From IMG/VR virus record IMGVR_UViG_2778261448_000005: a DNA stretch of 36,585 nt. One strand, written 5' to 3'. The notes under the pieces are model-generated. The model saw only the letters and a program-made list of their open reading frames with translations, did no database searches and was not told the origin of the DNA. The DNA is from a virus (Duplodnaviria; Heunggongvirae; Uroviricota; Caudoviricetes). This document shows, piece by piece, positions 1 through 36,585 of the stretch; positions within the stretch are counted from its first letter, which is position 1, and each line of letters opens with the position of its first letter. The translations under genes were made by a program, and so were the position numbers.

Positions 1-1020
1 TTAATCCCCCGTGGACACTGCGTGGACACTCACGCCACCTTTCAGCGGATTAAGGGCCACCGCATCCTGCAGGTAATCCGATGCAAAATGTGCATATGCC
101 ATTGTTTGCTGAATGGTTGCGTGGCCAAGAATCTTCTGAAGCGCAATAATGTTTCCTCCGTTCATCACAAAATGGCTGGCGAACGTATGCCGCAGCACAT
201 GTGCAGCCTGGCCTTTTGGCAAATCGGGCTTAACTCTTTTCAGCGCCAAGCAGAATTCCCGGTACTTCACCTCAAACAAGCCGCCTGTTTCTCTGGTTTT
301 GATCGCCTCACAAACTGCCTGCGAAATTGGCACTGTTCTCTTTCGGCCATTTTTGGTTTCAAGAAACGTTACACGGTTATGAACTATCTGTTCACCACGA
401 AGCTTACAGGCTTCACTCCAGCGCGCCCCCGTGCTTAAACACAAAAGCGCAACACGCCAGTAATCGCCCTCCAGTGTATCGAGCAATAACGCCACTTCCT
501 TCTGGGACAGGAAAGCCATTTCTCGTGGAGATACATAAAGAATAGAAATTCCCCTTACCGGATGTTCTGCATCCCAGAGGCCTATTTTCTTCAGTACGGT
601 AAACATTCCGGATAACCGATTCATGTATCTGTTAGCAGATGACGGTTTCAATCCATCAGCTATCTTTTGAGAACGCCACGCGATAATTTTTAGCTTATCA
701 AGATCCACAGCCTGCATATCAGCGCCAAGCTCATTGATTATGTTGCGCAGTTGTTTTCGGTCTTCTTCCGCCTTACGCCTGTGCTGGCCGTGATACATCC
801 ACCACAACTCAAGCAAATCATTTAGCGTTCGACGATCACGGTAGCCCTGTATATATTCCCGCTTTTCAGCGTTCGCCATGATGTAGCGTTCAGTGGCCAC
901 CGCTACCGATTTTTTGTCAAATACCTTACGCACGCGCTTTCCCTTGCGTCCGTTCGGCCTGATGTCCAGCAAATAACGACCATCTTCGAGCTTCTTAATC
1001 GACATTGCGAAGCCCTCCAA
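1..1020 (-). CDS. int: tyrosine integrase
   Basis: 339-aa ORF. C-terminal region carries the tyrosine-recombinase catalytic box (HVLRHTFASH ... MAYAHF). Sits at the prophage edge next to the repressor, as in P2. Confidence 0.9.
   Translation of the reverse strand: MEGFAMSIKKLEDGRYLLDIRPNGRKGKRVRKVFDKKSVAVATERYIMANAEKREYIQGYRDRRTLNDLLELWWMYHGQHRRKAEEDRKQLRNIINELGADMQAVDLDKLKIIAWRSQKIADGLKPSSANRYMNRLSGMFTVLKKIGLWDAEHPVRGISILYVSPREMAFLSQKEVALLLDTLEGDYWRVALLCLSTGARWSEACKLRGEQIVHNRVTFLETKNGRKRTVPISQAVCEAIKTRETGGLFEVKYREFCLALKRVKPDLPKGQAAHVLRHTFASHFVMNGGNIIALQKILGHATIQQTMAYAHFASDYLQDAVALNPLKGGVSVHAVSTGD
11..29. repeat. candidate attL core, direct repeat of 35405-35423
   Basis: GTGGaCACTGCGTGGACAC here versus GTGGtCACTGCGTGGACAC at 35405-35423 (14-bp exact core, 19 bp with one mismatch). 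Lies within the last codons of int. Confidence 0.4.
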
Positions 1021-1101
1021 TGAACCGCTCTACAATTTCTCCAGCCTCTTTCCAGCAATAATCAGACCAGACAAAAAGCAGGTCTAACCAGTTTTCTGGC
1101 C

Positions 1102-1476
1102 TCAGCGGGATAATTTTTGGATTGTTTCGGTTGAAACACGATCTCCCTCCGAATTGCAGGAACCATCAAGAGAGAGAGCCGGAGAAATTTGCCCAACCTC
1201 CGGCATCGTTTCATCTGTTGATAACCAATAAGCATATTTCTTAAATTTAGGGTGTTTCGTAACCTTAAGTAAGGCACCCTCTGTTACTTGCTTCCCCCTC
1301 ACCTCATAGTTAGTTACCGTCCCATAAGGCAGCCCAACACAATCCGCAAACTCCTGGCGGGTCATACCTTCTGCTTCACGAATCAGGCGAAATTTTTCAC
1401 CCATGCTTGACAAAGATGCCATATCGGGCATATCCCCCATCGCAACATGCCACATCGGGCACAAACATAAAAACAC
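1102..1476 (-). CDS. immunity repressor, C-type with Cro/CI-like HTH; true start probably an internal Met near 1422-1440
   Basis: HTH-like segment MTRQEFADCVGLPYGTVTNYE. Divergent from the cox-like gene and adjacent to int, matching the P2 C position. Confidence 0.75.
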   Translation of the reverse strand: MFLCLCPMWHVAMGDMPDMASLSSMGEKFRLIREAEGMTRQEFADCVGLPYGTVTNYEVRGKQVTEGALLKVTKHPKFKKYAYWLSTDETMPEVGQISPALSLDGSCNSEGDRVSTETIQKLSR

Positions 1477-1480
1477 TCAA

Positions 1481-1510
1481 ATAAGCCGATATAAGCCATT
1501 TTGAGCCATT
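1481..1510. promoter_or_regulatory. phased direct repeats in the C/cox switch region, candidate operators
   Basis: Three ~10-bp tandem units ATAAGCCGAT / ATAAGCCATT / TTGAGCCATT between the divergent repressor and cox-like genes. Confidence 0.35.
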
Positions 1511-1535
1511 CGAACGAATTAGGGAGATTACCACA

Positions 1536-1823
1536 ATGAGCGAATCAGAGCTTGGGGGCTTCATTCAGGTAGCACCATATCCACTTGAAGCGGTGCCATA
1601 TCAACTATTCGCCAAGATGATCGGCCGCAAGGAATCCACAGTCAGAACCATGATTGACGCAGCAAAGCTACCGACAATTGACTTTGTGAAACCAGGTTCA
1701 GTAAAGACGCGTGCATCAGAAAACTGGGTATATCTGCCAGCATTTAACGAAGGCATGCGCAAAGCGTTTTTTGAGCAACCGAAAGAACGCCGCGATGCAT
1801 GGTTGTTGTGGCTGGGGCTTTAG
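1536..1823 (+). CDS. cox: Cox/Apl-like excisionase and switch regulator
   Basis: 95-aa ORF, first gene of the rightward early operon, divergent from the repressor. AGGGAG RBS upstream. Call rests on position and size. Confidence 0.65.
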   Translation: MSESELGGFIQVAPYPLEAVPYQLFAKMIGRKESTVRTMIDAAKLPTIDFVKPGSVKTRASENWVYLPAFNEGMRKAFFEQPKERRDAWLLWLGL

Positions 1824-1829
1824 TCATAA

Positions 1830-2036
1830 ATGACCAGCCATATCATCAGCGCCATTCTGACCCTTGTTTTTATTGAGATAGGCGTAATAGCGATCTATTT
1901 GTTTCGTAAGTTAACGGGACATGAAGAACGCTTTATTGAACTCAGCATTGAATATATCGCCGCTTATACCAAAGGGCTTTTCCCGGCAGCTATTGGGGCG
2001 ATGTTTATAGCGTTTGTTATCTGGTTTATCGGGTGA
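1830..2036 (+). CDS. small membrane protein, two predicted TM helices
   Basis: 68-aa hydrophobic ORF directly after cox. Confidence 0.4.
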   Translation: MTSHIISAILTLVFIEIGVIAIYLFRKLTGHEERFIELSIEYIAAYTKGLFPAAIGAMFIAFVIWFIG

Positions 2037-2075
2037 GAAACCTGATAAACCACAACTACTGCAATGAGGGTAATT

Positions 2076-2183
2076 ATGTGTGGCATGGACAAATTGGACC
2101 TTATGTTAATTGTAATACTATCAATTAACTTCGGTTACCTCTTAAGCGGCGTAATTCTCATGTGCGGAGGCAAACGAAAATGA
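2076..2183 (+). CDS. small hydrophobic peptide, 35 aa
   Basis: ATG preceded by GAGGG. Translation MCGMDKLDLMLIVILSINFGYLLSGVILMCGGKRK. Stop overlaps the next start (ATGA). Confidence 0.3.
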   Translation: MCGMDKLDLMLIVILSINFGYLLSGVILMCGGKRK

Positions 2184-2287
2184 ACCAGCAGTCCGCACAA
2201 CGTGAAAACAATGCGATGCGATTTAATCGCAAATATTTTGAGTTCGGCCGCTATGCCGGAATAATTAAATCTGTACAGAGTCTTTAA
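2180..2287 (+). CDS. small basic peptide, 35 aa
   Basis: Translationally coupled to the flanking ORFs (ATGA overlap upstream, TAA-ATG downstream). Confidence 0.3.
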   Translation: MNQQSAQRENNAMRFNRKYFEFGRYAGIIKSVQSL

Positions 2288-2288
2288 C

Positions 2289-2630
2289 ATGAAACAGCAA
2301 CGTAATTCACGCTTTCGTAATGGTGCTGAACGTCACGCTAATCGTTTCGCTACCAGTGCATCACGCAGCAACATCCGCTACAGCCTGAGTGATACACACG
2401 CAACGCCGGATGGCTACCCAGTAAAACAAATCGGCGAGCATGCCTGGCTGATTGAGAAAGCTGGAATCGTGGTCCACAAATGCCCACGCAACCCGTTTAC
2501 TGGAAACCGCATTTTTGCTCTAAGCAGCGGCGAAAATCAGTTCGGGCAGGATTTCACATTATACGAAGCACTACGCACGGTTGATCGTCTGCTTCGCGGA
2601 CAAAGTTTTATTAAACAGGCTGATTTATAA
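2289..2630 (+). CDS. hypothetical early-region protein
   Basis: 113-aa ORF in the early operon, no recognisable motif. Confidence 0.4.
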   Translation: MKQQRNSRFRNGAERHANRFATSASRSNIRYSLSDTHATPDGYPVKQIGEHAWLIEKAGIVVHKCPRNPFTGNRIFALSSGENQFGQDFTLYEALRTVDRLLRGQSFIKQADL

Positions 2631-2640
2631 CAGGTGCTTT

Positions 2641-2928
2641 ATGACCAAAGACCATGCACAAGGTGTATTTATCCGTTTTATTGATTTTCGCGGTGAACTG
2701 TTATTACGCGCATCCGCTATTGATGGAGTGGCTCCGGCGGGTAAAAACGGAGCCGACGAAGCCACTTACGTTTATCTGAACGGCACGCGACTGCTTGTGG
2801 AACTTCCGTACCAGACCGTACGAGAAATCATTAGCAAAGCTGAAAAAGCGCGCCAGGCTAATGGCAATGAACCCTATATCGAAATTATTTGCATGGATTC
2901 AGAAGCTGAAATTCAGAAAGCAGATTAA
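2641..2928 (+). CDS. hypothetical early-region protein
   Basis: ORF-track frame 2581-2928, start moved to the ATG at 2641 (MTKDHAQ...). Confidence 0.4.
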   Translation: MTKDHAQGVFIRFIDFRGELLLRASAIDGVAPAGKNGADEATYVYLNGTRLLVELPYQTVREIISKAEKARQANGNEPYIEIICMDSEAEIQKAD

Positions 2929-2939
2929 AGGGTGTTGCA

Positions 2940-3182
2940 ATGGGCAAAGAATATAAAACACTCATCAACAAAGCACTTGAGCGTTTTTATTTTCGCTTAA
3001 GTGCATCAGGCTCTCATGCTGAACGTGCAGCCCGTGACTCATTGACCAGGGCAATCCGGAGTCTGTATGACGTGGCTTTTTACGCTGATGATCTGGATGC
3101 ACTTAACGAACTTTCCGAGCTAATCTGTGCCGCAGAATGCGGGGAACATATTGAACCGTATAAGCTGGGGAATATCGCATGA
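2940..3182 (+). CDS. hypothetical early-region protein
   Basis: 80-aa ORF. Confidence 0.4.
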   Translation: MGKEYKTLINKALERFYFRLSASGSHAERAARDSLTRAIRSLYDVAFYADDLDALNELSELICAAECGEHIEPYKLGNIA

Positions 3183-3292
3183 GTATATTTATCTCATGGC
3201 TTGTTCTGATTATTTCTGTGGCCTGCGCCATTGGGATTATGCGAATTATTCATTCAGTAAAAAAGATTGAACGCTTTTTCACTGGCGAATAA
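3179..3292 (+). CDS. small single-TM peptide, 37 aa
   Basis: ATGA overlap with the preceding ORF. Translation MSIFISWLVLIISVACAIGIMRIIHSVKKIERFFTGE. Confidence 0.3.
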   Translation: MSIFISWLVLIISVACAIGIMRIIHSVKKIERFFTGE

Positions 3293-3378
3293 CAGAGCAA
3301 ATAAAACCACAGGTTAAATAAGAAAATGTAAAAACAATCCGCATTCGCGGAGGTATTCGCATACGCCAAGGAGGCGTA

Positions 3379-3582
3379 ATGGCAATTAAGCATTTTCCTG
3401 TCGTTCGTTTTACCTCCAGAGGACGTGAATACGAAGTCGACGAACGCCTGATTACCACAATCGACAAACACCGTTCAGAAAAGGATGCACATCACATCTA
3501 TCTCACTGACGGCACTTACTTCTGCGCCACGAATGTGGTGCAGGTGAACCTTATCCGACAGGTACAGGAGTCACGCAGATGA
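3379..3582 (+). CDS. hypothetical early-region protein
   Basis: 67-aa ORF with GGAGG RBS upstream. Confidence 0.4.
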   Translation: MAIKHFPVVRFTSRGREYEVDERLITTIDKHRSEKDAHHIYLTDGTYFCATNVVQVNLIRQVQESRR

Positions 3583-3824
3583 CCATTCTGGATTATATCG
3601 CTGCCAATCCGGGGTGTAGCGGTGGAGAAATCGCCGCAGCACTGAATACCCCAACCACAGCCATTAATGCGGAGTTACGCCGACTCTGGCGCAGCGGTTC
3701 AGTCATAAGAAAAGAGCGCAAAACAGGCGGTCGCTTTTCTTACCAGATAAACCCGATGCCGTTCGGGTGCGGCAATCCACTTACCAACATGTTTAACCAG
3801 CTACTGAAGGAAGCCAGAGCATGA
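3579..3824 (+). CDS. small putative DNA-binding protein (winged-helix-like)
   Basis: 81-aa ORF, start overlaps the previous stop. Assignment by composition only. Confidence 0.4.
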   Translation: MTILDYIAANPGCSGGEIAAALNTPTTAINAELRRLWRSGSVIRKERKTGGRFSYQINPMPFGCGNPLTNMFNQLLKEARA

Positions 3825-4120
3825 GCACCATCAACCACCAGAAGCTACGCGAACTGGCATTTGCCCTGCAACGAATGGCAACGCCTCAAAAATTACTGGC
3901 ATTTCGCGCAATGCTCTCGCCGTCTGCTGTGCTGGCACTGCTGGATCAGCTGGAGCACGCCAGAACCACGGCTCCTGCCATTCGCCTCACGCTCCATCAT
4001 GAAATCGCTGATTTCTGCGCAACGCTGGGGGCACCTGGCGAACCGGAAACGCCGGAAGCAATGCAGCAAGAGCTGCTGCAACGCATCGATAACGTTTTTG
4101 ATTTTTTTCTGAACCAGTAA
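3821..4120 (+). CDS. hypothetical early-region protein
   Basis: 99-aa ORF, overlapping start and stop with the preceding gene. Confidence 0.4.
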   Translation: MSTINHQKLRELAFALQRMATPQKLLAFRAMLSPSAVLALLDQLEHARTTAPAIRLTLHHEIADFCATLGAPGEPETPEAMQQELLQRIDNVFDFFLNQ

Positions 4121-4243
4121 GAAACCAGAACATGCACACACAAAAAAACCGCTTGCCATGCCTCAATCGGTCAGGTTACATTTCCGCTGCACCTCATAAA
4201 ACGGGTGCCGGGATTCTCAACCCGATACAGAGCAAAGCGCATA

Positions 4244-4263
4244 ACCGCGCAAGCGGTTTTTTT
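4244..4263 (+). terminator. intrinsic-terminator-like hairpin with U-run
   Basis: AACCGC-GCAA-GCGGTT stem-loop followed by TTTTTTT, downstream of the ORF ending at 4120. Confidence 0.45.
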
Positions 4264-4442
4264 GTGCGTACTGTATTGCCACGTCTTTTTCGCGTCAGAA
4301 TTATGGCGGGGCGTACGGGGCCGACTTCGGTCGGGCCGGATTCTTTGCTCTCCGGTGTTGAGAACCCTGTACGTCTCGCCACCCCGAGATTCTCAACTCT
4401 GGATGGTGAGTTATTTCTATCACCGAGCAAAGAGGCCACACC

Positions 4443-4673
4443 ATGGCAGACCGCAAACAGCACCGCGCTATCGCGGAGCGTCGTCACATCCAGACTGAAA
4501 TCAACCGCAGACTTTCCCGCGCATCACGCGTCGCGCAAATCATGCACATCAATATGCTGCATGAGCGCAGCCACGCACTATCAAACATTTATTCCGCCTC
4601 TGTTTTCAGCTATCTGGCGGATGATCTGCACGAGCTTCAACAGCTCATCCAGCAGCAAAACAAACTCCATTAA
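4443..4673 (+). CDS. hypothetical early-region protein
   Basis: 76-aa ORF with GAGG RBS upstream. Confidence 0.4.
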   Translation: MADRKQHRAIAERRHIQTEINRRLSRASRVAQIMHINMLHERSHALSNIYSASVFSYLADDLHELQQLIQQQNKLH

Positions 4674-4745
4674 TTCCTGTTCCGGGCCTTTTCTGCACCT
4701 TGCGGCGGGAGGCCTTCGCACATCTGTAGTAAAGAGAATTGCAGC

Positions 4746-5135
4746 ATGATTGACGCTCATGACTTCACAAGATGGGTGCGCACACAGGACACCCGTCTGG
4801 CTCCCGTTCTTCAGGGGTTATTTGATCTCTACATCCGTGGTCGTGACAACAGAGCACGCACCACAAAACCGGAGAATGCAGACACCCTTTATTTCACAGT
4901 AGACGACTGCTACCGCGTGGACTTCACACCACACGGACTGGCGTTGCACTGCCTGACACCGCACGGCGAATCACTGCTGGCGTATTACGACTCTCCGGCC
5001 TCCGTATTTGCAGCAATGCTGGCGCATCGCACTGCTGGCGGGTGTGCCTCGCTGAGTGAATACACCGCTGAATTTAACCGCCTTTCCGCCCTCTTCTCGC
5101 AGGAGTGGCAGCGCGTGACGGGATACCAGCCATGA
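4746..5135 (+). CDS. hypothetical protein, translationally coupled to gpA
   Basis: 129-aa ORF whose stop overlaps the gpA start (ATGA at 5132-5135). Confidence 0.45.
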   Translation: MIDAHDFTRWVRTQDTRLAPVLQGLFDLYIRGRDNRARTTKPENADTLYFTVDDCYRVDFTPHGLALHCLTPHGESLLAYYDSPASVFAAMLAHRTAGGCASLSEYTAEFNRLSALFSQEWQRVTGYQP

Positions 5136-7972
5136 GTGCGTTTGCATGGAGCTGGAATGAACCACGACCAGCTATTGATCCGGCCAGATTTACGGAGCGC
5201 AGGCAGGAAACTGAAACCGACCTGCAACGCGCCATCCGTTACTACCTTGAGGCGGACAAAAGGGCACAGGAAGAACAGGAAGCGAAGGAAGAAGCCTTTT
5301 TCGCACAATCCGCCATGGGTAAAAAACTCATGGCATCCCTTGAGGAAGCCGGACAGCGTGAAAAGCTGGCACAGAGCATCATCAGTAAGCGCCGGGCAAC
5401 AGAACAAGACCCGGTAGCCCGTGCCTTTGCCACACTGAAGGCGCTTCCCGGTTATCTGCGAGAACCTCTGAGCCGCCACCTCTCTTTCCTGCGCAAGAAG
5501 CAGGAAGCCGATCGTCAGAAAGGCAAAAAGACCTGGCAGGCGGAACGCTATGCACGCGGAACCCTGCGCAAAATATTCGAACGTCTGGATCGCACTGACG
5601 GGCGCTGGCTGACACCTGGTTATCGCTCCCTTGCCGGACGCGAACGCCTGGACGATTTGCTTTACCTGCCGCAGCTCAACAAACACCAGATACAGACGCT
5701 GGCCACCATGACGGCGGCGATGTTCAGCAGCACCTTCGAAAAACTCTGCGATGGCTTTGGCGCGACCGATGGCGAACTGACCATGGATGTAACGCTGAAG
5801 GCGTATCAGATGCTGGCCCGCATGGCGTTACACCTGCACATCATGCCTCCACATTATGACGCACTGACAACAGATAAAGACCGGAGGAACGAACCGGACA
5901 CGGAGCTGCTGCCGGGCGCAATCCTTCGCCTGACCTGTGCGGAATGGTGGAAACGCAAACTGTGGCTGTTACGTTGCGAGTGGAGAGAAGAACAACTCCG
6001 CGCCGCCTGTCTGGTTTCCAGAAAAACATCGCCCTATCTGAGCCAGGACGCATTAAGCGAGTTTCGCGCACAGCGCGAGAAAACACGCGATTTCCTGAAA
6101 AGTTTCATGCTGGAAAACGAAGATGGGTTCACGATTGATCTCGAGACAGTGTATTACGCGGGAGTAAGTAACCCGGTTCACCGTAAGGCAGAAATGATGG
6201 CCACCATGAAGGGGCTGGAACTTCTGGCCGAAGCCCGTGGCGACAGAGCGGTGTTTCTGACTGTCACCTGCCCGTCAAAATACCACGCCACAACAGAGAA
6301 CGGTCATCCGAATCCCAAATGGAACGGAGCCACCATGCGCGACTCCAGCGATTACCTGGTTAACACGTTTTTTGCGGCGGTCCGCAAGAAACTGAACCGC
6401 GACGGCCTGCGCTGGTATGGCATCCGCACGGTGGAGCCTCACCATGACGGCACCGTGCACTGGCATATGATGGTCTTTGCTCATCCGGAAGAAATCGACA
6501 CTATTGTGTCCCACACCCGCGATATTGCCATTCAGGAAGATCGTCACGAGCTGGGTGATGATATTACCCCACGCTTTAAGGCGGAGTACGTCGACGGCTC
6601 AAAAGGCACACCGACCAGCTACATCGCCACCTACATCGGGAAAAACCTGGACAGCCGTGCCGTGGATGGCATCGACCCGAAAACGGGCAAGCCACGCGTT
6701 GACCACGAAACCGGAAAATCAATGGCCGAGAGCGTGGAACGCGCCATCGGCTGGGCGCGCCTTCACCGGGTCCGCCAGTTCCAGTTCTTTGGCATCCCCT
6801 CCCGCCAGGTATGGCGTGAACTGCGCCGCCTTGCCAGCCAGATGGCACGCAACCCGGAAGGCCCGCAACGGCTGAAGGATGACGCAATGGATGCGGTTCT
6901 TGCCGCCGCTGATGCCGGATGTTTTGCCACCTACATAGAGAAACAGGGCGGCGTACTTGTTCCACGCAAAGACTACCTGATTCGCACCGCCTACGACCTC
7001 GCCGATGAGATGAACGATTACGGCGAACAGAGCGTACAGATTTACGGGATCTGGTCACCACTCATCGGGGAATCCTCCCGTGTGTGCACGCATCCGGATA
7101 ACTGGAAGCTGGTAAGACGCAAACCGGAAGCGGAAGACAGCGCCCGCGAAAATGGTTTTGACCTTCAGGGCGGCCCTGCCGCCCCTTGGACTCGTGGCAA
7201 TAACTGTCCCCGTGTACAGGAAACGGACAACAACGGGACAGAACAGCCGGAAGAACGGCCAGCACCGTGGCCGCAGCTCCCTAACGGCGTTGAAGTGAAC
7301 GAATGGATGCGCTCACTGAAACGACACGAACGCCGGGCGCTGATGCGTTCGCTTCGTGACAAACAGGCAAAAAACAGCAGCGATGAAATGCAGAGCTGGA
7401 CACAGAGCCGCAAACAGCAGCGGCCTTTGCCTGATAACCACGAATTACTCGCTAAAGAATGGCGGGAGTCTGCTGAATCTCTCGGCCTGCATATCGGTGA
7501 ACAACAGATGCAGCACCTGTTACGGGGCGGCAGTCTGTACGTTGACGGCAGCATCATTGCACCGCAGGGATTTGAAATTGTACGCAAACCGGATGCCCGC
7601 CCGGACAGCCGAATCACGCAGCTCTGGCAGCGCCTGAGCCGTAATCACGGCGTAAGCAGCACGGAGATCCGCCATAACCCGGTCTCCAGCTATCTGGCAC
7701 AGCTCGGGGCATCAGACCCCGAAGCCGCCGCACGCCTGGCATCCACACTTCAGCAGGTCCAGAACACCATGAAAACACCCGTTACCGTGCTTTCTGACAT
7801 GCTGCGCGCCATTCGTGACGCAGAGCACGCACAGAGAATCAGAGAAACCACTGAACGCGCCCGCCGCAAAGCAAACCTGCTGAGGACTGGCCTGACCAGT
7901 GGAAACAAAAAACAGACAGAAACGGGATTCACAAATCCCGTAAATGAGCAAAAAACGCGCCGCGATATATGA
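5132..7972 (+). CDS. A: rolling-circle replication initiation endonuclease, P2 gpA family, with a long C-terminal extension
   Basis: Metal-binding HxH motif (HDGTVHWHMMVF) and paired active-site tyrosines (SYIATYIGKN). About 946 aa from the ATG at 5132. Confidence 0.9.
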   Translation: MSAFAWSWNEPRPAIDPARFTERRQETETDLQRAIRYYLEADKRAQEEQEAKEEAFFAQSAMGKKLMASLEEAGQREKLAQSIISKRRATEQDPVARAFATLKALPGYLREPLSRHLSFLRKKQEADRQKGKKTWQAERYARGTLRKIFERLDRTDGRWLTPGYRSLAGRERLDDLLYLPQLNKHQIQTLATMTAAMFSSTFEKLCDGFGATDGELTMDVTLKAYQMLARMALHLHIMPPHYDALTTDKDRRNEPDTELLPGAILRLTCAEWWKRKLWLLRCEWREEQLRAACLVSRKTSPYLSQDALSEFRAQREKTRDFLKSFMLENEDGFTIDLETVYYAGVSNPVHRKAEMMATMKGLELLAEARGDRAVFLTVTCPSKYHATTENGHPNPKWNGATMRDSSDYLVNTFFAAVRKKLNRDGLRWYGIRTVEPHHDGTVHWHMMVFAHPEEIDTIVSHTRDIAIQEDRHELGDDITPRFKAEYVDGSKGTPTSYIATYIGKNLDSRAVDGIDPKTGKPRVDHETGKSMAESVERAIGWARLHRVRQFQFFGIPSRQVWRELRRLASQMARNPEGPQRLKDDAMDAVLAAADAGCFATYIEKQGGVLVPRKDYLIRTAYDLADEMNDYGEQSVQIYGIWSPLIGESSRVCTHPDNWKLVRRKPEAEDSARENGFDLQGGPAAPWTRGNNCPRVQETDNNGTEQPEERPAPWPQLPNGVEVNEWMRSLKRHERRALMRSLRDKQAKNSSDEMQSWTQSRKQQRPLPDNHELLAKEWRESAESLGLHIGEQQMQHLLRGGSLYVDGSIIAPQGFEIVRKPDARPDSRITQLWQRLSRNHGVSSTEIRHNPVSSYLAQLGASDPEAAARLASTLQQVQNTMKTPVTVLSDMLRAIRDAEHAQRIRETTERARRKANLLRTGLTSGNKKQTETGFTNPVNEQKTRRDI

Positions 7973-8030
7973 AGCGCGCACAAAACAGGCGAAAGCGGGA
8001 TTTAAAAATCCCGTAAACGGTTAATTAACC
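7922..8030. promoter_or_regulatory. palindromic repeats across the gpA 3-prime end and parM leader, candidate ParR operator or centromere, or origin-associated
   Basis: Two copies of cGGGATT-N-AAATCCCGTAAA (7922-7944 and 7995-8017) and a perfect 12-bp palindrome GGTTAATTAACC (8019-8030). Confidence 0.35.
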
Positions 8031-8048
8031 AACATAAGGAAAATCGAC

Positions 8049-9008
8049 ATGAAAATTTGTATCGACGACGGCTCCACCAACATCAAGCTGGCATGGACTG
8101 AGAATGGCGAACGCCGCAACGCCATCAGCCCGAACAGCTTCAAGTCGGAATGGTCTGCGCCGTTCGGTGGCATGCAGCCCGCGAACTACATGCTTGATGG
8201 CGTGCGCTATGGTTTTGATCCGGTCAGCGATCGCTTTGTCCAGACGACCGACACGCAATACCAGTACAGCGATGTGAATGTAATCGCCATTCATCACGCG
8301 CTGGTCAAATCAGGCATCACGCCACAAGAGGTGGATGTGGTTGTCACCCTGCCACTGAGCGAGTATTTCGAGACAAACGCACAGCCGGACATGGCCAACA
8401 TCAACCGCAAAAAAGCGAACGTTATGCGCTCGGTGGAGTACCAGAACGGCGAAGCATTCACTATCCGTAACGTGCGGGTTATGCCTGAATCCATTCCGGC
8501 TGGCTTTAAAGCACTGGCTGACATGAGTCCGTTTGAATCCCTGCTGATTGTGGATTTAGGCGGAACCACGCTGGATGTGGCAAAGGTTCAAGGGCAACTG
8601 GCAGGTATCAGCCAGGTGTTTTGCGATCCACACGTAGGCGTTTCCCTGATGGCCGATGCCGTACTGTCGGTGATGGCCACTAACGGTATGCGCACCAGTC
8701 ACCACATCGCCAATACCATTATCGAACATCGCCATGATGAAGCCTGGCTGCGCCAGCACATCCACAATGACGCGCATTACGCCAGCCTGATGGCGGTTAT
8801 TCGTGAAAAGGAAGAAACACTGAAACAACGCGTGATCCGCGCGCTGGCGGTTTTTTCGGGTTACGGGCGGGTGATGGTTGTCGGTGGAGGGGCGGAGATT
8901 GTGGCACCCGCTATCCGCGAAGTCTGCGGAGTTAATGCGACTTTCATCGCGGACGGGGTGCCACAGTTTGCTCTGGTTAATGGGCTGTACGCAATGGACA
9001 AGGAGTAA
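8049..9008 (+). CDS. parM: ParM/StbA-family actin-like segregation ATPase
   Basis: N-terminus MKICIDDGSTNIKLAW and downstream blocks (SPNSFK, YSDVNVIAIHHAL, DLGGTTLDV, VGGGAEI) closely parallel plasmid R1 ParM as I recall it. AAGGAAA RBS. Confidence 0.85.
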   Translation: MKICIDDGSTNIKLAWTENGERRNAISPNSFKSEWSAPFGGMQPANYMLDGVRYGFDPVSDRFVQTTDTQYQYSDVNVIAIHHALVKSGITPQEVDVVVTLPLSEYFETNAQPDMANINRKKANVMRSVEYQNGEAFTIRNVRVMPESIPAGFKALADMSPFESLLIVDLGGTTLDVAKVQGQLAGISQVFCDPHVGVSLMADAVLSVMATNGMRTSHHIANTIIEHRHDEAWLRQHIHNDAHYASLMAVIREKEETLKQRVIRALAVFSGYGRVMVVGGGAEIVAPAIREVCGVNATFIADGVPQFALVNGLYAMDKE

Positions 9009-9012
9009 ACCA

Positions 9013-9327
9013 ATGACGACACCAACCAGACGGATAAGTTTCTATCTGAAGCCCGCCGCCGTCAAGAGTGAACAGGAGGCGTGCAATTACCTCGATAGCC
9101 TACCAGCCTCCGAACGCAGCCGCGCGCAACGCGCGGCCTTTCTGGCTGGGCTAGCGCTCATAAAGCGCAACCCAGCATTTGCCTACTGGATGGCCGAATG
9201 GCCAGAGGACAACCTCCCCTTCAATACCGTTAGCATCAAGGAAACATACCAGGATAATCAGCCTAGCGGAGTTGAATGCAATTTTTATAGAATAAAAAAG
9301 AATATTCAGACCTTATTCCCAGAATAA
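9013..9327 (+). CDS. parR: ParR-like centromere-binding adaptor
   Basis: 104 aa immediately downstream of parM. N-terminal segment (RRISFYLKP ... LDSLPASERSRAQRAAFLAGLAL) resembles R1 ParR. GGAG RBS 7 nt upstream. Confidence 0.7.
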   Translation: MTTPTRRISFYLKPAAVKSEQEACNYLDSLPASERSRAQRAAFLAGLALIKRNPAFAYWMAEWPEDNLPFNTVSIKETYQDNQPSGVECNFYRIKKNIQTLFPE

Positions 9328-9375
9328 TCTGATAATTGTATGTGAACTAATAAAATACAGACCAACACATCATTC

Positions 9376-9400
9376 TGGCACCCTTGCTAACAGGGTGCCA
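9376..9400. terminator. hairpin between convergent parR and the membrane-protein operon
   Basis: TGGCACCC-loop-GGGTGCCA stem-loop in the convergent intergenic gap. Confidence 0.45.
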
Positions 9401-9410
9401 ATGTTTCAAA

Positions 9411-10253
9411 TCATGATGAAATTGCCGAAGTTTTTTTATCGTGCTGAAGTACCGCAAATGCCATTAAAACCTCAAGAGAATAGCGGCGATAATACTTAAC
9501 AAAACCATAATAAAATACTCGGGATGCAGCAATACAAAACAAGAGAAGAAAACAAAAAGGTAACAGTCTGATATTTATATCTATTAAAAAGGATAGAAGG
9601 AGCAGGAACATAAGCAACCAGACTGAAGCGAGAAAAACAAATGTAATGTTTCTACAAAAACCATACAAAGCAACATAGTTTTGCATTTTCACCTGATGAT
9701 TTTTAGAATGTTCATACACATAATGATAAGCAAGGCGAAAAAGATCGCCCCTCAAGCCCTTACGTCGATATAGCGTAGATACAGAAAAAACATTTATATA
9801 ACCATCTCGTATTTGCGGCCAAAAGACTTTAATAAGTATAGAATGCAGTGTGGTTTTATGATGTTCTGCTTTATCAAAAGCTGATACAGGAAATAAAAAA
9901 ACTCCACGAATAAAATTAACTATACTGAACTTAGTATTATGTCGTTTTATTTTCAGGGAGCTTCTTTTAGAAAACAGATAAATTGAAGGATACCCAAGTT
10001 TACTGTTCATGTATTTTTCAATTAAACAGGATGATAGAATAGATATGAAGTGACCTGAAATATATGATAGAACGATTAATGCCACATATATAAATACACT
10101 TATTATTTCTTTATATTTCAGGATATGGTTAAGAATACCTTCTATATAAACAGGGTTAATTTCAATAGAAAACAAAAAAAGGATAAACAGGAATAACCCA
10201 CCTGGAATTAGATAGCCCAAAAAGTCATAAAATGAAAACGGATTCTGTGTCAC
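9411..10253 (-). CDS. multi-pass membrane protein of unknown family, AT-rich cargo
   Basis: 280 aa, GTG start preceded by GGGGGAAG. Hydrophobic helices at both ends (about 4-5 TM). Visibly lower GC than the phage backbone. Confidence 0.6.
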   Translation of the reverse strand: MTQNPFSFYDFLGYLIPGGLFLFILFLFSIEINPVYIEGILNHILKYKEIISVFIYVALIVLSYISGHFISILSSCLIEKYMNSKLGYPSIYLFSKRSSLKIKRHNTKFSIVNFIRGVFLFPVSAFDKAEHHKTTLHSILIKVFWPQIRDGYINVFSVSTLYRRKGLRGDLFRLAYHYVYEHSKNHQVKMQNYVALYGFCRNITFVFLASVWLLMFLLLLSFLIDINIRLLPFCFLLLFCIAASRVFYYGFVKYYRRYSLEVLMAFAVLQHDKKTSAISS

Positions 10254-10292
10254 ACTTCCCCCTGTGTTACTTGTAAATTAAAGGGTAAAACA

Positions 10293-10790
10293 TTATTTGT
10301 TTTTCCGTAAAGGATTAGCTTTCCATCTTCTTACTAACCATTCGAATTCTTGATATGTAGTATCCGAATTAATGCTTTCTCTGATTGCTTTAATTAATGG
10401 CTCGGCAATATCATATGTCTCTACAACTGTTGTGTAAGATGTTCTTTTTATCATTTTTTCATCATAAATACCTTCACGAATACTTACAGCAACTCGCTCG
10501 TAAAAATTTAAAATATATTGAAATTTTCGACGCTCGGCCATTTCTTCATCTGTTATTATGCAACCATCACAAGGAAAAACATAAGAACGAAATGATTTGC
10601 CTGAACGATGCACTTGTTTCAGGGTATGCAATGACTCTATATATTGCATATCTTGCCGACTCTCAAAAAGAAAGTTGGCCGTTTGAGTTTTTTTTGCGGT
10701 ACGCACATTGTAGATAATGGTTCCAATGGCAACCAAAACGCCAAGCAGAACAATAGCATTGCTGATGATTTGTAGTGTTATTGGGTTCAT
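10293..10790 (-). CDS. single-pass membrane protein of unknown family with CDGC motif, AT-rich cargo
   Basis: 165 aa, N-terminal TM helix (ISNAIVLLGVLVAIGTIIY), then a soluble domain. First gene of a two-gene minus-strand operon with 9411-10253. Confidence 0.6.
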   Translation of the reverse strand: MNPITLQIISNAIVLLGVLVAIGTIIYNVRTAKKTQTANFLFESRQDMQYIESLHTLKQVHRSGKSFRSYVFPCDGCIITDEEMAERRKFQYILNFYERVAVSIREGIYDEKMIKRTSYTTVVETYDIAEPLIKAIRESINSDTTYQEFEWLVRRWKANPLRKNK

Positions 10791-10804
10791 CCTATTTCAT
10801 CCAT

Positions 10805-10831
10805 AAAAAAGGCGGGGAGCAAATCCCCGCC
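10805..10831 (-). terminator. intrinsic terminator reading on the minus strand, just upstream of the cargo operon
   Basis: GGCGGGGA-loop-TCCCCGCC stem (8 bp, GC-rich) followed on the minus strand by TTTTTT. Confidence 0.45.
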
Positions 10832-11438
10832 TCATTAGAGGTCAACGTAGCTTAGAAACCATCAAATTCATCATACATTTTTTTCATATCAACCCCCTCA
10901 TAGAAATCATAACCACGTTTTGTGGTTTTTGTGACGTATAAACTACATCAAAGGCAAGCCACGGTCAAATATATAGGCATGCTTACCTGCACAAAAGTGC
11001 ACAAATTTGCACAATTTTTTTGAACGACTTTTTACCCTTCCGGCCCGCATGGCGGCTGGATCCGTCAAGGATCCGTGCGTGCACAAAAAAACGCGCTTTT
11101 TCTGCGCGCAGGTGACGGGGGAACAGCCCGCGTTTCAGGGGGTAAATAGCATTCCCTGAACGATGTCGCAGAGATACAACAGAATGGCTGTATTTCTCAC
11201 GCTGAGCGTGAAAAAGACGTGAGGGCTTTTGATTTGATGAGGTGAAAGGTAAGGCCGTCAAAATCGCACTGAGACGGCGAGAACATGCAGTCAACGCGGT
11301 GGGATTGCGTAAGAGTCTGACTGTCGATGATGGCAATCAGCAGGAAAGCGTCGTGAAATTATCTGACTGATACAGGAGCTGGAGAGTCGGGGCATAAATT
11401 TTTTATGCCCCGGCGAAGCAGCAGACAAGCGAAGCGCG

Positions 11439-12485
11439 TCAGGATGTGGGCTGGGTGTCTAACAGTGCGTAAGGGTTAAAGCGGATCACCTCTTCGCCAA
11501 GCCAGTCATTGATGTGCTTCATGGCCTCCATGACAGGCATCAGCTCGTTAATTGCGTAAACCCGCGCGGCCTTCTCCACATCACCAAACGCACTTTTTTC
11601 GCCCGGCATCGCCCCCATCAGTTGCGGCGGAACGCGGTGCGCAGCCAGCACATCATCACGGGATGCCGCCTTAACATTCATGAACTCATCTTTTGCGGTG
11701 ATCTGCTGGAACGGCAAAATTTGCACCCCCTCTTTGCCCCCGTTGGGCGCATGAATGAGCACGTTTTTAAACGCACCACCACCACGTGCCCCCTGTAGCG
11801 TTTCTTTCAGGGAGTCCATGCTTTCGCGGTTTACCTGCGCTGCACCGATGTAGATGATGCACCCGGCGTGGGATCCGTTGTCGTAGTACAGTTTTCTGAA
11901 CATGTCCGCCGAATGAGAAAGGCTGGCCGAGAGTAATGCGCCAAGATATTCCGGCATGCCGTAGATTTCCTGGTTAATATCCGGATTCATCAGGTGGCAC
12001 ACTTTGCCAGGACGAAACTGGAACGCGTCCTTGCCATCCTGCACATACCACCATGATTCAAGATCGCTTCCGCGTCGCATGTATTTCGCCAGGGCGTGCC
12101 GTAATTTAAGCGGTTCGCCGAGCATATTGCTTCGAAGCTCAAGGAATGCGTTACCGAACACAAACCAGTCCAGCGCCAGCGCCGAGAAATCCTGCCGGGA
12201 AAGCAGCGGGTGCGGGATGTAGCAACCGAGTAATACATTGCGCTTAAAGTAAAGCGCAGACTGATGCCAGGACGTTTGCCGGGCAGCTCTTGCCAGACCG
12301 TACCAGTCCACCGGAGTTTCATACCACCGCCCGTTATCAGCACAGTACATATTGTCCAGCAGGTCATGCCCGGTCAGGCGATAAGGACCATCAAATGTGA
12401 ATGCACTGAGCGATGATTCTTTCCTGAGCGCATCAGCGAGATCAATGCGTGAACTCATGCGCACTTTTTTATTTTTTCTGCTCAT
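11439..12485 (-). CDS. Q: portal protein, P2 gpQ family
   Basis: 348 aa (P2 gpQ about 344 aa). Downstream of and overlapping the large terminase in the leftward P-Q operon. Confidence 0.9.
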   Translation of the reverse strand: MSRKNKKVRMSSRIDLADALRKESSLSAFTFDGPYRLTGHDLLDNMYCADNGRWYETPVDWYGLARAARQTSWHQSALYFKRNVLLGCYIPHPLLSRQDFSALALDWFVFGNAFLELRSNMLGEPLKLRHALAKYMRRGSDLESWWYVQDGKDAFQFRPGKVCHLMNPDINQEIYGMPEYLGALLSASLSHSADMFRKLYYDNGSHAGCIIYIGAAQVNRESMDSLKETLQGARGGGAFKNVLIHAPNGGKEGVQILPFQQITAKDEFMNVKAASRDDVLAAHRVPPQLMGAMPGEKSAFGDVEKAARVYAINELMPVMEAMKHINDWLGEEVIRFNPYALLDTQPTS

Positions 12486-14236
12486 CAGAACTCCATAACC
12501 GTGAAACGCTCGTTTTCTCCTTCGCCGCCAATCGGTTCGTTAATGACAGCAAGCATGGTTGCCCACGCAAGGTCGCCGTGGCTGATCCCCCTCGCGCGGT
12601 CCGTTTCGTAAGTGATAAAGCCGCCCGGTGTTTTCACTTTACGCACGGCGTTAAAGGCCGCGACCAGCTCGCGTTCGGCGCGATCGTATTCCCACCGCCC
12701 GGCACGCATTATTTGCAGCATTTTCAGTACCAGCGACCGTTTTGATGACAGCGTGAAGGTGTACGGAATAGCAGCAGGGAAAAACCGTTTCACTATCTGA
12801 TAAACAGCCTCCCCGTTCCCGCCCGTCACATCAATGCCGATGTGTTCCACGTTGTAGCGATACGTGAACTCTTCAATGACTCTGGCCTGTTCTTCAAACT
12901 CCAGCCCCTGAACGCGTCGCGTCTCCACCGTTCGAAAACGGCCACCAGGAACAGCCGGAGGAACCACCACGGACACAGCGCCGCTGTCGCCGTTGCCACT
13001 GCTGCCGTTTGCGTCATACCCAATCCATACCGGACGATTCCCCATCGGGCGGGGAGCAAAAGGTTTCCAGTCTTTCCAGTCGTCGTATCCGTCAACACCG
13101 CAGCCAATCAGGATATTCAGGTTAAATGCCGATTCCCCTTCGCGAACAAACTCACACATATAGAGATTGAGGAACTCGTCTTCGGTGTTTTCATCACGGA
13201 TTTCGTCAATATCGGTGTGTTTCCAGCCGTGATTAACCACATCTTCCAGCGTGACAATTTGCCGCCACGTCCGGTCAGGGCAGATAAGCCCGTTATGCAG
13301 CGTTTTCCAGTCCACAGAAAAACGCTGGCGTTTATGCGAGGCCTTTTTCTCGTTCCAGCGGTCGCCGTTCCAGTAGGCGTATGCCTCGTGCGTTTCGGTG
13401 GATGGCGTGGAGAAGTAGGTGCGCCGCAGTCCGCTGAGGGTTGCCATAGCGCCAGCCACCTTGCGCAGTTCAGCAAAGCGACTGACCCAGAAAAATTCAT
13501 CAAAATAAAAATTGCCCGTATAGGACTGTGCCGACGCAGCAGAAGTGCCGAGAAAATGCAGCTCTGCGCCGTTGGAGAGGATGATTTTATCGCCCCCTTT
13601 CAGCTCCACATCAACTTCAGCCGCGGCCTTCTGAATAATGCTTTTAAACTGGAACGCCTGACGACGCGACGCAGACAAAAAAATCTGGTTACGCTGGTAA
13701 GGTTGCGCCACATCGTCACGCAGCGCCATCAGCAGAGCTTCCTGTGCAAAATACCAGGTCGCCCCAATCTGTCGGGATTTCAGGATCATCCTGTTACGTA
13801 TCCCGGCTTCCCTGCAAAGTGTCAGGGAGTCAAACCAGCCCCGCTGATGCCACTCCAGCCTGCTGATGATTTTTTCCCGCAGTGCGGCAATCTGTTCCGG
13901 CGTGAAATGATTTTTGAGTTTTTTCGCCCGGCCTTTCTTTCCTGCGGCCATCACATCCGGCTGGCCATCATGCAGCTTTTTAAGCTGCCGGGTCAGCAGG
14001 TCTATTTCCTTAAAGTCACCGCCTGTTTTATTCTGTTTTTCAGTAAGCTGGATGAGGCGCGCATCGATGGACTGCGTGACACGCTGCACGGGTGGCGTTT
14101 CATCCCACTGGTCACGTTTTTTCCACGCATAAATCGTGTTCGGGTTTATTCCCATCAGACGTGATATTTCTGCGGGCGGATAACCCTGCCAGTAAAGTTG
14201 CCGCGCACGCTGGCGCACAAAAGCGTCCTGAATCAT
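12485..14236 (-). CDS. P: terminase large (ATPase) subunit, P2 gpP family
   Basis: 583 aa with a terminase-type Walker A-like segment (ILKSRQIGATWYF). Divergent from the O-N-M operon as in P2. Confidence 0.9.
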   Translation of the reverse strand: MIQDAFVRQRARQLYWQGYPPAEISRLMGINPNTIYAWKKRDQWDETPPVQRVTQSIDARLIQLTEKQNKTGGDFKEIDLLTRQLKKLHDGQPDVMAAGKKGRAKKLKNHFTPEQIAALREKIISRLEWHQRGWFDSLTLCREAGIRNRMILKSRQIGATWYFAQEALLMALRDDVAQPYQRNQIFLSASRRQAFQFKSIIQKAAAEVDVELKGGDKIILSNGAELHFLGTSAASAQSYTGNFYFDEFFWVSRFAELRKVAGAMATLSGLRRTYFSTPSTETHEAYAYWNGDRWNEKKASHKRQRFSVDWKTLHNGLICPDRTWRQIVTLEDVVNHGWKHTDIDEIRDENTEDEFLNLYMCEFVREGESAFNLNILIGCGVDGYDDWKDWKPFAPRPMGNRPVWIGYDANGSSGNGDSGAVSVVVPPAVPGGRFRTVETRRVQGLEFEEQARVIEEFTYRYNVEHIGIDVTGGNGEAVYQIVKRFFPAAIPYTFTLSSKRSLVLKMLQIMRAGRWEYDRAERELVAAFNAVRKVKTPGGFITYETDRARGISHGDLAWATMLAVINEPIGGEGENERFTVMEF

Positions 14237-14390
14237 TGCTCCCCCTGAGTAATTACAGGAAGATTACCCGCGCGCGAAACTGTTCTCCTTAACCCCCTGT
14301 TCTGGCCGTTTTCTTACAACAAAAGCCCTTTGTATCAGCCTGTTACGCTTTGCCATCATGACTGAAGAACCAGTCAGAGGGGCAAAAACT

Positions 14391-15227
14391 ATGGCTAATG
14401 AAAAAAAGACATCCCGCAAAAAGTTTCGCGTGGCTGTCTCCGGATCAACTGTTGATGGCCGTGAAATCAGTCCGGTGCATCTGCGTGAAGCCGCCGAGAA
14501 CTTCAACCCGGATGTTTACGCTGCCCGCGTGAACGTTGAGCACTATCTCTCGCCATGCCCGTCAAGCGAATTTTCCGCAATGGGCGATGTCACCGCACTG
14601 AGTACGGAAGACATTACGGAAGGTCCGCTGGCCGGACGTACTGCGCTGTATGCAGAAATCGAACCGACAGAGCGCATGAAGCAGCTTGTCGCGGACGGCA
14701 AGAAAATCTATTCCAGTATCGAACTGCACCCGCAGTTCTCCGTTAACGGGCGCGCCTATCTGGTCGGGCTGGCGATGACCGACACCCCGGCAAGCCTGGG
14801 CACTGAGCGCCTGAAATTCACGGCACAGCAACGTCAGGCGGTAATGACGTTCAACAGTGTCCAGGGTGAAGCGCCGCTTATCTCCGAAGCCATCGAGTCT
14901 GAAATCATCGAAATGGCAGAACAACGCCAGGAAGAAGGCACCCAGTGGTTTAACCGCGTAATGGGGATTATTGGCCGTGGCCGCAAAGCGGATGACGCCA
15001 GTTTTTCCCGTATTCAGGAAGCGGTGGAAGGCGTCGCAACGTCACAGGCCGACATTATCGACCGTTTTAATGTGCTGGAAACCCGCCATCAGCAGGACCG
15101 CCAGAAAATTACGTCACTGATCACAGAGCTGACAGCACTGAAGGAAAAACTGCGCACGCAGGACGGCGATCCGCAGAACCGGTTCACCGCAACGGGCGCA
15201 GCCTCCGACCAGATGGCTGACTTCTGA
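14391..15227 (+). CDS. O: capsid scaffolding protein, P2 gpO family
   Basis: ORF-track frame 14358-15227, start set to the ATG at 14391 with GAGGGG RBS. Size and position match gpO. Confidence 0.85.
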   Translation: MANEKKTSRKKFRVAVSGSTVDGREISPVHLREAAENFNPDVYAARVNVEHYLSPCPSSEFSAMGDVTALSTEDITEGPLAGRTALYAEIEPTERMKQLVADGKKIYSSIELHPQFSVNGRAYLVGLAMTDTPASLGTERLKFTAQQRQAVMTFNSVQGEAPLISEAIESEIIEMAEQRQEEGTQWFNRVMGIIGRGRKADDASFSRIQEAVEGVATSQADIIDRFNVLETRHQQDRQKITSLITELTALKEKLRTQDGDPQNRFTATGAASDQMADF

Positions 15228-15250
15228 TAAGACAAAGGAGCAAATTTTTT

Positions 15251-16303
15251 ATGAATCTGGTGATGTCAGATATTACCCGCAACAAGCTGGGTTGCTATAT
15301 GGCGCAGCAGGCGTCGCTTAATAATATCCCGGTTTCTGCGCTGGTATCGCGATTTACCGTAGAACCCTCGGTGCAGCAGCGTTTTGAAAACGCCTCAAAG
15401 GAAAGCACCGAATTTACAAAAAGAATTAACGTGATCGGCGTAACCGACCAGAAAGGCGAAAAAATCCTCCCGGATACCACAGGACCGATTGCGCGCACGA
15501 ATACCAGTTATGACGGCACAAAACGCCGTAACCCGAATAACGTGGTTGATCTGAAAAACCGCAAATACCAGTGCGAACAGGTGAACTACGACACGTTTAT
15601 TTCATATCCGCAGCTTGATGCCTGGGCGGCACATCCTGATTTTCAGTCCCGCATCAGCGCACAGATTGCCCGACAGGTGGCGCTTGACCGCATCATGATC
15701 GGTTTCAACGGCACGTCTCACGCGGATGAGTCCAACTTCAGCACCAACAAGCTGCTTCAGGACGTTAACGTGGGCTGGCTGGAGCACATCAGAACCGACG
15801 CCAGCGAGCGCGTTATGAATGACGTGACGCTGACCTCCCGCAACATGGACAACACCGTGGCGCACGCGGGTAAGTATGCGAACGCTGATGCACTGGTACA
15901 GGACGCACGCTCATCCCTGCTGGATGAATGGCACAAGGAAGCTGACGACCTCGTGGTGATTATGGGGCGCAACCTGTTTAACTCGCTGCGTCTTCCCGTG
16001 CTGAACAGCATCAGCGGCCAGAATCCCAATGCGGAATTACTTGCCGGGCAGCTCATCCTGTCATCGCGCACCATTGGCGGGCTGGGCGTGTTCCTTGCGC
16101 CGTTCTTCCCGGATGCAACGATGCTGATCACCTCGTTCAACAACCTGTCGATTTACTGGCAGAAAGGTTCAATGCGTCGTCTGATGAAAGACGAACCGGA
16201 ATACAACCGCATCGCCACCTACCAGTCCATCAATGACGCTTATGTCGTTGAAGACTATGGCAAGTGCGCGATGGTCACTGGCCTGAAGTTCGCCGACAGC
16301 TAA
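15251..16303 (+). CDS. N: major capsid protein, P2 gpN family
   Basis: 350 aa (P2 gpN about 357 aa), AAGGAG RBS, directly after the scaffold gene. Confidence 0.9.
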   Translation: MNLVMSDITRNKLGCYMAQQASLNNIPVSALVSRFTVEPSVQQRFENASKESTEFTKRINVIGVTDQKGEKILPDTTGPIARTNTSYDGTKRRNPNNVVDLKNRKYQCEQVNYDTFISYPQLDAWAAHPDFQSRISAQIARQVALDRIMIGFNGTSHADESNFSTNKLLQDVNVGWLEHIRTDASERVMNDVTLTSRNMDNTVAHAGKYANADALVQDARSSLLDEWHKEADDLVVIMGRNLFNSLRLPVLNSISGQNPNAELLAGQLILSSRTIGGLGVFLAPFFPDATMLITSFNNLSIYWQKGSMRRLMKDEPEYNRIATYQSINDAYVVEDYGKCAMVTGLKFADS

Positions 16304-16348
16304 TCAACTCACGGCGGGCATCATGCCCGCCTGTAACGGAGAGAAAAA

Positions 16349-17149
16349 ATGATTACTCCTGCACAGCAACACTGGCAGAACGTGATGGCACAGCGCGCAG
16401 GCCGGGCGAATGAAGGCGTGGACCACGCCGCGCGTACCGCGCATGAAGAGGTGCTGTATCGTCTGCGTCTGGCACAGGCCCGGCTTAAGGGCGTACAGGC
16501 CAGAAGCGCGAAAGCCGCCATCAAAAAAGAGTTGTTGCCGGACTTTTCCGGCTGGATTGAGGGAACGCTGGAGGCTGACGGTGGGCAGCAGGATGAAGTG
16601 ATTGCCACGCTGATGGTGTGGGCGATTGACTGCGGCGATCTTCCGCTGGCGCTGCGTATTGGTGCATATGTGGTCCGTCACAACCTCATCATGCCGGATA
16701 ACTTTGGCCGTACTGCTGCCACAGTGCTGACCGAAGAAATCTGCAATCCGGTACTGACGCAGGCCGGGACGGATGCCGACGCGGATTTGTCCGCCTTTAT
16801 CGAACCTCTGGACACCCTCCGGGAGATTGTCACCGACCAGGACATGCCGGACGAAGTGCGCGCCAAATTATGCAAGGCGTGTGCCTTTGCCCGTCGTGGC
16901 CTGACCGATGCAGACAGCATGGCCCTGTCACTGAAGCTGCTGCGCGAAGCGATGCACCTGAACCCGAACGCAGGTGTGAAACGCGAGATTGCAACCCTTT
17001 CCCGCGCCCTGAAAAAAGCCGATTCCGCAGCCGCACCAGAAGACGCCAGCGCACAGCAGGCGCAGGACGAAAGCAGCAAAAGTAAAAAGACAACGCGGAA
17101 GCCTGCAACACGAAAAACCACCGCGACGCAGAAGGCGAAGCGCGGTTAA
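16349..17149 (+). CDS. M: terminase small (endonuclease) subunit, P2 gpM family
   Basis: 266 aa, GGAGAG RBS, position after N. Confidence 0.85.
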   Translation: MITPAQQHWQNVMAQRAGRANEGVDHAARTAHEEVLYRLRLAQARLKGVQARSAKAAIKKELLPDFSGWIEGTLEADGGQQDEVIATLMVWAIDCGDLPLALRIGAYVVRHNLIMPDNFGRTAATVLTEEICNPVLTQAGTDADADLSAFIEPLDTLREIVTDQDMPDEVRAKLCKACAFARRGLTDADSMALSLKLLREAMHLNPNAGVKREIATLSRALKKADSAAAPEDASAQQAQDESSKSKKTTRKPATRKTTATQKAKRG

Positions 17150-17251
17150 CGACTGACCCCGTCAGCGGGCGGCGTGCGCGGTGTTCCGGTTTGACTCCGT
17201 GACCGTTTACACCGCGCACCCACCGCCCGATTTTTTTCAGGAGTGAACCCC

Positions 17252-17746
17252 ATGAGTATGGTTGCCAGAAACAACCCCGGACCCGCAGAGGACGACATCA
17301 CCGATACCGATGATGGTGATACCCGTATTTCAGCGGGCGCATTCTGGCCGGATATTGTGCTGCGTGAGCTGCGTCTGGCGATACGACTGCCGGGCCGTGT
17401 GACCACCTCCCGCCTGCTGCATACCGCCACCGGGGCCGTGGCACACGTTACCCGCGAGCTGGAAGCGTGGCAGCAGGAACAGCAGGCGGCTGGCCATCAG
17501 ACGCTGGCCGATGTTCCGGCACCCGTAATTAACGGAGAAAGCGTCAATCTCTGGCACTGGCGCAATGCTGTTTATACCGCCACACGCGCCCTGATTCTGG
17601 AGCGTTACCGCGATGCGGACACAACGGACAAGGGCGACCGCCGGGCGGACGCACTGGATATACAGACATCGGATTTGTGGCGTGATGTGAGCTGGGCCAT
17701 CTCTGACATTCTGTGCCGCCCACGAATCTTTGCGGAGTTGTGCTGA
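17252..17746 (+). CDS. L: head completion protein, P2 gpL family
   Basis: ORF-track frame 17243-17746, start set to the ATG at 17252 after an AGGAGTG RBS. About 164 aa. Confidence 0.8.
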   Translation: MSMVARNNPGPAEDDITDTDDGDTRISAGAFWPDIVLRELRLAIRLPGRVTTSRLLHTATGAVAHVTRELEAWQQEQQAAGHQTLADVPAPVINGESVNLWHWRNAVYTATRALILERYRDADTTDKGDRRADALDIQTSDLWRDVSWAISDILCRPRIFAELC

Positions 17747-17946
17747 TGAAAGTAAAGGCACTGGAAGACGACACCGTGGATTCGCTCTGTTTCCGGTACT
17801 ACGGCACGACGCAGGGCGTCACCGAAAAGGTGCTGGATGCCAACCCCGGACTCTGTCAGCAGGTATTTCTGGACGCAGGGCAGGAAGTGGAGATGCCGGA
17901 GCCGGAGAAGAAGAAACGAGAAATGATTCAGTTGTGGGGGGAGTAG
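17746..17946 (+). CDS. X: tail protein X, P2 gpX family
   Basis: 66 aa from the ATG overlapping the L stop. MKVKALEDDTVDSLCFRYYG ... ANPGL parallels P2 gpX as I recall it. Confidence 0.8.
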   Translation: MKVKALEDDTVDSLCFRYYGTTQGVTEKVLDANPGLCQQVFLDAGQEVEMPEPEKKKREMIQLWGE

Positions 17947-17948
17947 CA

Positions 17949-18272
17949 GTGAGCACCATTCAAACAGGGATCACAGAGCAGGTTATTGCGTGGCTCTTTG
18001 ACCACCTGCCAACGGTGTATGCAGTAGGCGCGGCGGTCAGCATTTCCGCGCTGATGAGTCTTTATGACGGACGAACACTGGTTCAGACCGTAACGGGATC
18101 GCTGGCGTGCGGCGTTCTTGCCATGGCCGTGGCCGGGTCGTTGCGCTTCTTCGGGTTTCCTGAAGATGCCGTGACGTTTATCGGCGCATCAATCGGTTTT
18201 ATGGGTGCAGAGAAAGCACGCGACAAGGTTATTGCGGCCTTTAATCGCAGGGTGAAGGAGAAGGAAGAATGA
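17949..18272 (+). CDS. holin (putative)
   Basis: GTG start after a GGGGGGAG RBS. About 107 aa with hydrophobic helices, immediately upstream of the endolysin and overlapping its start. Confidence 0.6.
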   Translation: MSTIQTGITEQVIAWLFDHLPTVYAVGAAVSISALMSLYDGRTLVQTVTGSLACGVLAMAVAGSLRFFGFPEDAVTFIGASIGFMGAEKARDKVIAAFNRRVKEKEE

Positions 18273-18661
18273 GCAACACATTTAAATTCAGCAGCCGGAG
18301 CGAAAAGAATTTGCAGGGCGTAAATCCTGATCTGGTGAAAGTGACCCGACGGGCACTGGAAATCTCGGAAGTGGATTTTGGTATCACCGAAGGGTTGCGC
18401 AGCCGTTACCGCCAGAAGCAACTGGTGGCCACGGGTAAGAGCCAGACCATGAACAGCCGCCACCTTACGGGGCATGCCGTGGATGTTGTGGCTTATATCG
18501 GCAGCCAGGTGTCATGGGAATGGCCGCTGTACGAAAAAATCGCAGCAGCATTCAGACAGGCCAGCCGGGAACTGAATATTCCGGTGGAATGGGGCGGCGA
18601 CTGGAAGACCCTGAAAGACGGACCACATTTTCAGTTACCACACGGAGCCTATCCGGCATGA
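18269..18661 (+). CDS. endolysin, M15-family zinc peptidase type
   Basis: 130 aa with the SRHLTGHAVDV zinc-ligand motif typical of M15 peptidases. Sits in the lysis cassette. Confidence 0.8.
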   Translation: MSNTFKFSSRSEKNLQGVNPDLVKVTRRALEISEVDFGITEGLRSRYRQKQLVATGKSQTMNSRHLTGHAVDVVAYIGSQVSWEWPLYEKIAAAFRQASRELNIPVEWGGDWKTLKDGPHFQLPHGAYPA

Positions 18662-19065
18662 AGCTCTGGCCCACGCTGGGCGTCGCTTTCCTTCTGATTG
18701 CCGCATGGGGAACATCCATGCGTCTGTCGTGGTCGCTGGGCCGGGAGAACGCCAGAAACGAAGCGCAGGCCAGCGCCCTGAAAAGTACCGCCGACACCCT
18801 GAATATCATCAGCACCGGGGTACAGGATATGCAGCAGGTGCTGGCGCAACTCCGCGTGGAAAATCAGCAACGCAATCAGGACGGAGAGGCCAGACGTGAA
18901 CAGCTACGCAACGATATTGCAAAAGATGAATGCGCCCACGCTTTGCCTGACGCTCGTTTTACTGACAGGTTGCGCAGGCACGCAGAACGCGCCACGGCCA
19001 GCGCCGTCAGTCCGGCTTATACCGCAGACGCTGACCATACCGGTAACGCCTCCCCCCTTCCCTGA
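18658..19065 (+). CDS. i-spanin, LysB/Rz-like
   Basis: N-terminal TM helix (MKLWPTLGVAFLLIAAWG) then a charged periplasmic domain. Start overlaps the endolysin stop. Confidence 0.65.
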   Translation: MKLWPTLGVAFLLIAAWGTSMRLSWSLGRENARNEAQASALKSTADTLNIISTGVQDMQQVLAQLRVENQQRNQDGEARREQLRNDIAKDECAHALPDARFTDRLRRHAERATASAVSPAYTADADHTGNASPLP

Positions 19066-19216
19066 TACTCCCACATGGGGAAATCTCGGTATATGGGGCG
19101 ACCGCCTTCTGGATGCACTGGAAACCTGTAACGCGGATAAACGGGCCATTGAATTACTGGAACAGCGCAGGCTGCAACGACTGAACAACGAGGATAATAA
19201 CCATGCTGAAAACTGA
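18926..19216 (+). CDS. o-spanin lipoprotein, LysC/Rz1-like
   Basis: Signal peptide with lipobox (LVLLTGCAG) and a proline-rich body, in the +1 frame overlapping the 3-prime half of the i-spanin gene. Confidence 0.6.
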   Translation: MNAPTLCLTLVLLTGCAGTQNAPRPAPSVRLIPQTLTIPVTPPPFPDTPTWGNLGIWGDRLLDALETCNADKRAIELLEQRRLQRLNNEDNNHAEN

Positions 19217-19670
19217 TTCCCTGCGTGAAGCCATGACCCGTTCATGCCGATGGTGTCAGGCCAACCCGGAAAAATTCACCATTTTCGTGGAGAGCGGCAA
19301 CATTGAAACGACCGGAGAAACGCCCTCGTTTGTTTACCGCTATCAGATGGTGATGTTTGTCATGGATTACGCAGGAGAGCTGGACGACCTCACGCTACCG
19401 CTGCTGGCGTGGTTATCCGAAAATCAGCCACAGTTGTTGCTCAATCCGGAGCGTAATCAGGACATCAAATTTTCCGCCGTTATCAATGACGATGACAGCG
19501 CCGATCTCCTGTTTACGCTCCCCCTGCGGGAACGCGTTCGCATCACGCGCAGCAGTCAGGGCACACCGCAGGCAGAACACCTGCCGGAGCCAAAACCCCG
19601 TCTGCCCTCTTCCGAAGGCGACTGGTCGCATGTATTCCAGGATGTGACGTGGGGTGAAAGCGATGGATAA
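19203..19670 (+). CDS. R: tail completion protein R, P2 gpR family
   Basis: 155 aa (same length as P2 gpR), position after the lysis cassette. Confidence 0.8.
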   Translation: MLKTDSLREAMTRSCRWCQANPEKFTIFVESGNIETTGETPSFVYRYQMVMFVMDYAGELDDLTLPLLAWLSENQPQLLLNPERNQDIKFSAVINDDDSADLLFTLPLRERVRITRSSQGTPQAEHLPEPKPRLPSSEGDWSHVFQDVTWGESDG

Positions 19671-20298
19671 GGTATTCACCCGCGTGGATGAAACCTTTGA
19701 GGCTATCCGCGACAGCCTGAATCAGCAGGCCATCAATAACATCGCCAGAAAGCTGGCACAGGATTTACGCCGCGCCCAGCAGGCACGTATCCGGTCACAG
19801 AAAGCGCCGGACGGGATCGCATGGACACCACGCAGACGCCGCGTAACCCGGATACAGGAGCGCATTCGCTTTATCTGGAATAACGAAGCACGCACGCTGA
19901 AAAACTGGCATCACGACACGGGGAAATACGGGCGAACCATTACCGGGTGGGATGAGGATAAAAACAATATCCGCACGTTTTACCGGGATGACATCGACCG
20001 TTTTCTGGAAATACGCACCCGGCGCATCAACCAGGACAGCACAAAGCGCGTCCCCATGTTCGTAAAACTGCGCACCGCCCGCTACCTGAAAGCCCGTGCA
20101 GATGCTTCCGGTGTGACGGTGGGTTACAGCGGCGTGGCCGCACGTATTGCACGCGTTCATCAGTTCGGTGAGCGCGATCAGGTTGCGCCGGGCATTTTCA
20201 CCGATTACCCGGTACGTGAGCTGCTGGGTATCAGCCAGGCAGATGAACGCCTGATTTATAACACGGTGCTGGGCCGGATTGCGGAGGCTGTACGGTGA
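19663..20298 (+). CDS. S: tail completion protein S, P2 gpS family
   Basis: Start set to the internal ATG at 19663 (MDKVFTRV...), overlapping the R stop region. Confidence 0.75.
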   Translation: MDKVFTRVDETFEAIRDSLNQQAINNIARKLAQDLRRAQQARIRSQKAPDGIAWTPRRRRVTRIQERIRFIWNNEARTLKNWHHDTGKYGRTITGWDEDKNNIRTFYRDDIDRFLEIRTRRINQDSTKRVPMFVKLRTARYLKARADASGVTVGYSGVAARIARVHQFGERDQVAPGIFTDYPVRELLGISQADERLIYNTVLGRIAEAVR

Positions 20299-20876
20299 GC
20301 GCAGAACTCATGCGGCTACTGAGCAACATCATCCGCACCGGGATCATCTCTGAAGTTGATGAGAAGTCCTGGCGCGTGCGCGTTCGCAGCGGCGAACTGG
20401 AAACAGGCTGGTTGCGCTGGAACACCACGCGCGCGGGAGCCTTCAATGTGTGGCTGCCGCCATCACCCGGCGAACAGGTGGTAATTGCCTGCATTGGCGG
20501 CAACCCGGAAACCGCCATGATAATTGGCAGCCTGTGGAGTGATGCCAGTCCGGCACCCGGCAAAAGCCTGAAAGAAATCGTGGTCAGCGCGCCGGATGGC
20601 GCGGTGTTCCGCTACGACGCGGACGCAGGCGCACTGAGTGCCAGCGGCATGAAAACGGCCACTTTGCAGGCATCCGTCAGCGTGAAACTGGATACGCCCG
20701 TCGTGGAATGCACAAACCTTCTGAAAACAGCCGAGATTGACGTCACAAAAGGGGGAAAGATGAGCGGCAATATCACGCACAGCGGCGGCGAATTCACCTC
20801 AAACGGCATCACAGTGCATACGCATAAACACGGTGGCGTTAAAGGTGGCAGCGATTCGACAGGAGGCCCGCAGTGA
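20295..20876 (+). CDS. V: baseplate assembly and spike protein V, P2 gpV family
   Basis: 193 aa, start overlapping the S stop, first gene of the baseplate block. Confidence 0.85.
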   Translation: MSAELMRLLSNIIRTGIISEVDEKSWRVRVRSGELETGWLRWNTTRAGAFNVWLPPSPGEQVVIACIGGNPETAMIIGSLWSDASPAPGKSLKEIVVSAPDGAVFRYDADAGALSASGMKTATLQASVSVKLDTPVVECTNLLKTAEIDVTKGGKMSGNITHSGGEFTSNGITVHTHKHGGVKGGSDSTGGPQ

Positions 20877-21223
20877 CAACCCGCTACACAGGAATGAACC
20901 CGGACGAGACGGGAAACCTGAACGATATGGAGCACCTGAAACAGTCAGTCAGGGACATCCTGACCACCCCGCTGGCAAGCCGGGTTATGCGACGGGAATA
21001 TGGCAGCCTTGTGCCTGATTTGATTGACGAACCCATGAATAACACCACGCGTCTGCAATGCATGAGTGCTGCCGTGATTGCGCTGACACGATGGGAACCC
21101 CGCATTGCCCTGGACGCCATCGACGTTGTCTGGAAAGCGGGAGGCCTCGCCGGGGTGACGCTGTCGGGCACTGTCATGCAGACCATGCAGAATGTTGAAT
21201 TAACCATCACGCTGAGGGAGTAA
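20873..21223 (+). CDS. W: baseplate protein W, P2 gpW family
   Basis: 116 aa (P2 gpW 115 aa), overlapping start. Confidence 0.85.
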   Translation: MTTRYTGMNPDETGNLNDMEHLKQSVRDILTTPLASRVMRREYGSLVPDLIDEPMNNTTRLQCMSAAVIALTRWEPRIALDAIDVVWKAGGLAGVTLSGTVMQTMQNVELTITLRE

Positions 21224-21226
21224 ATC

Positions 21227-22123
21227 ATGCCCGCCGTTGACCTTTCCCTGTTACCGGAACCCGCCATCATCGCGGAGCCTGACTTTGAAGCAATTCTGGC
21301 TGACACAAAGGCCATGATGATTGCGGCTTATCCCGCCGAACAGCGTGAAGCCGTCTCCGCTGCGCTGGAGCTGGAATCGGAACCTCTGAACGTTATCGCC
21401 CAGACAACAGCGTTTCGTGAAATGCTGTTACGCCAGCGGATCAATGAGGGGGCACGCGCCTGCATGTTAAGCCATAGCGCCGGGACAGATCTGGACAACC
21501 TCGCGGGTAATATGAACACAAAGCGCCTGGTTATCACTCCAGCAACGGATACCACCGACGCGGTGATGGAGAGCGACACCTCACTGAGACTGCGGGCGCA
21601 GCGGGCGTACGACGGCCTGAGTGTTGCTGGCCCGTCAGGTGCATACGAGTATTTTGCCCGCAGCGCCAGCGGTCTGGTGCGTGATGCGCGGGCTATCAGT
21701 CCGTCTCCGGCAAATGTGACGGTTTCCATCCTGTCCACTGAAGGCGACGGCACAGCGACGGAGGCGTTGCTTAATACCGTTCGCGCCGTTCTGAATGCAG
21801 AGGATACCCGCCCGGTGGCCGACCGCCTGACCGTACAGAGCGCCAGAATCGTGACATGGCGGCTGAATGCAAAACTGTACTTTTACCCCGGCCCGGAATC
21901 CGAACCTATTCTGGCTGCGGCTGAATCGTCGTTCAGGAAGTGGCTGGCTGAGCAGGGGCTTATCGGTCAGGACGTGGCGTTGTCCGCCATTGCTGCCGCA
22001 CTGCATGTGCACGGTGTGCAACGCGTGGAGATAATCGAACCCACACAGAATATGTCCATCAGCGACATACAGGCGGCGCGCTGTGAGTCATTCACCATCA
22101 GCGAAGGTGGGCGTAATGAGTAA
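21227..22123 (+). CDS. J: baseplate protein J, P2 gpJ family
   Basis: 298 aa (P2 gpJ about 302 aa). Confidence 0.85.
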   Translation: MPAVDLSLLPEPAIIAEPDFEAILADTKAMMIAAYPAEQREAVSAALELESEPLNVIAQTTAFREMLLRQRINEGARACMLSHSAGTDLDNLAGNMNTKRLVITPATDTTDAVMESDTSLRLRAQRAYDGLSVAGPSGAYEYFARSASGLVRDARAISPSPANVTVSILSTEGDGTATEALLNTVRAVLNAEDTRPVADRLTVQSARIVTWRLNAKLYFYPGPESEPILAAAESSFRKWLAEQGLIGQDVALSAIAAALHVHGVQRVEIIEPTQNMSISDIQAARCESFTISEGGRNE

Positions 22124-22646
22124 TTCACTGTTACCGCCATCAGCCAGCAATTTCATGCGTAGTGCCGAAGCCGTCGGAACACGCATTACAGACATTCCGG
22201 TAGACCTCAACACGCTGTGGTCGCCGGACACATGCCCGGTGCATCTGCTGCCTTATCTCGCCTGGGCGTTTTCCGTTGACCGCTGGGATCGCAACTGGCC
22301 GGAAGAGACAAAGCGACAGGTGATTCGTGATGCATGGCTGATACACCGACACAAAGGGACCATCAGCTCACTGCGCCGGGCCATTGAGCCGCTGGGATAC
22401 CTCATTCGCGTGTCTGAGTGGTGGGAATTCGGCGGAGAACCGGGAACATTTACCGTTGAAGTCGGCACACTGGACAGTGGCGTGACGGAGGAAATGTATC
22501 TGGAAATGGAGCGGTTGATTGCTGATGCCCGTCCGGTCAGCCGCCACATGACAGGGCTGAATATCATTCAGGAAATTCCGGGGGATATTTTTGCAGCGGC
22601 GGCAACTTATGACGGTGAAGTTATTACCATTTATCCAGGCGATTAA
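22116..22646 (+). CDS. I: baseplate protein I, P2 gpI family
   Basis: Start set to the ATG at 22116 overlapping the J stop. 176 aa, matching P2 gpI. Confidence 0.8.
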
Positions 22647-22648
22647 GC

Positions 22649-24991
22649 ATGAGTACCACAACACGAAAATTTAAAACCGTTATCACCGATACGGGTGCAA
22701 AAAAATTAGCTCAGGCAGCCGCGCCAGATGGTAAGCCTGTCCGCCTGACTCATATGGCCGTGGGCGACGGTGGCGGCACGTTGCCCACACCAGACAGCAA
22801 GCAGACCCGTCTGGTGCATGAGGTGTGGCGACACACTGTTAATCGCGTCATCCTGGACGCAACACATCAGAACCGCATTATTGCGGAGCTGGTTATTCCT
22901 CCAGAAACGGGCGGATTCTGGATCCGGGAAATTGGTGTGTTTGATGAGCACGGCGATTTAATCGCGGTGGGCAATACTGCCGAAAGTTACAAGCCAGCCG
23001 TTGCCGAAGGGTCCGGTCGTGCACAAACATTTCGCACCATTCTGACCGTATCCAGCACTGCCACTGTGGCGCTTACCGTGGATAACACCATGGTGATGGC
23101 CACAGTGGATTACGTGGATAACAAACTGAAAGAGCATGAACAGTCACGACGTCACCCGGATGCCTCGCTGACCGCAAAAGGCTTTGTTCAACTCAGTAGC
23201 GCCACTAACAGCGATTCTGAAACGCTGGCTGCAACGCCGAAAGCGGTTAAGGTCGCGTATGATCTTGCTAACGGAAAATATACAGCGCAGGATGCCACAA
23301 CAGCGCGAAAAGGCCTTGTCCAGCTTAGTAGTGCAACCAACAGCACATCTGAAACGCTTGCCGCGACACCGAAGGCAGTTAAAGCAGCGAATGACAATGC
23401 GAATGGCAGGGTACCATCTAACCGAAAAGTTAACGGGAAAGCACTGACTGCGGATATAACATTAACACCGAAAGATATTGGCACTTTAAATTCAGTAACG
23501 ATCTCTTTCTCTGGCGGGGCAGGGTGGTTCAAACTGGCAACGGTTACCATGCCACAAGCGAGTTCCATCGTTTACATCGCATTGATTGGTGGCACTGGTT
23601 ACAACGTCGGCTCCCCACAGCAGGCAGGCATTTCAGAACTGGTTCTACGAGCAGGCAATGGAAACCCCAAAGGGATTACCGGAGCTTTGTGGAAGCGTAC
23701 AGCCGTCGGATTAACGAATTTCGCCTGGATCAACACATCCGGCGATACATATGATATTTACGTTGAGATTGGCAATTATGCGACGAGTGTAAATATCCAT
23801 TGGGATTGTACTACAAATGCGTCAGTTTCTATTTATACCTCGCCAACATATTCAGCGAGTAAGCCTTCCAGCGTTACCGGTGGTGTTGTTTATACGATGT
23901 ATAGCTCACATCAGAAACCTACACCATCAGATATTGGAGCGCTGCCAACGACTGGAGGGACTATTTCAGGTCCGTTGTCTGTTACTGATGGGATCACCGG
24001 GGCACTGAAGGGGAACGCCGATACCGCGACGAAACTTGCGGCAGCCCCAAAAATTAACGGTGTTAAGTTTGATGGCTCGGCGGATATTAACCTCACGCCG
24101 GAAAATATTGGTGCATTTGCCCGACGTTCGACGGGGGCTTATGCGGATTCGAATGGAGCCGTTCCCTGGAATGCCGAATCAGGCGCTTATAATGTCACCC
24201 GCTCTGGCGACAGCTATATTCTGGTTAACTTCTATACCGGAGTCGGAAGTTGCCGGACCTTGCAGATGAAGGCGCATTACAGAAATGGTGGTCTGTTCTA
24301 CCGTTCTTCAAGAGACGGTTATGGTTTTGAGGAAGACTGGGCAGAAGTTTATACCTCGAAAAATCTTCCACCAGAAAGCTACCCAGTCGGCGCACCAATC
24401 CCGTGGCCATCAGATACCGTTCCGTCTGGTTATGCCCTGATGCAGGGGCAGACTTTTGACAAATCTGCATACCCGAAACTTGCAGTCGCTTATCCGTCAG
24501 GCGTGATCCCTGATATGCGTGGCTGGACTATCAAGGGCAAACCTGCCAGTGGTCGTGCCGTATTGTCTCAGGAACAGGACGGCATTAAATCGCACACCCA
24601 CAGCGCCAGCGCATCCAGTACTGATTTGGGGACGAAAACCACATCGTCGTTTGATTACGGTACTAAAACGACCAGTTCATTTGATTACGGCACAAAAACC
24701 ACAAATAGCGCAGGAGCTCATTCACACAATATACCTGTTGGTCACACTGGCGCGGGGAATGGTGTATCAGCCGGTTATAACGCTGCGTTAGGTACTGGTA
24801 CCACGTCGAGCGCAGGAGGGCATGCTCACAATGTATATATCGGTGCCCATAACCACACTATCGGCATTGGTGCTCATGCCCATTCTGTCATTATTGGTCC
24901 CCACGGACACACCATCACCGTTAATGCTACGGGGAACGCAGAAAACACCGTAAAAAACATCGCATTTAACTATATTGTGAGGCTTGCATAA
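22649..24991 (+). CDS. H: tail fibre protein H
   Basis: 780 aa. Conserved P2-H-like N-terminus, internal tail-fibre repeats ([18 protein letters not shown] twice), His-rich GxHxH C-terminal repeats. Confidence 0.85.
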
Positions 24992-25569
24992 TGACATTCA
25001 GAATGAGTGAACAATCACGGACCATAAAAATTTATAATCTACTGACCGGAACCAATGAGTTTATTGGTGAAGGTGATGCATACATTCCACCTCATACAGG
25101 TCTGCCTGCAAACAGTACCGATATTGCCCCGCCAGATATTCCGGCTGGCTTCGTGGCCGTTTTCAACAGTGATGAGGCATCGTGGCATCTCGTTGAAGAC
25201 CATCGGGGTAAAACGGTTTATGACGTGGCATCAGGGGACTCGTTATTTATTTCTGAACTCGGTCCATTACCGGAAAATGTTACCTGGTTGTCGCCGTATG
25301 GAGAGTATCAGAAGTGGAACGGCACATCCTGGGTGAAAGATGCAGAAGCAGAAAAACTGTTCCGGATCCGGGAGGCGGAAGAAACAAAAAACAGCCTGAT
25401 GCAGGTAGCCAGCGAGCATATTGCGCCACTTCAGGATGCCGTAGATTTGGATATTGCAACGGAGGAAGAGGGATCGTTACTGGCTGCATGGAAGACATAC
25501 CGGGTATTGTTGAATCGTGTTAATACAGCGGTAGCAGCGGATATTGAGTGGCCAGTCGCCCCACAATAA
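24991..25569 (+). CDS. G: tail fibre assembly chaperone G
   Basis: 192 aa, start overlaps the H stop. Position and size match gpG. Confidence 0.7.
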
Positions 25570-25575
25570 AGAGAA

Positions 25576-25605
25576 AAAGCCATCGATTGAAATATAGATG
25601 GCTTT
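25576..25605. terminator. hairpin between convergent G and the acetyltransferase
   Basis: AAAGCCATC-loop-GATGGCTTT stem-loop, 9-bp stem. Confidence 0.45.
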
Positions 25606-25612
25606 ATGTACT

Positions 25613-26218
25613 CTATTTATACAATACAACACCGCTCTTTTTAGTTATATATGTGCAGTTCGATGGTATATCTTTATTTATAAAAGACATTGCACCTATT
25701 TTTACATTATCCCCAATTTTACGTGATAATCCAATGATGCAACAATTAGCTCCGATATCAACGTTACTACCAATTTTTACTCTTGAACCAGGCATGTCAC
25801 CATCTATCTGTCCAATGGTAGTATTCTGTCGTAACACCAGATTTTCACCAGCATCAACAGCAAAATGAACAACAATTCCAGCATGATGGGGAATTGTTAA
25901 CCCTTTTCCAATATTTGCTCCCAATCCTATTTCACAACCAAATTTGTTAATTATTTTACTGTTTAACTTCTTGGCTGCTTTCTTATGTAATTTATTACCA
26001 TTAATATACATTTCGTTAGCCAACCGCCACCAGAAAAGGAAATTCCTGTTACGCTGCTTTTTCTCTCTTAAAAGCCTCCAGATATCCATACGTTTCCGCC
26101 GAATTACTTCATGTTTCCAGAAGTTTTTTAAATTAGTAGAGTTCCCAAATAAAACAAAGTGAATTGCCATTAGGTAAGACAGCACGATAATCTCCTTAAT
26201 TATTATTTCAGACCACAC
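25613..26218 (-). CDS. hexapeptide-repeat (left-handed beta-helix) acetyltransferase, AT-rich cargo; start uncertain (26218 or 26170)
   Basis: Hexapeptide repeats visible (VKIGSNVDIGAN, IGDNVKIGAMSFI, IGANCCIIG). Low GC. Sits at the Z/fun position between G and the tail genes. Confidence 0.7.
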   Translation of the reverse strand: MWSEIIIKEIIVLSYLMAIHFVLFGNSTNLKNFWKHEVIRRKRMDIWRLLREKKQRNRNFLFWWRLANEMYINGNKLHKKAAKKLNSKIINKFGCEIGLGANIGKGLTIPHHAGIVVHFAVDAGENLVLRQNTTIGQIDGDMPGSRVKIGSNVDIGANCCIIGLSRKIGDNVKIGAMSFINKDIPSNCTYITKKSGVVLYK

Positions 26219-26341
26219 ATGTTATAAGGTTAAGAGATTATAAAATCCTGTTGTTTGTTATTCAAAAACAATTTTCTGAGAAGGACATACAACAGCAAGT
26301 CGCCAGTCACCTTCATCAGGAAATTGGCGACATACGTTAAA

Positions 26342-26836
26342 TCAGAGCAGCCCCTTAACTGAGCTGGCCGCGCTATTAAGGGATGATGTCACCTTATCTT
26401 TGAAGCCGGACAACATATCGCTGAACGATGAGGATTGCAGGCGCTCCCGCAAATCCTCATCACAGCGTTCAAGAGTCAGTGAAAATTCTATCTTTTTCGC
26501 CTTACCGTAGCGATCAAACTCGGAACGGGTCGTATTCGTTCCGGTCAGGACATACATGCCGTAAATCTGCCCGACGCCATCAATCAAAGGCCAAGGTCGT
26601 CCTGTATACGCCTGCGTGGTCAGCAGCGACAGCGACACTTCGCCACCTGTAATTTCAGGATAAAGCACACCAGAAAGAACGATGCGATCATCACCTGCAC
26701 CGATATACTGCCAGCTTGCTGAACGGTTAACGCGTTCATTTTTCACATGCCGCCAGCTTTTGTTTTGCTGTAACTGCTGATGCGGCAGCGTGCGCAGCTC
26801 AAAAACAAACATGCCATAGATCATCATCATGGCCAT
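26342..26836 (-). CDS. U: tail protein U, P2 gpU family
   Basis: 164 aa (P2 gpU about 159 aa). Characteristic MMM..FVF.LRT N-terminus. Downstream of the tape measure. Confidence 0.85.
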   Translation of the reverse strand: MAMMMIYGMFVFELRTLPHQQLQQNKSWRHVKNERVNRSASWQYIGAGDDRIVLSGVLYPEITGGEVSLSLLTTQAYTGRPWPLIDGVGQIYGMYVLTGTNTTRSEFDRYGKAKKIEFSLTLERCDEDLRERLQSSSFSDMLSGFKDKVTSSLNSAASSVKGLL

Positions 26837-26842
26837 GACTCC

Positions 26843-29659
26843 TCAATCTTTATCGTAAAAACTGCCACGCCCGGCACGGGCGCGCCGTTCCATTTCTGCC
26901 CTGACCATTTCACCGACCAGTTTCGCCAGTTCGCGGGGATTCTGCGTAACAACGTTATGCAGATGAACATGAATTTCACCACCAAATCCGGAGACAACAG
27001 GCTCCCGGTTACGGGAAGTTGCAGGAACTGATGCCACTGGCGATCGTATGGCCTCCGCCACCGGACGGGAGCTGGCCGCAACAACAGGGACCAGCGCCGG
27101 AGGCAGAGGAGCCGGGACTACGGGTGTGATGTTGATTGCGGAAGCAGGCTTACTGGCCTGCGCAATCTTCCGCTCCTGCCACTCCCCACGAACGGCAAGT
27201 GCGCGGGGCAGATTCTTAAAGACAATATCACCGGGGCCAATGCGTTTTTTCGTCTCATCAACCAGCTTACCTGTGTTATCAGCAATTTTGCTGAGTCTGC
27301 GTAGCGTACCGGTATTGCTGTCTGTGAGTGGTTTGTCGTCTTTGGGTTTATCACCTCCGGTGCCATTGCCATTTTCCACAGGCTTCGGCGGATTGATTTT
27401 CGCCAGGTCCCCCTGAAGCAAGGCAACCTTGTCCTGAAGAATGGCCGCACGCTGTGCGTCTTCAATTTTCTTGCGCGCCCTTTCCGCTTCATCCGGAAGG
27501 ACGCCAAGTTTTTCAAGTATCCACGCCAGCGTATCCAGTAGCATTTTTGCAGGTGTCAGAACAAGCTGTAACGCACCGCCAAGAACGTTACCGAATATCT
27601 CGCCAGCACTGGTACATTTATCCAGCGTTTCCTTACTGGACTCCATCGGTGACAGCAGCGATTTAAACCAGTTAAACACCTAGCTGATCCCGCTTCCGAT
27701 TGCGTCAAAAAAAGGGCCAAACCGTTCAAAGGTTTCGCGTAACGGAGCCAGCCGTTCCATAATCCCACTGAACACCCCTGCATAAAACGCCTTGATGGGT
27801 TCCCAGTATTTCCAGATGAGAACCGCCGCAGCCACAAACGTAGCAGCAATCAATCCGACCGGACTGAACAGCGCCCCGATAGCGCCTCCCAGTAACGAAA
27901 TGGAACCCGTCACCATTCCCCATAATGCAGGCAGAACCCTGACAACATTCAATGATCCGGTCAGGAGGGAAAAACCAAGACGCAGTTTTGCCAGTGGGCC
28001 AGCAAGCACACCAATAGCCAGCGACAACGAGCCTATGGTTGCAGTCATTGCCAGCAGAGCACCGCCTGCAACCAGTAGCTGGCGCGTCAGTGCCGGATGG
28101 GCCTGCGCCAGCGCCGTCACCTTCGATACCACCCGCGTGAGCCACTGCGTGACAGAACGCAGCGGACCGTCAATCAGATCTGCAATGCGGATGCGCAACC
28201 CTTCCCATGCACTGCCGAGTGATTTCAGATCGCCGTCAAGGTTGTTGGCCATAACCTTTGCTGTGCGTTCAGCCTCACCGCGCGCGCCTTCAAGTTCTTT
28301 TCTCAGTTTGGGTAAGGAGCCGTCACCTGCCGCATCAACGAGGGCCATAAATGATGTGAAAGCCTCTTCTCCGGCAATGTCCTTAAAGAACGATACCCGG
28401 TCAACTTCCCCGTATTTGCGGGTAGCTTTATAAAGGTCAGCCAGCACATCCTCCATCGGGCGCATTTTGCCGTTCGCGTCAGAAACAGCCACACCAAGCT
28501 CCTTCAGCGCCTCTGCTGCCGCCTTTGGCGGTGATGCCAGACGAGCCAGGCTGGCACGCATTGCCGTCCCGGCATCACTCCCTCTGATACCCATATTCGC
28601 CAACACGCCAGCCATCGCTGCGGCCTGCTCCAGCGATATTCCCAGCTTACCCGCCACCGGACCTGCATATTTCATGGTTTCGCCCAGTGCGCGAAGGTCA
28701 GTGTTGGTACGGGTAAATGCTGCGGTGAGCGTGTCGCCAACCCGGTCCATCTGGTCAGCAGAAAGGCCGAACTGCGTCAGGATATTTGAGCCAATATCCG
28801 CCGTCTCGCCGAGATCCATGCCGCCAGCCGTTGCCATGCTCAGCACGCCCGGAAGTGCAGCCTGAATGGCCTGCGGAGTGAAGCCAGCCATTGCAAGAAA
28901 TGCCTGCCCACTGGCGGCATCGCCTGCGGTGAACTGCGTTTCAGAGCCAAGTTTTAACGCCTGCTCACGCAGTGCCTTAAACTGCGGGCTGTTTTTGTCG
29001 ATTCGCGTCAGTGCCTGAACGCGGGACATCTCTTTGCCGAACCCGATCGCAGGCTGCAAAAAACGCCCGGCAGCATAGCCGCCCGCCGCTGCCGCACCAA
29101 TTGCCAGCGCACCACCTGTTTTCAGTTTTCCCGCTGTTTCCTGCGCGCGCGAATACCGCTCACGCGCCCGCGTTACACGCGCAAGCGCCTGCCGTTCGCG
29201 TTCAAGCTGGTTGTTGTACTGTTCGGTGCGTCTGATGGCCTGCTGGATGGTGTTATCGCTGCCTGTCAGGGAAATGCCGTGGCGTTTCAGCTCTCCGCCA
29301 AGCTCCCGCATTTTCTGAATTTCCCGTGTGCGCGATTCATTCAGGCGTTCAAGCCGGGTGCTTAACTGCTGCATCAGCTTTTGTTGTTTTTCGCTGAGCA
29401 CTGTACCCGTGCGTTGTAACTGATTAAGGGCGTTAAGCTGGCGTCGTGCTTTCACGATGCCAGCATCCGCTTTACTGACAGCGTCACGGGCGCGCTCAAA
29501 TGAACGCGCCTGACGCTCGAGATTTTTGATCGCCCCCTGCGTTCGCTGGATGGAGTCACCAAACTGCCCCATCAGGCGGCGGGCGTTTTCGGCAGGCCGG
29601 GTCAGCCTGTCAACGGCGCTGAAAGCGACCCGGATATCAAGAGTCTTCATTATCTGCAT
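26843..29659 (-). pseudogene. T: tail tape measure protein gpT, interrupted by a single in-frame TAG at 27680-27682
   Basis: ORFs 27680-29659 (659 aa) and 26843-27679 (278 aa) are contiguous and in the same frame across one amber codon, about 938 codons combined. Ala/Gly-rich coiled-coil-like composition typical of tape measures. Confidence 0.7.
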
Positions 29660-29903
29660 TCCCGCTGCGAAGTGCCGCCCGCTCGCGCCAGCTAACCACT
29701 TCGCCGGGCGTCATCATGAAGATTTCGGCGGGCGACCAGTTAAAAATGGCGGCAATATCCGCCACCAGATCTTCGATGTGCTCAAAGCACACCAGGGTGA
29801 TTACGCTGCCGTCTCCTGCACGCTCTTCGCGCCAGAGTCTGGCTCGCTCATAAAATTTACAGCCACAGCGCACAACTGAATAAAATCGCGTGACGACATT
29901 TTT
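29637..29903 (-). CDS. E-prime extension, minus-one frame product of the tail chaperone (E+E-prime fusion by programmed frameshift)
   Basis: The -1 frame is open from the A7 run at 29899-29905 (minus strand) to a stop at 29637 and overlaps the T start, as in P2 E/E+E-prime and lambda G/GT. Confidence 0.45.
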   Translation of the reverse strand, partial: KNVVTRFYSVVRCGCKFYERARLWREERAGDGSVITLVCFEHIEDLVADIAAIFNWSPAEIFMMTPGEVVSWRERAALRSGNADNEDS

Positions 29904-30175
29904 TTAATCATCACTTCATCCAGTCGTGGCGAGGTCACGCGAGGCAACAGCGTAAACATGGTATCCGCTTTCAGATTCAGCACATCAGACAGCGACAGAC
30001 CACGCAGGGATCCAGCCTGCTCAATAGCCCCGGTGATCTCCACATACGTGATTTTTTCGCCACCACGCTCAATTGGTCGGGTCAGTTTTACGCCACGTTC
30101 GACAGCCATATCCTCACCTGCCGTCACATCATCCGCCACGGTGTTATTCCGGGTTTCAGTATCGATGTCTTTCAT
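29801..30175 (-). CDS. E: tail assembly chaperone E, P2 gpE family
   Basis: Small ORF between the tube and tape measure genes, AAGGAGA RBS. An alternative internal start at 30109 also has an RBS. Confidence 0.7.
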   Translation of the reverse strand: MKDIDTETRNNTVADDVTAGEDMAVERGVKLTRPIERGGEKITYVEITGAIEQAGSLRGLSLSDVLNLKADTMFTLLPRVTSPRLDEVMIKKMSSRDFIQLCAVAVNFMSEPDSGAKSVQETAA

Positions 30176-30230
30176 CAGTTGTCTCCTTTTCAGTCAGAGG
30201 CGACGCACTGCGCCGCCTGCATATTACTTA

Positions 30231-30743
30231 TCAGCCAAGCCCAAGCGCGGAACGGATACGGTCAGGCACAATGTCCTTGCCGTCCTTCCGGTAGATGTGG
30301 TTCAACAGGTCGATTTCCCACAGCGGGCGATCGTTAACGCTCAGCTTGTAGTAGGTGTTTTTGACAGCGTAAGTGTGTGATGTGGCTTCGCCCTGTTTGG
30401 CTTCCCCCATATCAATTTCCGTCACACGCCCGCGCATCTCGATTTCATACAGATCGCTTTCTGCATCGGTGTAGTATTCACCCGCAAAACGCAGCAGCGT
30501 GCCGTCAATCGTGCCGCCATATTTAAGGAACAGCGCACGAACAGCTCCCCCCATGACAAAACTCGCATCAAGCGCGGAGTCGTCCAGACCGAGATCAATA
30601 CTTACCGCCCCCATCATGCCACCACCACGATAGCTGTCGGTTTTGCGCGTCAGTTTGGGCGGCGTGACGGATGTCACTTTACCCACTTCGTTTTCACCAT
30701 CCACAAACAACGTAAAAAAGCGAAGATGTTTTGGTACAGCCAT
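30231..30743 (-). CDS. FII: tail tube protein FII
   Basis: 170 aa (P2 FII about 172 aa), directly downstream of the sheath gene with a 1-nt overlap. Confidence 0.85.
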   Translation of the reverse strand: MAVPKHLRFFTLFVDGENEVGKVTSVTPPKLTRKTDSYRGGGMMGAVSIDLGLDDSALDASFVMGGAVRALFLKYGGTIDGTLLRFAGEYYTDAESDLYEIEMRGRVTEIDMGEAKQGEATSHTYAVKNTYYKLSVNDRPLWEIDLLNHIYRKDGKDIVPDRIRSALGLG

Positions 30744-31927
30744 CAGGCACCTCCCAGCACCGCAAATGCGGGACCAAAGAATTCATCAGTAAACGTCTGG
30801 TACAGCTCCATGTCTTCCAGCGGGGGAACAGGCGTATATTTGTAGCGAATACGCACACGTCCCTGACGTAAATTCGTGGTGCCGTTATCCACCACGTCAT
30901 ACCAGCACTCCGCACCAATCAGTTTCCCGGCAGTAACCAGCGAATCCAGTTTTGCCCTGATGGCGCTGATAACATCCTTCACGTTCGCAGGTGTCAGTGG
31001 ACTGTCGATGGTTTCAAACTGCGCTTCCGCAATTGAATCAGCCAGCACCTGTGCGGTTCGGGTATACACCTCAAAGATGTAGGCGTTCGTTTCCGGTGTG
31101 CGGTTGCCCCAGAAGCGGAACCCGTTGCGACGAATAATGGTCGTGATTTCTTTGTTGTTGAGGCTGTTGGCATCGCTGTCTTCGGCCTGCAACGACCAGA
31201 ACACATGCCTGGACATTCCCAGCACATTTTTAACCGGAACGTTGGACAGCGATTTGTGCCAGCCCTGCTCATGGTCAATGTACGCACGAAGGCCGCACGC
31301 ATAGGCAGGCGCGGGGAACGTTTCGTTTTTGCCACTTTTCGGGTTGTAGGCGATGAAGTCCGGCCATAAGAGCATCACCTCACGTTCGTTGAATTTCTGG
31401 CGGTAGGTAATCGCCTCAGCCATCGTGTTACAGCCGTGACATGAGGCATACACAAACGCGCGCAGTTTACCTGCAATCACGCACAGGGATTTTGTTACAG
31501 CCTCCGTGTCCAGCTCCGGCGCGGCCAGAATACGCGGACGGTATCCGATGCTTTCATCCTGCTCTGCAACAAGCAGCGCATACATCCCCGTATAGCTGCC
31601 GTCATCCTCAGAACCACCGATAACCAGTTGATCCTGCGTCTTTCCGTCTTCTTCTTTGTGTTCAGCCACGCGAACGACGATCACCTTTGTGCTCACCTGG
31701 TCTGCGATGGCCTTAAGCGCACGATAAAGCGTCCCCGTTGTCCCGCATTTTCCCAGCACGTCATTGACGCGGGTCAGCAGTGTGGGCTTATTCAGCGGGA
31801 ACAGCTTCGCGTCCGCATCATCCGCCGTTGCCACGATACCGATAACGCTGGAATCAACATCGTTAATCGCTGTTACCAGGTCGGTATTTTCCGTAACACG
31901 GGCACCATGAAAACGAGTTTCACTCAT
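30743..31927 (-). CDS. FI: contractile tail sheath protein FI
   Basis: 394 aa (P2 FI about 396 aa). N-terminal region parallels P2 FI (LNKP ... GTL ... AIADQ). Confidence 0.9.
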   Translation of the reverse strand: MSETRFHGARVTENTDLVTAINDVDSSVIGIVATADDADAKLFPLNKPTLLTRVNDVLGKCGTTGTLYRALKAIADQVSTKVIVVRVAEHKEEDGKTQDQLVIGGSEDDGSYTGMYALLVAEQDESIGYRPRILAAPELDTEAVTKSLCVIAGKLRAFVYASCHGCNTMAEAITYRQKFNEREVMLLWPDFIAYNPKSGKNETFPAPAYACGLRAYIDHEQGWHKSLSNVPVKNVLGMSRHVFWSLQAEDSDANSLNNKEITTIIRRNGFRFWGNRTPETNAYIFEVYTRTAQVLADSIAEAQFETIDSPLTPANVKDVISAIRAKLDSLVTAGKLIGAECWYDVVDNGTTNLRQGRVRIRYKYTPVPPLEDMELYQTFTDEFFGPAFAVLGGA

Positions 31928-32084
31928 AGCTTCAGCCCCTTGTATCCGTTAAATGATTCGGCAACAATCATCACCCACCACGCGCGTAATCTCACCCCTG
32001 CGCCGTTCTCCCGACCCGGCGACAACAAAAAGCAGTAACCCCCTCCGCACGCACATGCGACCATGCCGCACAGGGAGGGAACAG

Positions 32085-33194
32085 ATGACCGACACCACCA
32101 TGCAATTGCTCAGTCAGGGCACAGACCCCGTGAAAATGCCGGATTTTGATATTCTCGCGGAGGGTAAAACGCTGTCAGGCGTGGCAGAGCGCCTGATGAG
32201 CCTGTCACTGACCGACAACCGGGGATTTGAGGCGGACCAGCTCACCATCACGCTGGATGATGCGGATGGTCAGTTGCAGCTACCGCCACGGGGCGCGCGC
32301 CTGACGGTTCTCATTGGCTGGAAAGGAGAACCGCTGACAGAAAAAGGCACTTACATTGTTGATGAAATCGCTCACGAAGGACCGCCGGACAGGCTGACTG
32401 TTTCAGCCAGAAGCGCAGATTTTCGGGATGAATTTAACGTTAAACGTGAGGTGTCCTGGCATGATGTGACCGTTGAGCGTGTGGTATCCGCCATCGCTCA
32501 TCGGTATGGTCTGAAACCACAAATCAGCGAAATGCTGATGGATATCGAAATCGACCACGCCGACCAGACCGAAGAAAGCGACATGTCCTTCCTTACGCGC
32601 ATGGCGGAAATGCTGGGCGCAATCACCACGGTAAAAAGCGGCAATCTGTTATTCATCATGCCAGGTGGTGGCGTGAACGCACAGGGCCAGCCGTTGCCCT
32701 CGTTCGCCATTACACGCAGCAGCGGCGATCGCCATCAGTTCCGTATTGCTGACCGCGAGGCGTATACGGGGGTACGCGCCTACTGGCTTGATCTTAATTA
32801 CGGGGAAAAGAAAAAAGTCAGCGTGAAACGCCGCAAACCACCAAAACCCCAAAAGGAGAAAAGCAGCAGCCGTGAAGGTGATTATATGGAAGGCGCGGAA
32901 GGCAATGTGTTTGTGTTACGCAAGACCTATCAGAACGAACAGGCAGCAAGACGCGCAGCGGCGGCAAAGTGGCAGCAACTACAACGCGGAGCCGCATCAT
33001 TCTCCATCACGCTGGCGCGTGGACGTGCAGAACTCTACCCCGAAATGCATGGTACGGTAACAGGATTTAAAAGCGAGATTGATAATCAGGACTGGATCAT
33101 TGCAAAAGCCGAGCACACTATTGATAACAGCGGCTTTACCACGCAGCTTGAGCTTGAGGCAAAAATCCCGGAATGGATAGCGGAAACAGAGTGA
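32085..33194 (+). CDS. D: tail protein D (late control D family); start uncertain
   Basis: ORF-track frame 31953-33194, likely start at the internal Met (MTDTTMQ) near 32085. About 369 aa versus P2 gpD 387 aa. Directly upstream of ogr. Confidence 0.8.
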   Translation: MTDTTMQLLSQGTDPVKMPDFDILAEGKTLSGVAERLMSLSLTDNRGFEADQLTITLDDADGQLQLPPRGARLTVLIGWKGEPLTEKGTYIVDEIAHEGPPDRLTVSARSADFRDEFNVKREVSWHDVTVERVVSAIAHRYGLKPQISEMLMDIEIDHADQTEESDMSFLTRMAEMLGAITTVKSGNLLFIMPGGGVNAQGQPLPSFAITRSSGDRHQFRIADREAYTGVRAYWLDLNYGEKKKVSVKRRKPPKPQKEKSSSREGDYMEGAEGNVFVLRKTYQNEQAARRAAAAKWQQLQRGAASFSITLARGRAELYPEMHGTVTGFKSEIDNQDWIIAKAEHTIDNSGFTTQLELEAKIPEWIAETE

Positions 33195-33236
33195 GCAACT
33201 TAGAATAGCGGCAGCACCACGTTAAGGGAGGTCGCT

Positions 33237-33497
33237 ATGTTCCGTTGTCCGCTTTGTGGCGCATCTGCCCGTATCCGCACCAGTCGTCCGGAAAATGATT
33301 CAAACACCGTGCGGCAAAAGTATTACCAGTGTAACAATCTGGAATGCGGCGTATGCTTCTCAACACTGGAAGCCTTCCATAAATTCACATCAAAACACGC
33401 CTCCGGCGTTCACTCTTCAGAAGGTATCCCGTGGCATGAGCTGCCAGCTTCACACAGGGGAAACAATCAGATGAGTTTGCCTTTACCTCAGAATTAA
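33237..33497 (+). CDS. ogr: Ogr/Delta-family zinc-finger late-gene activator
   Basis: MFRCPLCG ... YYQCNNLECG Cys4 arrangement as in P2 Ogr, in the P2 ogr position after D. Confidence 0.75.
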   Translation: MFRCPLCGASARIRTSRPENDSNTVRQKYYQCNNLECGVCFSTLEAFHKFTSKHASGVHSSEGIPWHELPASHRGNNQMSLPLPQN

Positions 33498-33687
33498 CAG
33501 GCAGAATTGCCGGAGTAACAAAAAAGCGATAGATTACGCGCGGGTGCCTTTCGGCTGATGGTCGGAGGGAATACCCGATGGCCGGATGTGGAAAGGCCCC
33601 GGAAAACACTTTTGTTTAACCGAGGCCCTAACCGTCTACCCTAAGCAAGTGATAGGTTAGCGCCTCCCCGAAAAAGGAGCAAGCGCT

Positions 33688-33828
33688 ATGTCGCAAAAAT
33701 CGCTTACGGCCATCACGTTCTGCGTGACGGTAATCCTCATCATCTGGATGCTGCACGGTTCGCTGTGTGAAATACGGATGAGCTTCTGGGGAGCGGAGTT
33801 TGCGGCGTTCTTACAGTGTAAGCAGTAA
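33688..33828 (+). CDS. Hok/Gef-family type I toxin, 46 aa
   Basis: Not in the ORF track (under 60 aa). Translation MSQKSLTAITFCVTVILIIWMLHGSLCEIRMSFWGAEFAAFLQCKQ: N-terminal TM helix plus the conserved SLCEIR and AAF blocks. AAGGAG RBS upstream. Confidence 0.55.
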   Translation: MSQKSLTAITFCVTVILIIWMLHGSLCEIRMSFWGAEFAAFLQCKQ

Positions 33829-33837
33829 GGAAACCGC

Positions 33838-33859
33838 GACGGGGGAGTAATCCCCCGTC
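33838..33859 (+). terminator. stable GC-rich hairpin at the 3-prime end of the hok-like gene
   Basis: GACGGGGG-loop-CCCCCGTC, 9-bp stem. No clear U-run, so a terminator role is uncertain. Confidence 0.35.
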
Positions 33860-34090
33860 AATCGGTTGCCAGGGTAAGGTCGATAAGGCACCCTATCTCA
33901 CAGCTCTAAATGCCAAAATTCCATGAAACTGTGGGATTTTTGCATCACATACTGATACAGACCAGCCCTTCTATATGCCTCACTCTATACCAGCTAATCA
34001 ATTGACACTTATCAATAAAAATAAATCTGATAAAATCAAAATGTTTTGTAACAAATATCAACTCGTATTAATCCAAAGGAGGCGGATTAC

Positions 34091-34423
34091 ATGGCATTAA
34101 TCAAATGTCCTGAATGCCAGAAAGAGGTGAGCGATTCAGCATTGTATTGCCCTGCTTGTGGTAAACAACTGCAAAAACTTAAGCGTTCATTTTTTGGACG
34201 GATCATTAAGTGGGTTTTTATATTATTTAATATTTTTATGATCTATACGCTTTTAGTTGGACTAGGAGGCACTAGTGAAATAATAAATAATGCCACATCC
34301 GATGCCGAAAAAGCCGGTGCAGTTATTGGTACAGGCTTAGGTTTAATTACCATTGGAAGCTTATGGGTTATTGGCGATATCATTATCGGAATTTTAGTAT
34401 TTCTTACTAAACCAAAGGGATAA
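34091..34423 (+). CDS. zinc-ribbon membrane protein, AT-rich cargo
   Basis: N-terminal CPECQ ... CPACG zinc ribbon followed by two hydrophobic helices. GGAGG RBS. Low GC. Confidence 0.5.
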   Translation: MALIKCPECQKEVSDSALYCPACGKQLQKLKRSFFGRIIKWVFILFNIFMIYTLLVGLGGTSEIINNATSDAEKAGAVIGTGLGLITIGSLWVIGDIIIGILVFLTKPKG

Positions 34424-34427
34424 TAAA

Positions 34428-35321
34428 ATGAAAAATATAATTTTTTCTATAGGTGCATCATTTATATCAATTAGTGTACTGCCTGTTCAAGCAGCAACTG
34501 AACATAAGAACTTCAATGCAGTACTCCAGTGCCGAGCAATAGAAAATAATAAAGACAGACTTTCTTGTTACGATAAGTCAATACAACCGACTCGAACGAA
34601 AGTTGCTGAAAAATTCGAAAGCAGAGATCAATGCCCTGATGAGAAAGATGATGATAGACGTTTATCTTGTTATGATCGTTTCTTTTCTCCAACATTTACT
34701 CCATCTGTAAACTCAAAATCTAAAACGGAAAAGCCAGTAACAACAGAGGCTCAGCAACCAAATCTTTCTGAGATATCTAAATGTCGTGCAGAAAATGATA
34801 AAGAAGCCAGACTAAACTGCTACGATAAACTATTCCCACAGGATAAAATCGCTCAAGCTGAATCAAAATTAGAGAAAGCCACAGATGTAGGAAAATGGCA
34901 CACATCCATTACTACATCGCCAATTGATGATTCGAAAAATGTAATTTTATCGTTAGAAAGTGATGATTATATCAGAACTCCATTTGGAGAAGCGGTTACT
35001 CCTACTCTTTTTATAGCTTGCCGAGAAAAGAAAACCGAAGTATTTCTTAGTTGGGATGTATATTTAGGCCTTGAACAAACCAGCATGCTTTATCGCCTTG
35101 ATAAACAGAAAGCAGTTGAGCGAAACTGGCTAGTATCTACAGATACAAAGGCTGTTTTTTATAAAGGTAATGACATTGATTTCATCCGAAAACTAGCCAA
35201 CTCAAGCAAAATGTATACAAAAATAACGCCTTATAATGAGAGCCCCGTAAGTGCAACTTTCAATTTAAACGGCCTGTCAAACGCGCTAAAACCGCTTCAA
35301 GCTGCTTGTAACTGGAAATAG
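34428..35321 (+). CDS. secreted protein with three Cys-x(n)-RLSCYD repeats, AT-rich cargo
   Basis: Signal peptide (MKNIIFSIGASFISISVLPVQA). Three repeats (CRAIENNKDRLSCYDK, CPDEKDDDRRLSCYDR, CRAENDKEARLNCYDK), then a roughly 150-aa C-terminal domain. Low GC. Confidence 0.5.
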   Translation: MKNIIFSIGASFISISVLPVQAATEHKNFNAVLQCRAIENNKDRLSCYDKSIQPTRTKVAEKFESRDQCPDEKDDDRRLSCYDRFFSPTFTPSVNSKSKTEKPVTTEAQQPNLSEISKCRAENDKEARLNCYDKLFPQDKIAQAESKLEKATDVGKWHTSITTSPIDDSKNVILSLESDDYIRTPFGEAVTPTLFIACREKKTEVFLSWDVYLGLEQTSMLYRLDKQKAVERNWLVSTDTKAVFYKGNDIDFIRKLANSSKMYTKITPYNESPVSATFNLNGLSNALKPLQAACNWK

Positions 35322-35350
35322 TATTAAATCATGTGGCTTAGCCACAATCA

Positions 35351-35392
35351 CAGATAACACAAAGCCCGTGAAAACGGGCTTTGTGTTATCTG
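35351..35392. repeat. perfect 18-bp-stem palindrome, terminator or att-arm element
   Basis: CAGATAACACAAAGCCCG-TGAAAA-CGGGCTTTGTGTTATCTG, just downstream of the cargo gene and 12 bp before the candidate attR core. Confidence 0.5.
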
Positions 35393-35404
35393 TAACTCGA
35401 AAAT

Positions 35405-35423
35405 GTGGTCACTGCGTGGACAC
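35405..35423. repeat. candidate attR core, direct repeat of 11-29
   Basis: GTGGtCACTGCGTGGACAC, matching the copy inside the int 3-prime end. Confidence 0.4.
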
Positions 35424-35589
35424 GCGCTGACATAAATCCTTTTACATCAATAAATTAAGTCATCATTTTTTTCATCAACAAGGATTTTCACGTTTGTGTT
35501 ACCTGTATGAGACGAGAGTTAACCGGACAAGTGTGCCATAATCTCGCGGCCAGGCATACTTGCGAAGATTTCAGGTATAAGGATACGTA

Positions 35590-36585
35590 ATGATACAACC
35601 TATTTCCGGCCCTCCTCCTGGGCAACCACCAGGTCAGGGAGATAACCTGCCGTCTGGCGCGGGCAATCAGCCTTTATCCAGTCAGCAACGTACTTCGCTG
35701 GAAAGCTTAATGACGAAAGTGACCTCACTGACGCAACAGCAAAGAGCAGAACTGTGGGCGGGTATCAGGCACGATATTGGTCTGTCGGGAGATTCACCGC
35801 TGCTTTCGCGTCACTTCCCTGCCGCTGAGCATAATCTGGCGCAACGTCTGCTGGCCGCGCAAAAAAGCCATTCTGCCCGCCAGCTTTTAGCGCAATTAGG
35901 GGAGTATTTACGTCTGGGGAATAATCGTCAGGCGGTCACGGATTATATCCGTCATAACTTTGGTCAGACGCCGCTGAATCAGCTCTCACCGGAGCAATTA
36001 AAAACCATTCTCACCCTGTTGCAGGAAGGGAAGATGGTTATTCCGCAACCACAGCAGCGCGAGGCGACCGACCGTCCTTTATTACCGGCGGAGCACAATG
36101 CGCTAAAACAGCTGGTGACCAAACTTGCGGCGGCAACGGGGGAACCCAGCAAACAGATCTGGCAATCGATGCTGGAACTTTCCGGGGCGAAAGATGGCGA
36201 GTTAATTCCAGCGAAACTGTTTAACCATCTGGTGACCTGGCTACAGGCGCGTCAGACGCTAAGCCAGCAAAATACGCCGACGCTGGAATCACTACAGATG
36301 ACGCTAAAACAACCTTTAGATGCCAGTGAACTGGCGGCGTTATCGGCATATATCCAGCAAAAATATGGTCTTTCTGCGCAATCATCGCTTTCTTCTGCCC
36401 AGGCCGAGGATATTCTTAATCAGCTTTATCAACGGCGGGTTAAAGGGATTGATCCGCGTGTTATGCAACCGCTGCTTAATCCTTTTCCACCGATGATGGA
36501 CACGTTGCAAAATATGGCAACGCGTCCCGCGCTGTGGATACTGTTAGTCGCGATTATCCTGATGCTGGTCTGGCTGGTTCGTTAA
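35590..36585 (+). CDS. flk: flagellar regulator Flk-like protein, host chromosome
   Basis: 331 aa with a Pro/Gly/Gln-rich N-terminus (MIQPISGPPPGQPPGQGD) and a single C-terminal membrane anchor (ALWILLVAIILMLVWLVR), the architecture I recall for enterobacterial Flk. GC and codon usage differ from the AT-rich cargo. Confidence 0.6.
   Translation: MIQPISGPPPGQPPGQGDNLPSGAGNQPLSSQQRTSLESLMTKVTSLTQQQRAELWAGIRHDIGLSGDSPLLSRHFPAAEHNLAQRLLAAQKSHSARQLLAQLGEYLRLGNNRQAVTDYIRHNFGQTPLNQLSPEQLKTILTLLQEGKMVIPQPQQREATDRPLLPAEHNALKQLVTKLAAATGEPSKQIWQSMLELSGAKDGELIPAKLFNHLVTWLQARQTLSQQNTPTLESLQMTLKQPLDASELAALSAYIQQKYGLSAQSSLSSAQAEDILNQLYQRRVKGIDPRVMQPLLNPFPPMMDTLQNMATRPALWILLVAIILMLVWLVR

Follow-up and report, generated by a model that had tools for sequence, protein, structure and literature searches.

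Two AT-rich genes follow ogr at the end of a prophage in the stretch of viral DNA analysed here (the window; 36,585 nt, IMG/VR record IMGVR_UViG_2778261448_000005), and the locus raises the question of what such a pair does for the phage or for the lysogen that carries it. The preliminary description had reported two co-oriented genes, 4 bp apart and lower in GC than both the phage backbone and flk. This was borne out: the two reading frames lie on the same strand, gene 1 ending at 34423 and gene 2 starting at 34428, and both have a GC content of 0.36, against 0.524 for window positions 1-33900 and 0.523 for flk. In some homologous loci, the start and stop that are 4 bp apart here overlap. We consider the pair to be genuine genes and not chance reading frames, because they have 60 (gene 1) and 92 (gene 2) homologue clusters and dN/dS values against phage P88_4B11 of 0.14 and 0.39, the latter for gene 1. 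These sequence comparisons indicate that purifying selection acts on the pair.

Both genes lie inside a PhiSM/P88-like prophage (P2-like, Peduoviridae). They had been proposed as prophage cargo on the strength of a candidate attR at 35405-35423 (GTGGTCACTGCGTGGACAC). We rejected this attR: it falls on the phage side of the junction, and the 3' end of int contains a second copy (window 11-29). The motif pair is conserved in P88_4B11 and, by analogy with P2 attP, is probably a pair of integrase arm-type binding sites. We place the true att core at 35469-35485 instead, because identity to prophage-free K-12 starts at 35469, identity to phage P88_4B11 stops at 35489, and the core is the reverse complement of the PhiSM attP ATCCTTGTTGATGAAAA, which was mapped by experiment (PMC6456863). 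A tRNA as integration target was also dismissed, the window having no tRNA genes. The cargo assignment nevertheless survives the misplaced attR. In prophage-free K-12 the pdxB-flk gap measures only 98 bp and the pair is absent, whereas the P88_4B11 phage genome carries the pair between ogr/hok and int. Of the 237 E. coli genomes with the pair, 235 have the gpD-ogr-hok backbone beside it, and 235 of 1,556 E. coli genomes sharing the backbone carry the pair. We found no prophage-free, flk-adjacent copy in E. coli, so that the two are not host genes. Versions with one, two or three repeats occupy the same slot in P2-like prophages integrated at four different att sites. Other genera have one gene or the other with no prophage next to it (L027/L028, Pantoea, Haemophilus, Phytobacter, Izhakiella). 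The pair is also carried by the functional, inducible phages PhiSM, P88_4B11 and 3LV2017.

The features of the module are listed in Table 1. Similarity to the gpD-ogr-hok backbone breaks off at query position ~1304, corresponding to window 33903, in some 1,300 E. coli genomes. We aligned the upstream region of 10 loci from E. coli, Klebsiella, Raoultella, Enterobacter and Brenneria, and observed that the -35 and -10 columns of the predicted promoter are invariant or nearly so while the flanks diverge. The box immediately downstream, a possible operator, includes a 5-1-5 palindrome (TTTGT-A-ACAAA, 34045-34055). An FNR-like TTGAC-N4-ATCAA at 34002-34015 was discarded, since it is not conserved in the other loci. 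Downstream of gene 2, the hairpin region folds as RNA at -43.4 kcal/mol (z -9.8), and its 20-bp stem is retained through compensatory substitutions in P88_4B11. A scan for canonical intrinsic terminators after gene 2 found none, the strong hairpin being devoid of a T-run; the hairpins are probably a terminator or an insulator between the cargo and attP. Rfam returned only a sub-threshold sok match upstream and meaningless miRNA matches on the hairpin. With a conserved predicted promoter, a conserved hairpin, foreign GC content and variable presence, the pair is, as judged from its sequence, a self-contained moron next to attP.

Table 1. Coordinates of the cargo module and its junction with the host chromosome (window numbering).
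Feature	Position	Strand	Remarks
AT-rich 5' boundary and leader of the cargo module	33904-34090	+	backbone similarity ends at ~33903; GC drop
Predicted sigma-70-type promoter	34009-34036	+	consensus scan
Predicted promoter -35, TTATCA	34009-34014	+	overlapping TTGACA at 34002-34007
Predicted extended -10, TGATAAAAT	34028-34036	+	consensus scan
Box AAAATGTTTTGTAACAAAT	34038-34056	+	just 3' of the -10; kept in 8/10 aligned loci
Shine-Dalgarno of gene 1, AAAGGAGG	34075-34082	+	read from sequence
Gene 1 ORF	34091-34423	+	110 aa
Gene 2 ORF	34428-35321	+	297 aa
Cys repeat 1, CRAIENNKDRLSCYDK	34530-34577	+	aa 35-50; regex on translation; helix-turn-helix in AF2 model
Cys repeat 2, CPDEKDDDRRLSCYDR	34632-34679	+	aa 69-84; regex on translation
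Cys repeat 3, CRAENDKEARLNCYDK	34782-34829	+	aa 119-134; copy common to all family members
Gene 2 C-terminal beta-sandwich	34890-35318	+	aa ~155-297; conserved C198, C294
Two hairpins 3' of the gene 2 stop	35332-35393	+	small hairpin 35332-35346; 20-bp stem 35350-35393
GTGGTCAC-TGC-GTGGACAC	35405-35423	.	candidate integrase arm-type sites, P arm
att core at attR, TTTTCATCAACAAGGAT	35469-35485	.	17 bp, first codons of pdxB

Gene 1 had been read as a zinc-ribbon protein with two transmembrane helices, and both elements are present. The ribbon (C6/C9/C20/C23) has the form CPEC-x10-CPAC and passes Pfam Zn_Ribbon_1 (PF13240; 31.8 bits, cut-off 25); C6, C20 and C23 never vary among 27 homologues, and at least 90% of these keep C9. 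The hydropathy scan and the AF2 model (mean pLDDT 78) agree on two long helices at 34-66 and 71-105. Gene 1 thus appears to encode an inner-membrane protein with a predicted cytoplasmic C4 zinc ribbon (aa 4-27) and a predicted transmembrane hairpin (aa ~34-66 and ~71-105) with a short periplasmic tip. It matches phrog_6586 at 1.7e-41. Two candidate homologies were rejected. Similarity to the division protein DrpB falls under all thresholds and is too weak for a claim (model NF038392, 20.8 bits, E 3.6e-4, cut-off 50; hhalign against E. coli DrpB, probability 17%, E 0.0015), and T4 Imm (PF14373) gave an hhalign probability of 0.5% and no Pfam match. PF28000 is marked 'weak' on several gene 1 homologues.

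The product of gene 2 carries a hydrophobic leader ending in VQA|A (signal peptide aa 1-22), three Cys repeats and a C-terminal domain, all as previously described, except that the spacing in the repeats is eight residues in all three (C-x8-RL[SN]CYD[KR], exactly three copies) and not eight to nine. Repeat 2 is missing in one-repeat homologues and present in two- and three-repeat homologues. Repeat 3 aligns with the start of the Pfam and TIGR VasI models, and 44 homologues all share its C119, R128, L129, C131 and D133. In the AF2 model, gene 2 would consist of three Cys-stapled helical repeats, disordered linkers and an IalB-fold beta-sandwich, the C-terminal domain having a pLDDT of 83-95. 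This domain is matched by 3,606 representative clusters (50% identity) at E<=1e-3.

The function of gene 2 had been called unknown, which understates what can be said of it, and the PGAP label already reads 'T6SS-associated protein TagO'. Pfam VasI (PF11319) scores 88.8 bits, against a gathering threshold of 26.5, with aa 118-296 covering model positions 1-184; the match falls into three stretches owing to the repeats. In contrast, the NCBIfam equivalog TIGR03360 reaches 75.9 bits against a cut-off of 124.2, compared to 257.4 bits for true VasI of E. coli EDL933 and 35-57 bits for the other phage-clade members tested. Superposed on the IalB structure (3dtd), gene 2 shows an IalB-like fold. We conclude that gene 2 is a divergent member of the VasI/TagO (PF11319) / IalB-fold family. 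Searching PDB chains with both family profiles gave no match below E 0.09, and a viral fold search in BFVD returned uncharacterised phage proteins only. IalB/VasI-fold proteins are also found in virulent T4-like phages, among them RB16, KP15 and Aeromonas phage 65.2.

Next to one another in this prophage, the two domains are joined in a single chain elsewhere. We observed a zinc ribbon-TM-VasI fusion in a P2-like prophage (P0052) and further such fusions in a member of the Desulfobulbaceae (L038) and in P0171, P0213 and P0281. As such fusions have arisen repeatedly in distant lineages, the two proteins probably function as a single unit, as far as sequence can tell. In an E. coli variant, the VasI-like gene is paired with a non-homologous protein made of a zinc ribbon and a TM2 domain. 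Each gene is also sometimes found alone. The preliminary description had further suggested a secreted or periplasmic factor with a membrane partner; the recurrent fusions favour a periplasmic factor with such a partner, but 'secreted' finds no support beyond export to the periplasm.

Superinfection exclusion is the most likely job of this envelope module, and we put the probability of this reading at about 40%. The place of the pair inside the phage, its variable presence, autonomous layout and purifying selection, and the coupling of the two proteins all count in its favour, and the tie to exclusion or defence comes from relatives of gene 2. In one of them (P0176), a T4 Imm-type superinfection-immunity domain (PF14373, 66.8 bits) is fused to the VasI-like domain, and the gene adjoins a CI/LexA-type repressor; of 48 long relatives, it alone has an Imm fusion. 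VasI-like genes also lie directly 3' of repressors in Brucella phage BiPBO1 and Klebsiella phage ST11-VIM1phi8.1. The neighbours of 30 distant relatives include Abi_alpha, GmrSD, Mrr with ResIII, type I/IIG restriction-modification, CARF and integrases, these tallies being aggregates over sets and not per-locus counts. Such guilt by association is weak, as variable islands and prophage immunity regions hold many kinds of cargo. Neither protein matched any defence model of PADLOC-DB v2 at E<=1. For the wider family, functional data exist only for V. cholerae VasI, which helps the attacker's T6SS killing (PMC3166118), not obviously a shielding role.

Under the exclusion reading, the pair would be transcribed from its own sigma-70 promoter, probably in the lysogen. 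The small inner-membrane protein, with its zinc ribbon and hairpin, would anchor the periplasmic partner, whose exported IalB/VasI beta-sandwich would hang on three disulfide-stapled helical repeats with flexible linkers. The periplasmic domain could then intercept or block an incoming injection apparatus before it crosses the cytoplasmic membrane; the target could be the tail tip or DNA-entry route of a phage, or perhaps a tailocin or T6SS spike. A bolder version, to which we give only a small chance, makes the VasI/IalB-fold domain a general periplasmic 'injection interceptor' and the pair a two-component superinfection-exclusion or anti-contractile-injection system, in which a periplasmic shield would be tethered to the zinc-ribbon membrane anchor by a repeat stalk whose length can be adjusted. 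If so, the function of T6SS VasI, unexplained since 2011, might for example be spike or tube handling in the periplasm.

The pair could alternatively serve envelope physiology without any role in conflict, as a general fitness moron whose DrpB-like membrane hairpin and periplasmic scaffold would tune cell division, the interface of peptidoglycan and outer membrane, or the lysogen's stress tolerance. We see a real but minor chance of this. Relatives of gene 2 are fused to TonB_C/TolA_C, PG-binding (PG_binding_1), SH3, YfiO/TPR and cytochrome c domains, of which the cytochrome c, TonB_C/TolA_C, PG-binding and SH3 fusions point to the periplasm only and not to exclusion, and the persistence of single genes without a prophage in Pantoea, Haemophilus, Phytobacter and Izhakiella is consistent with such a role. 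The slight likeness of the transmembrane part to DrpB would also fit, but its scores (20.8 bits against 50; 17%) argue against it, and conflict genes more typically show such strong linkage to temperate phages and variable islands.

The database label and the PhiSM paper imply something else: that gene 2 is T6SS accessory or virulence cargo, a phage-supplied VasI/TagO that boosts the type VI killing of the lysogen by lysogenic conversion. Our search of the literature on VasI, TagO, PF11319, DUF3121, IalB and P2-like hotspots found no functional study of the phage pair, and its sole mention was the cargo listing of PhiSM ORF1 as 'T6SS VasI family protein, virulence' (PMC6456863). The above-threshold Pfam match speaks for this account, as do the architecture shared with T6SS VasI (Cys motif, beta domain, C-terminal C-x-W; 26% identity to the E. 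coli protein across 195 aa) and the finding that V. cholerae VasI is needed for efficient killing, though not for Hcp secretion (PMC3166118). However, the phage-clade members tested reach just 35-76 bits on TIGR03360, far from the equivalog cut-off. The close homologues examined lie at P2-like prophage ends, prophage-free attachment sites or variable islands, and none (0) in a T6SS cluster; by location, in or near such a cluster, gene 2 itself does not qualify as a Tag protein. No T6SS family was recurrent among 143 neighbours of distant relatives, and the partner is a zinc-ribbon membrane protein, which the E. coli T6SS cluster examined does not have beside vasI. We therefore regard the account as improbable and the 'T6SS-associated / virulence' label on gene 2 as probably an over-annotation. 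Hundreds of prophages of E. coli, Klebsiella and Citrobacter carry that label.

A role in the phage's own life cycle with no benefit to the lysogen (tail penetration, lysis timing or blocking re-adsorption of progeny) is very unlikely: although the carrier phages are functional and inducible and the fold occurs in virulent T4-like phages, most prophages with the same backbone do not have the pair, which is therefore dispensable, and it lies outside the late operons, after the ogr/hok terminators, with its own sigma-70-type promoter and foreign GC content.

VasI/TagO and IalB are widespread envelope proteins, with ~3,600 clusters at 50% identity matching the gene 2 domain, and their molecular function is still given as unknown (PMC13584744). 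Our analysis sets a phage-borne, non-T6SS subfamily apart from T6SS VasI and identifies a zinc-ribbon membrane partner that recurs, sometimes encoded by an adjacent gene and sometimes fused, while the Imm fusion and the repeated repressor-side position yield a concrete and cheaply testable hypothesis. Should the exclusion hypothesis be wrong, the pair would be an ordinary prophage moron.

Among known systems, T6SS VasI/TagO (PF11319, TIGR03360; V. cholerae VCA0118, E. coli EDL933 vasI) is homologous to gene 2 and likewise has a signal peptide, a C-x8-RLxCYD motif, a beta-sandwich and a C-terminal Cys-x-Trp. Besides its low identity and sub-threshold equivalog score, gene 2 differs in that its Cys module is triplicated and in its setting, the E. 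coli vasI lying between tssH and tssA and gene 2 in a prophage beside a zinc-ribbon membrane gene. IalB (invasion-associated locus B of Bartonella; PF06776; PDB 3dtd) shares the fold of the beta-sandwich, but its sequence similarity is marginal (20.5 bits against a cut-off of 22.1; 19% identity), and it has neither a Cys-repeat stalk nor a known zinc-ribbon partner. DrpB (YedR) resembles gene 1 as an inner-membrane two-helix hairpin of similar size, with the short motifs RSxxGK...W.F, AG..G and TRPK/R in common, but has no zinc ribbon.

As a unit, the pair resembles the temperate-phage morons (P2 old, tin, Z/fun) in its autonomous promoter-genes-hairpin arrangement, in its foreign GC content and variable presence, and in its location next to attP, where modules meet. 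The accessory slots of P2 are the TO and Z/fun regions, whereas the slot used here is hok-attP, and the proteins differ. In their presumed action, the two proteins are possibly like T4 Imm/Sp, P22 SieA and HK97 gp15, small phage inner-membrane and periplasmic proteins that block entry at the cell envelope. A relative of gene 2 that adjoins a phage repressor has a fused Imm domain (PF14373, Imm_superinfect). The two window proteins themselves have no homology to T4 Imm.

The pair proved to be arranged as the preliminary description had it: two co-oriented ORFs of low GC content (0.36 in both, vs 0.524 in window 1-33900 and 0.523 in flk), with 4 bp between them (TAA TAA A ATG). A Shine-Dalgarno-like sequence stands before each. 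The zinc ribbon, membrane hairpin, leader and three Cys units ascribed to the proteins were likewise recovered. Protein 1 contains CPEC-x10-CPAC and, at 31.8 bits, clears the Pfam Zn_Ribbon_1 cut-off. According to a hydropathy scan and an AlphaFold2 model (mean pLDDT 78), a small beta-ribbon leads into two long helices (34-66 and 71-105), which are predicted to form a hairpin in the membrane, its N- and C-termini both cytoplasmic. Protein 2 starts with a hydrophobic leader ending in VQA, followed by A, and carries three C-x8-RL[SN]CYD[KR] units (aa 35-50, 69-84 and 119-134), with two further cysteines in its C-terminal domain. We found 60 homologue clusters for gene 1 and 92 for gene 2. Relative to the P88_4B11 phage orthologues, dN/dS is 0.39 for gene 1 and 0.14 for gene 2, and relative to Klebsiella phage 3LV2017 the proteins are still 64-72% identical with synonymous sites saturated. 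On these comparisons, we regard both as real genes.

Features of the prophage right end and of the attachment sites
Feature	Position	Strand	Details
Paired GTGGWCAC motifs, int side	11-29		within last int codons
gpD, mechanical ORF	31953-33194		413 aa
gpD-ogr slot, equivalent interval	about 33195-33236		empty
hok/sok-like locus	33542-33828		type I toxin-antitoxin, between ogr and cargo
sok Rfam match	33542-33701		43 bits, under gathering score 59
Hok/Gef ORF	33688-33828		46 aa; Pfam 30.1 bits
Strong terminator-like hairpin	33837-33860		3' of hok/sok-like locus
Conserved box with TTTGT-A-ACAAA palindrome	34038-34056		just 3' of cargo-promoter -10; 8/10 loci
Gene 1 ORF	34091-34423	+	110 aa
Gene 2 ORF	34428-35321	+	297 aa
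Paired GTGGWCAC motifs, flk side	35405-35423		GTGGTCAC-TGC-GTGGACAC
Bases common to K-12 and phage	35469-35485		17 bases; att core
Severed pdxB start	35469-35500	-	GTG AAA ATC CTT GTT GAT GAA ...

The window is a P2-like prophage with the int stop codon at base 1. Just upstream of the pair lie gpD, ogr and the hok/sok-like locus, and flk starts at 35590; the pdxB-flk spacing in K-12 is only 98 bp. K-12 identity sets in at window 35469; that to the P88_4B11 genome runs up to 35489. The 17 bases common to K-12 and phage are the reverse complement of ATCCTTGTTGATGAAAA, the attP/attB core that was mapped by experiment within the first pdxB codons for Citrobacter/E. coli phage PhiSM (PMC6456863). 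This region shares 99% identity with the deposited PhiSM genome, and in P88_4B11 the pair is placed between ogr/hok and int. The attR first proposed, at the flk-side motif pair, had to be moved: this motif pair is repeated inside the end of int, and the core lies instead at the 17 common bases. The two motif pairs flank attP and are probably integrase arm-type binding sites on both attP arms. However these motifs are read, the sequence comparison places both genes inside the phage. At attR, the severed pdxB start now runs into phage DNA and meets a stop after ~14 codons. For PhiSM, a phage-borne promoter and TTG start have been proposed to restore pdxB at attL (PMC6456863), a site outside the window.

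We surveyed 5,426 complete E. coli genomes and matched the gpD-ogr-hok backbone in 1,556. In most of these, the match ends at window ~33903, with host DNA within a few hundred bases. The pair adjoins the backbone in only 235 genomes and occurs anywhere in 237; other cargo seen in the same interval includes a RES-family gene and, elsewhere, two hypothetical genes. In strain EC476 (NZ_AP027419.1, H1/H85), IS1 is inserted within the cargo region of an otherwise 100% identical locus. Alignment of ten loci from five genera over the region 5' of gene 1 revealed almost invariant -35 (TTGTCA/TTATCA) and extended -10 ((T/C)GATAAAAT) elements between diverging flanks; in most loci, these predicted promoter elements come directly after the ogr/hok terminator. 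Since the box AAAATGTTTTGTAACAAAT is kept across genera, it may be the binding place of a regulator. Gene 2 is followed by a hairpin with a 20-bp stem (-43 kcal/mol, z -9.8) that is kept in P88_4B11 via compensatory substitutions. Predicted promoter, gene pair and hairpin together present the anatomy of a classical moron.

In related P2-like prophages (loci L009, L062 and L063), the gpD-ogr interval serves as a second cargo slot, occupied by a PIN-domain protein, a YecA-family protein or an alpha/beta-hydrolase. The gpD ORF of the window starts upstream of the annotated start in related phages (369-384 aa), and the true start is probably ~30-45 codons further in.

All placeable close homologues of gene 2 lie at the right end of P2-like prophages, 3' of gpD-ogr, at four chromosomal sites (pdxB/flk, cpxP/fieF, ytfP/tamB and copA), and the 110-aa zinc-ribbon gene precedes most of them. 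The number of their Cys repeats varies from one to three; across the best 150 representatives of the VasI-like domain, the three-repeat form is seen only in the window protein's cluster. The strongest sequence evidence that genes 1 and 2 would form one module is the occurrence of zinc ribbon-TM-VasI fusions in a single chain, namely P0052 in a P2-like prophage adjoining copA, a Desulfobulbaceae protein (L038), and P0171, P0213 and P0281 (= L050). In another E. coli prophage lineage, a VasI-like gene adjoins one for a zinc ribbon and TM2-domain protein, whose ribbon is matched by hhalign to the gene 1 ribbon (probability 90%) but whose membrane part is unrelated. Together, the fusions and this variant partner define a recurring theme of cytoplasmic zinc ribbon, membrane anchor and periplasmic VasI domain. 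Gene 1 also occurs without gene 2 in Pantoea (between cueR and copA) and Haemophilus paracuniculus, and gene 2 without gene 1 in Phytobacter and Izhakiella, between cpxP and fieF. In Pantoea, Phytobacter and Izhakiella, the lone copies occupy P2-like attachment sites, and we therefore interpret them as what decayed prophages left behind. The lone Pantoea gene (L019) is found in many genomes, and one strain has a P2-like prophage (int, cox) directly beside it; the gene looks like a relic of a former prophage end at which the att site stayed usable. The proposal of cargo with a membrane partner is supported and sharpened.

The VasI-like domain is also found by itself in other temperate phages, and in Brucella phage BiPBO1 and Klebsiella phage ST11-VIM1phi8.1 the gene is immediately downstream of the repressor gene. 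Searches with the C-domain of gene 2 hit 3,606 clusters (50% identity). We scanned 48 of its relatives, 47 of them >260 aa, for domain fusions. One, P0176, joins a true T4 Imm-type superinfection-immunity domain (PF14373, 66.8 bits) to the VasI-like domain, and its gene adjoins a CI/LexA-type repressor gene. The further fusions are all to periplasmic modules: cytochrome c (CxxCH; P0165, P0166 and P0190, each with a VasI-like beta-sandwich), TonB_C/TolA_C (two relatives), PG_binding_1, SH3 and YfiO/TPR. For 30 distant relatives, families encoded up to three genes away include Abi_alpha, GmrSD, Mrr+ResIII, type I and type IIG R-M, CARF proteins and integrases, with no T6SS family among the recurrent ones. 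As contextual clues, repressor-adjacent positions, the Imm fusion, periplasmic fusions and defence-type neighbours together favour a role in inter-element conflict that the pair, expressed from the prophage, may play at the envelope; superinfection exclusion would be its simplest form, a tentative reading to which we assign a probability of about 0.4. PADLOC gave no match for either protein.

The family of gene 1 is small and restricted to Enterobacterales and Pasteurellaceae (mean column identity 66%). Its TM part weakly resembles the division protein DrpB, and comparison with Imm ruled out an Imm homologue. Gene 2, initially described as of unknown function, is already named in databases: PGAP labels it 'TagO', and in the PhiSM paper it appears among the cargo as a virulence gene of the VasI family (PMC6456863). 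VasI/TagO function is given as unknown in a 2026 review (PMC13584744); V. cholerae VasI is needed for efficient killing and dispensable for Hcp and VgrG secretion (PMC3166118). Gene 2 passes Pfam VasI (PF11319; 88.8 bits, cut-off 26.5) and fails the NCBIfam equivalog TIGR03360 with only 75.9 bits (cut-off 124.2), on which four other phage-clade members score 35-57 bits. This sub-threshold score and the non-T6SS context count against a T6SS label. In E. coli EDL933, the genuine T6SS vasI is flanked by tssH and tssA; it reaches 257 bits on the TIGR03360 model and shares 26% identity with the window protein. In the literature searched, a phage subfamily distinct from the T6SS one appears to be new, as do the zinc-ribbon/VasI module recurring as neighbours and fusions, and its links to Imm and to repressor-adjacent positions.
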